Positions 1-64,000 of a DNA stretch of 64,000 nucleotides are shown one piece after another. The notes below the pieces were generated by a model. The model worked only from the letters and a program-made list of their open reading frames with translations. It was not told the DNA's origin and ran no database searches. Made by a program: the position numbers and the translations under genes. Origin of the DNA: a virus; the IMG/VR virus record IMGVR_UViG_3300050343_000285, positions 130,788 to 194,787 of that record; one strand, written 5' to 3'. Each line of letters starts with the position of its first letter. Positions within the stretch are counted from its first letter, which is position 1.

Positions 1-131
1 GTTGTAGTTGTTGTGGTTGTATCACAGCAACATAATCTTAGATTGTCTGGTTTGGCATGTTTAAATTTTGTTAATGCTTCATGACCGAATTTTAATATAC
101 CGCCACGAATAATATCTCGAAATAAAGACAT
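1..131 (-). CDS. Thr-rich protein, N-terminal part (runs off window start)
   Basis: Hand translation from ATG at 131: MSLFRDIIRGGILKFGHEALTKFKHAKPDNLRLCCCDTTTTTT..., open to position 1. Confidence 0.55.
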   Translation of the reverse strand, partial: MSLFRDIIRGGILKFGHEALTKFKHAKPDNLRLCCCDTTTTTT

Positions 132-142
132 AACAATTCTAT

Positions 143-841
143 TTAAAATATATTATGTGGATGGAACGTATTTTCAACATGTACATAGTATTTTTCTATA
201 TCGAAGTATTCTAAAGTACTGACAACTCTTTTAATGTTTTTTGTATAAACCTTTATATTTGAAATCTCTAACCAGGGTATTGGTGGATAAAAAATATTTA
301 ACTTATGATTATATTGTTTTATCGAAAACCGAGGACCTGCATTATTATGTTCTATATCTATAGCAAGATTCTTATTGAAGTGTATGTGTTTTTTATATAT
401 ATTGTATCCTAAATTTATTGCTTTATAGTTATATAAACCTATATTATGCTGCCCTGTATAATTAGCATAAATAATATCATATGTTTTACAATTAGCTAAC
501 ACATCTAAAATTTTAGATTTATGACTAGGTTTAATAATAGCTGTGTCGTGTATTAAAAGAGAATAATCTGTTACCTTTATCAACCCTGCATTCAAAAGTT
601 CTTTACAAGCTATAAAAAAAGAATATTCATATATTTGTTTTGGTATATTCACTCTATATAAGTTAATATCATATTTTGACAAATATATCTTATCTATATA
701 CGTATATATACAGCTAGTATCTTGACTAGATAAAAAAATATCTTCTGAGTCAATACCATGAATAATCATGCTATTTAACAAATGTTCTAAAGGTTCTTGA
801 TATAACCCTTTAACCGTAGTTATTACGTACTTAATTCCCAT
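143..841 (-). CDS. hypothetical protein, possibly GT-A-fold glycosyltransferase
   Basis: 232 aa ORF in glycan cluster; YSLLIHDT resembles a GT-A DxD-like region. Confidence 0.45.
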   Translation of the reverse strand: MGIKYVITTVKGLYQEPLEHLLNSMIIHGIDSEDIFLSSQDTSCIYTYIDKIYLSKYDINLYRVNIPKQIYEYSFFIACKELLNAGLIKVTDYSLLIHDTAIIKPSHKSKILDVLANCKTYDIIYANYTGQHNIGLYNYKAINLGYNIYKKHIHFNKNLAIDIEHNNAGPRFSIKQYNHKLNIFYPPIPWLEISNIKVYTKNIKRVVSTLEYFDIEKYYVHVENTFHPHNIF

Positions 842-917
842 GAATCCTATTTTCTAGCACCAGTGTATCCATATATACATTACACCACACATACTGATGA
901 AATAAAACTAATAATGT

Positions 918-1634
918 TTATTGTATGTGTTTTTTAGTTATTTGCCAAAAATTTTCGCTATTAATAGGTTCATATCTTATATTCTTATCTATACAAAATT
1001 TATTTAAACCTAATCTAATACCTGGCCACCCCGGATTATTGAGATCATCACCAAACATAATACCATTATTTTGTAAAATTGACCAAGCATCATTCAGGTC
1101 ATTATATGTACTCACAAGGCCATTATCACCATCTACGTATATGAGATCAGCTGAAATATCATGCATGTCTAACCAGCTGCAACCGTGATGAAATGTATTA
1201 CATAATGGGATTATGGTATCTTCTAGTTTCTCGTGTAGAACGTTTGCTAAAAAATGATAATAAATCGTGGGTTGCCCATGAATCGACATAAGACGTCTTG
1301 CTGGATCTTCATCATGTAGTCCTATGAACTCTAAAGAACCAAGCCATGTATCAATACAAATAATTTTTGTATCTAAATTATGTTTTTTAATTATATGTCC
1401 CATAGCTATAGCTGAAGCACCAAGCCAAGATCCAAGCTCTACTATTACAGATGGCTTCAGGGTTGTTATGTATTCTTCATATAAAATTGGATCAGTATTC
1501 CAACCTATAATTTTATGCTGGTATTTTTTATAGTCAAAATTTTTGTATATGTTATATCCATGTAGTAATTTCATATAATCATGCATTGTCTTTTCCTTTA
1601 TGGCAATTAAATATATAAAACCATAACCTTTCAC
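918..1634 (-). CDS. class I SAM-dependent methyltransferase (Methyltransf_24-like)
   Basis: VELGSWLGAS motif I, CIDTW, LIYVDG, GIMFGDD. Confidence 0.85.
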   Translation of the reverse strand: MKGYGFIYLIAIKEKTMHDYMKLLHGYNIYKNFDYKKYQHKIIGWNTDPILYEEYITTLKPSVIVELGSWLGASAIAMGHIIKKHNLDTKIICIDTWLGSLEFIGLHDEDPARRLMSIHGQPTIYYHFLANVLHEKLEDTIIPLCNTFHHGCSWLDMHDISADLIYVDGDNGLVSTYNDLNDAWSILQNNGIMFGDDLNNPGWPGIRLGLNKFCIDKNIRYEPINSENFWQITKKHIQ

Positions 1635-2229
1635 AAAAATGACCAGCTTCAGGGTTTATATCACCAAGTTCTTTATCTATAATATTAAGATAAAATATTT
1701 TATCCCTACTTAATATACATGTTTTTGATACACCAAAATTTGCGCCTATATATATTTTATTATCATATGGCAAAACAGTTGAACTTATATATTCTCTCAT
1801 GAAAGTAAAACAATTATATTGTGATGGTTTACACAAGCTATTGGCCCAATATGATATCTTACCGGTTAACATCTCATAATATATACTAGCAACCATATAA
1901 TTTGGAGTATGGCTATAGTTGACTGTTAAGTTATCTATCCAAGATATTATCTCTCTTATACCAACATGTGGAGTTCCTTGTAAAAAAATCACACCATCAG
2001 ATAAATTATTATAATTTTCGTAACAAAACCTTAAGTATGTTTCAGATTCTCTACCTATATTAGGTCTATAATTATGTATAATTTTTGGATTTAATTGTTT
2101 TATTTTTTTATCGTTTATCTTGTTAGGTTCACCCTTACTGTATACAAAAATTTTATTAATTTTATTGGATTTTATCTTTTTTATCCAAGTAATATCTTCA
2201 TTATAATGGGCGACGACTATATCTAGCAT
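1579..2229 (-). CDS. DUF3431-like protein
   Basis: DIVVAHYNED, NIGRESETYL, IFLQG, GANFGVSK, ERLW; probable start MLDIVV at 2229. Confidence 0.7.
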   Translation of the reverse strand: MLDIVVAHYNEDITWIKKIKSNKINKIFVYSKGEPNKINDKKIKQLNPKIIHNYRPNIGRESETYLRFCYENYNNLSDGVIFLQGTPHVGIREIISWIDNLTVNYSHTPNYMVASIYYEMLTGKISYWANSLCKPSQYNCFTFMREYISSTVLPYDNKIYIGANFGVSKTCILSRDKIFYLNIIDKELGDINPEAGHFCERLWFYIFNCHKGKDNA

Positions 2230-2230
2230 T

Positions 2231-2899
2231 TTATTTTTGATAAATGTCGTTAAAAAAACCTTTAAGGCCAATTGGATTAATAACGTTTATTTTTATTTCA
2301 GGAGATTCTTCATATACGAACTCTTTAAATTTTGACCAACTATTTAATAAGTATGATAGATTACTTTTCCTATTATTTGGAACAAAATGCTTAGATCCGC
2401 TAATATCACATCCGACAATATTAATTTCTTTAAACCCACAGAACAAAGCAAACTGCATGCATATGAATATAGTAGACCCTCCACCATCTCCAAACCAAAA
2501 TTTTTGAATATTTTTCCTAAAACAGCCTTGTTTCTTAAGTATAGAAAAAGGACCTTGACAATCATACCATAAAGCATTAGAGTCTATAGCTATTTGTTGT
2601 GAGCAGCCAAAACTTGGATCTTTTAAAAAAGTGCCCATAAATTTTTGCATTTTAGGCTTATAGGTAATAATTTTATTTTTAAGTTCTTTACTAGCCCACT
2701 TACAATCATTGAAAAAAAAGTAGTCGAAAATAAATTTTTCTAAAAATACACCACTATTACACCCTATATGAACAGCCTCATCTATCGGCTTATAGTCTAG
2801 TAATGTTTTTCCAGTGCCACAAACTACTGCAATATCATTTTTATGTTTATTTTCATATCCATAAAATGCATTCCAGTTTAATTTAGAGTATTCATGCAT
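2231..2899 (-). CDS. DUF115/MptE-like (Maf/sialyltransferase-like fold) protein
   Basis: AVVCGTGKTL, HIGCN, GGSTIF..MQFALFCGFKEINIVGCD. Confidence 0.65.
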   Translation of the reverse strand: MHEYSKLNWNAFYGYENKHKNDIAVVCGTGKTLLDYKPIDEAVHIGCNSGVFLEKFIFDYFFFNDCKWASKELKNKIITYKPKMQKFMGTFLKDPSFGCSQQIAIDSNALWYDCQGPFSILKKQGCFRKNIQKFWFGDGGGSTIFICMQFALFCGFKEINIVGCDISGSKHFVPNNRKSNLSYLLNSWSKFKEFVYEESPEIKINVINPIGLKGFFNDIYQK

Positions 2900-3083
2900 A
2901 TTAGCTATAATATTTTTTCCAGTATTCCCAGTCGTTTTCTTCTTCTTCTAACTTATGTTTTTTAAATTCAACAACTTCTTTGTGTTTAAATTTTTCATCA
3001 GCATATTTTTTAGGTTTTATCTTTTTATTTTTACTACGAACAGATTTGTTTTCTTCTGATTCTATACTCATTTTAGAGGGCCT

Positions 3084-3938
3084 TTAATTGAAAAGTTTTC
3101 TCCATTTAATTTGAGATTTATTTATTTTTATAGAGTTTTTTGGATATAATTTTATTGATTGGTGATCAATGCTTGATGTTTTTAACCACGGATATGGAAG
3201 ATAAATCATTTTATCATTTTTTTCGTTAGATAAAATTTTAGACCACCATGAGAAACTACTATTAGAAATAATACCATGTCTACATAAGTACATAATATAG
3301 AATTCTTGATATACGTCAAGTTCTTCTACGAAAAAACATTTCTCTAGAAAAATATTATTTTTAATTGATTGAAACTCCTGCTTAATCTTTTGTATATTAT
3401 CGCTAATAATAAAAAGATATTTAGGTTTAATTTTTTCTATAATATATTCAAAATAATTTATATCTAGAATGTCATAAAAGTTTTGCAAATTTTCATAATC
3501 ACCTCTTCTAGCATGAATGCAAGCAGTATCTTCTAAATTATTAGTTTTTATTTTATCTTTTATGTATTTAAAAGATTTATTAAGTATTATTTTATTTGGT
3601 CTTAATTCTTGTCTTATTTCTGGTAGTAATTTTTCATAGTAAGATAAGTTTTGAAAAAATCCTATAAGATTTATATCCTTTTGGTCTAAAATATTTGCAT
3701 CAAAATTGAAAGCGTCTTTTTCTACATATTGATTACTGTCAAAAGTATCAGTTTTTTTATAACTCATTGAATTAGAATCGAAGAAATTTAAGAAATGACT
3801 ATCAGGATTTACAAAAAATGAACTATCATGTAAAATAGAAAGAACTTTACATAGAGAATATTGAAAAATTTGATTACCAAACCTACCATAATTTCTATGA
3901 CCTAAAGATGAACAACTAATCATTGAAAAATAAAACAT
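3084..3938 (-). CDS. GT11 alpha-1,2-fucosyltransferase-like
   Basis: GRFGNQIFQY, GFFQ, IHARRGDY, ISNSSFSWW. Confidence 0.9.
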   Translation of the reverse strand: MFYFSMISCSSLGHRNYGRFGNQIFQYSLCKVLSILHDSSFFVNPDSHFLNFFDSNSMSYKKTDTFDSNQYVEKDAFNFDANILDQKDINLIGFFQNLSYYEKLLPEIRQELRPNKIILNKSFKYIKDKIKTNNLEDTACIHARRGDYENLQNFYDILDINYFEYIIEKIKPKYLFIISDNIQKIKQEFQSIKNNIFLEKCFFVEELDVYQEFYIMYLCRHGIISNSSFSWWSKILSNEKNDKMIYLPYPWLKTSSIDHQSIKLYPKNSIKINKSQIKWRKLFN

Positions 3939-4773
3939 GTCCTTCAGGTACGGCTGAAATAATTAAGTTTTTATCTTTATCGAAGATATATAAATTTTTA
4001 AACAATCCAGGCATAGGATCTTGATTTAATCTCTGAGTAGAAACTTCTATATTTAATCCTGCATTTTTTATATGTTCTGTAACATCCTCATAGCAGCCAT
4101 AATAAGCACTAATAATTTCTATATTATTAATGTCTTTCATACGTTTTATTATATTGTTATTATTTTCCCTAACTCTATCTAAAAGGGTCATTTTATTCTG
4201 TAATCCAACTGTATAATTAGCATGAAACATAATTAGCTCGTGACTAACTGTAAAATCTTGACCAGACCAATGTCTGTGTTGGAAAGAAATGTTTAAAAAT
4301 CTATCAGATAGAAATTTTGCATTTAATATTTTTATGTTCTTATTAATAGCTTCTTGATCACAGGCGTATAAGTCGTATTTTTCTTTAAGTAATTTAAAAA
4401 ATGATTTAGTATTTTTATTAATTCTACATATAAAGAATCCGGCACAATATTCACGACCAACGCCTTCTTGAAAAGCAATATCATAATCACCAAGCTCTTT
4501 TATGCATTCCTTAATAAATGGGCTATAAAACTCAATATCTACATCTGACCATATAAAAAATTCATCATCTGTATTTATTGCTTTATCATATATTTCTATC
4601 TTCTGACGCATGGATTCTTTCCACCCGTCTGAATAATATTCCCCTGTACTGCAAACCTGTCTTTGTTTTTCTGATATTATTTCTGCTTCTGGTTCCAATT
4701 TCCTAATACTCTTCTCAAAATACTCATCATGTAAAAATTGATGAGACTTTGATACCATTGTGTATATTTTCAT
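3916..4773 (-). CDS. nucleotide-diphospho-sugar transferase (GT77-like)
   Basis: WSDVDI, CAGFF, DQEAIN, FHANY.VGLQNK. Confidence 0.75.
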   Translation of the reverse strand: MKIYTMVSKSHQFLHDEYFEKSIRKLEPEAEIISEKQRQVCSTGEYYSDGWKESMRQKIEIYDKAINTDDEFFIWSDVDIEFYSPFIKECIKELGDYDIAFQEGVGREYCAGFFICRINKNTKSFFKLLKEKYDLYACDQEAINKNIKILNAKFLSDRFLNISFQHRHWSGQDFTVSHELIMFHANYTVGLQNKMTLLDRVRENNNNIIKRMKDINNIEIISAYYGCYEDVTEHIKNAGLNIEVSTQRLNQDPMPGLFKNLYIFDKDKNLIISAVPEGHVLFFND

Positions 4774-4799
4774 CTTGACTGTCCTATGTCCTATAACTA

Positions 4800-4809
4800 T
4801 ATTTATACA
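4800..4809 (-). promoter_or_regulatory. TGTATAAATA late-type promoter element
   Basis: Contains the T4 late consensus TATAAATA on the minus strand, intergenic, about 27 nt upstream of the 4773 start. Confidence 0.45.
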
Positions 4810-4834
4810 GATGGGTGGGTATAATACCTATATA

Positions 4835-5158
4835 CTACTCATCTGATACACTAACAGTATCAACATCCAACTCAACTCTAATTGTATAAATTTTAGTTAA
4901 AACTTCTGATCCTCCGGTTGTTTGAACCGATGTGCTTGTTGATATTGTCGTTTTTTCTGGTCTATCAGCAGATGCTGTGCTTGCCCACTGATCACTAAAG
5001 GCTTCACAAAAGTTATACACTAGATCCCTTATATCTCCTGTGTCTGGCTCGGTAGCAGCTTCTGTAATACTATTTAAAGCAGTAAAAGGTATTGTAACAT
5101 CAGATGCTGAATTTGTCAAACCTGGAAACCAACCAGAAGGTGCTGGAGCGAATGCCAT
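4835..5158 (-). CDS. hypothetical protein, possibly virion-associated
   Basis: 107 aa, acidic and Ser/Thr/Ala-rich; AGGAG Shine-Dalgarno; follows a GTGTATTATA motif. Confidence 0.5.
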   Translation of the reverse strand: MAFAPAPSGWFPGLTNSASDVTIPFTALNSITEAATEPDTGDIRDLVYNFCEAFSDQWASTASADRPEKTTISTSTSVQTTGGSEVLTKIYTIRVELDVDTVSVSDE

Positions 5159-5199
5159 TTTAATTCTCCTATTTTGAATAAAACTTGAACTTTATATAC

Positions 5200-5210
5200 T
5201 ATAATACACT
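5200..5210 (-). promoter_or_regulatory. GTGTATWATA motif (putative late/phage-sigma promoter)
   Basis: AGTGTATTATA, intergenic; same motif recurs upstream of other genes. Confidence 0.55.
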
Positions 5211-5215
5211 TAAAG

Positions 5216-6121
5216 TTAAATAATTGGATTTATTATTCCATACCCTTGATATTTCTTAGTTTTAAATTTTTCATTTTTTATATCAATAGCGTGTTTTTTT
5301 AGAATATCATATAATGCTTTTTTATCTAACTTTTGATTGTATTTTTGCTTATAATAAGACATATAAAGAGCAGCTACACCAGCAGCGAAAGGATTACTCA
5401 TGCTAGTACCACTCATTAAAGCATATTTACCACCTGGTATTATACTCATTATATTATGACCTGGAGCTAAAAAGTCAAGACTAGGACCACTGCATGTAAA
5501 ATTAGTTCTATTTAGATTTTCATCTATAGCGCCTATACTAATTGTTTCTGGATATTTGGCAGGAAACATAATGTCTACACTGGGTCCAGAATTTCCTGCT
5601 GCACAGAATATTATACAACCTTTATCAGAAGCTTTCTTAACAGCTCTTTTTACTAAAGGAGAAGAACCTCTTGAACCAAGTGACATAGTGATTATATCAA
5701 CATTTTTTTTAGCAGCATAATTTACAGCCTTAGCAACATTAGTTAAATTTCCACTACCATTTTTATCTAAAGCTTTTAGCGCCAATATCTTTGCGTCGGG
5801 TGCTACACCAACCATTCCTTTATTATTGTCGCAAGCTGCTATAGTACCAGCTACGTGAGATCCATGACTATTGTCGTCCATTGCGTCTTCTGTGTCGTTT
5901 ATAAAATTATATTGACCATCTATATTACTTTTTATATCTGGGTGGTTAACATCGCAACCTGTGTCTATAACAGCCACTCTGATACCACGACCAGTACTCT
6001 TAATCCATTGCTTATCTACATTGAATTTTGTAATCTCCCATCCTTTCATTTGAGGATCATAAGGAGAAAGACCAAAAAAATCTTCAGTTTTGAAAGGTAA
6101 TAAAGAAACATTATCTCGCAT
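5216..6121 (-). CDS. subtilisin-family S8 peptidase
   Basis: Catalytic triad VIDTG, HGSHVAG, GTSM; AAGNSG oxyanion motif. Confidence 0.95.
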   Translation of the reverse strand: MRDNVSLLPFKTEDFFGLSPYDPQMKGWEITKFNVDKQWIKSTGRGIRVAVIDTGCDVNHPDIKSNIDGQYNFINDTEDAMDDNSHGSHVAGTIAACDNNKGMVGVAPDAKILALKALDKNGSGNLTNVAKAVNYAAKKNVDIITMSLGSRGSSPLVKRAVKKASDKGCIIFCAAGNSGPSVDIMFPAKYPETISIGAIDENLNRTNFTCSGPSLDFLAPGHNIMSIIPGGKYALMSGTSMSNPFAAGVAALYMSYYKQKYNQKLDKKALYDILKKHAIDIKNEKFKTKKYQGYGIINPII

Positions 6122-6899
6122 TATCTTGCTCCATTATAGTTTGTATTATTTTTTTAGTTTCATCTATCCATTCTATGTAATCGCTTACTCTTGTACTACA
6201 CCCAACATCACCATAATCAGAGTCACTTTTTCCATCTGTTGCGTAAATATATGAGTGAATACCTGCTAACTTTTTATCTATAAATAATCCACCACCACTA
6301 TCTCCCGGACATATTAGAAATTCTAATTCTGTTTTCTCTCCTGATGTGTGAACTGAATATTTTAGTACATTTTTATCTACACCATCAATGATATTAGAAC
6401 CAGCTCTCCTAGTATTGTCGTACTTACTTATCCATCCACTATTAAAATCTCCATGATGCCCCCAGCCAGATAGACCACAGACTTTATCTACCTCGTCTGT
6501 ATCAGTATATAGTTCTGGATAAAAGTCTAATTTAATTGGTTTTAGCTAATCTTGCTACAGCTATATCATTATATCCTATATTTTTAGCTTCGTATTTTGC
6601 GTGAATACGGCTACTAAGATAACAAGGATATGCTTTATTTTTATATAAAACATGTTGCGTTATAGTATCTGCAACAATATGCGCAGCGGTTAATATATGA
6701 TATTCATCTATTACTACACAAGACGCTCTAAATTGACTATTTAATTTATCGCCCATACACTCCAACGATAGGCAAAACACACTCGTATTTCTTGCCATAT
6801 TCAACATATTTAGCGTCAGAAACACTGAAGGGTCAATAGTTCCGCAATAAGCCTGAACAGGAAGTGAAGCAATAGATAGTGCAAAGCAAGGTATTTCAT
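6111..6899 (-). CDS. trypsin-like S1 peptidase with signal peptide (frameshifted in this consensus)
   Basis: Rebuilt: MKYLALLS... signal-like start at 6899, LTAAH (His), NDIAV (Asp), PGDSGGG (Ser, near 6300), ends ...MEQDNAR* at 6111. Confidence 0.85.
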
Positions 6900-6942
6900 A
6901 AATACCCCTTTCATTATTTGAAGGGTTTATTTTTTACCTTAT

Positions 6943-6953
6943 TATAATACACC
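6943..6953 (-). promoter_or_regulatory. GTGTATWATA motif
   Basis: GGTGTATTATA, intergenic, upstream of the trypsin-like gene. Confidence 0.55.
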
Positions 6954-6963
6954 TTAGAATCTT

Positions 6964-7224
6964 CTATAACATTTTATTCCAACTTTTATAATTCATTAAA
7001 TGGCCGAAAAGAAAATGACAGTATTTATCGCATAAAGTAATAAGATTATCTGGGTCTAACTCTTTAGATGGATCTAAATGAACCGGCACAATATGATGTA
7101 CTTCCGGCCTTTTACATGACCCACAAGCCTGACAACAAGGTTGTTTTTCTATATGTTTCTTGCGTAATGCTGACCATCCGGGAGATCGAACAGCATAGCG
7201 AATTTTTTTATTAAAAGGCCACAT
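6964..7224 (-). CDS. HNH endonuclease
   Basis: CQAC...EVHHIVP...DNLITLC..CH. Confidence 0.9.
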   Translation of the reverse strand: MWPFNKKIRYAVRSPGWSALRKKHIEKQPCCQACGSCKRPEVHHIVPVHLDPSKELDPDNLITLCDKYCHFLFGHLMNYKSWNKML

Positions 7225-8231
7225 TAGTCTAATATAGAAGCCGCTATCAAGGCATCCTTTAGATACTGAGTGCAGAGGGTCGTCTGCGTGCTTGACTTCT
7301 TCAATAGGTCCAGAGGAAACTCTGCTTCGAGTAATTTTTCATTCAGTTTTACTACATGTAACCGTCTGCTCTTGATGTACCACCAGCAACTACGATTCTA
7401 ATTGGATGCTTTAAATTTAGGAAGGGCTTTATGCCCTGTAAAGCAGCCGATAGTTGTTTAGCTGTATATTCTATTAATCTTTCATAGTAAGAAGCTACTG
7501 CTCCAAGTACTGATTATCATTAGGCTCTCCAACCTTAAAACCACCTGCCTCCTTCTCTACTTGAACAACACTGTCAGGTTCTCCTGTTGCTACAGCACTC
7601 ATACGATCTACCCAATCCCCAGATTTTGTTGTGCTAAACACTACAGTAGGCTCACCATTAAGCATAACACATACATTTGTCATACCAGCTCCGCAACTGA
7701 TCCCGATACCAGTATAGTCACTAGATTCTAATTCTGCATAACATAATGCTTCCGCTTCGTTAATAGCTCTAGCATCATAACCAGTTTCTGCAAGTATAGT
7801 TGTAACTACATCTTCATGATATCCAACATCAAAATCATCATCTTCTTGATCAACTGGTTGAGCAGGAACGCAGAATACTAATTTTTCACCGGGTTCAGAT
7901 GCTTGTCCGACTACTTCTTTTAGTATATAAGCCAGAACTCTTTTGGCTTCTTTTTCTTTGACTGATACAACCCCTCGATACATAGGTCTTCTGGCAGCTT
8001 CGTTTCTTTCGACTGCTTTTTCTATTGCGTCTTTACCGAGAAAAATAAATGAGCCATCAGTATCTTTGACGAATACTTTACCAGCCAGACCCTTTTCTAT
8101 CATTTTTGTGGCGATTGGAGTCGTTGGTTTGATTACATAAAAAGCATCTCTAAAATCTTTAAATTTATATTATCTCCTTCATAAGAAGATAAAACTATAA
8201 AACTTGTACCTACATCTAAGCCTTTACTCAT
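7224..8231 (-). CDS. actin-like ATPase (MreB/MamK/ParM superfamily), frameshifted
   Basis: Rebuilt: MSKGLDVGTSFIV (phosphate-1), INEAEAL (connect-1), GISCGAGMTN (phosphate-2), VVAGGTS (adenosine), DDPLHSVSKGCLIAA (connect-2). Confidence 0.85.
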
Positions 8232-8232
8232 A

Positions 8233-8535
8233 TCATTTACCCTTCATATTTTTCAGTTTATTGATGGCTGTCTGAGTATTATCTTTTTTACTGGTTGTAT
8301 TACCCAGCTCTTTATTACTCTTGCTCATACTATCTGTAGATACACCTAAAACTATCTTTTTATCGTTTATATCTATTTTTACAGACTTTGGGTCTTCTTT
8401 ATTATTTTTATCAAAAAAACTTTTAGGTTTCTGAGAATTATCTATATTATTCTTATTTAAGATATATTTTTCAAATAATATACCAAATGTAAACATAAGA
8501 AACAATAGTATAAATACCATCATTTGTTCTAACAT
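8233..8535 (-). CDS. membrane-anchored hypothetical protein
   Basis: N-terminal hydrophobic helix followed by Lys-rich tail. Confidence 0.6.
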   Translation of the reverse strand: MLEQMMVFILLFLMFTFGILFEKYILNKNNIDNSQKPKSFFDKNNKEDPKSVKIDINDKKIVLGVSTDSMSKSNKELGNTTSKKDNTQTAINKLKNMKGK

Positions 8536-8565
8536 ATTATATCTCCTATAAATATTTTATAATTA

Positions 8566-8576
8566 TATAATACACT
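8566..8576 (-). promoter_or_regulatory. GTGTATWATA motif
   Basis: AGTGTATTATA overlapping the neuA stop codon, upstream of the 8535 start. Confidence 0.5.
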
Positions 8577-9210
8577 ATTTCAATAACTTGCTAATTAATT
8601 CTAAATCATCATAAGTATCTACCTGAAAACTCCTACGTATTGGCATCTCAACTATGCCAGTATTCCCATGATACCTAAGATTATTTTTTAGCAAGCTATC
8701 TTTAGTTGTTATATATAAAGCCCCATTCTCTACCCAATTTTCTTTACATTGTTGTCTCATTGGTCTAGCATGAGGATTCCAGCCATCTGGTTTACCTTCT
8801 ATTGTCCATCGAGGAATCCAATGTTCTTTATACGCACTGAATACGGAGTCATATTGACCCATCATCTCTATACCCTTATTTATATCTTCTGGTAGTAATA
8901 GGGGAGATGTTGGCTGAATAAAAACTAATATATCAAATGCAAAAATTCTACAAAAATGTATCAATGCATCTTCACTTTTGCTTGTATCACCTGATATACT
9001 ATCTGGCCTAATAACTACTTTGGCTCCAGCATTTCTTGCGCATGACATAATATCTTCATCATTGGTACTAATAAATACATCGTTAGCTTTAGATTTCTGA
9101 GCAGCTTCTATCGTGTATTGTATTAGAGGTTTACCATTGATATCAATAATATTTTTTTTTGGTATACCCTTGCTTCCACCTCTGGCGAGTATGACTGTTT
9201 TTATTTTCAT
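8575..9210 (-). CDS. neuA: acylneuraminate (CMP-nonulosonate) cytidylyltransferase
   Basis: ILARGGSKGIPKKN, QPTSP, ENGALY, VDTYDD. Confidence 0.92.
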   Translation of the reverse strand: MKIKTVILARGGSKGIPKKNIIDINGKPLIQYTIEAAQKSKANDVFISTNDEDIMSCARNAGAKVVIRPDSISGDTSKSEDALIHFCRIFAFDILVFIQPTSPLLLPEDINKGIEMMGQYDSVFSAYKEHWIPRWTIEGKPDGWNPHARPMRQQCKENWVENGALYITTKDSLLKNNLRYHGNTGIVEMPIRRSFQVDTYDDLELISKLLK

Positions 9211-9833
9211 TATTCTGATTTATAAGTGATGTCTTTATTTAATGTAGATATATATTTTTGCATTCGTGGTCTATTCCACCAAAGATCATTATTTTTATTA
9301 ATATCTTTAAGTAAAAAATGTAAGTCTTTATTAGTAAAATATTTATTAAAATTATTTAATAATGATATCTCAGGCACTTTAGAAAAATTAATATCATCAA
9401 TTTCCCATAATTTAATCATCATATCTATTGGTCCACATTGCATGTAATCAATCATATAGCAATCAAAATTATCTATTTTTTTATAACAATGCCTTCCTAT
9501 AAAATTCAATTTATCAAAATTTATTATATCAATAAGCTTATCTGGATTAGTCGCATAAAGATCGCTCCTTAACTTAATGCATTTGTTAAACCCTAAGTTT
9601 TTTGCGATATATAGTCCGTTTAAAGTGCTAATTTTTTGTAAATTTATATTATGATGACCAAAAACACGAGGGATTTTACTAAAAATAACAGTATCTTCTT
9701 TAGTATATTTATCTCTTTTTATATCATTTATCCAAGTGGAAAAAATTAAATTATGATTTTTCCAACAATCTCTATGTCTTTTAATATTATCACTAGGACC
9801 TTGTACAATAATACATATATCTTCGTTATTCAT
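9210..9833 (-). CDS. WavE-like glycan synthesis protein
   Basis: IIVQGP, IFSTW, NINLQ..ST..GL, IKLRSD. Confidence 0.5.
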   Translation of the reverse strand: MNNEDICIIVQGPSDNIKRHRDCWKNHNLIFSTWINDIKRDKYTKEDTVIFSKIPRVFGHHNINLQKISTLNGLYIAKNLGFNKCIKLRSDLYATNPDKLIDIINFDKLNFIGRHCYKKIDNFDCYMIDYMQCGPIDMMIKLWEIDDINFSKVPEISLLNNFNKYFTNKDLHFLLKDINKNNDLWWNRPRMQKYISTLNKDITYKSE

Positions 9834-10273
9834 ATAAAAAAACCTAAATAATCAGAACATATTCCGTAAACTTTTTTATTTTCTATAACTCGCTTAGTTT
9901 CTTTCTTGCTCTCACAAACTATAACACTATTACTAGTTATGTTTTTTCCTGGGTACGTCCAAATAAATTTTTTTGAAGTTAAAGTGAAATCATCTGTCTG
10001 ATGCCAGAAATAATTTAAATTTTCATATTGTTGCATAAATCTTATGGCCTCTAAATTTTTACAATGTAGCCATAATGACTCTTTATGATTAATTAAAAAC
10101 ATATCGCTAATTTCATATAACGGTTTATCATGGCCTAAGTATAATATATTATTTATTAATCTTAAATCTATTTCTACGTCGTAGCCTTGCTTTATACAAA
10201 AAGCAACTTGATCAGGGTGATTTTCTTTTTTTGACATACCATGAGTATTTCCTCTGTGACTTATATATTTCAT
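9830..10273 (-). CDS. glycerophosphodiester phosphodiesterase-like (PLC-like) protein
   Basis: ISHRGN, EN, DVEIDL, LGHD, WLHCKN. Confidence 0.8.
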   Translation of the reverse strand: MKYISHRGNTHGMSKKENHPDQVAFCIKQGYDVEIDLRLINNILYLGHDKPLYEISDMFLINHKESLWLHCKNLEAIRFMQQYENLNYFWHQTDDFTLTSKKFIWTYPGKNITSNSVIVCESKKETKRVIENKKVYGICSDYLGFFI

Positions 10274-10896
10274 TTACTTCTTTCATGCAAGATAAAATCT
10301 TTATAATATATTGTTTTAATTTTTTCAATATTATCATTTGATATTAGAATATTTTCTGAAGATGACATATTAAGTTTAGGCATATTTCGATATACGTTAG
10401 AAATATTTTCAATATTAATAATTAATTGTTTTTTAAAAAACCAAAAAATATCGGGAATAAAATCACTTTGAAGAAAAAAATGATGAGGTTCTGATATAAA
10501 ATTTAATTTAGAAAAATTATTTAATACTATATCACCTATATCTTCGATTATATTAATTTCATTATGTTTTATTTTAATAATATTCTTAAGCCATTCATGC
10601 CCATATTGTTTTCTTGTTCCATTCACAAAATAATGAGATAATAAAGATTTGAATCTTTTAATAGGATCTCTCGTTATGATCATACCTTCGTTATATATAG
10701 ATAAATTTTGTTTTAATATCGGTATCTTATTTTTAAAATATTTCTTACATACGAAACTAGCATTTTTAGGCACTTCTACCCAAAGTGTTTTTGTTTGAAA
10801 ACTTTTACATAAACTCATATCCCATAGATACGTAAACTTGTTGCAGTAGGTGCAATTACATGAATTTAGATTTTTTATATCTGTACTTTTAATCAT
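10270..10896 (-). CDS. sulfotransferase family 2 protein
   Basis: VPKNAS (5'-PSB) and RDPIKRFKS (3'-PB) motifs. Confidence 0.75.
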   Translation of the reverse strand: MIKSTDIKNLNSCNCTYCNKFTYLWDMSLCKSFQTKTLWVEVPKNASFVCKKYFKNKIPILKQNLSIYNEGMIITRDPIKRFKSLLSHYFVNGTRKQYGHEWLKNIIKIKHNEINIIEDIGDIVLNNFSKLNFISEPHHFFLQSDFIPDIFWFFKKQLIINIENISNVYRNMPKLNMSSSENILISNDNIEKIKTIYYKDFILHERSK

Positions 10897-12268
10897 TTGC
10901 CTGCTTGCGATCTATAAAATTATTTAAGTCTTCTGGAGTGCCTATTCCCCACATTTTATCTACATGAAAAATAGATATTTTTTTATTATCAGCTATTGCT
11001 TCATTAAATACAGGACATACATAAAATTCATTATTATATCTTTTATTTAACTTAATCATTTGCTTAGCGTATTTAACATAATCTGAACCCTTTTTCCAAT
11101 AGTAAACTCCTACTGTTGCTATATTTGATATTGGGTTTTTTTCTGCTACTTCATTTACAAAACCAGTTTCTTTATCTATCTTAACAAAAGACCATTTAGG
11201 ATGTGTTGATTCAAATGTTAATATGCCAGCATCTACATTTTGTTCTTGCATTTTATACATAAATTTGCTTGTATTCCATTCCACATATTGATCAGAGTTA
11301 GCTATAATTAGAGGATTGTCATTATCTATTTCTTTTTCTGCTAACAATGTGGTACACGCTGCCCCATCAGTGATACCATCAACTTCTATAACCTTAGGAT
11401 TTTTTGTAATAATACTTAATAATGAATCTAAATTATATTTTAGTCTATGATTTTTTTGAACAATAAATATATGATTTGCTTTAAAGTTTAAATTATCTAC
11501 AACTAACTGTATCATTGGCTTATTGTCTATTTCTATTAGAGGTTTAGGGAAGGTATAGCCTGCTTGATCAAACCTACTACCTGCACCAGCCATAGGGATT
11601 AAAACATTTAGATTAGTATCTTCCCATTTTATATTCTGTTTCATGATTGTATTCTCCGTTTTAATTTTTTTTGAAATATTTTCTATTGTAACTTCATCAG
11701 GGCTAGATACACGGTATACATTAGCTCCAGAAATTTCAGCAGCTTTTAATCCATTAGGGGAGTCTTCAACAATTAGGGTTTCATTTGGTACAGTTTTGAG
11801 GATTGACATAGCTTTCCAATAAATTTCAGGATGAGGCTTGGATGTGGATACATCTTCATTTGTTAAAATTAAATCAAAATACTCGATAACACCAATTTTT
11901 GATAGCATAGTATATACTGATCTTCTAATAGAATTAGAGCAACATGATATTTTATAATTTTGAGATAAATAATAAAAAACTTCAACTAACCTATTATCTT
12001 TATGTAAAGACTCGAATTTTTGCAAAGTTATACGTTGTTTAAGATCCCATATTTTTGTATGTAAATTTACTGTTAGTCCTCTGTTTTCTGTAAGTAGTTT
12101 TAATTTTTCATAAGTTTTCAATCCATCATATTTTCTATAATGATCTTGTTTTGATATAATATATTGCTCACCAGCTATGGTATATAAGGCTTCATTCAAA
12201 GCATCATAATGCATATCCTTAGCTTTTACTAAAACCCCATCTAAGTCGAAAATAATATGCTTAATCAT
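10889..12268 (-). CDS. HAD phosphatase fused to sugar-phosphate nucleotidyltransferase
   Basis: N-terminal FDLDGVL, KPHPEIY, VEDS; C-terminal IPMAGAGSRF...PKPLI, ANSDQ, WGIGTPEDL. Confidence 0.88.
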   Translation of the reverse strand: MIKHIIFDLDGVLVKAKDMHYDALNEALYTIAGEQYIISKQDHYRKYDGLKTYEKLKLLTENRGLTVNLHTKIWDLKQRITLQKFESLHKDNRLVEVFYYLSQNYKISCCSNSIRRSVYTMLSKIGVIEYFDLILTNEDVSTSKPHPEIYWKAMSILKTVPNETLIVEDSPNGLKAAEISGANVYRVSSPDEVTIENISKKIKTENTIMKQNIKWEDTNLNVLIPMAGAGSRFDQAGYTFPKPLIEIDNKPMIQLVVDNLNFKANHIFIVQKNHRLKYNLDSLLSIITKNPKVIEVDGITDGAACTTLLAEKEIDNDNPLIIANSDQYVEWNTSKFMYKMQEQNVDAGILTFESTHPKWSFVKIDKETGFVNEVAEKNPISNIATVGVYYWKKGSDYVKYAKQMIKLNKRYNNEFYVCPVFNEAIADNKKISIFHVDKMWGIGTPEDLNNFIDRKQAND

Positions 12269-13260
12269 TATAATTTTTTCTTTAGTATATTTAATATTTT
12301 ATCGCAAGAGTTGCCATCACCATATGGGCAAGATTCATTTACTATTTCTATTTTGGTGTTTTTAAAAATTTTATACAAATCCTTTGGAGATTGACACAGT
12401 GTAGAGAACGTCCCAAGACCTTCTTTTCTTTCAGTTGTTGTCCGACAAACTATACTCTTTTTTTGCAAAAATGAAGACTCTTCTTGAAGGCCCCCGCTAT
12501 CAGTTATTAATATACTACATTTAGCAATTATATCTATACATTTATTATAAGACAAAGGATCTATTACTTTAACGTTTTTGAATACATATTTATATTTTTG
12601 TATTTTATTATTTGGATGCATAGGAAAAATAAATTCTAAATTTTTATACATAGTTGCTATGTCCTCAATAGCTACAAACCAGTCTTTAATTATTTTTAAA
12701 TTTTCTCTCCTATGTAATGTTATTAAAACCTTGTTTTCTAAAGTTGGTTGAATATTTTTTAAATTATCTAAAACTGTGTTACCAACTAAATAAGTTTCGC
12801 CAGAATGATAAGACTTTATATTATTTAAATTTTCTTGAGTTGGGCATAGATGTATATCTGCCATATTGCTAATAGCAATTCTATTAAACTCTTCTGGATA
12901 GGGATGATTAATATTTCCTGATCTAAGTCCAGCTTCTAAATGTATAATTGGTATTTGTCTATGAAATGAGGATAAAGCTACAGCAAAAGCAGAGGTTGTA
13001 TCTCCTTGAATTAATGTATGTGTAACATTGTGAAAAATTGGATTAATCTTACTTAGTATAGAAGATATTATTGAATCCAACCTGTTTGCTGAATTATCTA
13101 TATTAATATATATGGGGTTATATTCAGTAATAAATTTATCTATTAACTCGTTATGTTGCTTAATATATAATAGTTTATAATCAATATTATTTTTTATTTT
13201 GTCAATTAATGGTTTAATTTTTATCCATTCTGGTCTTGTCCCGAAAGCTATTAATAGCAT
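12268..13260 (-). CDS. wecB: UDP-GlcNAc 2-epimerase (non-hydrolysing type)
   Basis: GTRPEWIK, QGDTTSA, HLEAGLRS, PEEFNR, TLHRREN, TDSGGLQEE. Confidence 0.92.
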   Translation of the reverse strand: MLLIAFGTRPEWIKIKPLIDKIKNNIDYKLLYIKQHNELIDKFITEYNPIYINIDNSANRLDSIISSILSKINPIFHNVTHTLIQGDTTSAFAVALSSFHRQIPIIHLEAGLRSGNINHPYPEEFNRIAISNMADIHLCPTQENLNNIKSYHSGETYLVGNTVLDNLKNIQPTLENKVLITLHRRENLKIIKDWFVAIEDIATMYKNLEFIFPMHPNNKIQKYKYVFKNVKVIDPLSYNKCIDIIAKCSILITDSGGLQEESSFLQKKSIVCRTTTERKEGLGTFSTLCQSPKDLYKIFKNTKIEIVNESCPYGDGNSCDKILNILKKKL

Positions 13261-13272
13261 AATTTTAAACCT

Positions 13273-14010
13273 TTATTCTATATTTTTTACTGTATTCCAC
13301 CCGTTATCAATAGCATGTTCTACGCAAAGATTTCTTTGACTAAAAAAGGTCTTGTGAGACACTACTGTATTTTTACTAGTTGCAACTCTGTCTCCACCCA
13401 GCTTAATAGGTTCCAAAGATCCATGCAGAGACTTATCATTTTTAGGATGAGGAGGGCAGTAAGTATTAATTTTACCAAATTTTTGAGCCAAATATGAAAA
13501 CTGTATATCTTCTCCGTTATCTAACATAAAAGGTTTTTCAAACCACATATATTTCAACCATTCACTTTTAAAAAACCATGCATGACCTACTAAATCAACT
13601 CTTTGTATCTCCGTATTCAAACTGGGCCACCCAGCTCTAGTATGATTTCTATATACTCTAGAATTTAAAATTACACCAGCAGATCCTAATATACCGTTAC
13701 ATTGATTTATAGAACTTAAACAATTTTCAAACCATCTTTTTCCAGGAATTGTGTCATCATCAAATACTGCTATATAATCACTTTGTGATAAGAGGGCAGC
13801 AGAAAACCTACCATAAAACTTCCAATTAAAATTATTATCAAATGTTTTATCAACATCAAAACTCTTTAAGTCTACTTGCTCATTATCCTGATGTAGATTT
13901 CTCCATAACCAAATATCTGTTGTTTTAATTGTTTGATTCCTAATTGATTCTATTTGTTTTTTAAGATTTTGAGGTCTTCTGTATAAATTTAATATAGTTG
14001 TTATAGTCAT
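13273..14010 (-). CDS. GT2-family glycosyltransferase
   Basis: NLYRRP, YIAVFDDD, VDLVGHAW, GEDIQFS. Confidence 0.75.
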   Translation of the reverse strand: MTITTILNLYRRPQNLKKQIESIRNQTIKTTDIWLWRNLHQDNEQVDLKSFDVDKTFDNNFNWKFYGRFSAALLSQSDYIAVFDDDTIPGKRWFENCLSSINQCNGILGSAGVILNSRVYRNHTRAGWPSLNTEIQRVDLVGHAWFFKSEWLKYMWFEKPFMLDNGEDIQFSYLAQKFGKINTYCPPHPKNDKSLHGSLEPIKLGGDRVATSKNTVVSHKTFFSQRNLCVEHAIDNGWNTVKNIE

Positions 14011-14864
14011 AAGCTTTTGTATATTTCTATATATTCTTCTGCAATATCAATTGGATTCCAGTATTTCTTCATCCACTCTCTAGAATTAACTCCTTTTTGC
14101 ATAATATAATCTATACCTTTATTTTCAACCAAGTTTATTAATACGTTCTCTAGCTCTTGTATTGAACACGACAGGAATGGGTGTCCATCCGACTTGGCTA
14201 CATTTTTTATTACCTTATCAACCCCATCGCTTATTTTACATATAGTCAAACACCCCAAGGATAAACCCTCTAATCCAGATCTATGATATGATCCTGTCAT
14301 CACTTCGTCTATAATTATATTGCATAAAGATTTTCTCTGCCTACACTCTCTGTAACCGATTCCATGAATCACATCTATATCAATTTTTTCTTTGTATTTT
14401 TCTTTAAGTTTTTGCAAAATTGTCGTTGTTTGCCTGTACCCTTTATTATACCATCCTCTATCTTTTTTATTAGATGGTGAATATCCTATTTTTATTTTCT
14501 TGTCGTAATATTTTGGAATATTCATGTCTTCCCAGAGGTCTATTGGATTTCTAACTATTGTACAGTTTTTATATTCTGGTAGTGTGGCATGATACTGTGC
14601 TATTACGGCTTTGGGTATTGCAACGCTTAGATCAACCCTAAATGGTTCGCTGTGATATTGAATAAGTCTTGGTAATTTACTGCTATTAAACATATTTCTA
14701 TTATGTAAATGAATGATATCTAAATATTGTAATAAATTAGTTTTTTCACTTGCATAACCATAACCAAATACACTAGCTTCATGATCTGTATATTTATTTA
14801 TAATATTAGAAATAGCTTCTGGAGCATTAGACAACCCTGTTTGTTTATAGTGTGCTATTTTCAT
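14007..14864 (-). CDS. glycosyltransferase, GT-B-like
   Basis: GYSPS, IIIDE..TGSYHRSGLEGLSLG. Confidence 0.6.
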   Translation of the reverse strand: MKIAHYKQTGLSNAPEAISNIINKYTDHEASVFGYGYASEKTNLLQYLDIIHLHNRNMFNSSKLPRLIQYHSEPFRVDLSVAIPKAVIAQYHATLPEYKNCTIVRNPIDLWEDMNIPKYYDKKIKIGYSPSNKKDRGWYNKGYRQTTTILQKLKEKYKEKIDIDVIHGIGYRECRQRKSLCNIIIDEVMTGSYHRSGLEGLSLGCLTICKISDGVDKVIKNVAKSDGHPFLSCSIQELENVLINLVENKGIDYIMQKGVNSREWMKKYWNPIDIAEEYIEIYKSL

Positions 14865-16369
14865 TTTTTTGTTTTTGAAAAAAATATACAGTATCTATGG
14901 AATCTACTAGAGTAAAACCATAGCTTTTAATCTTATTGATACACTTTTCTTTAAATTTTTTATCTTTCATTAAAAACTGATGTATTTCTATAAGTATCTT
15001 GTTACAATTTTGTATCACATGAGCGTTTTCCTCTAAAAAAATTAACTCACCACCTTCACAATCTATATTCATGCAGTTAATATTTTCTATATTTTTTTAT
15101 ACTACTTAATTTAATACATTCTAAATTATAATCTCTTCTGGTTTTTGCGAAATTTCTACCATTATCAACTCGATCAGCTGACCCAGCAACTATCAAATTA
15201 TAAGTCTGAAAATTAACTATATCTAATGTTTGCGAAATATAACCAAATACCAAGTCTACATTTTTTATATTGTTCTCTTGCATTGTCTTCTGTAATGACT
15301 CTTTGAGTTCTGGATTGGCTTCCACAGATATGACATGCTTACATTTTCTTGATAATCTTAGAGTAGTAATACCTAAACATGATCCAATCTCTAAAACATT
15401 ATCCTTTTTATTTAAATATTTATTAATTAAACATAATTCTGTTTTTTCATATATTTTATTACGAAATCTTTGCATTAGTTCTGGTATGCAATATCTCTTT
15501 GGTATAAATATTTTATTATTTAGATAATTCACGGATTGTATATCTTTTTGTTTTCTTAAACTTTCTCTTTTGATTTTTTCCCCATCTAGTAAAATCCTCG
15601 AAGCTGCTGGCTGGCTCATACTAGATTCAACATCTCTAATACCTTTTACTAATTTAAATAATCCAGCAGGCTCAAGACTCGATAAATGGTCACTACCCCA
15701 CATATTATGATTAAGAGTAATGTGCCTTTCGACCCATTCAGCACCTAGAGCCACTGAAGCAAAAGTAGATACTAAGCCATACTCATGACCACTATAGCCT
15801 ATCTGTCTTGTAGGCCATCTTTTTTTCAGCCATTTGATATAGTTAAGATTAATTTCATTTACTGGACAAGGATACGTGCTATTTGTATGCATAACAACAT
15901 CAGCATCGCACGAGTATATACAGTCTTCTATTTCTTTTTCTGTACTCATACCAGTAGATATTATTAAAGTATTAAACTTTTTTTTAGAATGAACACAAAG
16001 ATCCCTATCTGTAATAACAGCAGAAGGTATTTTTGCAATATTTACATATTTGCTCATTAAATCTGCACTAGGAATATCCCAAACACTAGCAAACATTTTA
16101 ATATTTTGGCTTTTAGCATAGTCTATCAATTCAACAATTTGCTCTTCATTAAATTCAATTTTTTCTTTATACTCAAGATATGTCATATCCCCCCAAGGTG
16201 TTGATCGCATCTTGGTCTTTTGGTCTTCTGGAACACAAATGCTTGGCGTTCTTTTTTGAATTTTTACATAATCACAGCCAGAAGCACTAGATATATTAAT
16301 GAGTTTTTTACAGGTGTCGATAGAGCCATTGTGGTTGATCCCTATTTCCGCTATAATCTTGGTTTTCAA
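14845..16369 (-). CDS. neuB: N-acetylneuraminate/nonulosonate synthase fused to FkbM methyltransferase (one homopolymer frameshift near 15095)
   Basis: IAEIGINHNG, KIQKR, HTNSTYP, GYSGHE, ERHIT; in-frame VLEIGSCLG, VEANP; continues as MNIDCEGGE after removing one A. Confidence 0.85.
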
Positions 16370-16405
16370 TAGTAAATTCCTTCTCCTTACAAGATAATAT
16401 CACTA

Positions 16406-16416
16406 TATTATACACC
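16406..16416 (-). promoter_or_regulatory. GTGTATWATA motif
   Basis: GGTGTATAATA, intergenic, upstream of neuB. Confidence 0.5.
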
Positions 16417-16454
16417 TATTTTAATTCGATCAAGTCATTTATGTATTATAATAT

Positions 16455-17568
16455 TTATTCTATTTTTTTAAGTTCATGTTTTATTTTATTATCTCGATCT
16501 AATAAAAAATCTCCTAAATAAACTTGATTATTTTGCGGATATAATAGAGAAGTTGGTTTTCTGTTTTCGTCAAATAAAGTAATGATATCTTCTTTACTTC
16601 TTTCCCAATATCTTTCATTAGTATTATTGTATATATCTATAGTCCCATCCTTATTTAATTGCATATTGCCATGAAACTTTCTTTCCAATGTAGACGTATT
16701 AATACTGTAAAACTCCCACAAGTGTATAGTTTTATTGTCAATATCCCCAAAATCTGTTTTAAAAAACTTTATCTTTGTTCTCCTGCATCTTTGTTAAAAA
16801 GTCTTTATAGTTTTCCCAAGAATCTATAATATAGTGTATGTGAGTAAGTCTACCTTTAGGATTAATAGCAGAGTAATCTTCATATATATCATTGGAACTA
16901 TCAAAAAATGTACTTTCGACTATAGGCACTTTACATATTTTTGCTAAGACAGACGCTCCATTATCGGTCCACGAAACCTTATACTTATGTGTCAGCTTTA
17001 AATATTGTTCGGTTCTGTTACATAGTTTAATTTTTTGAACAGCACTCATTGAGTAAAGTGTAGCCTCCCAACTATGTACGAACATTGGCGGACCTTGATG
17101 ACCATTTAGATCTGATCTACCAAAAAAGATATTTCTCATTTTCATATCTCTTAAAATCATTTGTTGCTTAATACACATATCTCCAGTTCTTCCGGATATT
17201 AAACATATCGGATCATTATAGTCATAGAAATCTGATAGTAGTTCATATGTTCTATCTATATCCGTACTAGAATCATCATCAACCTGAAAAATCCATTTAT
17301 AATTAATCGGATTTTTATATATATAATTTACAAATCTTAGAGATGTAGGAGCGTCGTTACCACAGTCCGACCATTCATAATCATAATTACTACATAAAGA
17401 CTTTATAAAGTCTGGCTCAGGACCATCCGCTAGAAATAATAGTTTAAAGCTAATATTATTATGGTTAGTGAATTTTAAACCATAAATCTCTATAAAATTT
17501 TTAATTCTTTTTAAGAATTTTTCTTGCCTTGGAGATGATAATACAGCTATGATAAAATCATATTTCAT
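16455..17568 (-). CDS. GT-A-fold glycosyltransferase-like protein, probably joined to the 16455-16721 ORF
   Basis: WIFQVDDD DxD motif; removing one T at the apparent stop (16759) reads through KTDFGDIDNKTIHLWEF into the next ORF. Confidence 0.5.
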
Positions 17569-17864
17569 TTAAAATACTCATTAGAATTTATATTTTTGTC
17601 ATCTATAAAGATATCGTATACTGGTTTACCAAAAAGCATTTGACTATACTTAACAAGCCATCTATTGAATTGTTCAATTGTAACGGCCCTCCAATCAATA
17701 CCGCTTTTAGTGCCTCTAGCAGTCCAATAAATAATTGTGTGGCCTTGATTATACAGATCATTCATTTTGGCTATTCTATCATAAATTGGCGTGGCTTCAG
17801 AATAGTCCTGACTATCTGTAGGTAGTTTACAAATTGTATCATCTATATCTATATATATTATCAT
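17565..17864 (-). CDS. small HAD-like phosphatase (capsule-biosynthesis type)
   Basis: IDIDDT, YWTARG, GKP.YDIFIDDK. Confidence 0.85.
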   Translation of the reverse strand: MIIYIDIDDTICKLPTDSQDYSEATPIYDRIAKMNDLYNQGHTIIYWTARGTKSGIDWRAVTIEQFNRWLVKYSQMLFGKPVYDIFIDDKNINSNEYFK

Positions 17865-18420
17865 AAGTCTACAGCTTTCATCCCTTCATCATATGTTAAA
17901 AACGCCGCTATTGTATATCTAGAGCCTTTAGTTATTTTTGTTACCCCATGAAGACAATCCATACTGCCAAGATGAATCGCAGTATGACCTTTTTTGGGCT
18001 TAATTTCTATATTTCTTTCTGGATAATAAAGCAAACCGCCTTCAAAATCTTCGTTTAAAAATGTTACTATACCAAAATCCCTCCAAGGATAGTCATGAGG
18101 AGGACATCCCGGCGGATTTTCAGCATCGGCATGTGGCTGTAAATCATAACCTTCGGGCCATCTAGCGATGCTAAAATGCTCACAAAAAAACTTTCTTGCT
18201 GGTTAAATTCTCTAACTTGTCTACTACAGATTTAAGAGACTCTAGCATAACATTCTGAACTTCCGGGTTTTTTTACTTGGTGATAGAATAAAGTTCTACC
18301 TTGCCAGTAGTTTTGCTCACTTAATTCTCCAAAATCTTTTGAATTATTATCTAAGTAATCTATAATTAAATTTATATCTTCTTGATTTGTTATATTTTCA
18401 AAGACCATAGGAAATGTCAT
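17861..18420 (-). CDS. 2OG-Fe(II) oxygenase (prolyl-4-hydroxylase-like), frameshifted
   Basis: Second part reads LQPHADAE (HxD), FLNEDFEGG, CLHGVTKITKGSRYT. Confidence 0.85.
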
Positions 18421-18435
18421 GACTATGTATCCTCC

Positions 18436-19191
18436 TTAATTATCTAAATGTGTTTGGTGATCTTTAAATTTATTGCCATATACATCCTCACCATTATGAT
18501 ATCTACGACCATTACCGTTTTTTTTGTATTTATCTAAATTACCTCTCTCATCCCCATGCTCTAATCCACATTTCATTTCTGCTTCAAGTTGTTCATTTGA
18601 TAATATGTCTGCTGAATCTTTTATTTCAAACTTATCTATAAAATGTCTAGGATATGGTATAACACAACCTACTATATCTCCTTTAGATATTCTTATCTTA
18701 TGATTAGGTCTAGTAATTCTAATATTATATGTAAAATCTCTTCTAAGATTATCTGTTTCAACTACTCCCGTCATGTGATATAAGCCGTCAATAAAAGTAT
18801 TAGGAGGATTGATGGTCATTAAATTAACGCCATCTGGAGTACGCAAAGAGAATGTTGTTTGTATCGTAATTGTACCCATGCCGAAATGACTGCTGATAGA
18901 TTGTAATATTTTATTTTTTTTAAAATCTTCAGGATCTAAATAAGTTACTTCTACATCGCTAGGACTATCTCCACCATTCCATATAACTTCTATATCATGT
19001 ATGCTTTTTAATATAAAACCATGCTGATTGCCCATAACTAAAGGTAAACAAAAATACGCATGTTTAACAAACCAATCACGTTTAAAATCCCCTTTAAGAG
19101 AAGCATATAATTTATCAATATTCTCTTTAGTTTGAAACTCACGGGCATGTGCTATTAAACCTATTGTATTTTCTTTTATTAATTTGCTCAT
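18436..19191 (-). CDS. DUF6065-like protein
   Basis: CLPLVMGNQHG, LRTPDGVNL, PPN, MTGVVETD; family often found beside phage 2OG oxygenases. Confidence 0.65.
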   Translation of the reverse strand: MSKLIKENTIGLIAHAREFQTKENIDKLYASLKGDFKRDWFVKHAYFCLPLVMGNQHGFILKSIHDIEVIWNGGDSPSDVEVTYLDPEDFKKNKILQSISSHFGMGTITIQTTFSLRTPDGVNLMTINPPNTFIDGLYHMTGVVETDNLRRDFTYNIRITRPNHKIRISKGDIVGCVIPYPRHFIDKFEIKDSADILSNEQLEAEMKCGLEHGDERGNLDKYKKNGNGRRYHNGEDVYGNKFKDHQTHLDN

Positions 19192-21057
19192 TCCAATCTC
19201 ATTATTCTGTTCACTGGTATAGTTTTAGTATTTACTTCTTCCTTGTATCTTTCTTTCATCCATTTAGTTTTCAGTCTATCTGGAACCATCATAAACCCAA
19301 AATAAGCAAGATAATGTAAAATACTGGCTTTGGTATAAAAACTCAATACATCGTTTTCGTCTAATGATATTTCAGAAGCACCACTACCATATATAATATC
19401 TGGGCCATGAATATCATCAAGTTCTACTCCAGAGTTATTTAAAAACCATTAACATAGAATATTGGTCTGATAAATGATCAAACCATTTGTAATCTTTTTC
19501 GTTTAGTACTTCTTTTGCTTTTTTTAATAGTTTTTTTCTTTCTATCTTAATCTTATTGCTAAAATCTTTAATTTTTTCGTGATATATTTTACTGGGTAAG
19601 ATAATTTGGCCCCCATTGATTCCGTTACCTCCTAAGACCTTTTTAATTGTTTCGTCGCTCCCCTCGCCTATTACATAAGCACAATCATTTCTATTATATT
19701 TATTAAACATATACGCTGGATTTTTAGTAAAGATAATATCACTATCTATAACAAATACTTTATCATAGTCAAAATTTGCAAAGAGATGATCCATAGTATT
19801 CCATTTAAAAAAGAAGACATCGCTATTCGTCTCTCTGTTAAAATCAAACTCTATAAAATTAACATCTGGAAAATCTAAAAATAAATTTTCATCACCTTCA
19901 AAAACTTTAGTGCTTTTTAAATCATTTTTTTGTTTATTATAATATACAACTATATCGAATTGTTTTTCTGTTTTATATGAAGTTTTATATAGTGTTTCTA
20001 AAGCATAATAAAGCATACAATAATATTTCATATTATTATCATTATAATCATCAAGAAATAATGCGAAAACGATTGCTCTTGTCTCAACTACATCTCCCAC
20101 TACTTCACTTGGGTCTTTAACAAATAAGTTTTGCCAATATTTATTCGGATTATTAATTTTATTTATTTTCAATTTCCAATTTTTAGCGCATTCTATTAAT
20201 TCATTGTTTCTTAAATATTTAGGGAGCATGAAACAGGAATGACCAGCAGAATAGTGTACGATACACGTTTTAATATTGTCTATTACGATATCATTATTTT
20301 TAACAGAGACATCATAAACTGTATTATCTGACTCTAAATTAGAACGAGATGGCGTAGTAAAATCTTCTACTTCTAAATCTCCAAAGTCTTTACTATTTTT
20401 AGTTAATATATTTTGACCACAATATTGCTCATTAAAGAATGTAAAATTATTATATTTATCAAGAGTAATTTCTTTTTTATTTAATAACTTTTTTGCTGCT
20501 TTATTGAGTCTAATTCTTTCTTTAACAACATCTTTATAGAAATTATTTGCATCTTTATGAAACTTTTTAGGTATTAATAGTTGACCGCTACCCATAGGTG
20601 ATAATGTGGGGCACACCTGTGTTGCTGTATCATCCCAAAGACCATAACCATATATTTTTTTATTATCATATTTATTAAAAATATAATTTGGATTTTTATA
20701 GAAAATAACGTCACTGTCTATTAAGAAAATCTTATCGTAGTCATACTTGAATACATTTTCTAGATTATGCCATTTGCTCATCCAAGGAGTATTGACACCA
20801 TTAGGGTCTGTTTCTATTGTGTACTTTTTATCATAAGTGCTTTCTGTTAATATAAATTTATTTTTAAATTCATTATATATACTATATTCTTCTAAATATT
20901 TATATTTTTTAAAATCAGGAAATGTATAATATACTCTAACATCAAATGACTCATCATATAAATTATCTAATGTTTTTAATGCATAGTAAAGCATTGCGTA
21001 GTATGTTGAATTTTGATTTAAGCAACATATCGAAAAATACAAACAGTTATTATTCAT
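19188..21057 (-). CDS. tandem two-domain GT-A-like glycosyltransferase (frameshift near 19437)
   Basis: Internal duplication with LIDSD and VIDSD DxD motifs; probable start MNNNCL at 21057; read-through to TGA at 19188. Confidence 0.65.
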
Positions 21058-22039
21058 ATTCTTTATTATCCTTATAAAATTTATGAATAAATTTTTCTTT
21101 ATATAGTTTATCAATATCAATATCAACTGAAGATATTTCTTTTAATTTATTTTTTAATATTTTTGTATGCTTTCTTTGTGTAGATACAGCATCCTGTCTT
21201 ATCCTTTGTCTTTGCTCTAAGGTGGGATAATTAAGTAGCCATTTTCCTACACATTCGGCTACACTTTCTGGGCTATCGTCTGCTATCAAACAGTTAGTAC
21301 TTGTAAAAAAAGTATCTCTACCACCTTTTGATTTAGTAGAGACTATAGGTAATCCGCATAATAAATATTCTATACTACTATACATCGCTCCTTCGCTACT
21401 AGAGAGACATAACCCCACCCGTGATCTGTTTAATACATCGTTAACTTGATTCTTATTTATCAAGTTATGATATAAAGTAAAAGGATTATTCTGATTAGCC
21501 ATTAATAACATATGACCCTTTTTAGTGTATGGATGAGGCAATCTATTTTCTGAAGTTAAATATAGAATGTTGCTCAAATTATAAGAAAGATGATGTCTTT
21601 TGTATGGACACATTCTGGCTGTATATACACAATCCCACATTTTATCACAAGACTGTATATTAAAAATTTTCCTACTTACGGTGGCATTGTGATTACATAA
21701 TATTCCAGAAAATCTACTGCCATATTCTTTTGGTATCCTATTTAATGTTTCAATATCATTACAGCATATAACTATATTAAGATCAGTAGTCTCTCCTAAT
21801 ATCTGATTAATTTGAGGTTTGAGTGCCTTCCAAGACGCATCATTCAATGTGCGATATTGCCATAAAAATAATGTATAAGGATTGTCTTGGTTTTTAATGT
21901 ACCTTATTGTATTGCTTAATAAATTTTTATTTTTAGGATTCAGAGGTATATTTTTTTTATCTTTTAGTATTCCTGTCGTACCAAATAATACGTTTATCTC
22001 TGGTATTTCAAACAATTTATTCAATTTATGCCTCCACAA
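21050..22039 (-). CDS. GT4/GT-B glycosyltransferase
   Basis: YTARMCPYKRH, LSSSEGAMYSSIEYLLCGLPIVST. Confidence 0.8.
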   Translation of the reverse strand: MWRHKLNKLFEIPEINVLFGTTGILKDKKNIPLNPKNKNLLSNTIRYIKNQDNPYTLFLWQYRTLNDASWKALKPQINQILGETTDLNIVICCNDIETLNRIPKEYGSRFSGILCNHNATVSRKIFNIQSCDKMWDCVYTARMCPYKRHHLSYNLSNILYLTSENRLPHPYTKKGHMLLMANQNNPFTLYHNLINKNQVNDVLNRSRVGLCLSSSEGAMYSSIEYLLCGLPIVSTKSKGGRDTFFTSTNCLIADDSPESVAECVGKWLLNYPTLEQRQRIRQDAVSTQRKHTKILKNKLKEISSVDIDIDKLYKEKFIHKFYKDNKEYE

Positions 22040-22368
22040 TTTTCTCTAATGATATCATTAGACAAAAGTTCAGACCAATAAATTTCGTAGGCTACTGTTT
22101 CCTCAAGAGCCTCGAACATATGATATTCTTTAGGCTTAACAACAGACATTTGCTTTGATGCTATTATAGTTTCGTCTTTTAGGTCGTAATCATTTTTCCA
22201 TATACTAATTTTTAAAGAGCCTTTTTCTATAAAGAATGCATTATACTTATTATCATGCTTATGTTTAGAACAGTAACCTCCTTTATTAACTTCTATACGA
22301 TGAATTTCAACATTATTTTTTAAAAAAAGTTGTTGAGTTAAACCCCATATTTTCCCCTGAATATTCAT
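22021..22368 (-). CDS. cupin-fold protein (sugar isomerase-like)
   Basis: CSKHKH...FFIEKG...VKPKEYHMF. Confidence 0.75.
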   Translation of the reverse strand: MNIQGKIWGLTQQLFLKNNVEIHRIEVNKGGYCSKHKHDNKYNAFFIEKGSLKISIWKNDYDLKDETIIASKQMSVVKPKEYHMFEALEETVAYEIYWSELLSNDIIRENCGGIN

Positions 22369-22977
22369 TTATATAGCCTTTATATTTTTAGGTATATATT
22401 CGTAATTATATTTAATTAAAAGTTTTTTATATTTATTCATAAAATTTTCTACAGTTTTGGATTGTATATTTAAAGGATATAAACTATGCTTATTGATTTT
22501 ATCTTTATGAATTACATTGTATCCTTTTAGTATTTGAGATAGATCTTGCTGCAAGTTTTCCTGCCTACCTATGAGCCAAGCATCTTTTGTATAATTATTA
22601 AAAAAAGTTTCCAAGAAATTAGAATGGTAGTTGGCGCATCTCTGCACCGTATCATTTAGATCGTCTTCATTTATACATTCATGCCAATGGCTCCAATTAT
22701 TTTTACTTTCCCAATTATTCTTGGGTTTAGAGTTTTGACTATCTCTACAATTTGCATGTTTCCAGTGTCCCCATACTGAACAAACTAAAGAAAGGGGATG
22801 CCTAATAAAAGTAAAATATTTTTTACTAGTACTGGTTTTTTCCTTGACAACAAAATATGGATCGTGTTTTTCACAAATGTTTTTCCCATTACATTGGCGA
22901 CTTAATATATTTTCAATATAAGTACCACCAGTTTTGGGCATATGTATAAATATCATATCATTTAGTTCAATAGCCAT
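22369..22977 (-). CDS. sulfotransferase family 2 protein
   Basis: FIHMPKTGGT, FIRHP. Confidence 0.8.
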   Translation of the reverse strand: MAIELNDMIFIHMPKTGGTYIENILSRQCNGKNICEKHDPYFVVKEKTSTSKKYFTFIRHPLSLVCSVWGHWKHANCRDSQNSKPKNNWESKNNWSHWHECINEDDLNDTVQRCANYHSNFLETFFNNYTKDAWLIGRQENLQQDLSQILKGYNVIHKDKINKHSLYPLNIQSKTVENFMNKYKKLLIKYNYEYIPKNIKAI

Positions 22978-23540
22978 TATATATACTCGTAATTAAATCT
23001 TTCAAAATCCTCTGTGTAGTAATCATAAAGATTATTTTTCTGCTCTTTAGTTATATTAATATTTATTATCTGGGTCTCGTTTGTTTTTTTTATCTTAACA
23101 GGTATGCCTTTGTCTATTAGAAATCTTTTTACATCTAAATCATATTGTTCGAATTTTATGACATTATCTGCATGTTCTATACAGTTATAAGGATGGGTTA
23201 TTGGTATAGCATGATGTTTAAAACTTTCAATTCTACCATATTCATTATCATATGCAAGGCTATCATCTTTTAAATAATTTATCGCAGTATCTATTGTTAA
23301 GTCTCTAATTTCCGGCGGGAACACGGTTGTTCCAAATTTAAACATTTTAAAAGCAGATAAAAACCTTTCTATCGGATGTCTGCAAAAACCTATCTTATTA
23401 TAATTAATATATTCATTAGGTATATATCCTTTATACCTTTCTGTAAATTTTACACCTGAATATCTTCTAATAGATGATCCTCCACACTTCGGTATATGTA
23501 TTATAATTAATTTATATTTATGGTTAATAAAATTACTCAT
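22977..23540 (-). CDS. sulfotransferase family 2 protein
   Basis: IHIPKCGGSS, RHPIERFLS. Confidence 0.85.
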   Translation of the reverse strand: MSNFINHKYKLIIIHIPKCGGSSIRRYSGVKFTERYKGYIPNEYINYNKIGFCRHPIERFLSAFKMFKFGTTVFPPEIRDLTIDTAINYLKDDSLAYDNEYGRIESFKHHAIPITHPYNCIEHADNVIKFEQYDLDVKRFLIDKGIPVKIKKTNETQIININITKEQKNNLYDYYTEDFERFNYEYI

Positions 23541-24055
23541 ATTACTAATTTAATAATTACACAATCATCATTTTTGGGTGTAGCATTTATAGCAGCAGGA
23601 TTTATGAGATTATATATTCTATCATACCACCAATGCATATTTTTAATAGTTTTATGACAGTTGGTTTTATCTGGTAATAAGATAGTTGCCTCTCTAGTTG
23701 AAATAGCATGATACATAAATTTTGGTTTTAGATATAACATTTCCTCAAATATATTATCTAGTTCATCTTCATATATATGTTCTAACAAATCGGTAGTAAT
23801 AACTAAATCATATTTTTCTTTGGGTATTTTTTCTTTCCCAGGATAGCATGGGTCAAATTCATCAATTAATACATTTCGCTTTCTTAAACTTTTCGCTAAG
23901 GAACCAGTACCAGAGCCAAAATCTAAAACAGTTTGCGCTCCAGTTTGACGTATAAGGTTTAATATATCTTCAGCGTACTCTAAGCCAGTGTCTCCATAAT
24001 TACGCTCCTGATGCAACTGCTTGTATAATTTAAGGTCTTTATAATGATATTTCAT
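23537..24055 (-). CDS. class I SAM-dependent methyltransferase
   Basis: VLDFGSG.G, YDLV..TDLLEHI. Confidence 0.85.
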   Translation of the reverse strand: MKYHYKDLKLYKQLHQERNYGDTGLEYAEDILNLIRQTGAQTVLDFGSGTGSLAKSLRKRNVLIDEFDPCYPGKEKIPKEKYDLVITTDLLEHIYEDELDNIFEEMLYLKPKFMYHAISTREATILLPDKTNCHKTIKNMHWWYDRIYNLINPAAINATPKNDDCVIIKLVI

Positions 24056-24816
24056 ACTATTTCCTTAATATTTTGATATAATTTATTACCATCGTGGCAT
24101 CCACTTTTTACTTCTTTTCTTCCACAAGGATATGGTTCCCTAGAACGCTTAAAACCTCGACCTTCGGATGATTGACCAGAGTGTAAATGTTTTGGTAATT
24201 CTCTACAGGGTGTTATATAAACATACCTACGAAAAAATTCTTTCCATTTTGATTGATTAAATTCATTAGGTTCCCTAGCCAACATAAAAAAATAACCAAG
24301 TATCTGTTCACATATTTCAACATCCAACTCTTTAAAGTTCTCTTTATGACAATATTCTATTATATTTTTTAACGCTTTGATCATATTTTTTTTAGAATCT
24401 AAAAATAAATGACCAGATAAACAAAAGGGGTGAATATTCCAAAAACCATTATCTGTTGTATGAAGTCTATTAGGGAATTTTATGAAATTATCTATCATTT
24501 TATCCAGATTAGGATATAATTCATCGCTTCTTGTTTTTAAAATATATTCATTTTTTGCAAGTAAAGAACCCTGTAATAATGTTTTTGTTATATAATATAT
24601 ACTACCATGATTAATAATATTTGACATATCATCAGGATAGTCGCTAGTGACTAATTTAAATTTTGCATTTTTTGATTTTTTGTTCAAAAGAAAATAGTTC
24701 TCGCCTGTTGACCACGTTGAGACTATAACTTCTCCAAAATCTTGGTAACAGTCTATAGCCTCATAGGTTCTTTCGTCCAGCGGCCCTTGTATGACTACCG
24801 ATATATTTTCTCTCAT
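24052..24816 (-). CDS. WavE-like glycan synthesis protein
   Basis: VVIQGP, IVSTW, LKTRSDE. Confidence 0.5.
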   Translation of the reverse strand: MRENISVVIQGPLDERTYEAIDCYQDFGEVIVSTWSTGENYFLLNKKSKNAKFKLVTSDYPDDMSNIINHGSIYYITKTLLQGSLLAKNEYILKTRSDELYPNLDKMIDNFIKFPNRLHTTDNGFWNIHPFCLSGHLFLDSKKNMIKALKNIIEYCHKENFKELDVEICEQILGYFFMLAREPNEFNQSKWKEFFRRYVYITPCRELPKHLHSGQSSEGRGFKRSREPYPCGRKEVKSGCHDGNKLYQNIKEIV

Positions 24817-25709
24817 GTCTCTTTGCCTAAAATCCTACCCTTTTGAGTTCTAATAACATAGCCCATACGAATCATATATGGTTCAATACTATTTTCAATA
24901 GTTTCCATAGCGATACCTGTCATACTAGATATAGCCTTTAATCCCAAAGGATTAATTCTATTTTTTTTCAAAATATTAAGATACATATTATCATTAGAGT
25001 CAAATCCGTTTGAGTCAATACCTTGTCTATTAAAAATTTTATCTATATTATCTTTATCTTTAGGATATGATGCTATATAATTTTTATACCATTGTAACCT
25101 TGCGTTAAGTATCCTTGGGGTTCCCTTACTTCGCTCGGCTATAGATATCATCTGACTATCACTCAAAGACAATCCTAATTTATCTGCATTCGACCTTGCT
25201 AGTTTTGCTAAGACAGTATTTTTATAAAAAGATAGATGTTCTTTCATAGTGAAGCGATCATAAAAAGGTTGACTTAAACTACCACCACTAGTCGTAGCGC
25301 CGACTAGAGTAAAGATCGGAAGATCAATGCTGTCAGGTTTATTTTGCACCAGCATATCTATCCTAAAATCTTCCATAACAGGATATAAAAATTCTTCTAC
25401 TAATTTAGGAAGTCTGTGTATTTCATCAATAAATAAAACAGACCTTGGTTCTAGGTTCATTAGGTAGGGAATAATATTTTTTATACTTCTAACAGAAGCA
25501 GCATTAACAGTATATAGATTAACAGATAGTTCATTGGCTATAGCACTCGCTATAGTAGTCTTACCAAGGCCGGGAGGCCCGTCTATTAAAACATGAGGCA
25601 TTACTTGACCTGATTCTTTACAGCCGTTAGACATTATTTTCAGACGGCCTATAGTATCTTCTTGACCCACAATATCGTTAAAATTGGTCGGCCTAATAGA
25701 ATTATGCAT
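24813..25709 (-). CDS. ruvB: Holliday junction branch migration ATPase RuvB
   Basis: GPPGLGKTT, FIDEIH, GATT..G.LSQPFYDRF, KGTPR, IEPYMIR.G...RTQKGR. Confidence 0.95.
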   Translation of the reverse strand: MHNSIRPTNFNDIVGQEDTIGRLKIMSNGCKESGQVMPHVLIDGPPGLGKTTIASAIANELSVNLYTVNAASVRSIKNIIPYLMNLEPRSVLFIDEIHRLPKLVEEFLYPVMEDFRIDMLVQNKPDSIDLPIFTLVGATTSGGSLSQPFYDRFTMKEHLSFYKNTVLAKLARSNADKLGLSLSDSQMISIAERSKGTPRILNARLQWYKNYIASYPKDKDNIDKIFNRQGIDSNGFDSNDNMYLNILKKNRINPLGLKAISSMTGIAMETIENSIEPYMIRMGYVIRTQKGRILGKET

Positions 25710-26158
25710 GTTTTACTCCAATATTCTTTAATGCTGTTTTTACCAAAAGAGTCACTTCATTCGTTTGACAAATATGAAAAGACTTATCTATCAGTACCAA
25801 TGCTTCTTGTTTTTCAAAACCATAACCAATCAATATATCACAACACTCTTTTTTTATATCCGCATCTAACAAGACAGATGGTTCAGATTCAGGAGGTGTT
25901 GTTTGTTTTATAAAAGTATTATTAGTTTTAGGCTGTTTTGTTTGTACTTTATTAACGCTTTGCGTATTGTCTTTTTTCTTAGCGTAAAGTATTTTAGTGT
26001 CTAAAATTCTTTTAGGCTTTATTATTATATCACAATCACACACGATTTTAAAATTACGAGAGCAAGCCTCTTTATGACTAATCCAATGCTCACAACCACA
26101 TTTTGTACAAATATATTTATAATAAATATCTTTTGATACAGGTTTTAGAACTAAGCAT
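25702..26158 (-). CDS. Zn-ribbon protein with RuvA C-terminal-like domain
   Basis: CTKCGCEH...CDC, a Lys/Thr/Pro linker, then ECCDILIGYGFEKQEA...LVKTALK; start region probably has an indel. Confidence 0.5.
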
Positions 26159-26584
26159 TTACTTCTTTTTCTTTTTTCTTGTGTCTTCATCGTCATTTCC
26201 CTTAACCCAAAATACAAAATCATTTTTATCGCTGTCAAACGCTGATTCAACCAAGCCTTTATTAACTAAATCCCTAACTATATTAGATACCATTCTTTCA
26301 GATATATTAACTAGAATAACATCATAGTCGCCATCTTTAATAAACCAAGCCTTCTCACCCTCTCTTCTATGTAAAAATTCACCAAAGATTGTTTCAACTT
26401 CTTTGTAAGGTAGGAGTTTGTCCATTTCGCTATCATCTTCTTTGCTCGCTATTTTATCTACCTTGTCAAGAAAAGCATCATCATCTAATTTTACATTAGA
26501 TTCATCGAAATTATAATATATGACTCTTCTACTAAAATTAATTAGTTTTTTAAGATTCATTATTTCTAACCAGCCCTCACTCAT
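26159..26584 (-). CDS. hypothetical protein
   Basis: 141 aa ORF in operon context. Confidence 0.7.
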   Translation of the reverse strand: MSEGWLEIMNLKKLINFSRRVIYYNFDESNVKLDDDAFLDKVDKIASKEDDSEMDKLLPYKEVETIFGEFLHRREGEKAWFIKDGDYDVILVNISERMVSNIVRDLVNKGLVESAFDSDKNDFVFWVKGNDDEDTRKKKKK

Positions 26585-26593
26585 TTTTTCATC

Positions 26594-27028
26594 CTAGTTT
26601 AGATTATCGAACAAACCTTTATAATACATTGGCTGTTTAACAAAGTGTGCTGCATGACTAGATATATGGTTTTTATATTGTTGTTCTATTTTATTTACTA
26701 CAAAATATTTTCTTTTCCATATCGCTTCATCATAATTATTATTACCTAAATATTCAAAATATTTGCTTGTCGGAATTTTGGATATATTATTTGATACAGG
26801 TTCTTTGGATGGTTTATAATTACCTAATAGCCATACATTATCTTTTTCATTTACTATATCTTTAATAGCCTCAGATAACCATATTTCCCACGAATCCCAG
26901 TCAAATTTAAAAGGTTTTGGAAATCCATGCTCATTATATTCATGGAATTGAGCGCCATCAGGATAATATTTGTATTCATCATCATCGTATTCATTATGTT
27001 CTGGGTCGTCGTACATAATATTCTCCAA
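26594..27028 (-). CDS. hypothetical acidic protein
   Basis: 144 aa ORF with GGAG Shine-Dalgarno. Confidence 0.7.
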   Translation of the reverse strand: MENIMYDDPEHNEYDDDEYKYYPDGAQFHEYNEHGFPKPFKFDWDSWEIWLSEAIKDIVNEKDNVWLLGNYKPSKEPVSNNISKIPTSKYFEYLGNNNYDEAIWKRKYFVVNKIEQQYKNHISSHAAHFVKQPMYYKGLFDNLN

Positions 27029-27029
27029 A

Positions 27030-27083
27030 AAAAATCAGGGACTACAAGATATAACTGACTACTATATTATACCCCATAGTCCC
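27030..27083 (-). terminator. long hairpin plus U-tract (intrinsic terminator)
   Basis: Minus strand GGGACUAUGGGGUAUAAU / GUUAUAUCUUGUAGUCCC, 18 bp with G-U pairs valid only on this strand, then a T-run; overlaps a possible TTGATC-17-TATAAT promoter (27066-27094). Confidence 0.6.
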
Positions 27084-27114
27084 ATTAAGATCAACTAACA
27101 CAGAACTCATAAGA

Positions 27115-27161
27115 GGATGTGGTGGGGTCGAACCACCTTAGCCCAAATTGCTCACCCATCC
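27115..27161 (-). ncRNA. tRNA-like minihelix element in rIIB 3' region
   Basis: GGAUG...GGUGG-UUCGACC-CCACC-A-CAUCC: 5-bp T-stem, canonical T-loop and acceptor-like helix, with only about 18 nt between. Confidence 0.45.
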
Positions 27162-27183
27162 AATCACAGGAAATCACAGACTA

Positions 27184-28024
27184 TTAAAATTCTTCGTCAT
27201 CTTCATCTTCAAACTGATCCCAGTAATCTTCATCATACTCATCATAAACTGTTGAGTATTCATCTTCATCAACATAAGAGTCTGCCTCAAACTCAGCCTT
27301 ATAAAGAGGCTTTGGCAATTCTCCCTGATAAAGACCGACTACTTCATATTTACAAGTGCGAAGTTTCTCACAGTTGCAATCGCTAGGAACACTGACAACA
27401 TCTTCAGGATTGATTTTAACAATCACGATATTATCACCAGCATCTACATTACCATAATTTGCAACATAGTTTAATGCTCCAGCATGAAGCCCAGCAGAAC
27501 ATCCTCTACCTCGATTGTCATCTACCTTTGCTCGACGCATTTCGCAGACCTGACCAACCTTATTGTCGAATGTTCCTTTCCACTTGTCTTTAAAGTCACT
27601 GTTGACTGCCTTGTATGCAAGAAAACAACCGTCTTCAGTGATAGGAAGATTCTCATGCTCCAAGAAATCATACAGTTCTTGCTGACTTTGCATACTTGGA
27701 TTCTCCATAAGATTTTCCAAGAATTTTACAAGAGGCTCAAAGGGCAAGCCCTTACTCATAAATTCTATAATTCTCTTGCTGATGCTACCGTGAACTTCTT
27801 CACCCTCAAACATCACCTTACCATTTACGATTGATACTTGTCCGTCACTAAAACTAGCAACAGCCTTTCTCAATGTCTACCAGTTCTAGCAACTCATCTT
27901 CTGTCGCAGTTGGTAGTGCTTCCAGAATCAACTTGTAATTAGTATGATCTGGAATTACTTGGTGAGCCTTATTCTTTAAGATCACCGTTAAGTTGCCGTC
28001 AACCCACATAAAAGGAACACTCAT
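27184..28024 (-). CDS. rIIB: rIIB-like protein (frameshift near 27870)
   Basis: Rebuilt MSVPFMWVDGN...; NPS..SQQELYDFLEH, TEDGCFLAYK, CSAGLH, VKINPEDVVSVPSD...KLRTCKYEV; follows rIIA. Confidence 0.9.
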
Positions 28025-28049
28025 AATTAAAACTCCTGTGATAAAAACC

Positions 28050-30696
28050 TTAAACCAAATTTCCTATTGCTGTTCTCAGTTCGCTGAGTTCAACATTGTC
28101 AAACCATTTGTCTCGACCATAGTAACCATTGTTGTGAATATCTGTAGGATCATTAGTCTTGATCCTCTCAATATCCAAATCGTCGTTACCACTAACAATA
28201 TACTTTAGTATCGGTGACTTGTCAATAGCATCTTTAAGAATTTTTCTAAGAGCATCCATTTTAGGCAGGGTCTTGATGATTGCCTGACTACAGTGATTTC
28301 TTACCAGTTGGTAACTCTTCGTAACCATACAGTTTCTTAAATTCAAAAAGCATATTGTTTAGTTTAAGCATTTTAGCATTAATATCCTTTGCATCTTCTG
28401 TGATATTGTATGCACTTGCTATATTGTCTACATGCTGTTCAAGTCTTTGTCTACTAAATACTCTAAGATTAAAGTATTCACTATTTGCAACTTGAGCAAA
28501 GTAGTATATAAGTAGCCACTGATCCATCGCCTGAGTGACTGTCTCATCTTTAATATAATCCTTGTAGTCAAGGCCATAGATATTTAAAAGATTAGCCATT
28601 AGAACTCTATCTGAACGCTCTGGACTGACTGTGCCAACTTCTTTGTCTTCTTAAAGTCTGAGGTAGAATATTCTTTGTCACAGTGATTGATGACTGCATC
28701 ATACTTGCCTACTTCTTCTCTTAATTTCTTAGACATTTTTGCAGCCTTACTCTTAAACCATTTGTTAAAGCATACTAGTTAATACCCTGCTTTTGTAGTT
28801 TAGATACTGAACTTTGTTTGATAGCATAGATGTTATATCTACTTGAATAGTAAAGCACCTAAGACATTATCTTTACCTGCTAGACTATAAATCTTATGAA
28901 TTCGGGATAAGGACTAACAGACTTATATCTAGTGATAGGAACATAGATTACTTGTTCAGCATCTTCTAGTCCTTCTACTAGACTATCGCTCAGTTCGCTA
29001 AGTTGAGCAGAGTCATTAAGATTATTGCCGCTAAGATCAGAACACTCATCAGGCTTATTAATCTTTAGAACTTTTTAGCAGAAAGATTTCGTCTTTACTA
29101 ATCATACCAGCACCAGTTCCAGTTCTCCCCTTGGTGCTAGACTGTAGCAGACTACGGTACTCAGAGATATTCTTGACGTTCTCTTCGCCACCAACATCTT
29201 TGATAAGTTTAGCGAAACCCTCACCAGAATCTTCTGCTGGATTTTGAGTGTCAACCATAAGATATGCCATACAATCATTTTGATTACAATATCTAATCGC
29301 AATCTTCTTGGCAGTCTCAGGACTTCTAGTGTCGCAGACAAAGAAGGCTAGAGGATTAGTCTTACGGGTCTTCTCCCAATAATTAGATGATCTACCTTGT
29401 AGACTTTCGTGATGGATTTTATCTGTAAGATACAACATTCTCTTGGAACGATGACTAGCAGTACGATAATTAATAACATACAACTGTTTATGTTTACCTA
29501 ATTTATAATCTAAGTCTTCACCAGCAGACAGATCATGTTTCTTACCTTCTGGATCGACCCATTCTGCACCAGCAGTATATCCACCAGCAATATCAGCCAG
29601 CTTATAATATGTTTGGTAAGCATCTATAAGATTAGTCACACTCTTCAACCTTGGTTGACATATTGCTCTTGAGTTGTAGATAAATATCTTGGGTCTTTTC
29701 TCTAAGAGTTTTAATAACACCCTTAGTATACTGTAGACCTTCTCTACTAACATCCATCTCTAGTTCACCAATATCGCAGGTGATCTCAAGATATATGCCA
29801 GAGTTTAATATCTCTTTGACTAGTTAGTCCAGTTGTCTACATCAGCTTTCTTAAATGCTCTATTCCATCTTTGGATAGCATCACTCTTTTGCTCTTGTTC
29901 TTCTTTGCCGATAATTTTATCGGAATCTACTGGGTACGCAATATTACCCATGATAGCCACAATACCAGCACCGGGACTGTTATATGTGCTAGGATATTTG
30001 TCATCATTATCAGATATTCTACCAACACGCCAGTTAGTCCCTTCTATAATAGTATTATTATGAGAATAAGCATGATTATCAAGAAGTTTACAAGTACCAC
30101 CTTCAAGAATTGGCTTAGTCTTAAAGTAATGAAAGATTCTCTTGGACTTTTCAGTAAACTCTTGGAAGTCACTTTGCTTTACTGCAAAACTAATTTCAAG
30201 ACCATTAGGCTCATCAGTATCAGTGACCCCAAATAGACTCAGACTAGGAACTCCGCCTTCATCCATAGCTGCTATGTAATTGTACGCTTTGCCATTGAAG
30301 AAAGAAGTTGTGCTAAAACTTTTAGTGTAAGCAAATGGACTCTTAGAACCAAGACCAAGACAACCAGTAAAATCGTTACTGTCATTCTTGTTACTAGCCC
30401 CATAAGTTGTATAGAGTTCTTCCATATCTTCTTGAGAAATCCAGTACCATAATCTCTCACCGTAAAGTTAGGGTTTGCTTGTGTTGGTAAACTTACTTTA
30501 AAGGATTTCTATTGCCTGATGCAACATGAGCATCATTAGCATTTGTAGACAGTTCACGAATAACTGCCATTACCTTGTCAGAATACAACGAATCTGACAA
30601 AATCTTAAACATTTTACTGGTCTGTGCGATACTGAACTGGTTGCTAGCATCAACACCATTTGAATGAATTTCAACTGTACGATCTGCAAGTTTCAT
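28050..30696 (-). CDS. rIIA: rIIA-like protein with N-terminal GHKL (HATPase) domain, several frameshifts
   Basis: LSDSLYSDK.MAVIRELSTNANDAH, RDYGTG, YTTYGAS.K..SND..G.LGLGSKSPFAY; fragments rejoin with single-base corrections. Confidence 0.88.
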
Positions 30697-30735
30697 CTAT
30701 TAGTCTCCAAAAGTTAATTGTCCTGTGATAGCCTA

Positions 30736-30764
30736 AGTATATCATCGGCTATTACTTGTGTCAA
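30736..30764 (-). promoter_or_regulatory. sigma70-type early promoter of rIIA
   Basis: TTGACA-caagtaatagccgatga(17)-TATACT. Confidence 0.85.
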
Positions 30765-31163
30765 GCATTAATTAAAGTTGGAGTCCAAATTCTATCTGAA
30801 CATGGCAAAAAAGGATATTCTAATTCTTCGTCTTCTATTTCAAACCAATCTTCAATATCCATTATTATATGGGTCTTCATCCATCATCATAATGTTCGTA
30901 ATCTTCAGATTTGAAAATCTTCATCATTATAAGGACTCCACTCTGTATTATAGTCCTTGATTTCTTGATCTCTCTATTTGTTCTTCTATAATTTCTGCTG
31001 CATCTAATATGATTTCAAATTCTTGAATTTTATCATGATAATATTGAATTTTTTTTTCTAAATTTTTAAGAATTTTTTTAGATTATCTAGTTGTTTATCT
31101 GTCTTTAGCTGTGATTCAGCCATTTTTTTTTCTAATAATTTTATCTTATTAGTATTATCTAAA

Positions 31164-31475
31164 TCACATATCAGCCTTTATACTCTTTATATCGCCATTT
31201 TCATAATTTTTTTATCTTCATATGGTTCGATGCAATACGTCTATAAAACTCTTGTTTTATATTTTCTAATACACCAGTAACAATAGCTATTTTACTATAC
31301 GAAGTCTCTTTCATACATTGCAGTATTAATTCTACTAAAGGTATAGTTAATTTCTCCAGCGATAGATAAAAATTCTTCATTAGACATTTCTTTATTATTA
31401 TGTATTAAAGAATTAATCATATTCTCAATACTGTCATCTAGTTCTATTCTTGCTTTTCTCATTTATATAAGGCAT
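31164..31475 (-). CDS. hypothetical protein (MPYI... family), frameshifted
   Basis: MPYINEKARIELD...GEINYTFS...IVTGVLENIKQEFYRRIA; not in ORF track because of indels. Confidence 0.5.
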
Positions 31476-32370
31476 TATAACTGCTCCACTATCCTTTAAT
31501 TTAAATTTAGGTTCCCAGTTTAAAAGTTTCTTAGCTACTGTTATATCAGCCAAAGTTAGATTGTGGTTCTATTCTCTTTTCTCCATATTTTTTATCTTCA
31601 CCAAACATATCTGCTATTTCATTTACCGAATAATTTTGACCACTAACCTATATTTATAGGATCACCTAGTCTATTTGCACAACTCATAGCTAATAATATT
31701 TGCAGAAATAACATCAAATACATGAACAAAATCTCTTTTTTGCTTACCATCATTTACTATGTTTAGTGGCTTCTTTCTATTATAAGATTCAAAGAATATA
31801 CTTAGAACACTCCTGTATGCTCCTACCTCTGGTCATTCTACATCCATAGACATTAAAATATCTTAGACATACAGTTTCTATATCATATATTTTAGAATAT
31901 AATCTGCAATACTGCTCACCCTGATATTTATTCAGAGCGTAAGGACTTAAAGGCTTTATGCTTTCATTTTCATTTGTAGGAATTGTAGTAGCGTCACCGT
32001 AACATGAACAAGAACCACTATAAACAAACTTTATAGAATTGTTTTCTTGCCACCTCTAACATTTTAAAATTGTAGAAATTAAATTTGCATTCAGAGTGCC
32101 TATAGGATTTTCTATAGAATGTTGTACGTTAGGTAATGCTGCCATGTGAAAGATACCGTTAGCATCTTTACAGATTCTATTTAGTTCTTGAGGTAAAGCC
32201 ATAGCAATATCTTTGTATATGTAAAAGATTCACGGGCTTTTTCAGATAGATTATCTATATTACCAGTAGAAAGATTATCTAAAATTATAACCTCATGATC
32301 TTCAGATCAATAATTTATCAACTAAATTTGAGCCAATAAACCCCGCACCACCTGTTACAACATATTTCAT
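31475..32370 (-). CDS. NAD-dependent epimerase/dehydratase (UDP-glucose 4-epimerase-like), frameshifted
   Basis: MKYVVTGGAGFIGSNLV, FHMAALP, YALNKYQGEQY (YxxxK), LRYFNVYG, RDFVHV, TLADI. Confidence 0.85.
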
Positions 32371-32383
32371 TAAAACATAATCC

Positions 32384-32933
32384 TCACTAGGCAATAAACT
32401 ACAGAACAATAACATTGATATTCATGGCGCAGTATGGACATTCTGGCCCCGGTTCTTCAAAACCCCAAGCATTACAGTAGGGAGAAAAACTTTCTTTACC
32501 TGTATCTATACATACTAATATATTATTTAATATAACCAATATTTGTCCAATGACAATCCCAAAATTTTAATCCTGTTTTTTCTTTTATCTCATCTACTAA
32601 GATCTTGTAGTTTTACATAAGGCGTTTCGTCTATATCTAACAATATAGCTTTTTCTGTAACATAGCCCCAAGAGGTCACAGTTTCCTTCTGGAGTCCAAT
32701 ATTTTAAAAGTTCTGGGTCGAAGGAGTATGGAATTTTACACAGGTCTGTGGCGACCCTCGGAGCAAGATCAAATGCGGCTAATTTTAGCTGATTACTCTA
32801 GAGATTCTGATGCTCTGTTTTTTGTCTTAAAACTTTTAAATCCTAGATTATTTTCTCCTCTGATGGGCATAAAGTCACAATACCCACCAGAGTCACACCA
32901 ACTCATATCAACCAAATAATCGTTATTTACCAT
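32384..32933 (-). CDS. protein kinase-like (APH/RIO-type fold) protein, frameshifted
   Basis: Hand translation: GFKSF, LAPRV, WGYVTEK, KFWDCHWTNIG (DxHxxN catalytic loop), VCIDTG (DFG-like). Confidence 0.5.
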
Positions 32934-33147
32934 TTACATTCCTGTATTCTTCATCAGTCCACATTTTGTAGACCAAATAAAAATCTCTAGGTTTCCATTG
33001 TCTAACTTTTTCCATATCGGATACTTCTCCCCTTGGAACAGAGAGAAGCATTACTAGATATACAAAAATTAACCCAATAATAATCCAACAACTTTTATCT
33101 TTAATTAGTCTCTCCACCCGCCCTAGTAAGTAAAGCAGCAAAGACAC
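32923..33147 (-). CDS. small membrane protein
   Basis: One hydrophobic segment; start uncertain. Confidence 0.5.
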   Translation of the reverse strand: MSLLLYLLGRVERLIKDKSCWIIIGLIFVYLVMLLSVPRGEVSDMEKVRQWKPRDFYLVYKMWTDEEYRNVNGK

Positions 33148-34066
33148 TCAGGTCAACATTCTCATTAATAGTTCTGACAGAACCATCAGCATAACAAGCA
33201 TTCATAATACCGGGATGAAAACTAAATGCTTCACCATTATTAGTCACTCCAAAAGGAATATTACCAGCACAATTCTTACACTTGTCTCCATTACTATCCA
33301 TGCCATCTAACTTAAATGGCCCAACACTATCTGCCCACCCAATACACTGATTAGTAGCACCAGTAGGAGTTGAGCCATTATTAGTGTCTGCCTTATAAGT
33401 ATCGGGCCTACTTCCACACTCCACAATTAATAAAGTGTTAGAAAACCCATCTCTTATATGAGCATCTCTAGTTACTGCATCTTTTATCAGGCAACCTTCA
33501 TTCCTGTCTTTTGCTGCGTAAATATCAGAAGTAGCAGGAAATACTTTACTCTTAATGCCTGTAAATGTCTCGTAGTCTGTATAACCAAGATTATTAGGAT
33601 TCATAGTTGTAGCGGCACTATCGTCATCTCTAGTAGGGCCATCCACGCTAGCATAACCACCATTAGGAGGCATAGCAGAAGGACATTTAAATACGGATAA
33701 GTTTGCACCTAATACTGTAGTATTTTGTTCCCACCAATGTTTACTAAAATCATATTGATCTGCTATCGCTCCTTGTTCCATCTGCGATAGTAGTGAGGCT
33801 CTCCAACTATGCTCTGTACCTGAACGATTACCAGTGGTAGATTTACCAGCAGAATCAATCGTCCAAGAAGCAGCGGGAAAGTATCTTTGTGAGTCCATGC
33901 TTGTATGTGCTGCTAAACCTTGTTGTTTTAAATTATTAGCACATGACATCCTCCTCGCTGCTTCTCTGGCAGATTGAACAGCAGGTAATAATAATCCTAC
34001 TAAAACACCTATAATTGCAATAACAACTAATAATTCGATCAGTGTGAATCCGGTTTTTTTGCTCAT
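33101..34066 (-). CDS. DUF1559 prepilin-type N-terminal cleavage/methylation protein (planctomycete type)
   Basis: G/FTLIELLVVIAIIGVLVGLLLPAVQSAREAARRMSCANNLKQ and C-terminal H-X9-DG (HPGIMNACYADGSV). Confidence 0.95.
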   Translation of the reverse strand: MSKKTGFTLIELLVVIAIIGVLVGLLLPAVQSAREAARRMSCANNLKQQGLAAHTSMDSQRYFPAASWTIDSAGKSTTGNRSGTEHSWRASLLSQMEQGAIADQYDFSKHWWEQNTTVLGANLSVFKCPSAMPPNGGYASVDGPTRDDDSAATTMNPNNLGYTDYETFTGIKSKVFPATSDIYAAKDRNEGCLIKDAVTRDAHIRDGFSNTLLIVECGSRPDTYKADTNNGSTPTGATNQCIGWADSVGPFKLDGMDSNGDKCKNCAGNIPFGVTNNGEAFSFHPGIMNACYADGSVRTINENVDLSVFAALLTRAGGETN

Positions 34067-34179
34067 GTTTTTGCCTTAAAATAATAAATGGGACAATAGG
34101 TAGAATACTCACATTGAGTACATTTAATAATTTATTATACTCATTTCGGCAGTGTATAAATGTTAGAAGTTTGTTAGCA

Positions 34180-35214
34180 TTATTTATTCTCAAATAACCA
34201 TCTATTATTCTTTAAAGTCCAATCTACTACTTCTGAAAGCCTATCTTTAACAGGGTTCGGTTTCCATCCCATTTGTTCCATTTTACTACCATCTAAAGCA
34301 TAACGCAAGTCATGCCCCGGTCTAGCACTATGGAAATCTACCATTTCATAAATTAATTCTTTATTTTGGCAACCTGCAATAATTTTAGCCAGTTGCAGAT
34401 TGTTTAATTCTTCTGCTCCAACAATATTAAATTTATGGCATTTAGCACCACCAAAATCATTATTCTTTAATTTAGACTCGTCGTAGTTCATTAGAAACCA
34501 TACAGCATCAGCAACATCTTTTGCATGAATATAATGTCTTGATCCCGCTTTGGTTTTCTCTGCATTGCTATGTATAGTCACTTTTTGTTTATCCCTACTT
34601 TTTTTTATACACATAGGTATAAATTTTTCTGGATGCTGTCTTTCGCCAAATACATTCATAGTATGAGTTATATAGCATGGTAATCCATAGGTATTTTCAT
34701 AAGAGACTACAAGTTCTTCTCCACCTGCTTTGCTCGCACTATAAGGATTTGTAGAATTATATCTATCGTTTTCTTTGTATTTTATACCTTCTGGTGCAGG
34801 GCCGAAGATTTCGTCAGTAGAAAAATAAATAAATCTTTTAAGATTTTCACATTTTCTAGCATAATCTAAAATATTTACTGTACCTACAACATTATCTAAT
34901 ACAAAATCCATAGGATTTTCAATACTTCTATCTACATGACTACCAGCCGCCATATGTGCAATATAATTAATATCGCCTAAACTAGAAACTATCTGAGAGT
35001 TAATTTCTGCTTTTAGATCATGGAATATAGTTTTGACCCTATGCCTATTAGACCCTTGCAAATGATTTGTAACTTCGTGTAGCCTATTAAGGTTCCCACT
35101 ATAGTCTAGTCTGTCTAAAGTTAAGACATTATAATCAGTGTTTTGCAACAAGTATTCGATAAAGTGATGAGCAATAAATCCAGCACCACCAGTAATTAGT
35201 ATATTTTTTCTCAT
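34180..35214 (-). CDS. rfbB: dTDP-glucose 4,6-dehydratase
   Basis: TGGAGFI, AAGSHVDRSI, FSTDE, YSASK, FGERQHPEKFIP, RPGHDLRY. Confidence 0.9.
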   Translation of the reverse strand: MRKNILITGGAGFIAHHFIEYLLQNTDYNVLTLDRLDYSGNLNRLHEVTNHLQGSNRHRVKTIFHDLKAEINSQIVSSLGDINYIAHMAAGSHVDRSIENPMDFVLDNVVGTVNILDYARKCENLKRFIYFSTDEIFGPAPEGIKYKENDRYNSTNPYSASKAGGEELVVSYENTYGLPCYITHTMNVFGERQHPEKFIPMCIKKSRDKQKVTIHSNAEKTKAGSRHYIHAKDVADAVWFLMNYDESKLKNNDFGGAKCHKFNIVGAEELNNLQLAKIIAGCQNKELIYEMVDFHSARPGHDLRYALDGSKMEQMGWKPNPVKDRLSEVVDWTLKNNRWLFENK

Positions 35215-35219
35215 AATTT

Positions 35220-35537
35220 TTAAAATGAATAGATATAAACTGGAACCCCTGTAAGTTCTTGTATAAAAGTAGATGCATCTTTTGGATTATAAAAATCGCC
35301 TATTGCTTTTTTTGTTTTATTTTTATTCTTGTAAACACCAAATACTCTATAAAAAGGTTGATCTATAGAGAGTTCATCAGCATTTAAAAATTCTTCTGCT
35401 GTTCTTACTTCTTCTATTATAGTACCTCCTTCATAATCAGAAATTTCTCTACAGGTAATAATTTCAAAACCCTTAAAGTATGAGTCTTTATATGGATTTA
35501 AAGTGTAAGAATTAATTAATTTGCCGTCAAAACTCAT
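35220..35537 (-). CDS. hypothetical protein
   Basis: 105 aa ORF with AAGGA Shine-Dalgarno. Confidence 0.7.
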   Translation of the reverse strand: MSFDGKLINSYTLNPYKDSYFKGFEIITCREISDYEGGTIIEEVRTAEEFLNADELSIDQPFYRVFGVYKNKNKTKKAIGDFYNPKDASTFIQELTGVPVYIYSF

Positions 35538-35570
35538 GGATGATCCTTAAATGTTAGATTGATTAATAAG

Positions 35571-35643
35571 TAGGGCAGGCGGGAGTCGAACCCGCACTGT
35601 ATGGATTTTAAGTCCATTGTCTCTGCCTTTGGACTACTACCCC
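35571..35643 (-). tRNA. tRNA-Leu(TAA), short variable arm, CCA not encoded
   Basis: 73 nt cloverleaf: GGGGTAG/CTGCCCT acceptor, ATGGA-CTTAAAA-TCCAT anticodon arm, GCGGG-TTCGACT-CCCGC T arm, discriminator A. Confidence 0.95.
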
Positions 35644-35651
35644 TCATTTAT

Positions 35652-35936
35652 TTACATACTGTTATGATGGGTTTTAAGTCTGTTAACAATTTCTACCATA
35701 TTGTCAGTATTATCTTCTGTTTTTTTTCTTTGTTTTCTGTCCATTTCTGGCAATTCTATATCTCTTTGCAGTAATATTTTTTTTACTCTAAGATATCTCG
35801 CTACCGTGGATGGTAATTTCTGACCAGTTTTTTCTGATATTTCAGCATATGTTTTGCTGGAATAAACTGCTTTTAAAAATTGCTCATCGCTACATCTAAC
35901 TCTTTGTTGTTTTTGAGTCATAATTACTTTTCCCAT
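35652..35936 (-). CDS. hypothetical protein, possible HTH
   Basis: TYAEISEKTGQKLPSTVAR helical pattern; follows promoter at 35986. Confidence 0.55.
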   Translation of the reverse strand: MGKVIMTQKQQRVRCSDEQFLKAVYSSKTYAEISEKTGQKLPSTVARYLRVKKILLQRDIELPEMDRKQRKKTEDNTDNMVEIVNRLKTHHNSM

Positions 35937-35985
35937 ATCTTCTCCAATTTATAATTAATGCAAATCTAATTCCGTAACTTAACAG

Positions 35986-36014
35986 ATTATACAATACAGT
36001 ATCGTCTATGTCAA
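35986..36014 (-). promoter_or_regulatory. sigma70-type early promoter
   Basis: TTGACA-tagacgatactgtattg(17)-TATAAT, perfect consensus with extended TG. Confidence 0.9.
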
Positions 36015-36030
36015 TAGTATAACTTTAATT

Positions 36031-36420
36031 TTATCCACCGAAGCAAACACACCAGTAAGGAGTATAATTATCTGAGTAAGCAAATCCGCAACCTATATCG
36101 GTAAAAGAGGTATTCATTATATTTCTTCGATGACCGGGACTCCATAACCAAGTTTTCATTACCGATTCTTCATCCTTTTGTCCGTATGCTATATTTTCAC
36201 CAATATACTTAAATCCTATTAATTTTATATCAGATAATTTACTATGTTTCAATCTTTCTTTTTTAGCCATCAATTCTGTATAATCTTGGGAATATCTCAT
36301 TAACTCTTCATTTATATTTAGATTATTAATAGCCCACATCCAAGAATTACTACCTCTAGCATCATTATGTAGTTGAACTAATTGTTTCATACTTGGGAAT
36401 CTAAAGTGTCTATTTCTCAT
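36031..36420 (-). CDS. CAP (SCP) domain protein
   Basis: HNDAR, GENIAYG, WLWSPGHRRNIM, DIGCG, YWCVCF. Confidence 0.9.
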   Translation of the reverse strand: MRNRHFRFPSMKQLVQLHNDARGSNSWMWAINNLNINEELMRYSQDYTELMAKKERLKHSKLSDIKLIGFKYIGENIAYGQKDEESVMKTWLWSPGHRRNIMNTSFTDIGCGFAYSDNYTPYWCVCFGG

Positions 36421-37223
36421 CTTAAAAATACTCCGTTAAATTCTTGATGAATAAATTTCCTCATACCATTACAATCTTTATGTGCTTGCAAATTGTGTAT
36501 AATATCATTCTGGTTATTTGAACGAAATATATCTTTACCTTCAAAGAAAACCTTTTCTGCTTTATTGAGAAATAATATCATACAATTTTTAAAATTATGA
36601 TTTTCTTGCCAATAATTACTATCTATTTCTTTAATAGCCATAGATAATGCTATACAATATACGCTAAATTCTAAAGAACCAGAAACATTATCAAAATTTG
36701 TTTTAATATTAACGCCTTGATTATGATCGTCTACACTTGATTCTGCACCACCAATATAAGCACTCCATTCATCAACGGGGTATAAAGCCACACTATTCCA
36801 TGATTTTTTTTGAGACACAAAATATAAATTGTATCTATACCCTTTGACCGATTGGGGTATGTACGGAATAATATCATTCATTGTTATATTAGGTTCTTGA
36901 ATCCAGACGGCTCTACCATGACCTACAAAAAATGCCCTATAACCTTTTCTTAAATTACTTATGGCATTATTAATTCCATGTATAGTTTCATGAACATTAG
37001 TACTTCTACCGTGTTTATTGCCAAAAGGTTTAGCAAAATAAGATATTGCTTGATTATATACCGAATCTTTTTTTAAATTCTTCTTATCTTCTAATTCAAA
37101 AATATTTAATTCGATAGGGGTTGATCTAAATCCTTCTGGTATTTTAATAGATTTAATGGTTTGCGCTTCTGTATATACATTGAAATATAAAAGAGCAAAA
37201 ATTAAAGCAGACCATTTAGCCAT
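36417..37223 (-). CDS. secreted hypothetical protein, possible zinc-binding HExxH
   Basis: Signal-like N-terminus; VHETIHG and later DEWSAY. Confidence 0.5.
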   Translation of the reverse strand: MAKWSALIFALLYFNVYTEAQTIKSIKIPEGFRSTPIELNIFELEDKKNLKKDSVYNQAISYFAKPFGNKHGRSTNVHETIHGINNAISNLRKGYRAFFVGHGRAVWIQEPNITMNDIIPYIPQSVKGYRYNLYFVSQKKSWNSVALYPVDEWSAYIGGAESSVDDHNQGVNIKTNFDNVSGSLEFSVYCIALSMAIKEIDSNYWQENHNFKNCMILFLNKAEKVFFEGKDIFRSNNQNDIIHNLQAHKDCNGMRKFIHQEFNGVFLR

Positions 37224-37675
37224 AAGTCGTATCCTTTTTTACTATATCCAATCTTCCTGTTGTTTTCTTTTCCCTTTTTAATGAAAACTGATGTTGGTAA
37301 ACTTCTAGGCTTGAAACGAGATATTATATTTTTATTGTTTTTATTATCAGTATCAATAAAACAAATAATAAATTTTTGTATTTTTAATACTTTGATATCT
37401 TTTTTTAAATCTTGACAATAAGGACACCAATCAGCACCAAATACAACAATCATGTTCATGTCATACTTACTAGATAATTCTGTGGCTTTACTAAAATCGT
37501 CATAGATAAAGTTTGTTTTTAATTTATCTGGTATGATAGTAGGTACAATGGGATCGACAATAGGATTAACGATAGGGTTATTGTCAATAGATATATCTGC
37601 ACTATTACATCTATTTATAGATATACCAATAAGAATTAATAATATAATATATAGATATTTTTGAGAGAACATCAC
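37202..37675 (-). CDS. exported thioredoxin-fold protein
   Basis: Hydrophobic N-terminus; FGADWCPYC, cis-Pro SLPT. Confidence 0.85.
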   Translation of the reverse strand: MMFSQKYLYIILLILIGISINRCNSADISIDNNPIVNPIVDPIVPTIIPDKLKTNFIYDDFSKATELSSKYDMNMIVVFGADWCPYCQDLKKDIKVLKIQKFIICFIDTDNKNNKNIISRFKPRSLPTSVFIKKGKENNRKIGYSKKGYDLWLNGLL

Positions 37676-37679
37676 ACAC

Positions 37680-37862
37680 CTATGTTTTATTAGGCAAAAT
37701 TATTCCTAAAAAGAGATACACCCAGAATAGAACACTGAAACTAGCAAATACTCCTAGAACCATTAATAGTCTAATAATTCTAACATCTATACCAATGTTT
37801 TCAGATATCCCGGCACAAACACCAAATATCATACCCTTTTCTTTATTTTTAAATAATTTCAT
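37680..37862 (-). CDS. pspC: PspC domain membrane protein
   Basis: GMIFGVCAGISE..GID...IR...YLFLGIILP. Confidence 0.85.
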   Translation of the reverse strand: MKLFKNKEKGMIFGVCAGISENIGIDVRIIRLLMVLGVFASFSVLFWVYLFLGIILPNKT

Positions 37863-37962
37863 ATTTTAGACCTGTTTGCTATTTTGACGAACGTATAAAC
37901 TACTAATAAATCTATCGCAACTACTATCCACCATACACTCAATACATCTAATAGTCCATGAT

Positions 37963-38820
37963 TCATTTTTTTTCCTTAATTTTATTTAAATTAATAATTG
38001 TTTGAATAATATCATTATTAAACACATCTTCTTTATTAACTGAATTATAGTTACTCTTATTATACACCTTTTTAACATTAACGCCACCACCTCTTAACAT
38101 TTTATGATTGAAGTCTTCGATACTTCTTGTATAGTAATGATTTATTCTTATTTTTTCATTAATCGTCGTTTTTATTGATAAATTTTTGATATATTTTTGA
38201 AAGGCTAAAGGATTAGTCCAATATTTTTCGACATTAGTATGTGTTACATCAACACTACCATTCAATGTTGGTAGATAATGAGAAGTCCAATGTGTTGCAG
38301 AATGATCATATTTCTTAGGATTAATAAAACATTTAATGTGTTTATTAAATTTATTTAAATTTGGACAAGACTGTGTGTAACTATTTATAGTGCTTGTTTG
38401 TTTGGTTTTATGTTTATTGGAACCAAAGGCTAACCAATACAAACATAGCCCATCATATTCTATAAATTCTTTTAAGTAATCTTTAATTTTTACTGAATCA
38501 TTTAATAAAACGATGTACTCATCTATATCTAAAAAGCCTATCCATCTAAAATGCGAATACTTATTAACACAGTGAATCTGTGATCTAATCTGAGTTCCTC
38601 TTGTGTTATCTGACCAATCAATAACTTCAACATTACTGTATTCTGATAATATTTTTTTAAGAGATATGTGACTGTTGTTATCATATAATATAAAGTGATC
38701 AACACCAATATTAGAGTGATATTCCAACCATTCTTTTATGTATTCTTCTTCGTTTTTACAGATTGCTGATATCGCTACGTTGTTATTTTTTGTCTTCTTT
38801 TTTTCTAAAAATTCTTTCAT
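37963..38820 (-). CDS. GT92/GT2-like glycosyltransferase
   Basis: KNEEEYIKEWLEYH..IGVDHFILYDN, FLDIDEY, RINHY.TRS. Confidence 0.85.
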   Translation of the reverse strand: MKEFLEKKKTKNNNVAISAICKNEEEYIKEWLEYHSNIGVDHFILYDNNSHISLKKILSEYSNVEVIDWSDNTRGTQIRSQIHCVNKYSHFRWIGFLDIDEYIVLLNDSVKIKDYLKEFIEYDGLCLYWLAFGSNKHKTKQTSTINSYTQSCPNLNKFNKHIKCFINPKKYDHSATHWTSHYLPTLNGSVDVTHTNVEKYWTNPLAFQKYIKNLSIKTTINEKIRINHYYTRSIEDFNHKMLRGGGVNVKKVYNKSNYNSVNKEDVFNNDIIQTIINLNKIKEKK

Positions 38821-38890
38821 AGTTCTCTATCCACTTTTTCATGGTAATACTCTTAGGTCTAGTACTATCGCCTTTACCATTTTCACTCAT
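38783..38890 (-). CDS. small conserved phage protein (GKG..RP...NYERIF type)
   Basis: Hand translation MSENGKGDSTRPKSITMKKWIENYERIFRKKEDKK*. Confidence 0.6.
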   Translation of the reverse strand: MSENGKGDSTRPKSITMKKWIENYERIFRKKEDKK

Positions 38891-38936
38891 TTTTAATCCT
38901 TTCTTTTTCTATATAATAACCATAAGCATTTTCTAT

Positions 38937-39644
38937 CTATACTTCTAGAACATAACTCCAATACCTGCTATCTTCTTTGTCCTGTAATTTATCCCAGTAT
39001 ACACAGCGGGCGATATAGGATGGTACTTTAAGTTTACCACAATTTACGCTCCAATGCTGTTCCATCTTCTTATACTTTTCAAACCCTGTTTTGCTTTTGT
39101 ATGTTAGGTCTTGCATACCATATAGTCTAAGTTGATGAACATCTCCGCATAATACACGAGCCTCATTTGGATGAATCATTTCTAGAGCAAAACTTACTTT
39201 CGCCGTTCCAAGTCCTGTTATTCTATTAACAATCTCATCTCGTTTTTTTACATGATACTTTTTTGTAGTTAGGTAGAAGTCTGTAGGTTTGGCCCAGAAT
39301 TGTGTTGCAAAATCCCATATGTATTTTGTACGATTATTATGTAGACCTACTTTTGAGTTGGCTAGTTTATCTAAGAGTGTTTCTTTGTTGTCGATCCATT
39401 CTTCATATTGCTTGATGGCTTCATAGCCACGGCAATTCCCTTGCCAACTTGTATGAACAGAACAGTAAGCAAACAAATAACGCCTAAAAATATCGCCATG
39501 ATTCTGTGGTCGTACACTTTCCCAGTACTCCTTATAGTTTTGAATTTTGTCTCTAGGAAATGTTTTAAAAAATTCATCAGCACGATTCCGACAATATGTG
39601 GTTTGTTTTTCAGTTTTTTCCAAAGTAGCCATAGTAGTCTCCAA
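38937..39644 (-). CDS. HhH-GPD superfamily DNA glycosylase-like protein
   Basis: ITGLGTAKVSFAL (HhH) followed by GDVH. Confidence 0.7.
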   Translation of the reverse strand: METTMATLEKTEKQTTYCRNRADEFFKTFPRDKIQNYKEYWESVRPQNHGDIFRRYLFAYCSVHTSWQGNCRGYEAIKQYEEWIDNKETLLDKLANSKVGLHNNRTKYIWDFATQFWAKPTDFYLTTKKYHVKKRDEIVNRITGLGTAKVSFALEMIHPNEARVLCGDVHQLRLYGMQDLTYKSKTGFEKYKKMEQHWSVNCGKLKVPSYIARCVYWDKLQDKEDSRYWSYVLEV

Positions 39645-39668
39645 GATTGAGTTTCTGTGATGCTCTCA

Positions 39669-39697
39669 AGTATATACTATGTTTATCGACTTGTCAA
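39669..39697 (-). promoter_or_regulatory. sigma70-type early promoter
   Basis: TTGACA-agtcgataaacatagta(17)-TATACT. Confidence 0.85.
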
Positions 39698-39707
39698 GAC
39701 AGTTTCT

Positions 39708-40533
39708 TTAATCTATTGTTAATTGATTTGGATTAAACCATTTATCCACCTCATCCATAGATTGAAAATCTTTTAAGAATACATCTTTGTTACTAAAATT
39801 GTCCTCTCTATTTAAAATACGAGATTGCTTGATAGTGCTTGGTTTTTTAAGAAGATATTTTTTTCCTATTATTTCTTGAAGTATAGACATACTATTGGGA
39901 TTATAAAGTTGTTCATATTTAATTAAATAATATTTTTTATTCTTATGCAATGTATGTTTAAAAAAATCAGTATAATATTCTCTATATTTTTCCACAAAGA
40001 ATGCATATTGTTCCTTATCCCAAGTTATTAACTTATCATATTTAATATTATATTTTTTGGTATTTTTCCATTGACCACTAATCATTGCTTTATTATGACT
40101 AATAAAAGCATCTATTATTGATTCTCTGTAATTAATTATGACTAGATCGGAAGAATCTACAAACTGCTCTATCCAACCTTCTTGGTATAATGCATTGATC
40201 ACAACTTTATGTACAAAATATTTATAATTTAATTGTTCTAAAATTTCTTGAACATCGTAAAACATTTGCATACTATAAGGGTTTATGGGCTTTCCAACAT
40301 TATAAACTGATAAATTATAAAATTGTTTCAAATAACGTAAATATTCCATATACGATTCAGTTAGTGGTATTTTATGTTTATAAAAAACTTCGTTTATTAT
40401 ATCTATTTGTTTTGGAGTATAAATATTGAAAAAACTCACCAGTACTAAGACAAGTCTTGTCTATGCTTTGAAAATGATCGGCTAGAAAAGTAGAACCTGT
40501 TCTAGCAGATGCTAATATACAAATTGTTTTCAT
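39708..40533 (-). CDS. Stf0-like sulfotransferase (homopolymer frameshift near 40432)
   Basis: True start MKTICILASARTGST at 40533 supplies the PAPS loop; joins the tracked ORF after removing one T. Confidence 0.75.
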
Positions 40534-40546
40534 AGTACATACCTAA

Positions 40547-41377
40547 CTACCATTGGAAATGATCATCTAATATTTTTACTAATTCATTATTAGATTCCAT
40601 ATAATATATTTTTAATTCGTTCAACATAGTATCTGTTATTTCATCTTCTACGCTAGCGAAATTTTCCCATATTTTAACATTGTTATACACGATATTTTCT
40701 GTAAACATATCTTCTATATTTAAGAAGTTACATATTAATTTTATAGTTTCATTATAGTCTTTTTTAAAATCATCATATTTAATAAATAATATTTTATTTC
40801 TAGATATATAATGTAAAATATTTTTTATATGTTTAGCGTAGTTACCGTTATTCAAAAACATCATTAACTTATTACTTTTTTGTGCTTCAAATATAGTTGT
40901 GTATATATCTGCACATCCATTCCAATATTGAATATTTTTTTGCCATATATCTGCCCATCTTATAGATTTTTTAAATTTTTCGTTTAGTTCTTCGTTATTT
41001 ATAATAATGTTAGCAGCACGAAAATGTTTATATTGCGATATAAATCTTTCTACTGGATTTCTAAGTACACAAATTATTTTTATGTTTTCTTGACAATTTT
41101 GTTTTATCAGTTTTGCTACTTCCCTGTTACTAAAATATGTAGTAGACGCTTCCATTCGATAGAAACAGTTATCAGGAGGGAACAAATCGTTGTAATAATT
41201 AAGTCCTTTACTAAAGTTTTGGGAAAAAAAGTATGGTTCTTTTAAAGAACAGCCAGATATAGATGAGTGTCGTTTCAATAAACTAAATAGTGAACTACTA
41301 CCTGTCTTTGGTGGAGATATTAAAAACAAATTACATTTTGCTTTAGTCATATTATTTTCCGCTTGAGTATATATCAA
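40547..41377 (-). CDS. sulfotransferase (Sulfotransfer_1, heparan 3-OST-like)
   Basis: PPKTGSSSL, KEPYFF, EASTTY, LRNPVERFISQY. Confidence 0.9.
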   Translation of the reverse strand: MIYTQAENNMTKAKCNLFLISPPKTGSSSLFSLLKRHSSISGCSLKEPYFFSQNFSKGLNYYNDLFPPDNCFYRMEASTTYFSNREVAKLIKQNCQENIKIICVLRNPVERFISQYKHFRAANIIINNEELNEKFKKSIRWADIWQKNIQYWNGCADIYTTIFEAQKSNKLMMFLNNGNYAKHIKNILHYISRNKILFIKYDDFKKDYNETIKLICNFLNIEDMFTENIVYNNVKIWENFASVEDEITDTMLNELKIYYMESNNELVKILDDHFQW

Positions 41378-43202
41378 TAAGTTCTTCTGTACTCATGTCC
41401 CAAACAAAAGTTTCACCTGTATTTATATCAGAATTTTTACTGATATTATGCATTTTTACTATAGGGTATATATAATATTTTAATTTAATATCTAGATTAG
41501 CATTAGGCTCACAACAATATCCTAAAAATTTGTCCACAGGGCATGTAATTGACTTTTTAAAATTCCAATTAATAAATTCTTGATTTTTTATAGGATCATA
41601 TTCTTGAGGTTCAATACCACTTAATAGTTTAGGATTGTCTGTGGCTTTTAGTAGTTTTTTTGCTCCATTTAGGCTGAGTATATATGATTCTGCGCCGTCA
41701 AATAACAGCCTGTCATTTTCCCATCGTATTCTTTTTGATAAATTAATAAAATCGTCATCTTTATTTATAATAAGATTAGAATTTAATATCTCTTCTACAG
41801 TTTCTCCAAACACATCGTCTTCTAAAATTAATGCGTTTTCAATATTTTCATCGACAATTTTTTTCCATAATAAATAATGACTCAGGTATACCCCTATAGC
41901 ACCATTAGATTTTTTAAAATAAACATCGGAAGACATATTACAAGGATTGATTTCTAAATCATATTCCAGATGTTTTAAATGATTTGTCCTAGTATCTATA
42001 GCAGAAAATCTTTCTAATTTATTTTTAGATAGCAACTCCCATCTGTCTGATCTGTCATCTAAATTAATACAGAATATCCTATTGATTACAGATTTATCAT
42101 ATTTTATAGTGTTTTTTATATTATATCTATTTCTTCTAGGAGTCAAAGGAGAAAAGTTTGTACACATATATCTATTATTAAGTTCTGATGAGCCAGTATT
42201 TTGCTCAATATAACTATTAGTTCTTGAATCCTCATCATGGGGTATATGGTATATTGCATTATCAATATCAAACCAAACAACCTCAGTTATATCTGGATTA
42301 GATTTTTTAATTCTATTATAAAGATCAATCTCATCGTAACCATAACCATTCAGGTCTTCTCTAAAATAGGCATAGTCCCCCCTATGTATCATAAAAAATC
42401 CAGAAGTATGTCTAGAAAAATTATAATCTGATCTAATAAAATAGTTATGACATAATCCGTTTTTTAAATATATATTAAGCCAGTTACTATCTATTAACTT
42501 ATAGTCAGCATCTACCTTGATTATAATATCCCCAACAGAAAAATCGAATGCTAAATTGTAAGCCTTACCTAAATTGAAGTATGGCTCATCGTCTACTCGG
42601 AATAACTTTACTTTATCATAATCTTTCATATCTAAAGGAATATCCGATGAATAGTCTACAATAATTATTTCTGTAACTAAGTCAATATTATGCCAAGAAT
42701 CTAAAACCTGCAATAAGTTTTCTGTTCGATTCTTAGCGGCTATTATAACTGATACGGTTTTATCTAATGGTTTGTCTGACTTTAAAAAACCTATAGCCTT
42801 ACCGTGCATAACATAATGATAGAAATATTTTTCTCTTTTAGATATACCTATTTGAGTAGCGTGTGGCTCATAAAAGTCAATAACATTAGGGCATTGTTTC
42901 TCATAAAATACTTCATCAAAATTATCATCCACCCTATGTGTTTGATAAAATTGAGATAATGTAATTAAAGGTTGTTTGAAAGTTTTTTCTATTTCTTGAA
43001 TATCGGATTGATCAACATTTGTACTAGCATTTTGCTTAATATAATTATGAAAAAATAGCCTATGTTTATCGTTTATATTAATACTTTCACACAAAGACCG
43101 ATGAAAATTTTTTGCTTCTGGGTTTTTTAATAGATATTCTTTTTCATCAAAATTTTGGTCTACTATATGTGTTTTGTAAAATTCCTCTATAGAAATTATC
43201 AT
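41352..43202 (-). CDS. multi-domain glycosyltransferase (GT2/GT7-like plus GT25)
   Basis: Two FD..Y repeats, then AAKNR..NL, KVDAD, GYGYDE; then INLDDRSDRW, GAIG.YLSH, ILEDD. Confidence 0.85.
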   Translation of the reverse strand: MIISIEEFYKTHIVDQNFDEKEYLLKNPEAKNFHRSLCESININDKHRLFFHNYIKQNASTNVDQSDIQEIEKTFKQPLITLSQFYQTHRVDDNFDEVFYEKQCPNVIDFYEPHATQIGISKREKYFYHYVMHGKAIGFLKSDKPLDKTVSVIIAAKNRTENLLQVLDSWHNIDLVTEIIIVDYSSDIPLDMKDYDKVKLFRVDDEPYFNLGKAYNLAFDFSVGDIIIKVDADYKLIDSNWLNIYLKNGLCHNYFIRSDYNFSRHTSGFFMIHRGDYAYFREDLNGYGYDEIDLYNRIKKSNPDITEVVWFDIDNAIYHIPHDEDSRTNSYIEQNTGSSELNNRYMCTNFSPLTPRRNRYNIKNTIKYDKSVINRIFCINLDDRSDRWELLSKNKLERFSAIDTRTNHLKHLEYDLEINPCNMSSDVYFKKSNGAIGVYLSHYLLWKKIVDENIENALILEDDVFGETVEEILNSNLIINKDDDFINLSKRIRWENDRLLFDGAESYILSLNGAKKLLKATDNPKLLSGIEPQEYDPIKNQEFINWNFKKSITCPVDKFLGYCCEPNANLDIKLKYYIYPIVKMHNISKNSDINTGETFVWDMSTEELIDIYSSGK

Positions 43203-43301
43203 AAATTTTGTAACATCCGATTACTAATCAGATATGCATCCTAATAATTGTACGAATTATGGCTGGGTATTTCCTGGCTACAATAAATTACACCATTTTC
43301 A

Positions 43302-44623
43302 TCACACAACCCTAGAGTTTCCATGTAATATTTTAAATGTTGGAAATCTAAGACTAATACCTCCCTCTTGATTTTTAGTCTCTTCAAAATATTGTACAGT
43401 TATAACCTTACCCAAGATAGCATCAGGATTTTTATAAAAGTCTTGTCTTTGCTCTATACTAAATCCACTACCAACTCTAACAAGGTGATCTTTATGTTTA
43501 ATCATAAACAGCAGAAACATTTCTTCTTCACATTCTTTACCATCTTTAATGTAAGAATGGAAACATACCCATTTCTGTATCTACAACCTCATATTCGCAT
43601 CGTGAAAGGTTTTTACTTTAAAAATCTTTACTCGCTTACCTTTATATTGAACATTCTTACGAAGCATAACACCTTCCCAACCTTATCATCTGCTTTAGAT
43701 ACCCACTGTTGGAAGTGCTCGTCATCATCTGTACTATCTCCATTTCTAATGCAGATAGACAAGGACATTCATTATCCTCCATAGTAAACAATAGTTCTTT
43801 ATATCTTTGATATAGATTATGTTCACTTTTCTTTGCTTTAAACTCATCTTGCGTCATCATATCAAAGATTTTATAAGAAGGATTATTAATAGTATGATCT
43901 TTCTTACGAAGTTGTTTCATAATGCCTTGAAAGTCCTCATTACCATCTTCATCAATCAAACAGAGTTCTCCATCAAACACAACATCAGATAAACCAAGAC
44001 TTGCAATCCCATCGGCAACAACGCCCAAGGTAGTAAACTCTTTGCCCGTTCTGGAGTAGAAAGTAGTATTGCCAAAATGATCGACAATAGCCAAACATCT
44101 AACCCCATCAAGTTTACGAGATACAAACCACTCATCTTCCCACTCCACTAATTTAGGTTCATATTTTTCTGCAAGAGCAACACTGAACTCTGGAATAAAG
44201 TCAGGGAATAACTTTATTAATAAGTTTAATGCCAACCTTAGTCTTTAGGTCTTTATCTAAGATACAATAGACAAGTTCTTCTTGTTCAGGGATGTTTATT
44301 AATATAAGTATTTACAATTCTGATAGCATCATGTCCTGTATATCTACGAAGTTTTAAATCACTAAACAGTTGACACAAACCATATCCCGGTTCACAATCT
44401 CCGAAAGATAAATCTGGTCGCTTCTTAACTTGACTACTTGTTAAGCCATACATAAGATAATCATTATGTGCTAGATTTAATACATTTCTAGCATGAAGTT
44501 GATCTCCGTTATCTTCTTCTTTACCTGCTTTACAATACTTTGCAATAATTTCTTGTTTAGCAATAGTACTGCTGTTGTTACGCAGTTCATTATCATAGCC
44601 ATAACATATTCTGTGCTGTTCAT
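43302..44623 (-). CDS. ATP-dependent DNA ligase (frameshifted)
   Basis: SRKLDGVRC (KxDG), FDGEL, YKIFD, VGSGF, LRFP; N-terminus rebuilt from ATG at 44623. Confidence 0.92.
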
Positions 44624-44658
44624 TATATATCCTGTGTCCTGTGATTCCTGTTCCTTAC

Positions 44659-44687
44659 AGTATATACTGTTTATCGGCAGTTGTCAA
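44659..44687 (-). promoter_or_regulatory. sigma70-type early promoter of ligase
   Basis: TTGACA-actgccgataaacagta(17)-TATACT. Confidence 0.85.
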
Positions 44688-44938
44688 TCAGAATCTTTAG
44701 TGGAATCCCCAGTAAATAACTCTTGTATAGATTCTATTTTTGATGACAAAATTTCTTTTTGAAGTTGAGTAGTCTCTTGTTCTGTTTTTAGATCGTCTAT
44801 ATCCTGTTGTGCTATAGTATTTCTTACTAATTTATTAGCATGTTCATATCTTTCTATCTTTTTTGCTAAATTTTGTTCTAAAATTTCTTGTTGTTTTAAT
44901 TCTAATTTTAAAATTTTTAATTCAGTGTCTTTGCTCAT
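44684..44938 (-). CDS. coiled-coil hypothetical protein
   Basis: Heptad-rich 84 aa ORF after a promoter. Confidence 0.7.
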   Translation of the reverse strand: MSKDTELKILKLELKQQEILEQNLAKKIERYEHANKLVRNTIAQQDIDDLKTEQETTQLQKEILSSKIESIQELFTGDSTKDSD

Positions 44939-44967
44939 TATAATATCCTGTGAATTTATGACTTTTT

Positions 44968-44996
44968 AGTATACTATACAGAACCCTATTTGTCAA
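44968..44996 (-). promoter_or_regulatory. sigma70-type early promoter
   Basis: TTGACA-aatagggttctgtatag(17)-TATACT. Confidence 0.85.
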
Positions 44997-45000
44997 ATTT

Positions 45001-45729
45001 TTACATAAAATTTTCATACTCACCAACGGATAAATAATTTGAGATATCAATACGTCTTTGTCTATAGAAAGAATGTATTTTTCTAGGCATCCTAATATCA
45101 CTATCTCTAATTTCGCTTATACATAAAGGTGGATTGACAATAGTTGATTTAAGTTTTTTTGTTAAACGCCATACTATATGGTCTATTGGTTTAATATCTT
45201 CATATTGAATGCTTTGTAATTTAATGTTTAGATAAGATATTGCTTTAGTAGAATACCATATAGCATAAGTCCCACAAGTTATAAATCTATGCTCATTCTC
45301 TACAGGTATTAGAGGATCATTATTTTTTATGCTAGATTCTTGTCTTACGGACAATCTGTAATTATTATATCCTAAATAAACTATATCATATTCTTTAAAA
45401 ATATTTTTTGTTTCTAGCGTTTTTATAATTTTATTATAATTTTTATGGAAATAAATATCATCTTCTAGAACTAAACACGGTTGCCATTGATTGAAAAATA
45501 ATTGCTTATAACTCATCATGCAACCGAACGCTCCCTCTTCTCCTGTTAAAATTCTACGAGAGTTTTTTTTACAAAAATTTTCGTAATCTCTATATTCTTG
45601 TAGAAGATTGCCATCTAAAGCATCAAAGAACTGATAATCATCTATACCTACTTGTTGAAGTTTATACTCCATAAATTTTCTACGTTTAATATTTTTTTGT
45701 AAAGATAATATTTGAATATTGTTAAACAT
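45001..45729 (-). CDS. GT25 glycosyltransferase
   Basis: FFDALDG, GAFGC.MSY, LVLEDD, GTYAI, PIDH. Confidence 0.85.
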   Translation of the reverse strand: MFNNIQILSLQKNIKRRKFMEYKLQQVGIDDYQFFDALDGNLLQEYRDYENFCKKNSRRILTGEEGAFGCMMSYKQLFFNQWQPCLVLEDDIYFHKNYNKIIKTLETKNIFKEYDIVYLGYNNYRLSVRQESSIKNNDPLIPVENEHRFITCGTYAIWYSTKAISYLNIKLQSIQYEDIKPIDHIVWRLTKKLKSTIVNPPLCISEIRDSDIRMPRKIHSFYRQRRIDISNYLSVGEYENFM

Positions 45730-46483
45730 TTTTTATAAAATCCAATACTTTATTTCTATATGCTTTTATTTCTGAATTTTCATCTCTACGATACCAAGAT
45801 GTTATATACTTTTGAGAATTACCAGCGTTGTAAACATATATAGGTTTACCTATATATTTAGGGTTAGTTTCTTTCTTTTCTAAAACATAAAACATTTCTG
45901 CCATATCAGTACTTACTTTTATCCATTTATTATTCATCTTTAAGTATTTATCTACATCAATATTTTTGATTAATTTAGAACTCATTGTTCTCATATGTGA
46001 TGCTATAAAAGATTTTCTAACAGTATTTCTATAGGATTTATTTTTATGAATTTTATTGCTATAGTCTCTCAATGGGATAATTCTCTTTATTTTCTCTCCT
46101 GTGTTTATATAGCATCCATAAGTGCAATTATATCCAGTATTATATTCAATATTTAAAACATTTAAAACATTATCTCCATATAGCCAATCATCGCCATCTA
46201 GCATACAGCATATTTCGTGATCAAAAGTTCTAGTGTATGCTTGATATCTTGATCCTGCTGGCCCTAACTTTCCTGTATTCCTAATGTAAGTAAATTTTTT
46301 AGATAGACCTAAATGTTCGACATAATCCTGCACTAACTTTAAAGTATTGTCTGTAGAAGCATCATCTACATATATTGCTCTCCAATTATTATATTTTTGG
46401 TTGCTTATAGATTTAATATTATATTGATACCAATCGGAATTGTTGTAAGACGGTATTATAAAAACAAAATCATTCATATTCAA
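45722..46483 (-). CDS. GT2 glycosyltransferase
   Basis: IIPSYN, VDDASTD, MLDGDDWL. Confidence 0.9.
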   Translation of the reverse strand: MNMNDFVFIIPSYNNSDWYQYNIKSISNQKYNNWRAIYVDDASTDNTLKLVQDYVEHLGLSKKFTYIRNTGKLGPAGSRYQAYTRTFDHEICCMLDGDDWLYGDNVLNVLNIEYNTGYNCTYGCYINTGEKIKRIIPLRDYSNKIHKNKSYRNTVRKSFIASHMRTMSSKLIKNIDVDKYLKMNNKWIKVSTDMAEMFYVLEKKETNPKYIGKPIYVYNAGNSQKYITSWYRRDENSEIKAYRNKVLDFIKNV

Positions 46484-47108
46484 ATCTTTTAAAATCTTTT
46501 TTATATTTCTGATATACCTTGTCCTTTAAATTTTTATCATAGTATTCCGAATAATGGTCGTGCTGACTGACGTTCCATTTTCTATTATCAAATTGTTTTT
46601 CAAATAATTTTTTAGTCACAGAAACAAAATCGTTTTGTAAATTTTCAAATCTACCTAAAAAATCAATATTCTCAGGAATAAAATATATTTGTGGTAACAA
46701 ATGATTATCAGTTATATTTTTATTAGGCATATCACAAACATCATTAGCAAATTCTTTAAAACTTTTATCTTTCCATCGTTCGTAAAATTCTAATTTTGTT
46801 CTTTTATTTTTCGGATTCATCAGAGGTACGGTTAATAGTATCTTGTCGAAATATACAGAAACTAATCTATCGAAAGGATTTCTACAAAAAGAGAAAGTAT
46901 GATATTTATGGTGATATTCTGACGAAATATTCTTGAAGTTCTCATTTAGATTACCGTCTTTATGTTTTGAGAGATATTCTTCGCTTAATAGCCAGTAAAG
47001 TAAACTCCTGCTACCAACTTTTGGTACTAAATACCAAATATATTTGTATTGATGATTGATATAATATACATAATTATTTTTTAGATATTCATCCGACATA
47101 TGATTCAC
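46470..47108 (-). CDS. sulfotransferase family 2 protein
   Basis: VPKVGSRS, RNPFDRLVS, HLLPQ, GRFENL. Confidence 0.88.
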   Translation of the reverse strand: MNHMSDEYLKNNYVYYINHQYKYIWYLVPKVGSRSLLYWLLSEEYLSKHKDGNLNENFKNISSEYHHKYHTFSFCRNPFDRLVSVYFDKILLTVPLMNPKNKRTKLEFYERWKDKSFKEFANDVCDMPNKNITDNHLLPQIYFIPENIDFLGRFENLQNDFVSVTKKLFEKQFDNRKWNVSQHDHYSEYYDKNLKDKVYQKYKKDFKRFEYE

Positions 47109-47329
47109 TAACTTGTATATATTTTTTGATCGTGTTCTGTAAAATCTTTACTTAAATTTCTAACTAATTTCGATCCAGTTCTTCCGAAAAATGCGGGGAT
47201 AAAAGAATGACATAATAATAAAAGTCCTGCTTTTATGCATCTTAAACCATGACTAGCAGCGAATTTAAAGTGTTCATAATAACTCATATTATTATTTTCT
47301 AAGTGCTGGCGAGATTTTTCAATTACCAT
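47108..47329 (-). CDS. DUF6356-like small protein
   Basis: HLENNNMSYYEHFKFA...CHSFIP..F...GS. Confidence 0.6.
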   Translation of the reverse strand: MVIEKSRQHLENNNMSYYEHFKFAASHGLRCIKAGLLLLCHSFIPAFFGRTGSKLVRNLSKDFTEHDQKIYTS

Positions 47330-47630
47330 GATACACCTTATGATACACCTTTATTTCAATAAATTTTATATATCTCCAATGAATTGTGTGATGTAAATTA
47401 AAATTTTCACAAAATATATATATATTCATACATTCAAAAGCAGCACAATCTTTTCTTATCTCTGGTTCAACAACTTCAATTTCAATATGTGTAAACATAA
47501 ATGTGCTATGAAAATATGTTATCTGCTTTGGTCTGCCGTCTATTAAAAATCTGAGTACCTGATTATGCCGAACTTTTTCAACAGCATTTAAAAGCAACAG
47601 CAACGATAATAGGATTACTTTAGTTTTCAT
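47319..47630 (-). CDS. hypothetical protein with N-terminal hydrophobic segment
   Basis: Probable start MKTKVILL at 47630; the longer tracked start lies inside the tmRNA 3' end. Confidence 0.55.
   Translation of the reverse strand: MKTKVILLSLLLLLNAVEKVRHNQVLRFLIDGRPKQITYFHSTFMFTHIEIEVVEPEIRKDCAAFECMNIYIFCENFNLHHTIHWRYIKFIEIKVYHKVYHGN
47328..47351. repeat. perfect 12-bp tandem duplication ATGATACACCTT x2
   Basis: 47328-47339 and 47340-47351 are identical. Confidence 0.9.
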
Positions 47631-47633
47631 AAG

Positions 47634-47973
47634 TGGAGGCGAGGGGAGTCGAACCCCTGTCCAGTATAAATTCCACATAAACTTCTACATCGTTAGTCTG
47701 TTGTTATTAATACTACAGACAAAACTGTTTGTCTTTCCAACGTCAAAGTGATTACACTTATCTTTATATTTAATTCAGGTATACATTCCCTATCCGATTA
47801 TCGGAGTCAGCATAATTGGGTAAAAAGGTTTATGCAACCCCTCTCACCTAAGCGGCGAGTGCTAATACAGAAGTATCGGCAACTAAAATGTGATCTATTT
47901 TTAAACTGGCCTTTAGATCAACCAGTCGATGCGATCTATATTTCTATTTACCTGTCGAAACCAGTACGCCCCC
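47634..47973 (-). ncRNA. ssrA: tmRNA (340 nt), tag (A)ADTSVLALAA*
   Basis: 5' GGGGGCG-TACTGGTTTCGACAGG; 3' GGGGTTCGACTCCCCT-CGCCTCC-A; G3:U70 alanine determinant; TAGTT-GCC resume context; tag codons 47880-47848. Confidence 0.95.
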
Positions 47974-48207
47974 TTATATAATTCTTTCTTTTGGTGCTAA
48001 TTCAAAAGTTCTTATCTGTGGTCTTATTATAACGGGTGCTATTTCTTTTTCAAGTTTTTTTATTTGCGACCATTGAACCCAGTGGGTTGCTATACTTATC
48101 ATTAACAATCCCCATAGAATCCAAGTTGCTGGATGTATTCTGTCCATAAAATACCGTAGATAAATTGTGATAGAAATTAAAAATAATGGGATGACAAGCC
48201 TAACCAT
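47974..48207 (-). CDS. small two-TM membrane protein
   Basis: Two hydrophobic segments; stop codon abuts the tmRNA 5' end. Confidence 0.7.
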   Translation of the reverse strand: MVRLVIPLFLISITIYLRYFMDRIHPATWILWGLLMISIATHWVQWSQIKKLEKEIAPVIIRPQIRTFELAPKERII

Positions 48208-48269
48208 CTATATCTGTTTGATATATTAGATATACCCTTGGGCTTTTACTGGGCCATTATTTTAATTAA

Positions 48270-48506
48270 TTACTTAGCACAGGTTCTCTTACAAGCCTTA
48301 CGCTTGCGAGTTCCAAGTACTCCGTATCTTGTTTCTCCCTGCCTGCCGACAGTCTTAGTTACTTTATATCCTTGAGATTGTAGTGTAGGCTTAATATCAC
48401 TAATAGTAGCCCTTAAATTACCTACTTCAAACATACTGTATGCACTATCTTGACTGAGTGTTCTTCCTCTGGTTAGATAGTTAATAACACGATCCTGCTT
48501 TGTCAT
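48270..48506 (-). CDS. winged-HTH-like small basic protein
   Basis: VINYL..G.TLS...A..MFEVGNLRATISDI pattern. Confidence 0.55.
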   Translation of the reverse strand: MTKQDRVINYLTRGRTLSQDSAYSMFEVGNLRATISDIKPTLQSQGYKVTKTVGRQGETRYGVLGTRKRKACKRTCAK

Positions 48507-48626
48507 ATTTACCTCACAAGTATTAGTGGTTTTCCTTGTAAAATTTAAACTTCAGTTACCACTATTTCTAAAGTCTAAAACTGTTTATATTTTATAATAT
48601 GATGCCGAAGAGTCTGGTCAAGATTT

Positions 48627-48914
48627 TTAAAATAATTTCTTTTTCATAATAGACCAATCTGAAAAGATAATATTCAGGTTACTAAATCTACATAATGGAC
48701 AAGCATATCTAGAAGGGTCTGCTAACCCATTATCTAGACGTTTTTTATATGTAACATAGTAACCTTTTTCATCTTTGCAAATAACTTTATCTACCGGGAC
48801 ATTATTACCCTTGGCTTCTTTTTCAATATCAACAACCATACTAGAGTGACTTCCATATGGAGATGGAGTTTCGATAGTTCTTATGCTATCTTTGTCTTTA
48901 TGTATTTTTGCCAT
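48627..48914 (-). CDS. hypothetical protein
   Basis: 95 aa ORF with GGAG Shine-Dalgarno. Confidence 0.7.
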   Translation of the reverse strand: MAKIHKDKDSIRTIETPSPYGSHSSMVVDIEKEAKGNNVPVDKVICKDEKGYYVTYKKRLDNGLADPSRYACPLCRFSNLNIIFSDWSIMKKKLF

Positions 48915-48946
48915 CTATAATCTCCAATGAGTAATATACCTATCTA

Positions 48947-48956
48947 TATTTACACC
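48947..48956 (-). promoter_or_regulatory. GTGTA-type motif variant
   Basis: GGTGTAAATA overlapping the stop codon of 48950-49357. Confidence 0.35.
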
Positions 48957-49357
48957 TGTTGAAGATTCTTTCTCTTTAATTTTACTAATCTGTGCTTAGT
49001 TCTCCAAGTTTGAGTTAGGGGGCATTGAGAATCTTCCCCCATCCAAATATGACAGAAGCCGCCTTCTTTTGCTCCATACGCTATTATACCATTCTTATCT
49101 AAATTCATTACAGTAAATCTGCCTCTACATCCCATAGGAATAAATTCGCCGTCTACTACGGAGTATGGGCCTCCTGTGGCTTTAATAGTATCTCCCTTTT
49201 CCAACTCTTTCCAATCAAATTTCCTAATCATTTTTGTAGTTCTTTTCTCTTTGCTTTGAACCGCAAAAACAAAAGGATGTTGACATTCTGGACACATATA
49301 TGCTCTTGGCCCACACTGATGTCCGCATTTCTCGCAAGTCTTTTTACCTTTAGGCAT
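48950..49357 (-). CDS. Zn-ribbon hypothetical protein
   Basis: CEKC..QCG.RAYMCPEC. Confidence 0.7.
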   Translation of the reverse strand: MPKGKKTCEKCGHQCGPRAYMCPECQHPFVFAVQSKEKRTTKMIRKFDWKELEKGDTIKATGGPYSVVDGEFIPMGCRGRFTVMNLDKNGIIAYGAKEGGFCHIWMGEDSQCPLTQTWRTKHRLVKLKRKNLQQV

Positions 49358-49389
49358 CCTGTTTCTCCTGTGAAAGATTAATTGCTTTA

Positions 49390-49418
49390 AGTATACTATG
49401 TATATCGGTAGTTGTCAA
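49390..49418 (-). promoter_or_regulatory. sigma70-type early promoter
   Basis: TTGACA-actaccgatatacatag(17)-TATACT. Confidence 0.85.
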
Positions 49419-49681
49419 GTAGAATCTTTAGGCGTTTTTTTTTGCTTTTGTACCCAAAGATCATACCTTTCTTTGCTTTCCTTAGCCTTTTGTATAAAAT
49501 TAGAGAAAGCCTCTTCTGCATTATATTTTTTATCTTGTTTAGAAGAATTAATATATATATCATCTGTCATAGGTTCTGGATATTGTTTCTCTTGCGTTTC
49601 CAAAGCAGGCATAGGTATTTTTTTTACGCTTGCTATTCTTGGAGTTGTGGGATCAAGAGGTATTCTTTTTGGTTCTTCCAT
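49415..49681 (-). CDS. hypothetical protein
   Basis: 88 aa ORF with GGAG Shine-Dalgarno. Confidence 0.65.
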   Translation of the reverse strand: MEEPKRIPLDPTTPRIASVKKIPMPALETQEKQYPEPMTDDIYINSSKQDKKYNAEEAFSNFIQKAKESKERYDLWVQKQKKTPKDST

Positions 49682-49694
49682 AATTGATGACTCC

Positions 49695-49841
49695 TTATTT
49701 AGAGGCTAATAGATATAAGCCTATATTAGAAAATGAATAACCTAAGTAAGCAATAGACATGCCAATATTCCCTTTATATAATTGATCGCAACTAACATAC
49801 AGATAAATTAATCCGGTTAGTGCTATTAACCATCCACTCAT
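49695..49841 (-). CDS. small two-TM membrane protein typical of aquatic phages
   Basis: Hand translation MSGWLIALTGLIYLYVSCDQLYKGNIGMSIAYLGYSFSNIGLYLLASK*. Confidence 0.7.
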   Translation of the reverse strand: MSGWLIALTGLIYLYVSCDQLYKGNIGMSIAYLGYSFSNIGLYLLASK

Positions 49842-50752
49842 ACATATACACCTTTACAATATTGTGAGATTGCTTTATCTTTCATTTTTAATTCCATGTC
49901 TAGGTCAAAATCCAATCCGTAAGTGTTAAAGATTTTGTAAGCATAATCTCCATGTTTTCTAGGATTAGGATGGTCTGGTATATTTTCGCTATAGTGAAAT
50001 AACGGCCTATACTCACCCCATGTTAAATAACATTGTTCTAATGCTTCTTGTTCTGACCAACCATCTGGATGACACGCATGATGTAAATAATCAAATGTGA
50101 TAGGTATGTTAGTTTTTGTATAAAAATCTTTTATAAGTTGTTTTACAGACCAGCAATTAAGTTTATCGTCATTTTCGATAACCAGACGATTACGACAATT
50201 ATCGTCAAGTCTGTTATAATTTTGAATAAATCTTTCCACCACTTCATCGTTACTTCCTTGTCGATTATTTATGTGTAAATTCATTGGCGAATTATAATCG
50301 GCAGGGCATCCTATTCTGTCAAGAAAACTACTGTAAAAATTTAATTCTTTAATAGTTCTATTCACAGCATCAGTATTAAGAGAGGCTAATACATTAAACT
50401 CACTAGGATGACAACTGATGCGCACATTAGTTTGTTGAATTGTATATGCTATTTTATCAAACGCATTGTCTATTTTTTCATAATCAGGTAATTCATACCA
50501 ATCAATATTAGCCGCTGTATATGTCATTAAAGGAAAAAGATCGCTACTAATGCGATAACACATATTATTATCGGCACAATGCTGTATTGTAGCATCGGTG
50601 ACTAACATATTATTGAGAATACGCTTACTTAATATAGATAATGCCTCACTACGATCTAGTTGACTAAATCGTTTATAAGTCATAGTTTGAAATCTGAGAG
50701 GATTTTCAAGTTCTTGCAAATCTATAGATATACAACATAAGCCAAAGCGCAT
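49838..50752 (-). CDS. uvsE: UV DNA damage repair endonuclease
   Basis: GLCCI, YRISSDLFP, RISCHP, LHIN, IENDD, FDYLHH, PLFHYSE. Confidence 0.93.
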   Translation of the reverse strand: MRFGLCCISIDLQELENPLRFQTMTYKRFSQLDRSEALSILSKRILNNMLVTDATIQHCADNNMCYRISSDLFPLMTYTAANIDWYELPDYEKIDNAFDKIAYTIQQTNVRISCHPSEFNVLASLNTDAVNRTIKELNFYSSFLDRIGCPADYNSPMNLHINNRQGSNDEVVERFIQNYNRLDDNCRNRLVIENDDKLNCWSVKQLIKDFYTKTNIPITFDYLHHACHPDGWSEQEALEQCYLTWGEYRPLFHYSENIPDHPNPRKHGDYAYKIFNTYGLDFDLDMELKMKDKAISQYCKGVYV

Positions 50753-50772
50753 AATTTTTCTCCGTTTTTTTC

Positions 50773-50801
50773 ATTATATATGAGATATCGGCATGTGTCA
50801 A
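50773..50801 (-). promoter_or_regulatory. sigma70-type early promoter of uvsE
   Basis: TTGACA-catgccgatatctcata(17)-TATAAT. Confidence 0.88.
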
Positions 50802-51322
50802 GTTGTAACTTTAGAGGAGTTATGCCAATCTAAGAAATCATACATATTTCCTAATTTTTTATATTGTACTTCGTATCTACTCTGATCATAAGTAAAATTA
50901 TTAGTTTCATGTCCTGCTTCTTTTAACGTGGCTATTTGAAAAAATTTAATTTTAGATGCTATACCACATATCCAAGCAATCTTAAAGTCATTTTTAACTC
51001 TACTAAATATATAATAGTCTGTATCTCTATTTTTTTGTTCTTCATACAATGTGGCACTATAAAATTCTAAGGGCTTACTATTGCATCCTTGAGCCTTAGA
51101 GTCTATCGTGCTAGCATTTAATATAAAGTCTACAAAATGGTCTTCGCTATATTTAATTTCTGGAAAAGTATGATGTATACAAGCCTCTGCTAAATAACCA
51201 GTCATTCTTTGTCTATCTTTATTTGTTCTATGTGTTCCGACATTACCAAATTTTTTGTAGTATTTTTGATTTCTTGATTCTGCTTCTTTAAGTATTTCAT
51301 CCGTTATTATAACTTCTATCAT
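50798..51322 (-). CDS. PD-(D/E)XK nuclease-like protein
   Basis: GYLAE, VDF..., IDSK spacing; probable start MIEVII at 51322. Confidence 0.45.
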   Translation of the reverse strand: MIEVIITDEILKEAESRNQKYYKKFGNVGTHRTNKDRQRMTGYLAEACIHHTFPEIKYSEDHFVDFILNASTIDSKAQGCNSKPLEFYSATLYEEQKNRDTDYYIFSRVKNDFKIAWICGIASKIKFFQIATLKEAGHETNNFTYDQSRYEVQYKKLGNMYDFLDWHNSSKVTT

Positions 51323-52011
51323 ATTAAGTCCTTTTTCGTATAGTATCCTACACATCTACCCATTTCGTATTGACCGAATGCTTTAAAATGATCTAATAAT
51401 AGTTGTCTTTGATCTGAATGAAAAACTTTTAAAAGGTCTGCGTTTAACTGATGATATAAATTATGATCAAATTTATTTATATCTAACAACCATTTTAATT
51501 TTTCTTTACTTATGTCCCTAAGATATTGTTTATATAGTTCATCCTTGTAAATAATAGGTTTATGGAAATTGTTTTTTTTGAAGATTTTTTCTGGTTTTAC
51601 AGGATCGTCGTAATTTGTGTAGTTTATATCAAATATTTGTGCATTTTGTAAATTAACTATTGAATGTAGTATATCTAAATAATTACTATGTTGTTCACTA
51701 TTAAATTGAAATGTACCAGATTGATTATCTAAGTAAGTAATCATACCATCACCATCTATAGATAAAGACCCAGCACCAATTACTGAATCCATAATATCTT
51801 TACTAATATGTTGATGTTGCAATCCTATTTTAATTTTTTTATTATCTAAAAGTATAAAATCATACTTTTTATAATAGCAATAAGCATTATAGAAAAAAAT
51901 TCTTCTATCTATAATGTTAAAATCAAATGTATTAACATTAAATCTTTTATCGCCGGGAATAATTTTTCTTTGTATTCTTTTCTTATATTCTTCTATTTTT
52001 GGTCTATCCAT
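51319..52011 (-). CDS. hypothetical two-domain protein
   Basis: H...VIGAG...LDNQSG segment plus a C-terminal FD..Y...DL...HF..FG..E.GR repeat. Confidence 0.6.
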   Translation of the reverse strand: MDRPKIEEYKKRIQRKIIPGDKRFNVNTFDFNIIDRRIFFYNAYCYYKKYDFILLDNKKIKIGLQHQHISKDIMDSVIGAGSLSIDGDGMITYLDNQSGTFQFNSEQHSNYLDILHSIVNLQNAQIFDINYTNYDDPVKPEKIFKKNNFHKPIIYKDELYKQYLRDISKEKLKWLLDINKFDHNLYHQLNADLLKVFHSDQRQLLLDHFKAFGQYEMGRCVGYYTKKDLI

Positions 52012-52643
52012 GATAATGCTTCAGAGATAATAGGAAATTCTTGACAGAATATTTTTTTACACTCCAAGGCGATATCCATGTGTTCTTTTTGTGTTCCATT
52101 TTTTTCTCTTAGTTCTATATAATGAATCCAATTACGAATACTACCACTCATATATAATCTTGTAGGAGTTGCTAAAGGAAGTATAAATCTAGCACACTCT
52201 TTAGCAATACCGTCTTTAATCATATCATCATATAGACCCTTTGCTTTAGCAAAATGCTCTCTTATTTGTCTATTCCACTTAAATATTATATCTTGATCTA
52301 AATCATCAATACTATTTTGTCTATTTTTATTATCCTGACTTCTTAAATTAAATACAGGAATCTCATCTGCAAGATGTGTAGTATCAGCATATCTTTGGCT
52401 AAATTCCTGAAAGGTAAAACTTCTATGTCTTAATATTTGTGCTGCAATACCCCTGTTTGTATTAATTTCAAGAGTCATAAAAGCCATTTCAAATATAGAC
52501 CAATGCTTATGCTTAATGCAATAATTAAGTAATCCAGATATATTATTACTATCTTGATTGTTTGGGTTAGACACTCTAGCACAATATGCTATATTTTTTT
52601 CTGCATCTGGAGTTACACTAATTAATTTAATCGTCTGAGTCAT
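51993..52643 (-). CDS. thyX: flavin-dependent thymidylate synthase
   Basis: HWSIFE, QILRHRSFTFQEFSQRY, ARFILP, RNWIHY..LR...TQKEH. Confidence 0.97.
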   Translation of the reverse strand: MTQTIKLISVTPDAEKNIAYCARVSNPNNQDSNNISGLLNYCIKHKHWSIFEMAFMTLEINTNRGIAAQILRHRSFTFQEFSQRYADTTHLADEIPVFNLRSQDNKNRQNSIDDLDQDIIFKWNRQIREHFAKAKGLYDDMIKDGIAKECARFILPLATPTRLYMSGSIRNWIHYIELREKNGTQKEHMDIALECKKIFCQEFPIISEALSWIDQK

Positions 52644-53271
52644 ATATTTTTGCCTCTAATTTAGACCATAAAGGATTTGTTTCATGAGTAATTTTAATAT
52701 CTTTGTTATTATAATATATCGGTGGGAAAGTGTCATTTTGATTTTCTAAATAACGATCATTCGATATATGAAGGTTGAAATATTTTTTAATTAAAATATT
52801 CAAATCTTGAAAAAGATATTCTTGTCTAATGAATTGTATTTGGTTTAGATAGTTATATAAATTCCAAGACTCTATTATTTTATCTGCTGGAACCCAATGC
52901 TTCTTTTTAAGTCTCATAATTTTTTTAGGCTTATTAATTATTAAACCTTTACGGGATTGATCTTCTACAAATTTAATAATATCATTTGTCACTTGTTGAT
53001 GTTGAGCATATTTATATATAGTTCTTAGATGATGTCTATTAAATGAAGATATCCAGTTTGTTAGTTTCCTAAATCCCATAACAAAGGGTAGATGTTGATA
53101 TCCTCCATAGTTTTTTATAAAATTGTTAAGATTAATATGTTTGTCTGGAGAAGATTGATGGGCTTGTATTAGAATATCAGAATTTAGTAAATTAGTATTT
53201 AAGATTTTACTTGTCGTAGTTCCAGCAGTTTTTGGAAAATGAAACCAAACAAATTTATTTGTTATCATCAT
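52627..53271 (-). CDS. sulfotransferase-like protein
   Basis: FHFPKTAGTT, IRQEYL. Confidence 0.7.
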   Translation of the reverse strand: MMITNKFVWFHFPKTAGTTTSKILNTNLLNSDILIQAHQSSPDKHINLNNFIKNYGGYQHLPFVMGFRKLTNWISSFNRHHLRTIYKYAQHQQVTNDIIKFVEDQSRKGLIINKPKKIMRLKKKHWVPADKIIESWNLYNYLNQIQFIRQEYLFQDLNILIKKYFNLHISNDRYLENQNDTFPPIYYNNKDIKITHETNPLWSKLEAKIYDSDD

Positions 53272-53405
53272 TTGATTGCCACCACTTTACAATCTTTTTC
53301 CATACTGGTTCAAAAAACCATAATACAATATATGCAACAACTGCTTCTATTGCTTTACCTATAATTGTAGTCATTGTTATTGATTGTTTTTTTACTTCTT
53401 GATCG

Positions 53406-53669
53406 TCACCAAGATGATCTTTCATAATCTATTTCTTTCTGTATTTGTTCTTGAGCATATCTTTTTTGATGTTCTACATGCTTATTGTCTGTGATATCAT
53501 TGTATATATTCATAGCGATTTTGCTCAAACTATTAGTAGTTCCGTTTCTTTCAGGGTCTTCTAATAACTTCCACTGATAGTTATAAGGATTATTTTCATC
53601 TCCAGATTTCTCTCTGTCAACTTTATATCCCTTATCCTTAGCCCATCGTTTTATATTAGTCCAATTCAT
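53406..53669 (-). CDS. hypothetical protein
   Basis: 87 aa ORF in operon. Confidence 0.7.
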   Translation of the reverse strand: MNWTNIKRWAKDKGYKVDREKSGDENNPYNYQWKLLEDPERNGTTNSLSKIAMNIYNDITDNKHVEHQKRYAQEQIQKEIDYERSSW

Positions 53670-54271
53670 TTTTTATCCTCAAAGTTATATTTAAATACAT
53701 TAATATCTTTTTTCCAATATTTTGACACCATATCTTTACTTTCTGAATTGTAGTATAAAGAATAGTGCTTTCTTTCCATGCTATTTATACGCAATAATGG
53801 AGTAACAGGCATACCAGAAGTTTTACATATATAACTCCAATCATAACTAACATTTTCCAACCTTCCTATAAATGTAAGAACAATGTCTTGCGTATCATTC
53901 ATGCAAGCACTCCATTGAGGTTTAATATGAGCCTCTAATTGTGTCTGATCTAAGTCTATAACAGTTTTAATAAACTGATTAAATGTCATATCAGGATTAA
54001 AAATTTTACCATATTTTTTAAAGCATTTATCAACTCCTGTGTCTGGATTAATTATGTTTGGCGATAAAATTTTGTTTGTGTAAATAGAAACCATTCTTTC
54101 CCAAGGATTTTTAACAAACGTAAAAGAAAAATAGTTTTTATATTCGTCAAACTTACTGAAAGGCACAGCCAGTTTGTCAATTTTTTGAGTCTCAAAATAT
54201 TTTTTAATACTAGAAGAAGCACATTTTGCAATATCCGAATAAATAAGTTTATACTTCTCGTACACAATCAT
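53666..54271 (-). CDS. sulfotransferase family 2 protein
   Basis: IAKCASSS, KNPWERMVS, HIKPQ, GRLEN. Confidence 0.85.
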   Translation of the reverse strand: MIVYEKYKLIYSDIAKCASSSIKKYFETQKIDKLAVPFSKFDEYKNYFSFTFVKNPWERMVSIYTNKILSPNIINPDTGVDKCFKKYGKIFNPDMTFNQFIKTVIDLDQTQLEAHIKPQWSACMNDTQDIVLTFIGRLENVSYDWSYICKTSGMPVTPLLRINSMERKHYSLYYNSESKDMVSKYWKKDINVFKYNFEDKK

Positions 54272-54579
54272 TTTTTGTAACTCCTAGTATCAGGATCATA
54301 CTCTGGCATATCCTTATCATATCTTTTCCACGCTTCCATGTGTTTAACTGCAATCATTTGAGATTCTTGTTTTAATTGCATGAGCATTTGATGTTCTATT
54401 AATTTATAAAGATCGTCTATATGTCCTCTAACCTCATGACAATTACTCATACCATCAAGAACTTCAGATATTCTCTGCCTAACTTCTGGTTGATAACAAG
54501 AATACTTTAAAAGTATCTTATCCTTCTTGCTCATTTGTTTATATTCTTCAGACATTTTTAAGCCTTGGATAAATTTCAA
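54268..54579 (-). CDS. hypothetical protein
   Basis: ORF track; start uncertain. Confidence 0.6.
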   Translation of the reverse strand: MKFIQGLKMSEEYKQMSKKDKILLKYSCYQPEVRQRISEVLDGMSNCHEVRGHIDDLYKLIEHQMLMQLKQESQMIAVKHMEAWKRYDKDMPEYDPDTRSYKK

Positions 54580-54778
54580 GAGCCTTTTCTAATATAGAAA
54601 TTATCTCAAATAAATATACACTTTGAGTATTGCTAATATCGTCAATATGATCTAAGTCCTCTACCATATATCTAAGCATATTTTCATAACCAACTTTGTC
54701 TAATAGAGTTCTTATATTTTCTCTATTTTCTAAGTATCTGATTTCTTTTTTTCTTTTTTCTTTTTGACTAACTGGCAT
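54548..54778 (-). CDS. hypothetical protein
   Basis: ORF with AGG Shine-Dalgarno. Confidence 0.65.
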   Translation of the reverse strand: MPVSQKEKRKKEIRYLENRENIRTLLDKVGYENMLRYMVEDLDHIDDISNTQSVYLFEIISILEKALEIYPRLKNV

Positions 54779-54805
54779 AAACCGTTACCTTTTTATATAA
54801 TAAAA

Positions 54806-55030
54806 TTATTTATCTTCTGTAGATGTGTCTGAGTCTTTAAACAAATACCTTAACGCATCTAATTTTGACTGATTCTCATCTAGAACAGACATATAGTTAT
54901 CTAATACTTCTAAAATATCTGGATGTTCTCCAATACCAACACTATTACGAAAATATAAATCTAGTGTGGCAATAGCCTCTGCTATTTTTGCTTCGTATTT
55001 TATTTCTAAAGCCTTATAAAATCTATTCAT
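54806..55030 (-). CDS. conserved T4-like-phage hypothetical protein
   Basis: ALEIKYEAKIAEA...VGIGEHPDI motif. Confidence 0.7.
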   Translation of the reverse strand: MNRFYKALEIKYEAKIAEAIATLDLYFRNSVGIGEHPDILEVLDNYMSVLDENQSKLDALRYLFKDSDTSTEDK

Positions 55031-55430
55031 TTGTTGTTAACACCTCGTTTGTGCTAATATCATATGTAAATATTAATTCTCTTTGATCTTCTGGTATAGG
55101 GATAGTATTTAAAAAATTATCTATTGCATTAGTGTTGTGTTGTACAGAAATATCTAAATCGCTATAAAGAATAGATGATGTATACTGCTTTACTGATAAG
55201 TTGTAATCAGGAGGTAACGGTATACTATCTTTCCATCTATGATCAAATGGCATCCAATGAGATACATTTTCTGTGATTAAATTAATACAATCACTGGTGA
55301 ACTGATGGGGGTTTTTAGAGCAATCAAATTTACCTCTAAATATTCCTTCGTTTTCAGAAAAAAAATACACCTTTTGATTTTCAGTAGGTAAACAAAAAGA
55401 TGTTGCTATCCATTTCCTAGTTTTTTGCAT
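55023..55430 (-). CDS. hypothetical protein (DUF551-like N-terminus)
   Basis: W......LP...VSHWMP. Confidence 0.5.
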   Translation of the reverse strand: MQKTRKWIATSFCLPTENQKVYFFSENEGIFRGKFDCSKNPHQFTSDCINLITENVSHWMPFDHRWKDSIPLPPDYNLSVKQYTSSILYSDLDISVQHNTNAIDNFLNTIPIPEDQRELIFTYDISTNEVLTTNE

Positions 55431-55518
55431 ATCATTTCCTTTTATTTAAAAATTATCTTAATAATAGAGTTTGCTATAATTACTGCAATAGTAATTTCTA
55501 AAATATTTACAATGTCTA

Positions 55519-55809
55519 TCATCTATAATAAACTGGCTGTAGACCCCAATATACTTGAGGAATATAAGTCACTTGTCTTTCTTTTCTTAAAAACCAACAA
55601 CGTCTTTCTGTTACTACTGGAACATTATGATAGTAAGGAACCCATCCATAAATCACGGTTGATTGTGGAACCACATACGTTACAGCAGGAACAGGAGTTG
55701 TTATCACCATCGGAGGTGATGGGGCAGCAACAGGTACGCTTGCTACCCACTCACCAGTATAACCTATCGAACTCCACAATGCAATCGTTAAAAATAAAAA
55801 TGTCCTCAT
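55519..55809 (-). CDS. small secreted Pro/Val/Tyr-rich protein
   Basis: Signal peptide MRTFLFLTIALWSS then PVAAPSPP...YVVP. Confidence 0.7.
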   Translation of the reverse strand: MRTFLFLTIALWSSIGYTGEWVASVPVAAPSPPMVITTPVPAVTYVVPQSTVIYGWVPYYHNVPVVTERRCWFLRKERQVTYIPQVYWGLQPVYYR

Positions 55810-55826
55810 AAAATTTCCCTTCTTTT

Positions 55827-56339
55827 TTAAATATTAGTCTTACTTCTTTCCATGTCTCTCATCTCGTCCCTGAGCCTGAAAGCCCTATCAGTATCTCGGC
55901 TATTTAGTGTTCCTTCCTTCAGATATTTTCGCAACTCTTCTGGAGTAGTAGGTTCTCTAGCCTCATCTTCATAATAATACTCCCAAGGTTTCCATCTAAT
56001 TCTAGTATGGTCTATATTAATTTTTGTATCACCATTTTTATCCGTATAACTATATTTACACCAATACCATTCCTCTGCACACATGGCTTCTTCAATAACT
56101 GTGAAGTCTTGAGGATAACCATTGAAAGCACATATTTTAAATCGCCCTGTATTGTAAAGCCATTGCAATACACCCTCGTCTTCAAAGTCGATAGCAAAGA
56201 ATGTATTACGAACGGAAGCAACCATACTAGGATATTTCCACCCTACATACTCTGCATTAAGAATAAAACCTATAGATATACCTACAAATAAAATAAAAAA
56301 TTGATAAAATAATGTCCTGAATACGGTCATAAGTATCAT
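55827..56339 (-). CDS. membrane-anchored hypothetical protein
   Basis: N-terminal TM helix. Confidence 0.7.
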   Translation of the reverse strand: MILMTVFRTLFYQFFILFVGISIGFILNAEYVGWKYPSMVASVRNTFFAIDFEDEGVLQWLYNTGRFKICAFNGYPQDFTVIEEAMCAEEWYWCKYSYTDKNGDTKINIDHTRIRWKPWEYYYEDEAREPTTPEELRKYLKEGTLNSRDTDRAFRLRDEMRDMERSKTNI

Positions 56340-56376
56340 TATAGTGCCTCTTGATATGCGTGTAATATAATATTAA

Positions 56377-56387
56377 TATAATACACC
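56377..56387 (-). promoter_or_regulatory. GTGTATWATA motif
   Basis: GGTGTATTATA, intergenic, upstream of 56339. Confidence 0.55.
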
Positions 56388-56394
56388 TTTAAGA

Positions 56395-56580
56395 TTATGT
56401 GCCTTTTACAATACTCATAATCCTTCTAGCAAGAGCAGCACTACCTACTATCCTACCATCTGTATAATCCTCACCATACCCAGCAGATGATTCATGGTCT
56501 TTTTGTTCTTGAATTTTTTTATTGCAAAGTTTCACTATTTTAGTTATTTGTTCTTGCAAAATTTGTTCAGTAATATTCAT
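56395..56580 (-). CDS. hypothetical protein
   Basis: 61 aa ORF. Confidence 0.6.
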   Translation of the reverse strand: MNITEQILQEQITKIVKLCNKKIQEQKDHESSAGYGEDYTDGRIVGSAALARRIMSIVKGT

Positions 56581-56656
56581 CTGTCATACCTATTAAAATA
56601 TGCGTGAAAACCAATCTCTATTGCTATAATTATTATTATAGTTATAAATATTTGTG

Positions 56657-56911
56657 TCATTTCTTTTTCTTAGGATATTTACTTTTTAATAAATCGGCAA
56701 TCTGACCGGCTGCAAACTGAACAGTATTACCTCCCCAGAAATATTCATTTACTAAATCGACGATATTACCAGCGATAGGACTATCAAAAAATAATCTACG
56801 AGTACGAGGACTATATTCTTCTGAGATATAAATGCAAACATCTTCATAAAACATTTGTTGCATCGCTCTTATTTTAGCCTCTTTTAATTCTTTTCTAGTT
56901 TTCTTTTTCAT
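56657..56911 (-). CDS. hypothetical protein
   Basis: 84 aa ORF. Confidence 0.65.
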   Translation of the reverse strand: MKKKTRKELKEAKIRAMQQMFYEDVCIYISEEYSPRTRRLFFDSPIAGNIVDLVNEYFWGGNTVQFAAGQIADLLKSKYPKKKK

Positions 56912-57102
56912 GGATTGATCCTTAGCATCGCAATAATTTTATTTCCAGTTTTATCAATAGAGTAATCTTTATGATTTGAGTCTAATAATATTCTATTTAC
57001 GATTTCGCTATTCTTTTTTAATTTAATTTTTTTGACTATTTTCTGTCCGTATGTTTGTTCAACGAACGAAATAACAGCATTATTAAAATCATCACTATTC
57101 AT
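56908..57102 (-). CDS. hypothetical protein
   Basis: 64 aa ORF. Confidence 0.6.
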   Translation of the reverse strand: MNSDDFNNAVISFVEQTYGQKIVKKIKLKKNSEIVNRILLDSNHKDYSIDKTGNKIIAMLRINP

Positions 57103-57113
57103 AAAATCATTCC

Positions 57114-57314
57114 TTAGTCTAAAGTTTCCAAATTTATAACCATAACTAACCTACCATCTACTTCTAAAAGATCACACGGGTATTCGTCAGCAGTCTCAAT
57201 GTTATATAACATAACATCATTTTCTTCTAACTTACCTTCTTTTTTTAGTTTTAATAAAAACTCTAATAATTCTTCCCAAGTTAATTTACCCAACATATCA
57301 CTTAAACTCCTCAT
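57114..57314 (-). CDS. hypothetical protein
   Basis: ORF after promoter; probable start at the second Met. Confidence 0.65.
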   Translation of the reverse strand: MRSLSDMLGKLTWEELLEFLLKLKKEGKLEENDVMLYNIETADEYPCDLLEVDGRLVMVINLETLD

Positions 57315-57317
57315 CTT

Positions 57318-57346
57318 AGTATACTATTGTTATCGGCTTCTGTCAA
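57318..57346 (-). promoter_or_regulatory. sigma70-type early promoter
   Basis: TTGACA-gaagccgataacaatag(17)-TATACT. Confidence 0.88.
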
Positions 57347-57394
57347 GAAAAACTTTAACTCTTTTTTGTTTTATTTATTCAATCGAATTTGCAA

Positions 57395-58012
57395 TTATAA
57401 ATATATTTGTAACATATTATAATTTATTGGATCAAAATCAGGAAATAATAATTCATTTTTATTATAAGAAGAATCTTTTTTTAAATTATTAATAACATTT
57501 TGTATATTACTGTATTTAATGTTTCGAGTATTTAATACTATCGAAGGAATATCTTTATCAACTTTTAAAAATTTTAATGTTGTTTTTTGCCAAACAGGAT
57601 TGTCTATATTACAGACCAATAGTTGAGATGATTTATCTTGAAAAAAATCTAATACGCTGTGATGATGGTATCTTCTTTTATTAATCCATGATAAAGCCAA
57701 TTTTTCGCTCGCTGGGTATGCCCAATTTATTTTCTCCCTTCTTCTATGCGCCATAGCAAGTCCATGTTTAAATCTTGAGGAAATCCAATCTTGCAAAGGT
57801 CTTGTATTTAATAAAAATAAAGCATCTGGATAATGATTATAATATTCTTTAAATTTATCAACATGATTACCATCGTTAAAGGCATCAAATTTTTTAGCAA
57901 GGTATAAAGGAGATTTTGTACTATGTGCAGAATTAATACCACATACTTTTAATAAATTATGAGTACTCATTGTAGCAGTTTTATTCAAACTCAGATTAAA
58001 TATTTTATTCAT
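57395..58012 (-). CDS. sulfotransferase-like P-loop protein
   Basis: SLNKTATMS, LNTRPLQDWISSR. Confidence 0.7.
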   Translation of the reverse strand: MNKIFNLSLNKTATMSTHNLLKVCGINSAHSTKSPLYLAKKFDAFNDGNHVDKFKEYYNHYPDALFLLNTRPLQDWISSRFKHGLAMAHRRREKINWAYPASEKLALSWINKRRYHHHSVLDFFQDKSSQLLVCNIDNPVWQKTTLKFLKVDKDIPSIVLNTRNIKYSNIQNVINNLKKDSSYNKNELLFPDFDPINYNMLQIYL

Positions 58013-58164
58013 CTATACCAATTTTTTAGAATATTAGCAACTATAAATAGGTTAGTAACAATAGCCTGTATTACAAGTATAGTCCTAATAAAAGCAATAC
58101 CATCGCTTTGTCTATCAGTCGTACCAGATTTTTCACCTAATGCTTTGCACCAAATCTTCCACAT
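58009..58164 (-). CDS. small membrane protein typical of T4-like aquatic phages
   Basis: Hand translation MWKIWCKALGEKSG..DRQSD.IAFIRT...TNLFIVANI. Confidence 0.7.
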   Translation of the reverse strand: MWKIWCKALGEKSGTTDRQSDGIAFIRTILVIQAIVTNLFIVANILKNWYR

Positions 58165-58239
58165 TACTTAGTCCTTTTAAATAAGGACAGCAATAAACAT
58201 CTAGGTACAGATATTAAAAAATAAATTATACTTTTCATG

Positions 58240-58464
58240 TTATTCATTATCATTGGGATACATTTTTTTCCAACAAATATTACAAGTACCGCTAATTAAT
58301 AATTCTCTTTCTGCTGCTGTTAAATAATCTAGACAATCTTGTATATAGCAGTCTCCCTTTTGCCAAGCATCAAAATCTCGTTCATCTAAAGTTATAGCGT
58401 ACTCTAAATCACAATGTTTGCAAACAACATGCATAACATCGTTTCTTTCATTAAATGCTATCAT
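58240..58464 (-). CDS. Zn-binding hypothetical protein
   Basis: CKHC...ERELLISGTCNICW. Confidence 0.7.
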   Translation of the reverse strand: MIAFNERNDVMHVVCKHCDLEYAITLDERDFDAWQKGDCYIQDCLDYLTAAERELLISGTCNICWKKMYPNDNE

Positions 58465-58724
58465 TTTAATAAACTCTCAACATAACAAACTAAAGCAATC
58501 ATAACTACCACGAGAACAATAGGTGCAATCCAGTAATGAAGAAGAATGTTAGAGCGTATATGAATAGCGAAATAATCACTGATCGCATTGTCAATTTCGT
58601 CTTTTGAGTATCCTTCATTTTTTAAAACCCAAAGTAATTGCTCCTCTGTTAATTGATCTTCTTCATCCCAATATCTTCTTGCCATTATTAATAGGCGTTT
58701 ATCTTCATCAATATTTCTATACAT
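58461..58724 (-). CDS. hypothetical protein with C-terminal TM
   Basis: ORF track. Confidence 0.65.
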   Translation of the reverse strand: MYRNIDEDKRLLIMARRYWDEEDQLTEEQLLWVLKNEGYSKDEIDNAISDYFAIHIRSNILLHYWIAPIVLVVVMIALVCYVESLLK

Positions 58725-58728
58725 TTTA

Positions 58729-58893
58729 TCATAAGTCTTTCTCCCGCCTTATGGTTAAAAAATTGTATATTTTATTACACTGAATAGTCATTAAGGTTAT
58801 AATAGGAGTACCTATTAATAGTATGTCCGTCATATCAAAATGTGTATGAGAGCAAGGACAGAACCCTAAAAAATGTAATATGTTATTTATCAT
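58729..58893 (-). CDS. 54-aa Cys/His micro-protein
   Basis: Hand translation MINNILHFLGFCPCSHTHFDMTDILLIGTPIITLM...DL*. Confidence 0.5.
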   Translation of the reverse strand: MINNILHFLGFCPCSHTHFDMTDILLIGTPIITLMTIQCNKIYNFLTIRREKDL

Positions 58894-58903
58894 AATAGTA
58901 TAA

Positions 58904-58930
58904 TGGGGATTGAAGTTATCGCACCCCTTA
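58904..58930. repeat. intergenic GC-stem element, copy 1
   Basis: tggggattga-agttatc-gcacccctta; near-identical copy at 59741. Confidence 0.75.
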
Positions 58931-58934
58931 ATAT

Positions 58935-59120
58935 TTAAGCATTTACTTCTTGCAAATTTTTCTTTTCCATTTCCATTTGCAATCGTGCTTTTTGTAATTG
59001 TCGAAGTTTTTCTTTTTCTAAATACTTATAATACCCTAAAAAAACTTCAGATGTAATTACGCCCATCCCTGCGATGAGCGTAACCACAATACCGCATACA
59101 AATAAGGCAAAGTTATCCAT
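58935..59120 (-). CDS. small single-TM membrane protein
   Basis: FALFVCGIVVTLIAGMGVI then charged tail. Confidence 0.7.
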   Translation of the reverse strand: MDNFALFVCGIVVTLIAGMGVITSEVFLGYYKYLEKEKLRQLQKARLQMEMEKKNLQEVNA

Positions 59121-59129
59121 AATTAATCC

Positions 59130-59300
59130 TTACTTATTACATTTACCAAAGTATGTTCCTAAAGTTAAAATACTAGGAACCCACAGTCCTACAAAAATTC
59201 CTTGTTGCTGTGCGACTGCTTGATCTCCAAGAAACCAAAGAGAAACACTAAGTATAAAACTAGCAAATGCTGCTACAAGAAAATAATTCTTATTGTTCAT
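59130..59300 (-). CDS. small two-TM membrane protein
   Basis: Hand translation MNNKNYFLVAAFASFILSVSLWF...GIFVGLWVPSILTLG. Confidence 0.7.
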   Translation of the reverse strand: MNNKNYFLVAAFASFILSVSLWFLGDQAVAQQQGIFVGLWVPSILTLGTYFGKCNK

Positions 59301-59346
59301 AATCCTCATTCTTTCTGTTTATTAAAAAAGTTAAACTTACAATTAT

Positions 59347-59375
59347 AATATAGCATACGGAATATTGTTTGTCAA
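59347..59375 (-). promoter_or_regulatory. sigma70-type promoter
   Basis: TTGACA-aacaatattccgtatgc(17)-TATATT with TG extension. Confidence 0.7.
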
Positions 59376-59716
59376 TACCTTGAGTATCTTTTGCAACAAT
59401 ACCACATACCATATTTGCTTTGACAATATCCCACATCAACAACATGCATACCACTATTACTATAACAACAATTATTATATGCTTCATTCTGAGTCCAACC
59501 ACTACCACAACCTTCATAAGTATTATTATGTCCACCAAAATGAGACACACAATTTCTTGATGCCATTGTATTCGCCACCCCTTGTGCAGAGGTATTGTCT
59601 ACTGGCGTAGAATATGTATACTTATAAGTTGTATTAGTTTTCTTTTTACTTCTTCTAGCCTCACAAACATTAGGTAGCAATGTGATAGCAATTAATATTA
59701 ATAATATCTTCTTCAT
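59372..59716 (-). CDS. secreted Cys-rich protein, degenerate CAP-like
   Basis: Signal MKKILLILIA...; SAQGVA..MA....HFGG...YEGCG...NCCY...VGY. Confidence 0.6.
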   Translation of the reverse strand: MKKILLILIAITLLPNVCEARRSKKKTNTTYKYTYSTPVDNTSAQGVANTMASRNCVSHFGGHNNTYEGCGSGWTQNEAYNNCCYSNSGMHVVDVGYCQSKYGMWYCCKRYSRY

Positions 59717-59740
59717 TAATTTCCTCCTTGAAAAATAAAA

Positions 59741-59770
59741 TGGGGGATTGATATTATCTCGCACCCCTTA
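59741..59770. repeat. intergenic GC-stem element, copy 2
   Basis: tgggggattga-tattatctc-gcacccctta. Confidence 0.75.
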
Positions 59771-59773
59771 AAA

Positions 59774-60085
59774 TTACTTACAGTTGCAAGTATTACCGTT
59801 ACAAATTGTTCTACTAAAAGTCCTTGATCTTAGGACATTATCACAACCGTCTGTCACAGTCCAGTTTCTTGAGTATGTACTGCCTGTTTTATTGGAAGTA
59901 CATTCTGTAGAACGAGTAAAATATCTCCTGCCAAACAAGCCTCTACGGACTCTACAATCGCAACTACTACAAGAATCACAATCACTAGAGACAACTACTG
60001 ATTTAGTTTCTGGTACTGTTGGTGATTCACCAGCAAAAGCAGTAAAGGCAAACGCCGATAAAATTAGAGCAACAAAAATTTTCAT
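59774..60085 (-). CDS. small secreted Cys/Arg-rich protein
   Basis: Signal MKIFVALILSAFAFTAFA; CDSCSSCDC; RRGLFGRR; AGGAGG Shine-Dalgarno. Confidence 0.75.
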   Translation of the reverse strand: MKIFVALILSAFAFTAFAGESPTVPETKSVVVSSDCDSCSSCDCRVRRGLFGRRYFTRSTECTSNKTGSTYSRNWTVTDGCDNVLRSRTFSRTICNGNTCNCK

Positions 60086-60235
60086 ATTTCCTCCTGAAAT
60101 AATTAACAAAAAAACAATGGCATCATAAACAATTTACGATTAAAACCATTACAATTTATTTCTATTTAAATATAGAACTACTCCTATCATTACAGTAATA
60201 AGAATAAAAGTTATCCATTTATATAAAACTATCAC

Positions 60236-60818
60236 CTAATCCAATCTCCCACTCATCTCTGTCCATATCATAAGGTCTGCCTGAGCCAGTGTCAAGCCGG
60301 GATAATGTGTCTCCATCAAATATTTGCATAACCCTGCATACTTAGCATATTTTTCTGGAGTCTGTGGAGTATTCTTGGGAGCATCTTTTATATCACACTT
60401 TACTCTCATCCAGTTTAGAATATGAGTATCTAATACAATCTCATCGCAAAATTCTCTAGTATGCAACAAAAAGAATCGTGCAGTTTTTGGCCCAACACCG
60501 TGAATGTCCATAAGGTCATTTCTGGTGCAAGTTCTTAGGTCTAATCTAGCAGAGAAGAATAATGCTTTGCGTATCCTATCGTACTGACCTGTCTTATGTG
60601 CAGTTTAAATAATTATGTAGTTCTGTTAATTTAAGACTACGAATAAATTCAAAGGGAGTCTTGTCTCCTCTATTCTTTAATAACTTTGTCACTAACCTAG
60701 CGGTGGTATCACTATTCTTTCCTGCAACAAGAATACAGAATATCCAAAATGATTCCAGTTCTACATCTGTACGATTATAATTAGTAATATCTTTAGGGTC
60801 AATCAAAGTTTCCATCAT
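60236..60818 (-). CDS. HhH-GPD DNA glycosylase (OGG/N-glycosylase-lyase-like), frameshifted
   Basis: FCILVAGK, TGQYDRI, HGVGPKTARFFL, VLDTHIL. Confidence 0.75.
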
Positions 60819-60883
60819 TAAAATCCGTTAGCCAAAGTAGTAGGTAGACCAAAATGAACAACAATAAGGTAGTTACGTTATCC

Positions 60884-60911
60884 ATTATACTACCTTATCG
60901 TCTATAGTCAA
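60884..60911 (-). promoter_or_regulatory. sigma70-type early promoter
   Basis: TTGACT-atagacgataaggtag(16)-TATAAT. Confidence 0.7.
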
Positions 60912-60926
60912 GAGAAAACTTTAGAA

Positions 60927-61365
60927 TTATTTGCTACTTCGAGGATGTCCTTTTGGTAACAAATCATTATCCTGCTTATAGCCAGAATTTGATGGTCTAC
61001 CAGTTCTAAGTAGTGTAAGAAAAGCATTAACTCTTGCCATAGCCCAACCATCTCTACTCATTTTAGGAGCATGAGAGGTCGAATAAGCACCAGCACCTCT
61101 TCTGTATACTGCTTTTAACATGCGCAGTGTAGCCTTACTTCCTTTACCCCTTTTTTATTATGTTCACTAACTTTATTTTTTAATTTCTCAATAGTTTTTG
61201 CACTAAAAGTAATCTTACCTTTATCATCTTTAGCACTATCAGGTTTATTTTTTTTACTACCTTTTTTCTGATCTTTTTTAGGTGCAGGAGTTCTACGAGG
61301 GTCACTTTCTTGCCTGGTTTATCTGCTATTGCTTTTAATGCTTCTAAATATTTGTTAGTTCTCAT
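60927..61365 (-). CDS. basic hypothetical protein of aquatic phages (frameshifted)
   Basis: Lys-rich N-terminus then VYRRGAGAYSTSH...WAMARVNAFL...DNDLLPKGHP. Confidence 0.6.
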
Positions 61366-61402
61366 ATGAAAGTTCCTTGTATTTAATAACCTTAATTAAG
61401 TA

Positions 61403-61413
61403 ATTTATACACC
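61403..61413 (-). promoter_or_regulatory. GTGTATWAT motif
   Basis: GGTGTATAAAT overlapping the rebuilt ferredoxin stop codon. Confidence 0.45.
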
Positions 61414-61792
61414 TTTTTTCCCACCTTTTAACTCCGCTATATTTTGTGCAATATCTACTAATCTATCCCAATTTTCTTCAATATATTCTTTTGGCCCACC
61501 CATATCAGCCTGTGCCTACTGCTATCTCTTCCGTTGGAACCATCTCAATAGCATCCCAAGGACAAACCTTAACATCATATAATTTCCCTTTATTACCGGG
61601 AACATGAATACATTGCTCACAACCTATACAAGTAGATAGATCAATCTCACACCATTGAGTTACTCCCTTTTTTATCTGGAATATACAATCAACAGGACAT
61701 ACTTCCAAACAAGCCTCACATCCAGTACAATTATCTGCCTGAATGATTGCTAATTCTTTAGGAATCTTTTTTCTTGGTTTTTTCTTTGCCAT
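61405..61792 (-). CDS. 2[4Fe-4S] ferredoxin with insertion and C-terminal extension (frameshift near 61510)
   Basis: CTGCEACLEVCP and CIGCEQC-(insert)-CPWDAI; extension DMGGPKEYIEENWDRLVDIAQ... in the shifted frame. Confidence 0.88.
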
Positions 61793-63088
61793 TATGCTAT
61801 AATCTCGTGTTGAATATTTCCAAATACATCAGTCAATCTAAAATCTCTACCACTATATCTATATGTTAATTTACTATGATCAATACCCATTAGATGTAAT
61901 ATAGTAGCATGTAAATCGTGCATGTCCATTGAGTCTACTGCTTTATGTCCAAAGTCATCAGTAGAACCATATCTCATACCACCTTTAATACCACCTCCTG
62001 CCATCCACATAGAGAATCCACCATTATTATGATCTCTACCTGTTGCTCCTTCTTTTATGCCGGGAGTTCTACCAAACTCACTTCCAAATAATATAATTGT
62101 ATCTTCAAATAATCCAGAGTCTTTTAAATCTTGTATCAAAGCAGCGATAGGTTTATCAATAGCAGTTGTATTCTTTCTTTAAATTATCATTAATATTCTG
62201 GTGCATATCCCAACCACCATGACCAATCTCTACAAACCTAACTCCTGCCTCACTAAATTTCTTAGCTAATAAACATTGTTTACCAAACTTAGCAGTAGCT
62301 TTATCATTGATACCATACTTCTGTAAGGTTTCTTGTGATTCTTTTGATATGTCAACAGTATTAGGAACACTTGTCTGCATCCTAAAAGCTAACTCATAAC
62401 TCTCAATCAATCCTTCTAGTCTACTATTTTCCGCACCATCTTTCAGGTGCATCTGATTAAAGTCTCTTAATAAATCTAAGTCTTTTCGTTGTCTATCTTT
62501 AGTTGTAGATGTATTTACAAGATTAGGTATAGCACTTTTACTACCAGCATTAATAGCAGTACCTTGATATACTGCCGGTAAGAATGAACTGCCATACATA
62601 TCTGGCCCAATATTAGCATCTATAGTTATAAATCCCGGCAACTCTTTATTCTCTGTGCCTAATCCATACAATAACCAACTACCCATACTAGGTCTACTGA
62701 ATTGAAAATTACCAGTATGTAATAAACTTCTGGCTTGATTATGATTACCTGTTTTACTTTTCATACCATTAAGCAAACATAAATCATCTGCATGTTTACG
62801 CAAGTGTGGGAAGTTTTCACTAATTTCTATACCACTATCTCCTGCTGGAGTTAAAGGTACTCCCGGTTTCATAATCTTTCTACCTTTACTTACAGGATCA
62901 TCTATACCTGCTTTTTCTACCATTAAAGGTTTATGATCAAAAGTATCTGTATGAGTCATACCACCATTCATATACATGAATATAACTCTCTTATTACTTT
63001 TCATAGCCTCTTCTGCCATCAATCCTTTTAATGCTAACATACCGAAACCAAAACTACTAGCTTGTAATAAACTTCTTCTATTTAACAT
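61792..63088 (-). CDS. DUF1501 protein with Tat-like signal (frameshift near 62170)
   Basis: [100 protein letters not shown]. Confidence 0.95.
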
Positions 63089-64000
63089 TACGAAATTCTC
63101 CTGTGCAGATTATGATTTGAATAAGTTTGGCAAGATCACTGTCTTGTTTAATAAACTCTATAGATTTTTTATTCTCTTGTTCTGTAGGTGGACGACCTAA
63201 AAACTTTAGAAATATTTTATTTATGTTGTTGCGATATAATATATTGGGCATAGTTTTACCCATCTTTTTATTATGTTCAAGTAATACTTTTGCTTCTTCT
63301 TGTGCTAATGCTATGATCTTAGGATTGTTCATAAGGAATAATGCTTGAGTAGATACTGTCGTAACACTTCTCTCAGCATTAAGTAAACTATTATCTGGTC
63401 TATCAAATATGTCCAGTACCTCAATCTTATTATCTCTTAATGATGGAATATAAATTGATCTTGCTCTTGTCTCACCAATATACTTTCTTAATTCTTTGCT
63501 AGAATTTTTTATACCTGTTTGAAAATCACTTATGTTTTTATGCGACTCGTCTAGTTTGCCTGATACAAATAATAATGAATCTCTAATTTGTTCAGCCTCT
63601 AATCTTTTCTCATTCATTCTCCAGAAATAAATATTGTCAGGATCAATCTCATAATTATGTTTATCAAACTTACTACTACGCTTATAAGCATTACTCATAA
63701 CAATAGTTTTAATAAGTCTTTTATTTGATAGTCTACCTGTAATAAACTTAGTAGATAAATAGTTCATCAGTTTAAGATTAGTAGGTTCTCCACCAAGTAT
63801 ACCAAAATTATCAAAACTGTCCAGTATACCCTTACCAAACAAATGCATCCATACTCTATTTACATGAACTCTGTAAGTTAGTGGATTAGTTTTATGTGTT
63901 ATCCATTCTGCAAACTCATATCGTCCACTGGTATTATCAAAATTAAGATTAGGTCTATCACTAAATATCTCTGGTAATCTTCTTGGTACTTCATCGCCCA
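63078..64000 (-). CDS. DUF1553 (PSD1) domain protein, C-terminal part (runs off window end)
   Basis: SGR..FAEWI....NPLT.RV.VNRVW.HLFG.GI...DNFG..G..P, RLEAEQIRDSLL.VSG.L, RSIY, FD.PD, R..TTV.TQALFLMN. Confidence 0.95.
   Translation of the reverse strand, partial: GDEVPRRLPEIFSDRPNLNFDNTSGRYEFAEWITHKTNPLTYRVHVNRVWMHLFGKGILDSFDNFGILGGEPTNLKLMNYLSTKFITGRLSNKRLIKTIVMSNAYKRSSKFDKHNYEIDPDNIYFWRMNEKRLEAEQIRDSLLFVSGKLDESHKNISDFQTGIKNSSKELRKYIGETRARSIYIPSLRDNKIEVLDIFDRPDNSLLNAERSVTTVSTQALFLMNNPKIIALAQEEAKVLLEHNKKMGKTMPNILYRNNINKIFLKFLGRPPTEQENKKSIEFIKQDSDLAKLIQIIICTGEFRNVK

Follow-up and report, generated by a model that had tools for sequence, protein, structure and literature searches.

Reverse copies of an early-gene leader word downstream of rIIB in uncultured T4-like phages: a candidate antisense module

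CpxQ, SroC and DapZ are bacterial base-pairing small RNAs (sRNAs) that derive from 3' untranslated regions (3'UTRs), and OOP and DicF are regulatory sRNAs encoded by phages. In the icaR mRNA of Staphylococcus aureus the 3'UTR pairs with the 5'UTR via an anti-Shine–Dalgarno (anti-SD) UCCCCUG motif. Regulatory or mimic RNAs that are linked to tRNAs include the 3'ETS-leuZ sponge, the tRNA-like domain of tmRNA, YrlA and mascRNA. Post-transcriptional control in lytic phages is known mostly via proteins such as T4 RegA and RegB; RegA is a translational repressor of an early-gene regulon that includes rIIA and rIIB, and its sites are A/U-rich. CisR, which comes from the prtV 3'UTR, acts on CTX-phi mRNA (PMC13250501), and the lambda sRNA is a regulatory sRNA encoded by a phage (bioRxiv 10.1101/2024.10.31.621285).

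The locus described here, downstream of rIIB in a virus record, resembles the 3'UTR-derived sRNAs in that a candidate seed directly follows the stop of its parent gene, would share the terminator of the parent and has 8–11 nt of complementarity at several translation initiation regions. It differs from them in being a predicted element of a lytic T4-like phage, in counting its own operon among the predicted targets, in having a tRNA-like element between seed and terminator and in being absent in close relatives. With the phage sRNAs it has in common a short phage-borne RNA segment that is proposed to base-pair during infection; those sRNAs, however, are driven by promoters of their own or are backed by experiment, and they act mostly on host genes, whereas the targets predicted here are the early leaders of the phage itself. 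As in icaR, a 3'UTR word containing UCCU has its complement in the SD region of the mRNA that carries it (in the cis variant, the rIIA leader and the rIIB SD), but the same word also stands in four other transcription units, so that action in trans is equally possible. For a job of the leader word that is independent of antisense, the closest parallel is the T4 RegA regulon, whose early genes, rIIA and rIIB among them, likewise have a short RNA word in common in or close to the ribosome-binding site, although the leader word differs from the A/U-rich RegA sites. Finally, the tRNA-like element has an acceptor, a T arm and a mini D arm without an anticodon arm, and as in the tRNA-linked RNAs the pairing segment adjoins a tRNA-type fold that could be cut by tRNA-processing enzymes; unlike those RNAs, it has no Rfam match, no Ro/TROVE gene accompanies it and it follows the protein-coding rIIB across the whole phage family. 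By analogy, the proposed module would be a variant of 3'UTR-derived antisense control combined with a leader-word regulon like that of T4 RegA.

The leader word of the early genes

The window, by which we mean the whole stretch of DNA that was analysed, is the last 64 kb of a single-contig virus record of 194,787 bp (33% G+C). Its minus strand carries all of its genes, and all features located below lie on that strand. The gene ending at 27184 was identified as the C-terminal domain of rIIB by tblastn against annotated rIIB genes, and the identities of the ligase and the Ogg-HhH glycosylase in the window hold up. rIIA and rIIB (27184–30696) and the ligase (43200–44630) are split over two or three frames by single-base indels, with each piece matching the expected protein; these splits are most likely assembly errors rather than pseudogenes. 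No close nucleotide relative of the window was found among isolated phages, and the rIIB protein is less than 50% identical to that of any isolate. Related stretches in IMG/VR number at least 228 and come mostly from marine and freshwater metagenomes; the phage family is large, uncultured, T4-like and abundant in marine and freshwater settings. Related loci and genomes are referred to by handles beginning with L and G, respectively.

Minus-strand TCACAG[GA]A sites are found at 30728–30721 (rIIA), 39660–39653 (glycosylase), 44644–44637 (ligase), 44953–44946 and 49373–49366. The preliminary description had placed this word downstream of five near-consensus promoters, and this is confirmed: the promoters read TTGACA-N17-TATACT, and the word follows the −10 by 7 nt (rIIA), 8 nt (glycosylase), 14 nt (ligase and the 44938 gene) or 16 nt (the 49357 gene), i.e. 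by 7–16 nt. Four of the five sites that it listed stand as given; its glycosylase site was off by one (39661–39654 including the preceding A) and the copy in the rIIB SD (28041–28034) had been missed. In the rIIA promoter and leader (30721–30764, word AUCACAGGA), TTGACA begins at 30764, TATACT occupies 30741–30736 and the word lies at the predicted transcript start. The glycosylase promoter and leader extend over 39653–39697 with the word AUCACAGAA, for which the homologue in G001 has TCACAGGA; those of the ligase (44637–44687) have three ACAGGA words and contain the 16 nt ACAGGAAUCACAGGAC. The other two promoters with a leader word precede a gene for an 83-residue coiled-coil-like protein that starts at 44938 (44946–44996) and the Zn-ribbon gene at 48950–49357 (49366–49418). 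The SD of rIIB itself, UCACAGGA(G) at 28034–28041, reads UCACAGGAG with AUG after 8 nt; it is kept at locus position ~4829 in most relatives and sits 150 nt from any promoter.

The word is enriched. The window holds ten matches to TCACAG[GA]A compared with 3.1 ± 1.6 in dinucleotide shuffles, a count that none of 100 shuffles reaches, and genome-wide 5 of the 26 strict promoters have the word within 30 nt where 0.034 would be expected (Poisson 3.6e-10). Among 1680 8-mers of the same composition, TCACAGGA alone occurs in four leaders. Sense-strand matches outside leaders are TCACAGAA in coding-like context. All leader copies have one orientation, in this genome and in every relative.

Two features of the promoters themselves were also recorded. 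The 17-nt spacers of the TTGACA/TATACT promoters share (C)CGATA(A) family-wide (e.g. 49418–49390, 44687–44659 and 30764–30736). A second group of early promoters, situated outside the window at 4–15 kb of the genome and present also in G002, has GAUAUAACA, which is −10-like, at the transcript start instead of UCACAGGA; it might be a sigma-dependent pause site or simply a preferred start context.

The leaders of rIIA, rIIB, ligase, glycosylase and Zn-ribbon genes keep the word in relatives down to 75% rIIB identity. TCACAGGA stands 7 nt after the rIIA −10 in nearly all of the 45 loci that include the rIIA start, down to 77% identity, with the surrounding leader diverging, and Zn-ribbon homologues have likewise kept the word while the rest of the leader has diverged. 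In the complete genome G002 the word takes the form AACACAGGAG, and in G004 it is (U)CACAGGAG a few nucleotides before start codons; many other early leaders begin A-U/A-(A)-ACAC. (A)UCACAGGA(G) is a conserved, strand-specific word in one early-gene set, namely rIIA, rIIB, ligase, glycosylase, the Zn-ribbon gene and the small coiled-coil gene. It reads as a combination of the usual transcript-start context (A-U/A-CAC) with an AGGA(G) SD.

Because the leader word is present in lineages without a reverse copy, its first job is independent of antisense, and a candidate for this job is ribosome or protein binding at the RNA level. The fixed orientation and the promoter-distant rIIB copy argue for such an RNA-level role. 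Searches of the genome for candidate trans factors did not find CsrA, Ro/TROVE or Hfq; RegA (PF01818) and RegB had no genome match either, with the control genomes silent in both searches too.

The protein of the Zn-ribbon gene (48950–49357) has 135 residues and is conserved family-wide; a CxxC...CxxC zinc ribbon forms its N terminus, and the C-terminal domain is all-beta. Its AF2 model has a pLDDT of 69, and searches gave no Pfam family, a weak PHROG match only and no structural match in the PDB at E up to 0.001. It was considered as a regulator and set aside: its own leader carries the word, but the structure search gives no basis for such a role.

The region downstream of rIIB

The rIIB gene ends in a double stop, TAA-TAG (27181–27186). 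Two tandem antisense segments directly follow it, as the preliminary description had proposed (27180–27172 and 27171–27162). Segment 1, UCUGUGAUU (27172–27180), is the reverse complement of AAUCACAGA and is present in the window and in L001–L003, L007, L009, L011, L020–L022, L036, L055 and L262. Segment 2, UCCUGUGAUU (27162–27171), is the reverse complement of AAUCACAGGA and is the copy that adjoins the tRNA-like element. A third, partial CUGUG word, UUCUGUGUUAG (27095–27105), immediately precedes the −35 of the next promoter. In L031, a locus without the tRNA-like element, this third word is the sole copy left and stands right after the stop codon; in L045 it is complementary over 9 nt to the start region of the rIIA gene of the same locus. 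Both the minimum-free-energy and the centroid fold leave seed 1 and most of seed 2 unpaired.

Chance alone can readily place one reverse 7-mer in an intergenic gap, as the window has three other plus-strand ATCACAG. A tandem CTGTGAT pair within 12 nt was found in 0 of 300 genome shuffles, and it is the tandem copy together with the conservation that lifts the reverse copies above chance. Ten 7-mers are common to at least three leaders and the seed core is the reverse complement of one of these, so that the probability of chance agreement is ~1e-3 to 1e-2. In G000 and G001 the rIIB 3'UTR is the sole clearly intergenic antisense copy; a lone intergenic antisense locus is what a single regulator gene acting on many targets would be expected to show. 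A plus-strand promoter that would make the reversed word a true leader was rejected on a consensus match of only 9/12.

The preliminary description also had the antisense segment followed by a tRNA-like element and a terminator, and both are present (27157–27115 and 27083–27027). The tRNA-like element (27115–27157, 43 nt) is without an anticodon arm and is made up of an acceptor GGGUG/CAUCC with G·U as the third pair, a mini D arm AGC-loop-GCU and a T arm GGUGG-UUCGACC-CCACC. Covariation supports the acceptor and T-arm fold: among 17 distinct sequences 94% of the cells are paired, with the T stem at 100% and its middle pair occurring as CG, UA or AU, and the acceptor shows GC, AU and GU. ARAGORN made no call at 27115–27161 or in 19 relatives, Rfam gave no family (tRNA and tmRNA included) at E up to 10 around the locus, and the element downstream of rIIB falls short of the full cloverleaf of a tRNA or tmRNA. 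Read-through coding across the element, which an open frame in the window and L037 would permit, was rejected: the stem changes are non-synonymous and the frame of L003 stops early.

In distant relatives (75–80% rIIB identity) the layout is the same with stems that are wholly different and inserts that are larger; the element always adjoins the end of rIIB, and a U run usually comes next. In L077, L060, L065 and L079 the element measures ~85–105 nt, the D arm is AGUC-UGGN-GACU and a long branched arm replaces the anticodon arm. The L077 variant (1796–1879) scores 25.4 bits over the whole tRNA model RF00005, below the gathering score of 29. From this whole-model alignment and the larger distant forms, the short element of the window looks like a reduced descendant of a tRNA-derived RNA. 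The tRNA-like element is older and far more widespread than the reverse copies.

A trailer CUUAU(G/U)A is common to the tmRNA (3' end 47633), the tRNA-Leu (35570) and the tRNA-like element (27114–27108), and none of the three encodes CCA; the common trailer suggests one shared route of tRNA-type 3' processing. In the freshwater loci L049, L058, L067, L071 and L079 and those of the L215 type, TTGAT-N-TGATAG, a short hairpin and a TATCCCAA-type sequence are found just after the tRNA-like element; this conserved motif could represent another class of promoter or an RNA hairpin.

The terminator of the rII operon (27027–27083) is an 18-bp hairpin (27083–27038) with U8 at 27034–27027, which a simple terminator scanner missed owing to the 10-nt loop. 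Its 5' arm holds the −10 of the next gene, TATAAT (GGGGUAUAAU, 27071–27066), and the −35, TTGATC, lies at 27094–27089. RNA reading through from upstream would form the terminator, whereas RNA begun at the embedded promoter cannot. This promoter-containing hairpin is unique in the genome and recurs in relatives (L004, L005, L008, L009, L028, L031 and L045) with different stem sequences; a match of GUUAUAU to the second leader word was discarded, since the 3' arm must in any case be complementary to the −10 in the 5' arm. Relatives with other downstream sequence have the tRNA-like element and a short U-rich trailer only. The gap downstream of rIIB is highly mosaic: at 96–99% identity in rIIB it may hold the tRNA-like element and the copies, a bare terminator–promoter hairpin or almost nothing.

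Reverse copies and leader complementarity among relatives

The reverse copies are confined to one mostly marine subclade, where they always follow rIIB and occur only directly 5' of one type of tRNA-like element. There are one or two per genome, spaced by 9 or 10 nt and located 3–5 nt ahead of the acceptor stem; placed as they are between the stop codon and a terminator, they should be transcribed as part of the rIIB 3'UTR. In the freshwater sister subclade the tRNA-like element is preceded by an unrelated A/U-rich flank, and no copies are present. In all distant lineages the leader word is kept and the copies are absent. Of the 36 closest rIIB relatives, about 20 loci, at 85–98% rIIB identity, have neither the copies nor the tRNA-like element and have kept the leader word; in the complete genome G003 (153 kb) the rIIA word is present and TCCTGTGA is missing from both strands. 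Since relatives keep the leader word without an antisense copy, the essential, regulon-wide early-to-late timer envisaged in the preliminary description is not tenable.

Where the copies are present, the core CUGUGAU is invariant among 12 distinct sequences (0 of 7 columns vary versus 23 of 53 other aligned columns; Fisher p 0.037), and an extra CACAG abuts the rIIA AUG in 6 of 12 distinct copy-bearing loci versus 0 of 22 without copies; both tests are uncorrected for shared ancestry and comprise only two to four independent lineages. The core in the second copy, where there is one, is equally invariant. The L020-type 3'UTR is the perfect reverse complement of the 16-nt ligase leader ACAGGAAUCACAGGAC in G000, L001 and L002, which points to an origin as an inverted leader copy.

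Complementarity to six leaders in the window amounts to 8–10 nt. The exact complementarity between a locus's own rIIA leader and its rIIB-downstream gap is 9–11 nt and beats shuffles (p 0.003–0.04) in the window and in L007, L019, L020, L024, L032, L045 and L055; in the L032 group it lies in the terminator loop. In lineages without copies it is not above shuffles, except for a low-complexity A-run in L028, and with G·U pairs allowed no locus beats its own shuffles. L034, which has a different rIIA leader and pairs over 9 bp including one G·U with its own 3'UTR, was rejected as a case of covariation (within chance, p 0.2). The compensatory change between 3'UTR copy and leaders for which the preliminary description had suggested looking was not seen: the leader word is nearly invariant, and L001 and L002, in which the rIIA word has changed to UCACAAGA, show no matching change in the 3'UTR. 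Leader energies from RNAduplex are −12 to −23 kcal/mol, or ~0 to 3.4 s.d. from the genome background, with at least 25 other places in the genome equal or better; this ranking is of plain duplex energy without accessibility, and the leaders are not singled out by it.

In relatives without the tRNA-like element (L029, L032, L033 and L010), terminator loops with GUCUCC or UCUCCUGU are complementary to the GGAGAC SD region or to the ACAGGA of rIIA-type leaders. They may represent another route, independent of the first, by which an anti-leader word came to lie in the rIIB 3'UTR, or chance. Matches of the hairpin loop in the window to the glycosylase start region and of the L010 loop to the rIIA SD region were set aside as post hoc.

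A candidate antisense module and its alternatives

We prefer, at a probability of roughly 0.4, to read the reverse copies as an accessory module of antisense control that derives from an inverted leader copy and works in cis or in trans. Part of a leader would have been duplicated in inverted orientation into the rIIB 3'UTR, after the stop codon and ahead of the older tRNA-like element, and transcription with rIIB would allow the copies to act. The single-stranded UCCUGUGAU segments would form 8–11 bp, and as many as 16, with the word at the 5' terminus or SD of early leaders. Their targets could be the other early mRNAs (in trans) or the rIIA leader and the rIIB SD on their own operon mRNA (in cis), and translation would be dampened or mRNA stability altered as rII transcripts accumulate. 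The tRNA-like element and the terminator would form the stable 3' body of the RNA. A module of this kind would tune expression and be dispensable rather than serve as an essential timer. It counts in its favour that the tRNA-like element has changed by compensatory substitutions while the seed core has stayed invariant. The absence of an encoded Hfq from the phage counts against it, as would cleavage of the tRNA-like element by RNase P in the manner of a tRNA, which would leave the seeds on an unprotected mRNA 3' end.

Somewhat unlikely, in our judgement, is that the inverted leader copy has no function, a piece of a paralogous promoter–leader cassette having been copied into a recombination hot spot after rIIB, where it persists by recent ancestry in linkage with the tRNA-like element. 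On the same rather doubtful footing, the leader word would recur since paralogous cassettes must keep a transcript start and an SD. The mosaic gap among loci with 96–99% identical rIIB favours this account, and so do the CUGUG words that flank the tRNA-like element on both sides (27168–27164 and 27102–27098; also in L045), between which L031 looks like a deletion. The early promoters have the spacer word CCGATA in common besides their leaders, which copied cassettes would explain; a copy event would produce the 16-nt identity with the ligase leader, and relatives dispense with the copies. Short repeated words in the recombining gap could, moreover, do no more than mark junctions. A copy that merely persists does not, however, sit well with a core that is invariant in both copies while neighbouring columns vary at 43% of positions, nor with a copy number (one or two) and a spacing (9 or 10 nt) that have changed when the core has not. 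The extra target words at the rIIA start, moreover, occur only alongside copies, and an inverted leader within a transcribed 3'UTR is physically antisense RNA, selected or not. On these patterns in the alignments, the copies are probably more than a leftover.

A role of the CUGUGAUU words as the 5' leader of the tRNA-like element, with cleavage or recognition sites that set the 3' end of the rIIB mRNA and free the tRNA-like RNA, and with an incidental complementarity to leaders, appears improbable. GA/UUU resembles the preference of RNase E, and RNase P makes leader contacts. The constant position of the copies 3–5 nt 5' of the acceptor stem fits such a signal, as do the greater age and far wider occurrence of the tRNA-like element and its trailer CUUAUGA, whose resemblance to the trailers of the phage's own tmRNA and tRNA-Leu suggests shared tRNA-type processing. 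Yet the tRNA-like elements of the freshwater sister subclade and of all distant lineages do without these words, their 5' flanks being A/U-rich and unrelated, and an incidental match to the most prominent leader word, over 10–16 nt in some lineages, is itself improbable.

Least probable of all is the orientation-independent DNA operator that the preliminary description had offered as its alternative, at which a phage or host protein would bind TCACAG[GA]A to shut off early promoters and would also bind the tandem reversed sites (as a roadblock or at the next promoter), for while the five sites at +1 to +16 of strong promoters are in a typical repressor position, the tandem copies are 10 bp (one helical turn) apart and CUGUG comes shortly before the −35 of the next promoter in the window, L024, L031 and L045, this reading fits poorly with leader sites that all have one orientation against one reversed locus per genome, with a rIIB site that is an SD far from a promoter, with repeated-word spacings of 7, 9, 10 or 13 nt across leaders and lineages, and with a single asymmetric word of 8–9 bp in which no dyad is apparent; nor did a candidate regulator emerge, the Zn-ribbon protein having no significant fold match.

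In its most far-reaching form, the antisense module would mean that in a lytic T4-like lineage an inverted copy of the phage's ligase leader became the seed of a regulatory RNA, embedded in a 3'UTR on a tRNA-like scaffold, which pairs with the 5'-terminal/SD word common to an early regulon that includes the rII operon and so makes early translation self-limiting; we consider this unlikely. Were it true, a base-pairing RNA in the rII-operon 3'UTR would add a different and fast-evolving layer of control. It could then be, to our knowledge, the first phage-internal sRNA regulon and a rare case of a traceable seed origin, a standing that we hold to be just as doubtful. The presence or absence of the copies among near-identical relatives, together with their traceable origin as an inverted copy, would in that case constitute a natural experiment in the emergence of an sRNA regulon. 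Whatever the outcome for antisense, a family-wide leader word defines an early-gene set in this uncultured marine and freshwater phage group, and a covariation-supported tRNA-like element, which is in no RNA family library, follows rIIB throughout the group.

Follow-up and report, generated by a model that had tools for sequence, protein, structure and literature searches.

A PSCyt1/PSCyt2/PSD1 and DUF1501 gene pair carried by large uncultured aquatic phages

Proteins with PSCyt1, PSCyt2 and PSD1 domains are encoded together with DUF1501 proteins in what has been described as a 'conserved genetic module' of Planctomycetes, Verrucomicrobia and Lentisphaerae (Kamneva et al., 2012; PMC3542564), the domains of which come from Rhodopirellula baltica (PMC3542564). 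Substrate, activity, haem attachment and export have been shown for no member of either family (PMC3542564, PMC5615132, PMC5122149). DUF1501 also occurs in pairs with DUF1800 in Proteobacteria, beside bacterial chitin synthase genes (PMC5122149). In agreement with the initial annotation of the present DNA, which knew of no viral description, no paper on the module in phages was found in the searchable literature, GenBank phages gave no blastn or tblastn match and no homologue was present in 50,697 phage records. A Pseudomonas phage paper that names DUF1501 (PMC5418858) does so for a 61-aa protein with a weak CDD hit, and was discarded as irrelevant.

The pair described here lies at the end of a 194,787-bp IMG/VR virus record, within a window of 64,000 nt (the whole stretch of DNA that was analysed), the coordinates of which are used throughout. 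It resembles the module of Kamneva et al. in gene order and strand, in a three-domain partner protein with a cytochrome c motif and in a twin-arginine DUF1501 protein. Identity to the cellular orthologues is 36–41% for the partner and 47–57% for DUF1501, and a partner orthologue lies directly upstream in 51 of the 80 nearest cellular loci. The phage version differs in being minimal, without CBM, Big_2 or WD40 additions, in being phage-encoded, in belonging to an AT-ameliorated lineage confined to phages and placed outside the cellular clade as sampled, and in what follows DUF1501, where a variable slot is empty or holds a ferredoxin, a thioredoxin or a 2OG oxygenase. The DUF1800 pairs likewise combine a Tat-signal DUF1501 protein and a large helical partner in one operon, but their DUF1800 partner is without haem motifs, whereas that of the phage pair is of the PSCyt/PSD1 type.

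The three genes that the initial annotation placed at the contig end are located as claimed, with Pfam scores far above chance (PSD1 3e-72; DUF1501 1e-77 and 6.5e-44; Fer4 families ~1e-10; Table 1). The PSD1/DUF1553 match spans 63078–63998(-) and profile positions 2–243 of 244. The contig end removes approximately 480 5′ codons of the partner gene, and with them the signal peptide, both CxxCH motifs and DUF1549; no DUF1549 was detected in the entire record. The DUF1501 domain is covered in full once one frameshift is read through (positions 2–266 plus 278–390). Its first piece terminates at a premature TGA made by the frameshift, and the second, in a frame open from 62178, carries the invariant GSEFGRTP and GRDHN motifs. 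The translation of the displaced ferredoxin 3′ end, AQADMGGP...LKGGKKGV, corresponds to the C-terminus of the ferredoxin of relatives. The gene overlaps reported earlier are real: the DUF1501 start overlaps the partner stop by 11 nt (63078–63088), and the ferredoxin ATG overlaps the DUF1501 TAA as TAATG at 61792. Since start–stop overlaps are the rule across the entire window, they say little in favour of a functional operon. A promoter and terminator scan of 60000–64000 gave counts equal to the shuffled expectation, so that operon boundaries cannot be drawn.

Table 1. Features at the contig end, in coordinates of the 64,000-nt window.
Feature	Position	Strand	Details
3′ part of the PSCyt1-PSCyt2(DUF1549)-PSD1(DUF1553) gene	63078..64000	(-)	306 codons + stop
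DUF1501 gene, complete span	61792-63088	(-)	Tat-signal protein, split by frameshift
DUF1501, first piece	62156..63088	(-)	310 codons; twin-arginine signal; Pfam 1.1e-77, profile positions 2-266
DUF1501, second piece	61792..62178	(-)	Pfam 6.5e-44, profile positions 278-390; listed ORF 61792-62139
2[4Fe-4S] ferredoxin gene, total span	61405-61792	(-)	Split by frameshift
Ferredoxin, first part	61505..61792	(-)	95 codons; CxxCxxCxxxCP then CxxCxxC-17 residues-CP; Pfam Fer4_21, Fer4, Fer4_7
Ferredoxin, displaced 3′ end	61405..61515	(-)	36 codons + stop, other frame; helical C-terminal extension
Window-specific 1-nt insertion in DUF1501	62177		C on +, G on coding strand; alignments with L005, L006, L008, L009, L011
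Window-specific 1-nt insertion in ferredoxin	61516		Truncates the protein after 95 aa; relatives encode 126 aa

The missing 5′ end of the partner gene, in which the initial annotation expected DUF1549 and cytochrome c motifs, was recovered from relatives, where it encodes PSCyt1 and DUF1549, a Sec signal and two CxxCH motifs. These relatives are 87–93% identical over the shared part and encode 786–792 aa with PSCyt1 (2e-13), PSCyt2 (4e-80) and PSD1 (5e-71). The Sec signal peptide of the phage partner is MRFSCIIFILLTGSVFAQ. Both CxxCH motifs (C37-x2-C40-H41 and C332-x2-C335-H336), which belong to the part missing from the window, are invariant in 32 sequences. The N-terminal domain models as a cytochrome c fold with candidate haem attachment, residues 20–114 matching the dihaem cytochrome FoxE (Z 9.2). 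A sequence search of the PDB with the partner returned chance-level matches only. PSCyt2 and PSD1 gave no convincing structural match (Z ≤6.6, helical), and because these domains were not folded singly the fold is not shown to be new.

The full pair, comprising a PSCyt1+DUF1549+DUF1553 protein of ~790 aa (Sec signal, two CxxCH motifs) and a DUF1501 protein of 431 aa, is embedded in phage DNA on at least 17 related IMG/VR contigs. Freshwater phage contigs of 217–234 kb with rIIB and DNA ligase carry a pair that is 60–64% identical. In 16 of 18 relatives the partner gene immediately precedes DUF1501 on the same strand, as in L006, where the two genes lie at 7651–10008 and 10001–11293; in the other two (L005 and L017) a sulfotransferase gene stands between them. 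Contigs retrieved by a downstream Ogg-HhH marker have an adjoining DUF1501 gene in 15/15 cases. The contigs with the pair derive from Tara and lake samples. In metagenomes, more than 110 DUF1501 protein clusters of 77–99% identity occur on contigs of up to 205 kb. The record itself is classed as an IMG/VR virus (CheckV 100%) and contains ThyX, UvdE, a tRNA and a tmRNA. PHROGs named two of its ten large proteins, as a weak large terminase hit and an HNH endonuclease, and a Pfam search of the record detected neither Gp23 nor the T4 portal. The phage is highly divergent.

Could the contig end instead be a chimera, with cellular (planctomycete) DNA joined on? The module does stand at the extreme end of the record, with a gene cut there, but its composition is the same as that of the phage, and the nearest cellular homologues are just 47–57% identical and have 49–70% GC. 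The same module with the same flanks is found inside viral contigs, in some cases internal to contigs of 117–166 kb with phage genes on both sides, and the upstream flank seen in relatives recurs, in synteny, at the start of the present record. These internal loci and the record-start synteny rule out a chimera, the possibility raised against the initial annotation's view that the pair is phage-borne, and leave it vanishingly improbable.

Purifying selection is strong, with dN/dS of 0.02–0.12 for DUF1501 and a median of 0.085 for the partner, values that reject relaxed selection or a pseudogene family for the family as a whole. Phage genes on both sides and purifying selection are thus found together, as is expected of a phage auxiliary gene. 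The region has an overall GC content of 32–34%, and the phage copies (GC 34%, GC3 22%, compared with a cellular median of 59%) are fully AT-ameliorated. Phage DUF1501 is 47–57% identical to proteins of Planctomycetota and Verrucomicrobiota and falls outside their sampled clade; a cellular clade with an SH-aLRT of 100 excludes the phage rows of the tree, which is compatible with monophyly of the phage copies (p-AU 0.68). The composition of the copies and their position outside the cellular clade show long residence of the pair in phages. The initial annotation's reading of long residence and selection in the phage is borne out by dN/dS of 0.02–0.14, AT-rich GC3 and this tree position. On balance, the two genes are probably a true auxiliary pair, conserved within a clade of large, uncultured tailed phages from aquatic habitats and representing a phage lineage of the PSCyt1/PSCyt2/PSD1 and DUF1501 module.

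The copy in the window is broken in a way that the initial annotation did not mention: the presence of its gene trio stands, and its intactness does not, DUF1501 and the ferredoxin being frameshifted at 62177 and 61516. The start coordinate given there, 61405, is the end of the displaced ferredoxin frame, i.e. the break was read through silently. The two genes directly downstream of the ferredoxin are broken likewise, with extra bases at ~60602–60606 and ~61149–61150, giving four adjacent genes with window-specific single-base insertions. Pseudogenising indels and relaxed selection had both been named as signs against a functional pair, and of these the 1-nt insertions are present and relaxed selection, given the low dN/dS, is not. 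Real inactivation, with loss of the module under way in this phage genome, would account for two frameshifts inside 700 nt and for the breaks in the next two genes, and the insertion at 62177 is a G within an A-run (AAAAAAG in relatives, which read TTAAA-AAAG) rather than a simple change in homopolymer length. The dN/dS of the window copy (0.03–0.15 for the first DUF1501 piece, 0.04–0.10 for the second and 0.03–0.14 for the PSD1 part) nevertheless equals that of intact copies, and the values for the second piece speak against relaxed selection past the break. All other DUF1501 copies, including more than 110 metagenomic versions, are intact at 429–434 aa. Single-base insertions in four adjacent unrelated genes at a contig end also resemble low-coverage assembly error. 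Given the intact versions and the dN/dS of the window copy, the two insertions are quite likely to be sequencing errors, and true inactivation is considered fairly unlikely. The indels are unevenly distributed along the record, since ThyX (52001–52631) aligns to relatives without gaps. A −1 slippery site was also considered, as relatives have an in-frame A_AAA_AAG at the insertion point, where slippage would lead to an identical protein of 310 aa; it is taken as a coincidence because the residues there are not conserved in freshwater homologues. Apparent gene breaks in this record should not be taken as biology without reads.

The claimed Tat motif of DUF1501 is present, position 4 and R5 of the twin-arginine motif being invariant in 39 phage and cellular sequences, and the domain of an intact relative matches PF07394 over profile positions 2–389 (1.4e-133). 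A model of the protein (pLDDT 83.8) is predicted to have the alkaline-phosphatase-superfamily fold. In VIA-align it gave Z of 20.2 with ENPP6, 19.9 with Xac NPP, 18.3 with PafA and 18.2 with sulfatases, and of 15–20 with approximately 50 members of the superfamily over residues ~30–431; Foldseek returned a probability of 1.0 for S1 sulfatases and LtaS. The core fold is thus shared with NPP/ENPP, PafA and S1 sulfatases at only 12–18% identity, and the helix–strand segment preceding the metal motif aligns by sequence to the superfamily. The polar residues His116, Ser134, Asp294, His296, Glu337, Arg340, Asp352, His353 and Asp391 are invariant. The SDHG metal motif of sulfatases and NPPs aligns to the invariant GSEFGRTP of DUF1501, with Asp replaced by Glu and His by Phe; this replacement by SEFG points to a remodelled active site, in which hydrolase chemistry is not assured. 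Bimetal phosphoesterases of the NPP/PafA type use seven metal ligands and a Thr/Ser nucleophile; in a profile alignment that is weak (E 0.0026, probability 11%), WD294MH296 of DUF1501 falls on the NPP HLDY metal motif and Glu337 on the Asp of SDHG. Also unlike the superfamily, DUF1501 has an obligate partner with haem motifs and, as an addition to its own sequence, the invariant motif GRDHN. In contrast to S1 sulfatases, the 431-aa protein has no formylglycine motif (C/S-x-P-x-R), and it is, as judged from sequence, not a formylglycine sulfatase. A second phage DUF1501 paralogue exists, next to a gene for a 626-aa protein with no detectable relation to PSCyt/PSD1 (hhalign probability 0.1%).

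The ferredoxin has the cysteine motifs CTGCEACLEVCP and CIGCEQC-x17-CP, the latter with the long insert between its third and fourth cysteines that the initial annotation had reported. It scores above the cut-offs of Pfam Fer4, Fer4_21 and Fer4_7, and no specific NCBIfam family reaches its cut-off. The initial annotation also counted it as a member of the module, which would suit a three-part redox chain in which electrons move from the ferredoxin to the haem protein and to DUF1501, the ferredoxin perhaps being co-exported as a passenger of the Tat-dependent DUF1501. The TAATG coupling, the presence of the ferredoxin after DUF1501 in 12 of 18 marine relatives (80–100% conserved there) and the use of Tat export by cofactor-bearing redox enzymes are in keeping with such a chain, as is the membrane-anchored thioredoxin (WCGFC/WCPYC) directly after DUF1501 in freshwater relatives. 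This thioredoxin fits periplasmic thiol chemistry, e.g. apocytochrome reduction. The ferredoxin is, however, missing from six of the 18 marine relatives, from the freshwater relatives and from all 80 cellular loci, and in L012 a 2OG-Fe(II) oxygenase occupies the slot. Its family also occurs in ten phage contigs without DUF1501 within 3 kb, one of which is a 224-kb record rated 100% complete with no DUF1501 anywhere. It carries no signal peptide, and overlaps are general in this genome. Its membership of the module is therefore not upheld and the redox chain is improbable; the ferredoxin appears to be a separate cytoplasmic phage gene in a variable slot.

The function favoured for the pair is put forward tentatively: both proteins may be exported to the host periplasm during infection and act jointly as a metal-dependent ester hydrolase with a haem-bearing subunit. 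The partner would be exported via Sec and supplied with haem by the maturation system of the host, and DUF1501 would be exported via Tat, the route also taken by PhoX and PhoD, already folded and metal-loaded. Together they would form a phospho- or sulfo-ester hydrolase whose haem-bearing subunit serves in binding or redox, and the phage would profit from the processing of organic esters that are periplasmic or imported. The pstS and phoA genes of marine cyanophages, which are auxiliary metabolic genes for nutrient acquisition, offer a parallel as host-derived genes of periplasmic function kept under selection in marine phages. The exported pair might instead edit sugars that bear sulfate or phosphate, on the host surface or on phage glycoconjugates, for example in superinfection exclusion, in release or as part of a phage sulfation programme, rather than scavenge nutrients. 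Sulfotransferase genes do lie nearby (57395–58012 and 53666–54271), the gene inserted between the pair in L005 and L017 is of the Sulfotransfer_2 family, freshwater L023 has a Sulfotransfer_4 gene close to the pair, PSCyt genes of Verrucomicrobia are often found beside sulfatase genes (PMC5615132) and the DUF1501 fold is equally close to sulfatases and PafA. The missing formylglycine motif argues against this role, as do the restriction of the insert to two of 18 relatives, the lack of any glycan-binding domain found in the phage partner and the site of action of sulfotransferases, which use PAPS in the cytoplasm, away from the exported pair. Remodelling of the envelope or glycans is thus thought unlikely, and the tentative assignment as an exported ester hydrolase is retained.

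A broader proposal is more speculative: that the pair represents a new class of phage auxiliary function, an exported periplasmic haem-partnered ester hydrolase for phosphorus or sulfur scavenging or for glycan processing, and that it marks the whole marine and freshwater clade as viruses of Planctomycetota/Verrucomicrobiota-type hosts. A BLAST search with the phage tmRNA, which covered 301 genomes each of Verrucomicrobiota and Planctomycetota, for the most part matched the 3′ ~30 nt of the gene and in a few cases 55–70 nt at 72–84%; 85 Verrucomicrobiota and 42 Planctomycetota genomes were matched, counts that compare these two phyla only and do not bear on the host.

A single genome of the Planctomycetes or Verrucomicrobia has tens of copies of the PSCyt/DUF1549/DUF1553 and DUF1501 pair, to which no function has been assigned since 2004–2012. 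A long-selected phage version in small AT-rich genomes implies that the pair would be a self-sufficient unit that pays off within one infection cycle. Having no add-on domains and being available in marine and freshwater variants, it offers a compact pair for expression and assay. The repertoire of phage auxiliary genes would gain an exported pair of haem protein and hydrolase, the hydrolase role being predicted, and the pair may give a clue to which hosts are infected by an abundant, uncultured clade of 150–230 kb aquatic phages. If the proposal is true, the two-gene version of the phages would offer the simplest way to work out what one of the largest orphan gene families of PVC bacteria does.

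The three genes reported by the initial annotation at this end of the window are real, and the overlaps quoted for them exist (11 nt at 63078–63088 and TAATG at 61792), but the description needs correction for two frameshifts and for truncation of the partner gene (PSCyt1–PSCyt2/DUF1549–PSD1/DUF1553) at the contig end. Compared with five aligned relatives, the window contains one extra base at 62177, where it reads TTTAAAGAAAG and the relatives read TTTAAA-AAAG, which splits DUF1501. Another extra base, at 61516, shortens the ferredoxin from 126 to 95 residues, and its last 36 codons continue in another frame to 61405, the start coordinate in the initial annotation. Window-specific single-base insertions also occur in the two genes that come next after the ferredoxin (∼60602–60606, ∼61149–61150 and ∼61304–61309). 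The breakage of four unrelated neighbouring genes near the contig end, the presence in metagenomes of more than 110 intact DUF1501 clusters of 429–434 residues and a dN/dS that is unchanged past the DUF1501 break (0.04–0.10) argue that the insertions are probably sequence or assembly errors, as judged from the assembled sequence. In the relatives L006 (L006:10900-10915), L005, L009 and L011 the site corresponding to the first insertion (∼62170–62180) is a zero-frame heptamer, A_AAA_AAG, at which a −1 slip would yield the identical 310-residue short DUF1501 ending in EYNCY. The heptamer is probably a coincidence, because the residues at this site are not conserved in freshwater homologues.

The 194,787 bp IMG/VR virus record, of which the window forms the final 64 kb, is classed as 'linear' and has a CheckV completeness rating of 100%. 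Its first ∼6 kb (G000:C1:1-6000) share homology, partly rearranged, with the sequence upstream of the module in the relatives L006 and L009, indicating that the record is a permuted genome with an assembly break within the partner gene. The missing 5′ end of this gene was not found elsewhere in the record; the 'linear, 100% complete' record lacks at least the ∼1.4 kb 5′ part of the PSCyt gene. A chimeric contig end is ruled out by this synteny and by the interior position of the module in viral contigs of 117 and 166 kb. The GC content is 25–36% across the whole window, including the final 4 kb, and nearly all ORFs of at least 120 residues lie on the minus strand. When the tmRNA was compared with 602 PVC genomes by BLAST, the matches were mostly short and fell in the gene's 3′ ∼30 nt, and a Pfam search with the 59372–59764 product, one of two small Cys-rich proteins, gave no match. 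Among ten large proteins from the presumed structural region (G000:C1:16000-56000), PHROGs identified a large terminase weakly (phrog_2, 2.7e-7) and an HNH endonuclease, the remaining eight being unrecognized, and neither Pfam Gp23 nor T4 portal gave a hit in the record. Compared with those of described phages, the virion genes are highly divergent.

Features of the window and, in the last row, loci of a second DUF1501 lineage in other phage contigs
Feature	Position	Strand	Remarks
tRNA-Leu(TAA)	35570-35643	-	Encoded by the phage
tmRNA	47633-47973	-	Tag peptide ADTSVLALAA
UvdE UV-damage endonuclease	49838-50752	-	3e-38; a few kb from the module
ThyX thymidylate synthase	51993-52643	-	1e-46; a few kb from the module
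Sulfotransferase genes near the module	57395-58012, 53666-54271	-	Sulfotransfer_4, 1e-7; Sulfotransfer_2, 2e-20
Small Cys-rich proteins	59372-59764, 59774-60109	-	Signal-peptide-like N-termini; e.g. CDSCSSCDC, CCYSNSG
Ogg-HhH/HhH glycosylase-like gene	60236-60818	-	Single ORF of ∼193 aa in relatives; split by a window-specific insertion
DUF5824-like gene	60927-61365	-	Single ORF of ∼150-205 aa in relatives; split by window-specific insertions
2[4Fe-4S] ferredoxin	61505-61792	-	Pfam-supported
DUF1501, two pieces	62156-63088, 61792-62139	-	Pfam profile positions 2-266, 278-390
PSD1/DUF1553	63078-63998	-	Pfam 3e-72; runs off the contig
Second DUF1501 and 626-aa protein	L023:4490-7625, L024, L025, L021:8031-11152, L123/L124		

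A scan of IMG/VR with a DUF1501 piece produced 17 contigs (79–99% identity), in which DUF1501 is intact (429–434 residues). The module lies far from the contig ends in several relatives (e.g. 47–68 kb of a 117 kb contig and 42–63 kb of a 166 kb contig), and the gene upstream of DUF1501 encodes 772–792 residues matching PSCyt1 (2e-13), PSCyt2/DUF1549 (4e-80) and PSD1/DUF1553 (5e-71). Nucleotide identity to the closest relatives is 93–95% in the module and 78–88% in the flanks. In two relatives, L005 and L017, a Sulfotransfer_2 gene (1.7e-21; L005:9375-9995) lies between the PSCyt/PSD1 gene and DUF1501. A protein search gave more than 110 clusters at 77–99% identity, on contigs of up to 205 kb, followed by a group at 60–64%, of which the two members looked up lie on freshwater phage contigs (19 kb and 217–234 kb). 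The long freshwater contigs also encode rIIB and DNA ligase and have the same Ogg-HhH neighbour; when this neighbour was used as a marker, DUF1501 was directly upstream in all 15 IMG/VR contigs recovered, with the other paralogue type in two.

The nearest cellular DUF1501 homologues among 185,579 species genomes belong to Planctomycetota and Verrucomicrobiota MAGs and share 47–55% (tblastn) or 50–57% (alignment) identity with the phage proteins. Their genes have a GC content of 49–70% (median 59%), compared with 34% (GC3 22%) for the phage gene. In a maximum-likelihood tree of 109 sequences, which has long branches, is rooted on a distant phage paralogue and samples only the best 80 pattern-matched cellular loci, these 80 form one clade (SH-aLRT 100) with all phage sequences outside it. 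The marine phage clade has a support of 100, and a tree joining marine and freshwater phages was not rejected and scored better (p-AU 0.68). Pairwise dN/dS is 0.02–0.12 for DUF1501, 0.06–0.12 for the partner and 0.03–0.15 for the window's own pieces. The AT-rich composition, the position of the phage sequences outside the cellular clade and the low dN/dS bear out the initial proposal of a long-resident, selected phage module, the simplest reading being that the module was captured once, long ago, from a PVC-type lineage and has since been inherited vertically among phages.

The ferredoxin, which the initial annotation counted as a member of the module, has one canonical cluster motif and another with 17 residues ahead of the last Cys; it lacks a signal peptide and matches no specific NCBIfam family at cut-off. 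It comes after DUF1501 in 12 of the 18 marine relatives and is missing from the other six (L009, L011, L012, L014, L015 and L020), a 2OG-Fe(II) oxygenase occupying its slot in L012. The corresponding slot of freshwater phages is taken by a membrane-anchored thioredoxin or by PspC, trypsin or other genes, and in none of 80 cellular loci does a ferredoxin homologue or CxxCxxCxxxCP ORF lie within 6 kb. Of 23 phage loci with a ferredoxin of this family, ten lack both DUF1501 and PSCyt within 3 kb, and one such record (224 kb, rated 100% complete) has no DUF1501 anywhere. This distribution identifies the ferredoxin as a phage gene in its own right that occupies a variable slot, and its inclusion in the module was wrong; since start–stop overlaps are common throughout the window, the TAATG coupling is no argument to the contrary.

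The freshwater thioredoxin (L026:5364-5807 and L023:13359-13799), encoded right after or near DUF1501, has an N-terminal membrane anchor and a WCGFC or WCPYC site, and may act as a periplasmic thiol reductase for the CxxCH protein. It is accompanied by genes for PspC, a trypsin-like protease and an M28 peptidase.

The freshwater phages of the 60–64% group have two DUF1501 genes each, one of which is paired with PSCyt/PSD1. The second paralogue, 27–30% identical to the first in these phages and 27–32% across its lineage, adjoins a conserved 626-residue membrane protein whose N-terminal segment is hydrophobic and which contains a DxSxS (VWA/MIDAS-like) motif; this protein has no match in Pfam or NCBIfam and no detectable relation to PSD1 in a profile comparison. 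Both gene orders occur, with 48% identity between the pairs of two distant phages.

The twin arginines of DUF1501 are invariant in 39 sequences and are followed by a hydrophobic stretch. An AlphaFold model (pLDDT 83.8) aligns with alkaline-phosphatase-superfamily enzymes over residues ∼30–431, with VIA-align Z scores of 20.2 for ENPP6, 20.0 for ENPP7, 19.9 for Xanthomonas NPP, 18.3 for PafA and at most 18.2 for many sulfatases; Foldseek ranks S1 sulfatases and LtaS at the top (probability 1.0, TM about 0.4). By sequence, the segment from D311 aligns with the sulfatase/NPP '...TIVIFTSDHG', so that the usual Asp-His metal pair is Glu-Phe in DUF1501, and the protein contains no C/S-x-P-x-R formylglycine motif. 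The invariant polar residues (H116, S134, D294, H296, E337, R340, D352, H353 and D391) suggest a remodelled metal site. In Phosphodiest-family (Pfam) proteins of PVC bacteria (L149–L153, from Planctomycetota/Verrucomicrobiota genomes) SEYG replaces the canonical SDHG metal motif, the same Asp-to-Glu change as in the SEFG of DUF1501; one paralogue, L154, keeps TDHG.

The partner begins with a cleavable-looking Sec signal, and its two CxxCH motifs are conserved without exception across 32 phage and cellular sequences. Its N-domain (residues 20–114) matches the dihaem cytochrome FoxE (Z 9.2); the DUF1549 and DUF1553 parts are helical and gave no convincing match in structure comparison. The module is a conserved, selected two-gene unit encoding a haem-motif protein and an alkaline-phosphatase-fold protein, with export predicted from their signals.

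Judging from these signals, the partner would reach the periplasm through Sec and DUF1501 through Tat, and the two may act there together as a metal-dependent ester hydrolase with a haem subunit, a general mechanism that is proposed tentatively, at somewhat short of an even chance. The substrate may be a phosphoester, or else a sulfoester or glycan. The slightly higher scores of NPPs over sulfatases in the structure comparison point to a phosphoester, as does Tat export of DUF1501, which recalls the Tat-exported PhoX and PhoD. A sulfoester or glycan is suggested by the sulfotransferase genes that surround the module, one lying inside the pair in L005 and L017, and by PSCyt genes adjoining sulfatases in Verrucomicrobia (PMC5615132).

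A full-text literature search found nothing on phage-borne DUF1501, DUF1553 or DUF1800, and deposited phage genomes contain no homologue of the module. Kamneva et al. (2012; PMC3542564) described the cellular PSCyt/DUF1501 module, which He et al. (2017; PMC5615132) later mention as well, and DUF1800–DUF1501 pairs have been noted in Proteobacteria (PMC5122149); none of the three papers assigns a function. The module in the window is a phage-borne representative of this known, functionally orphan module.
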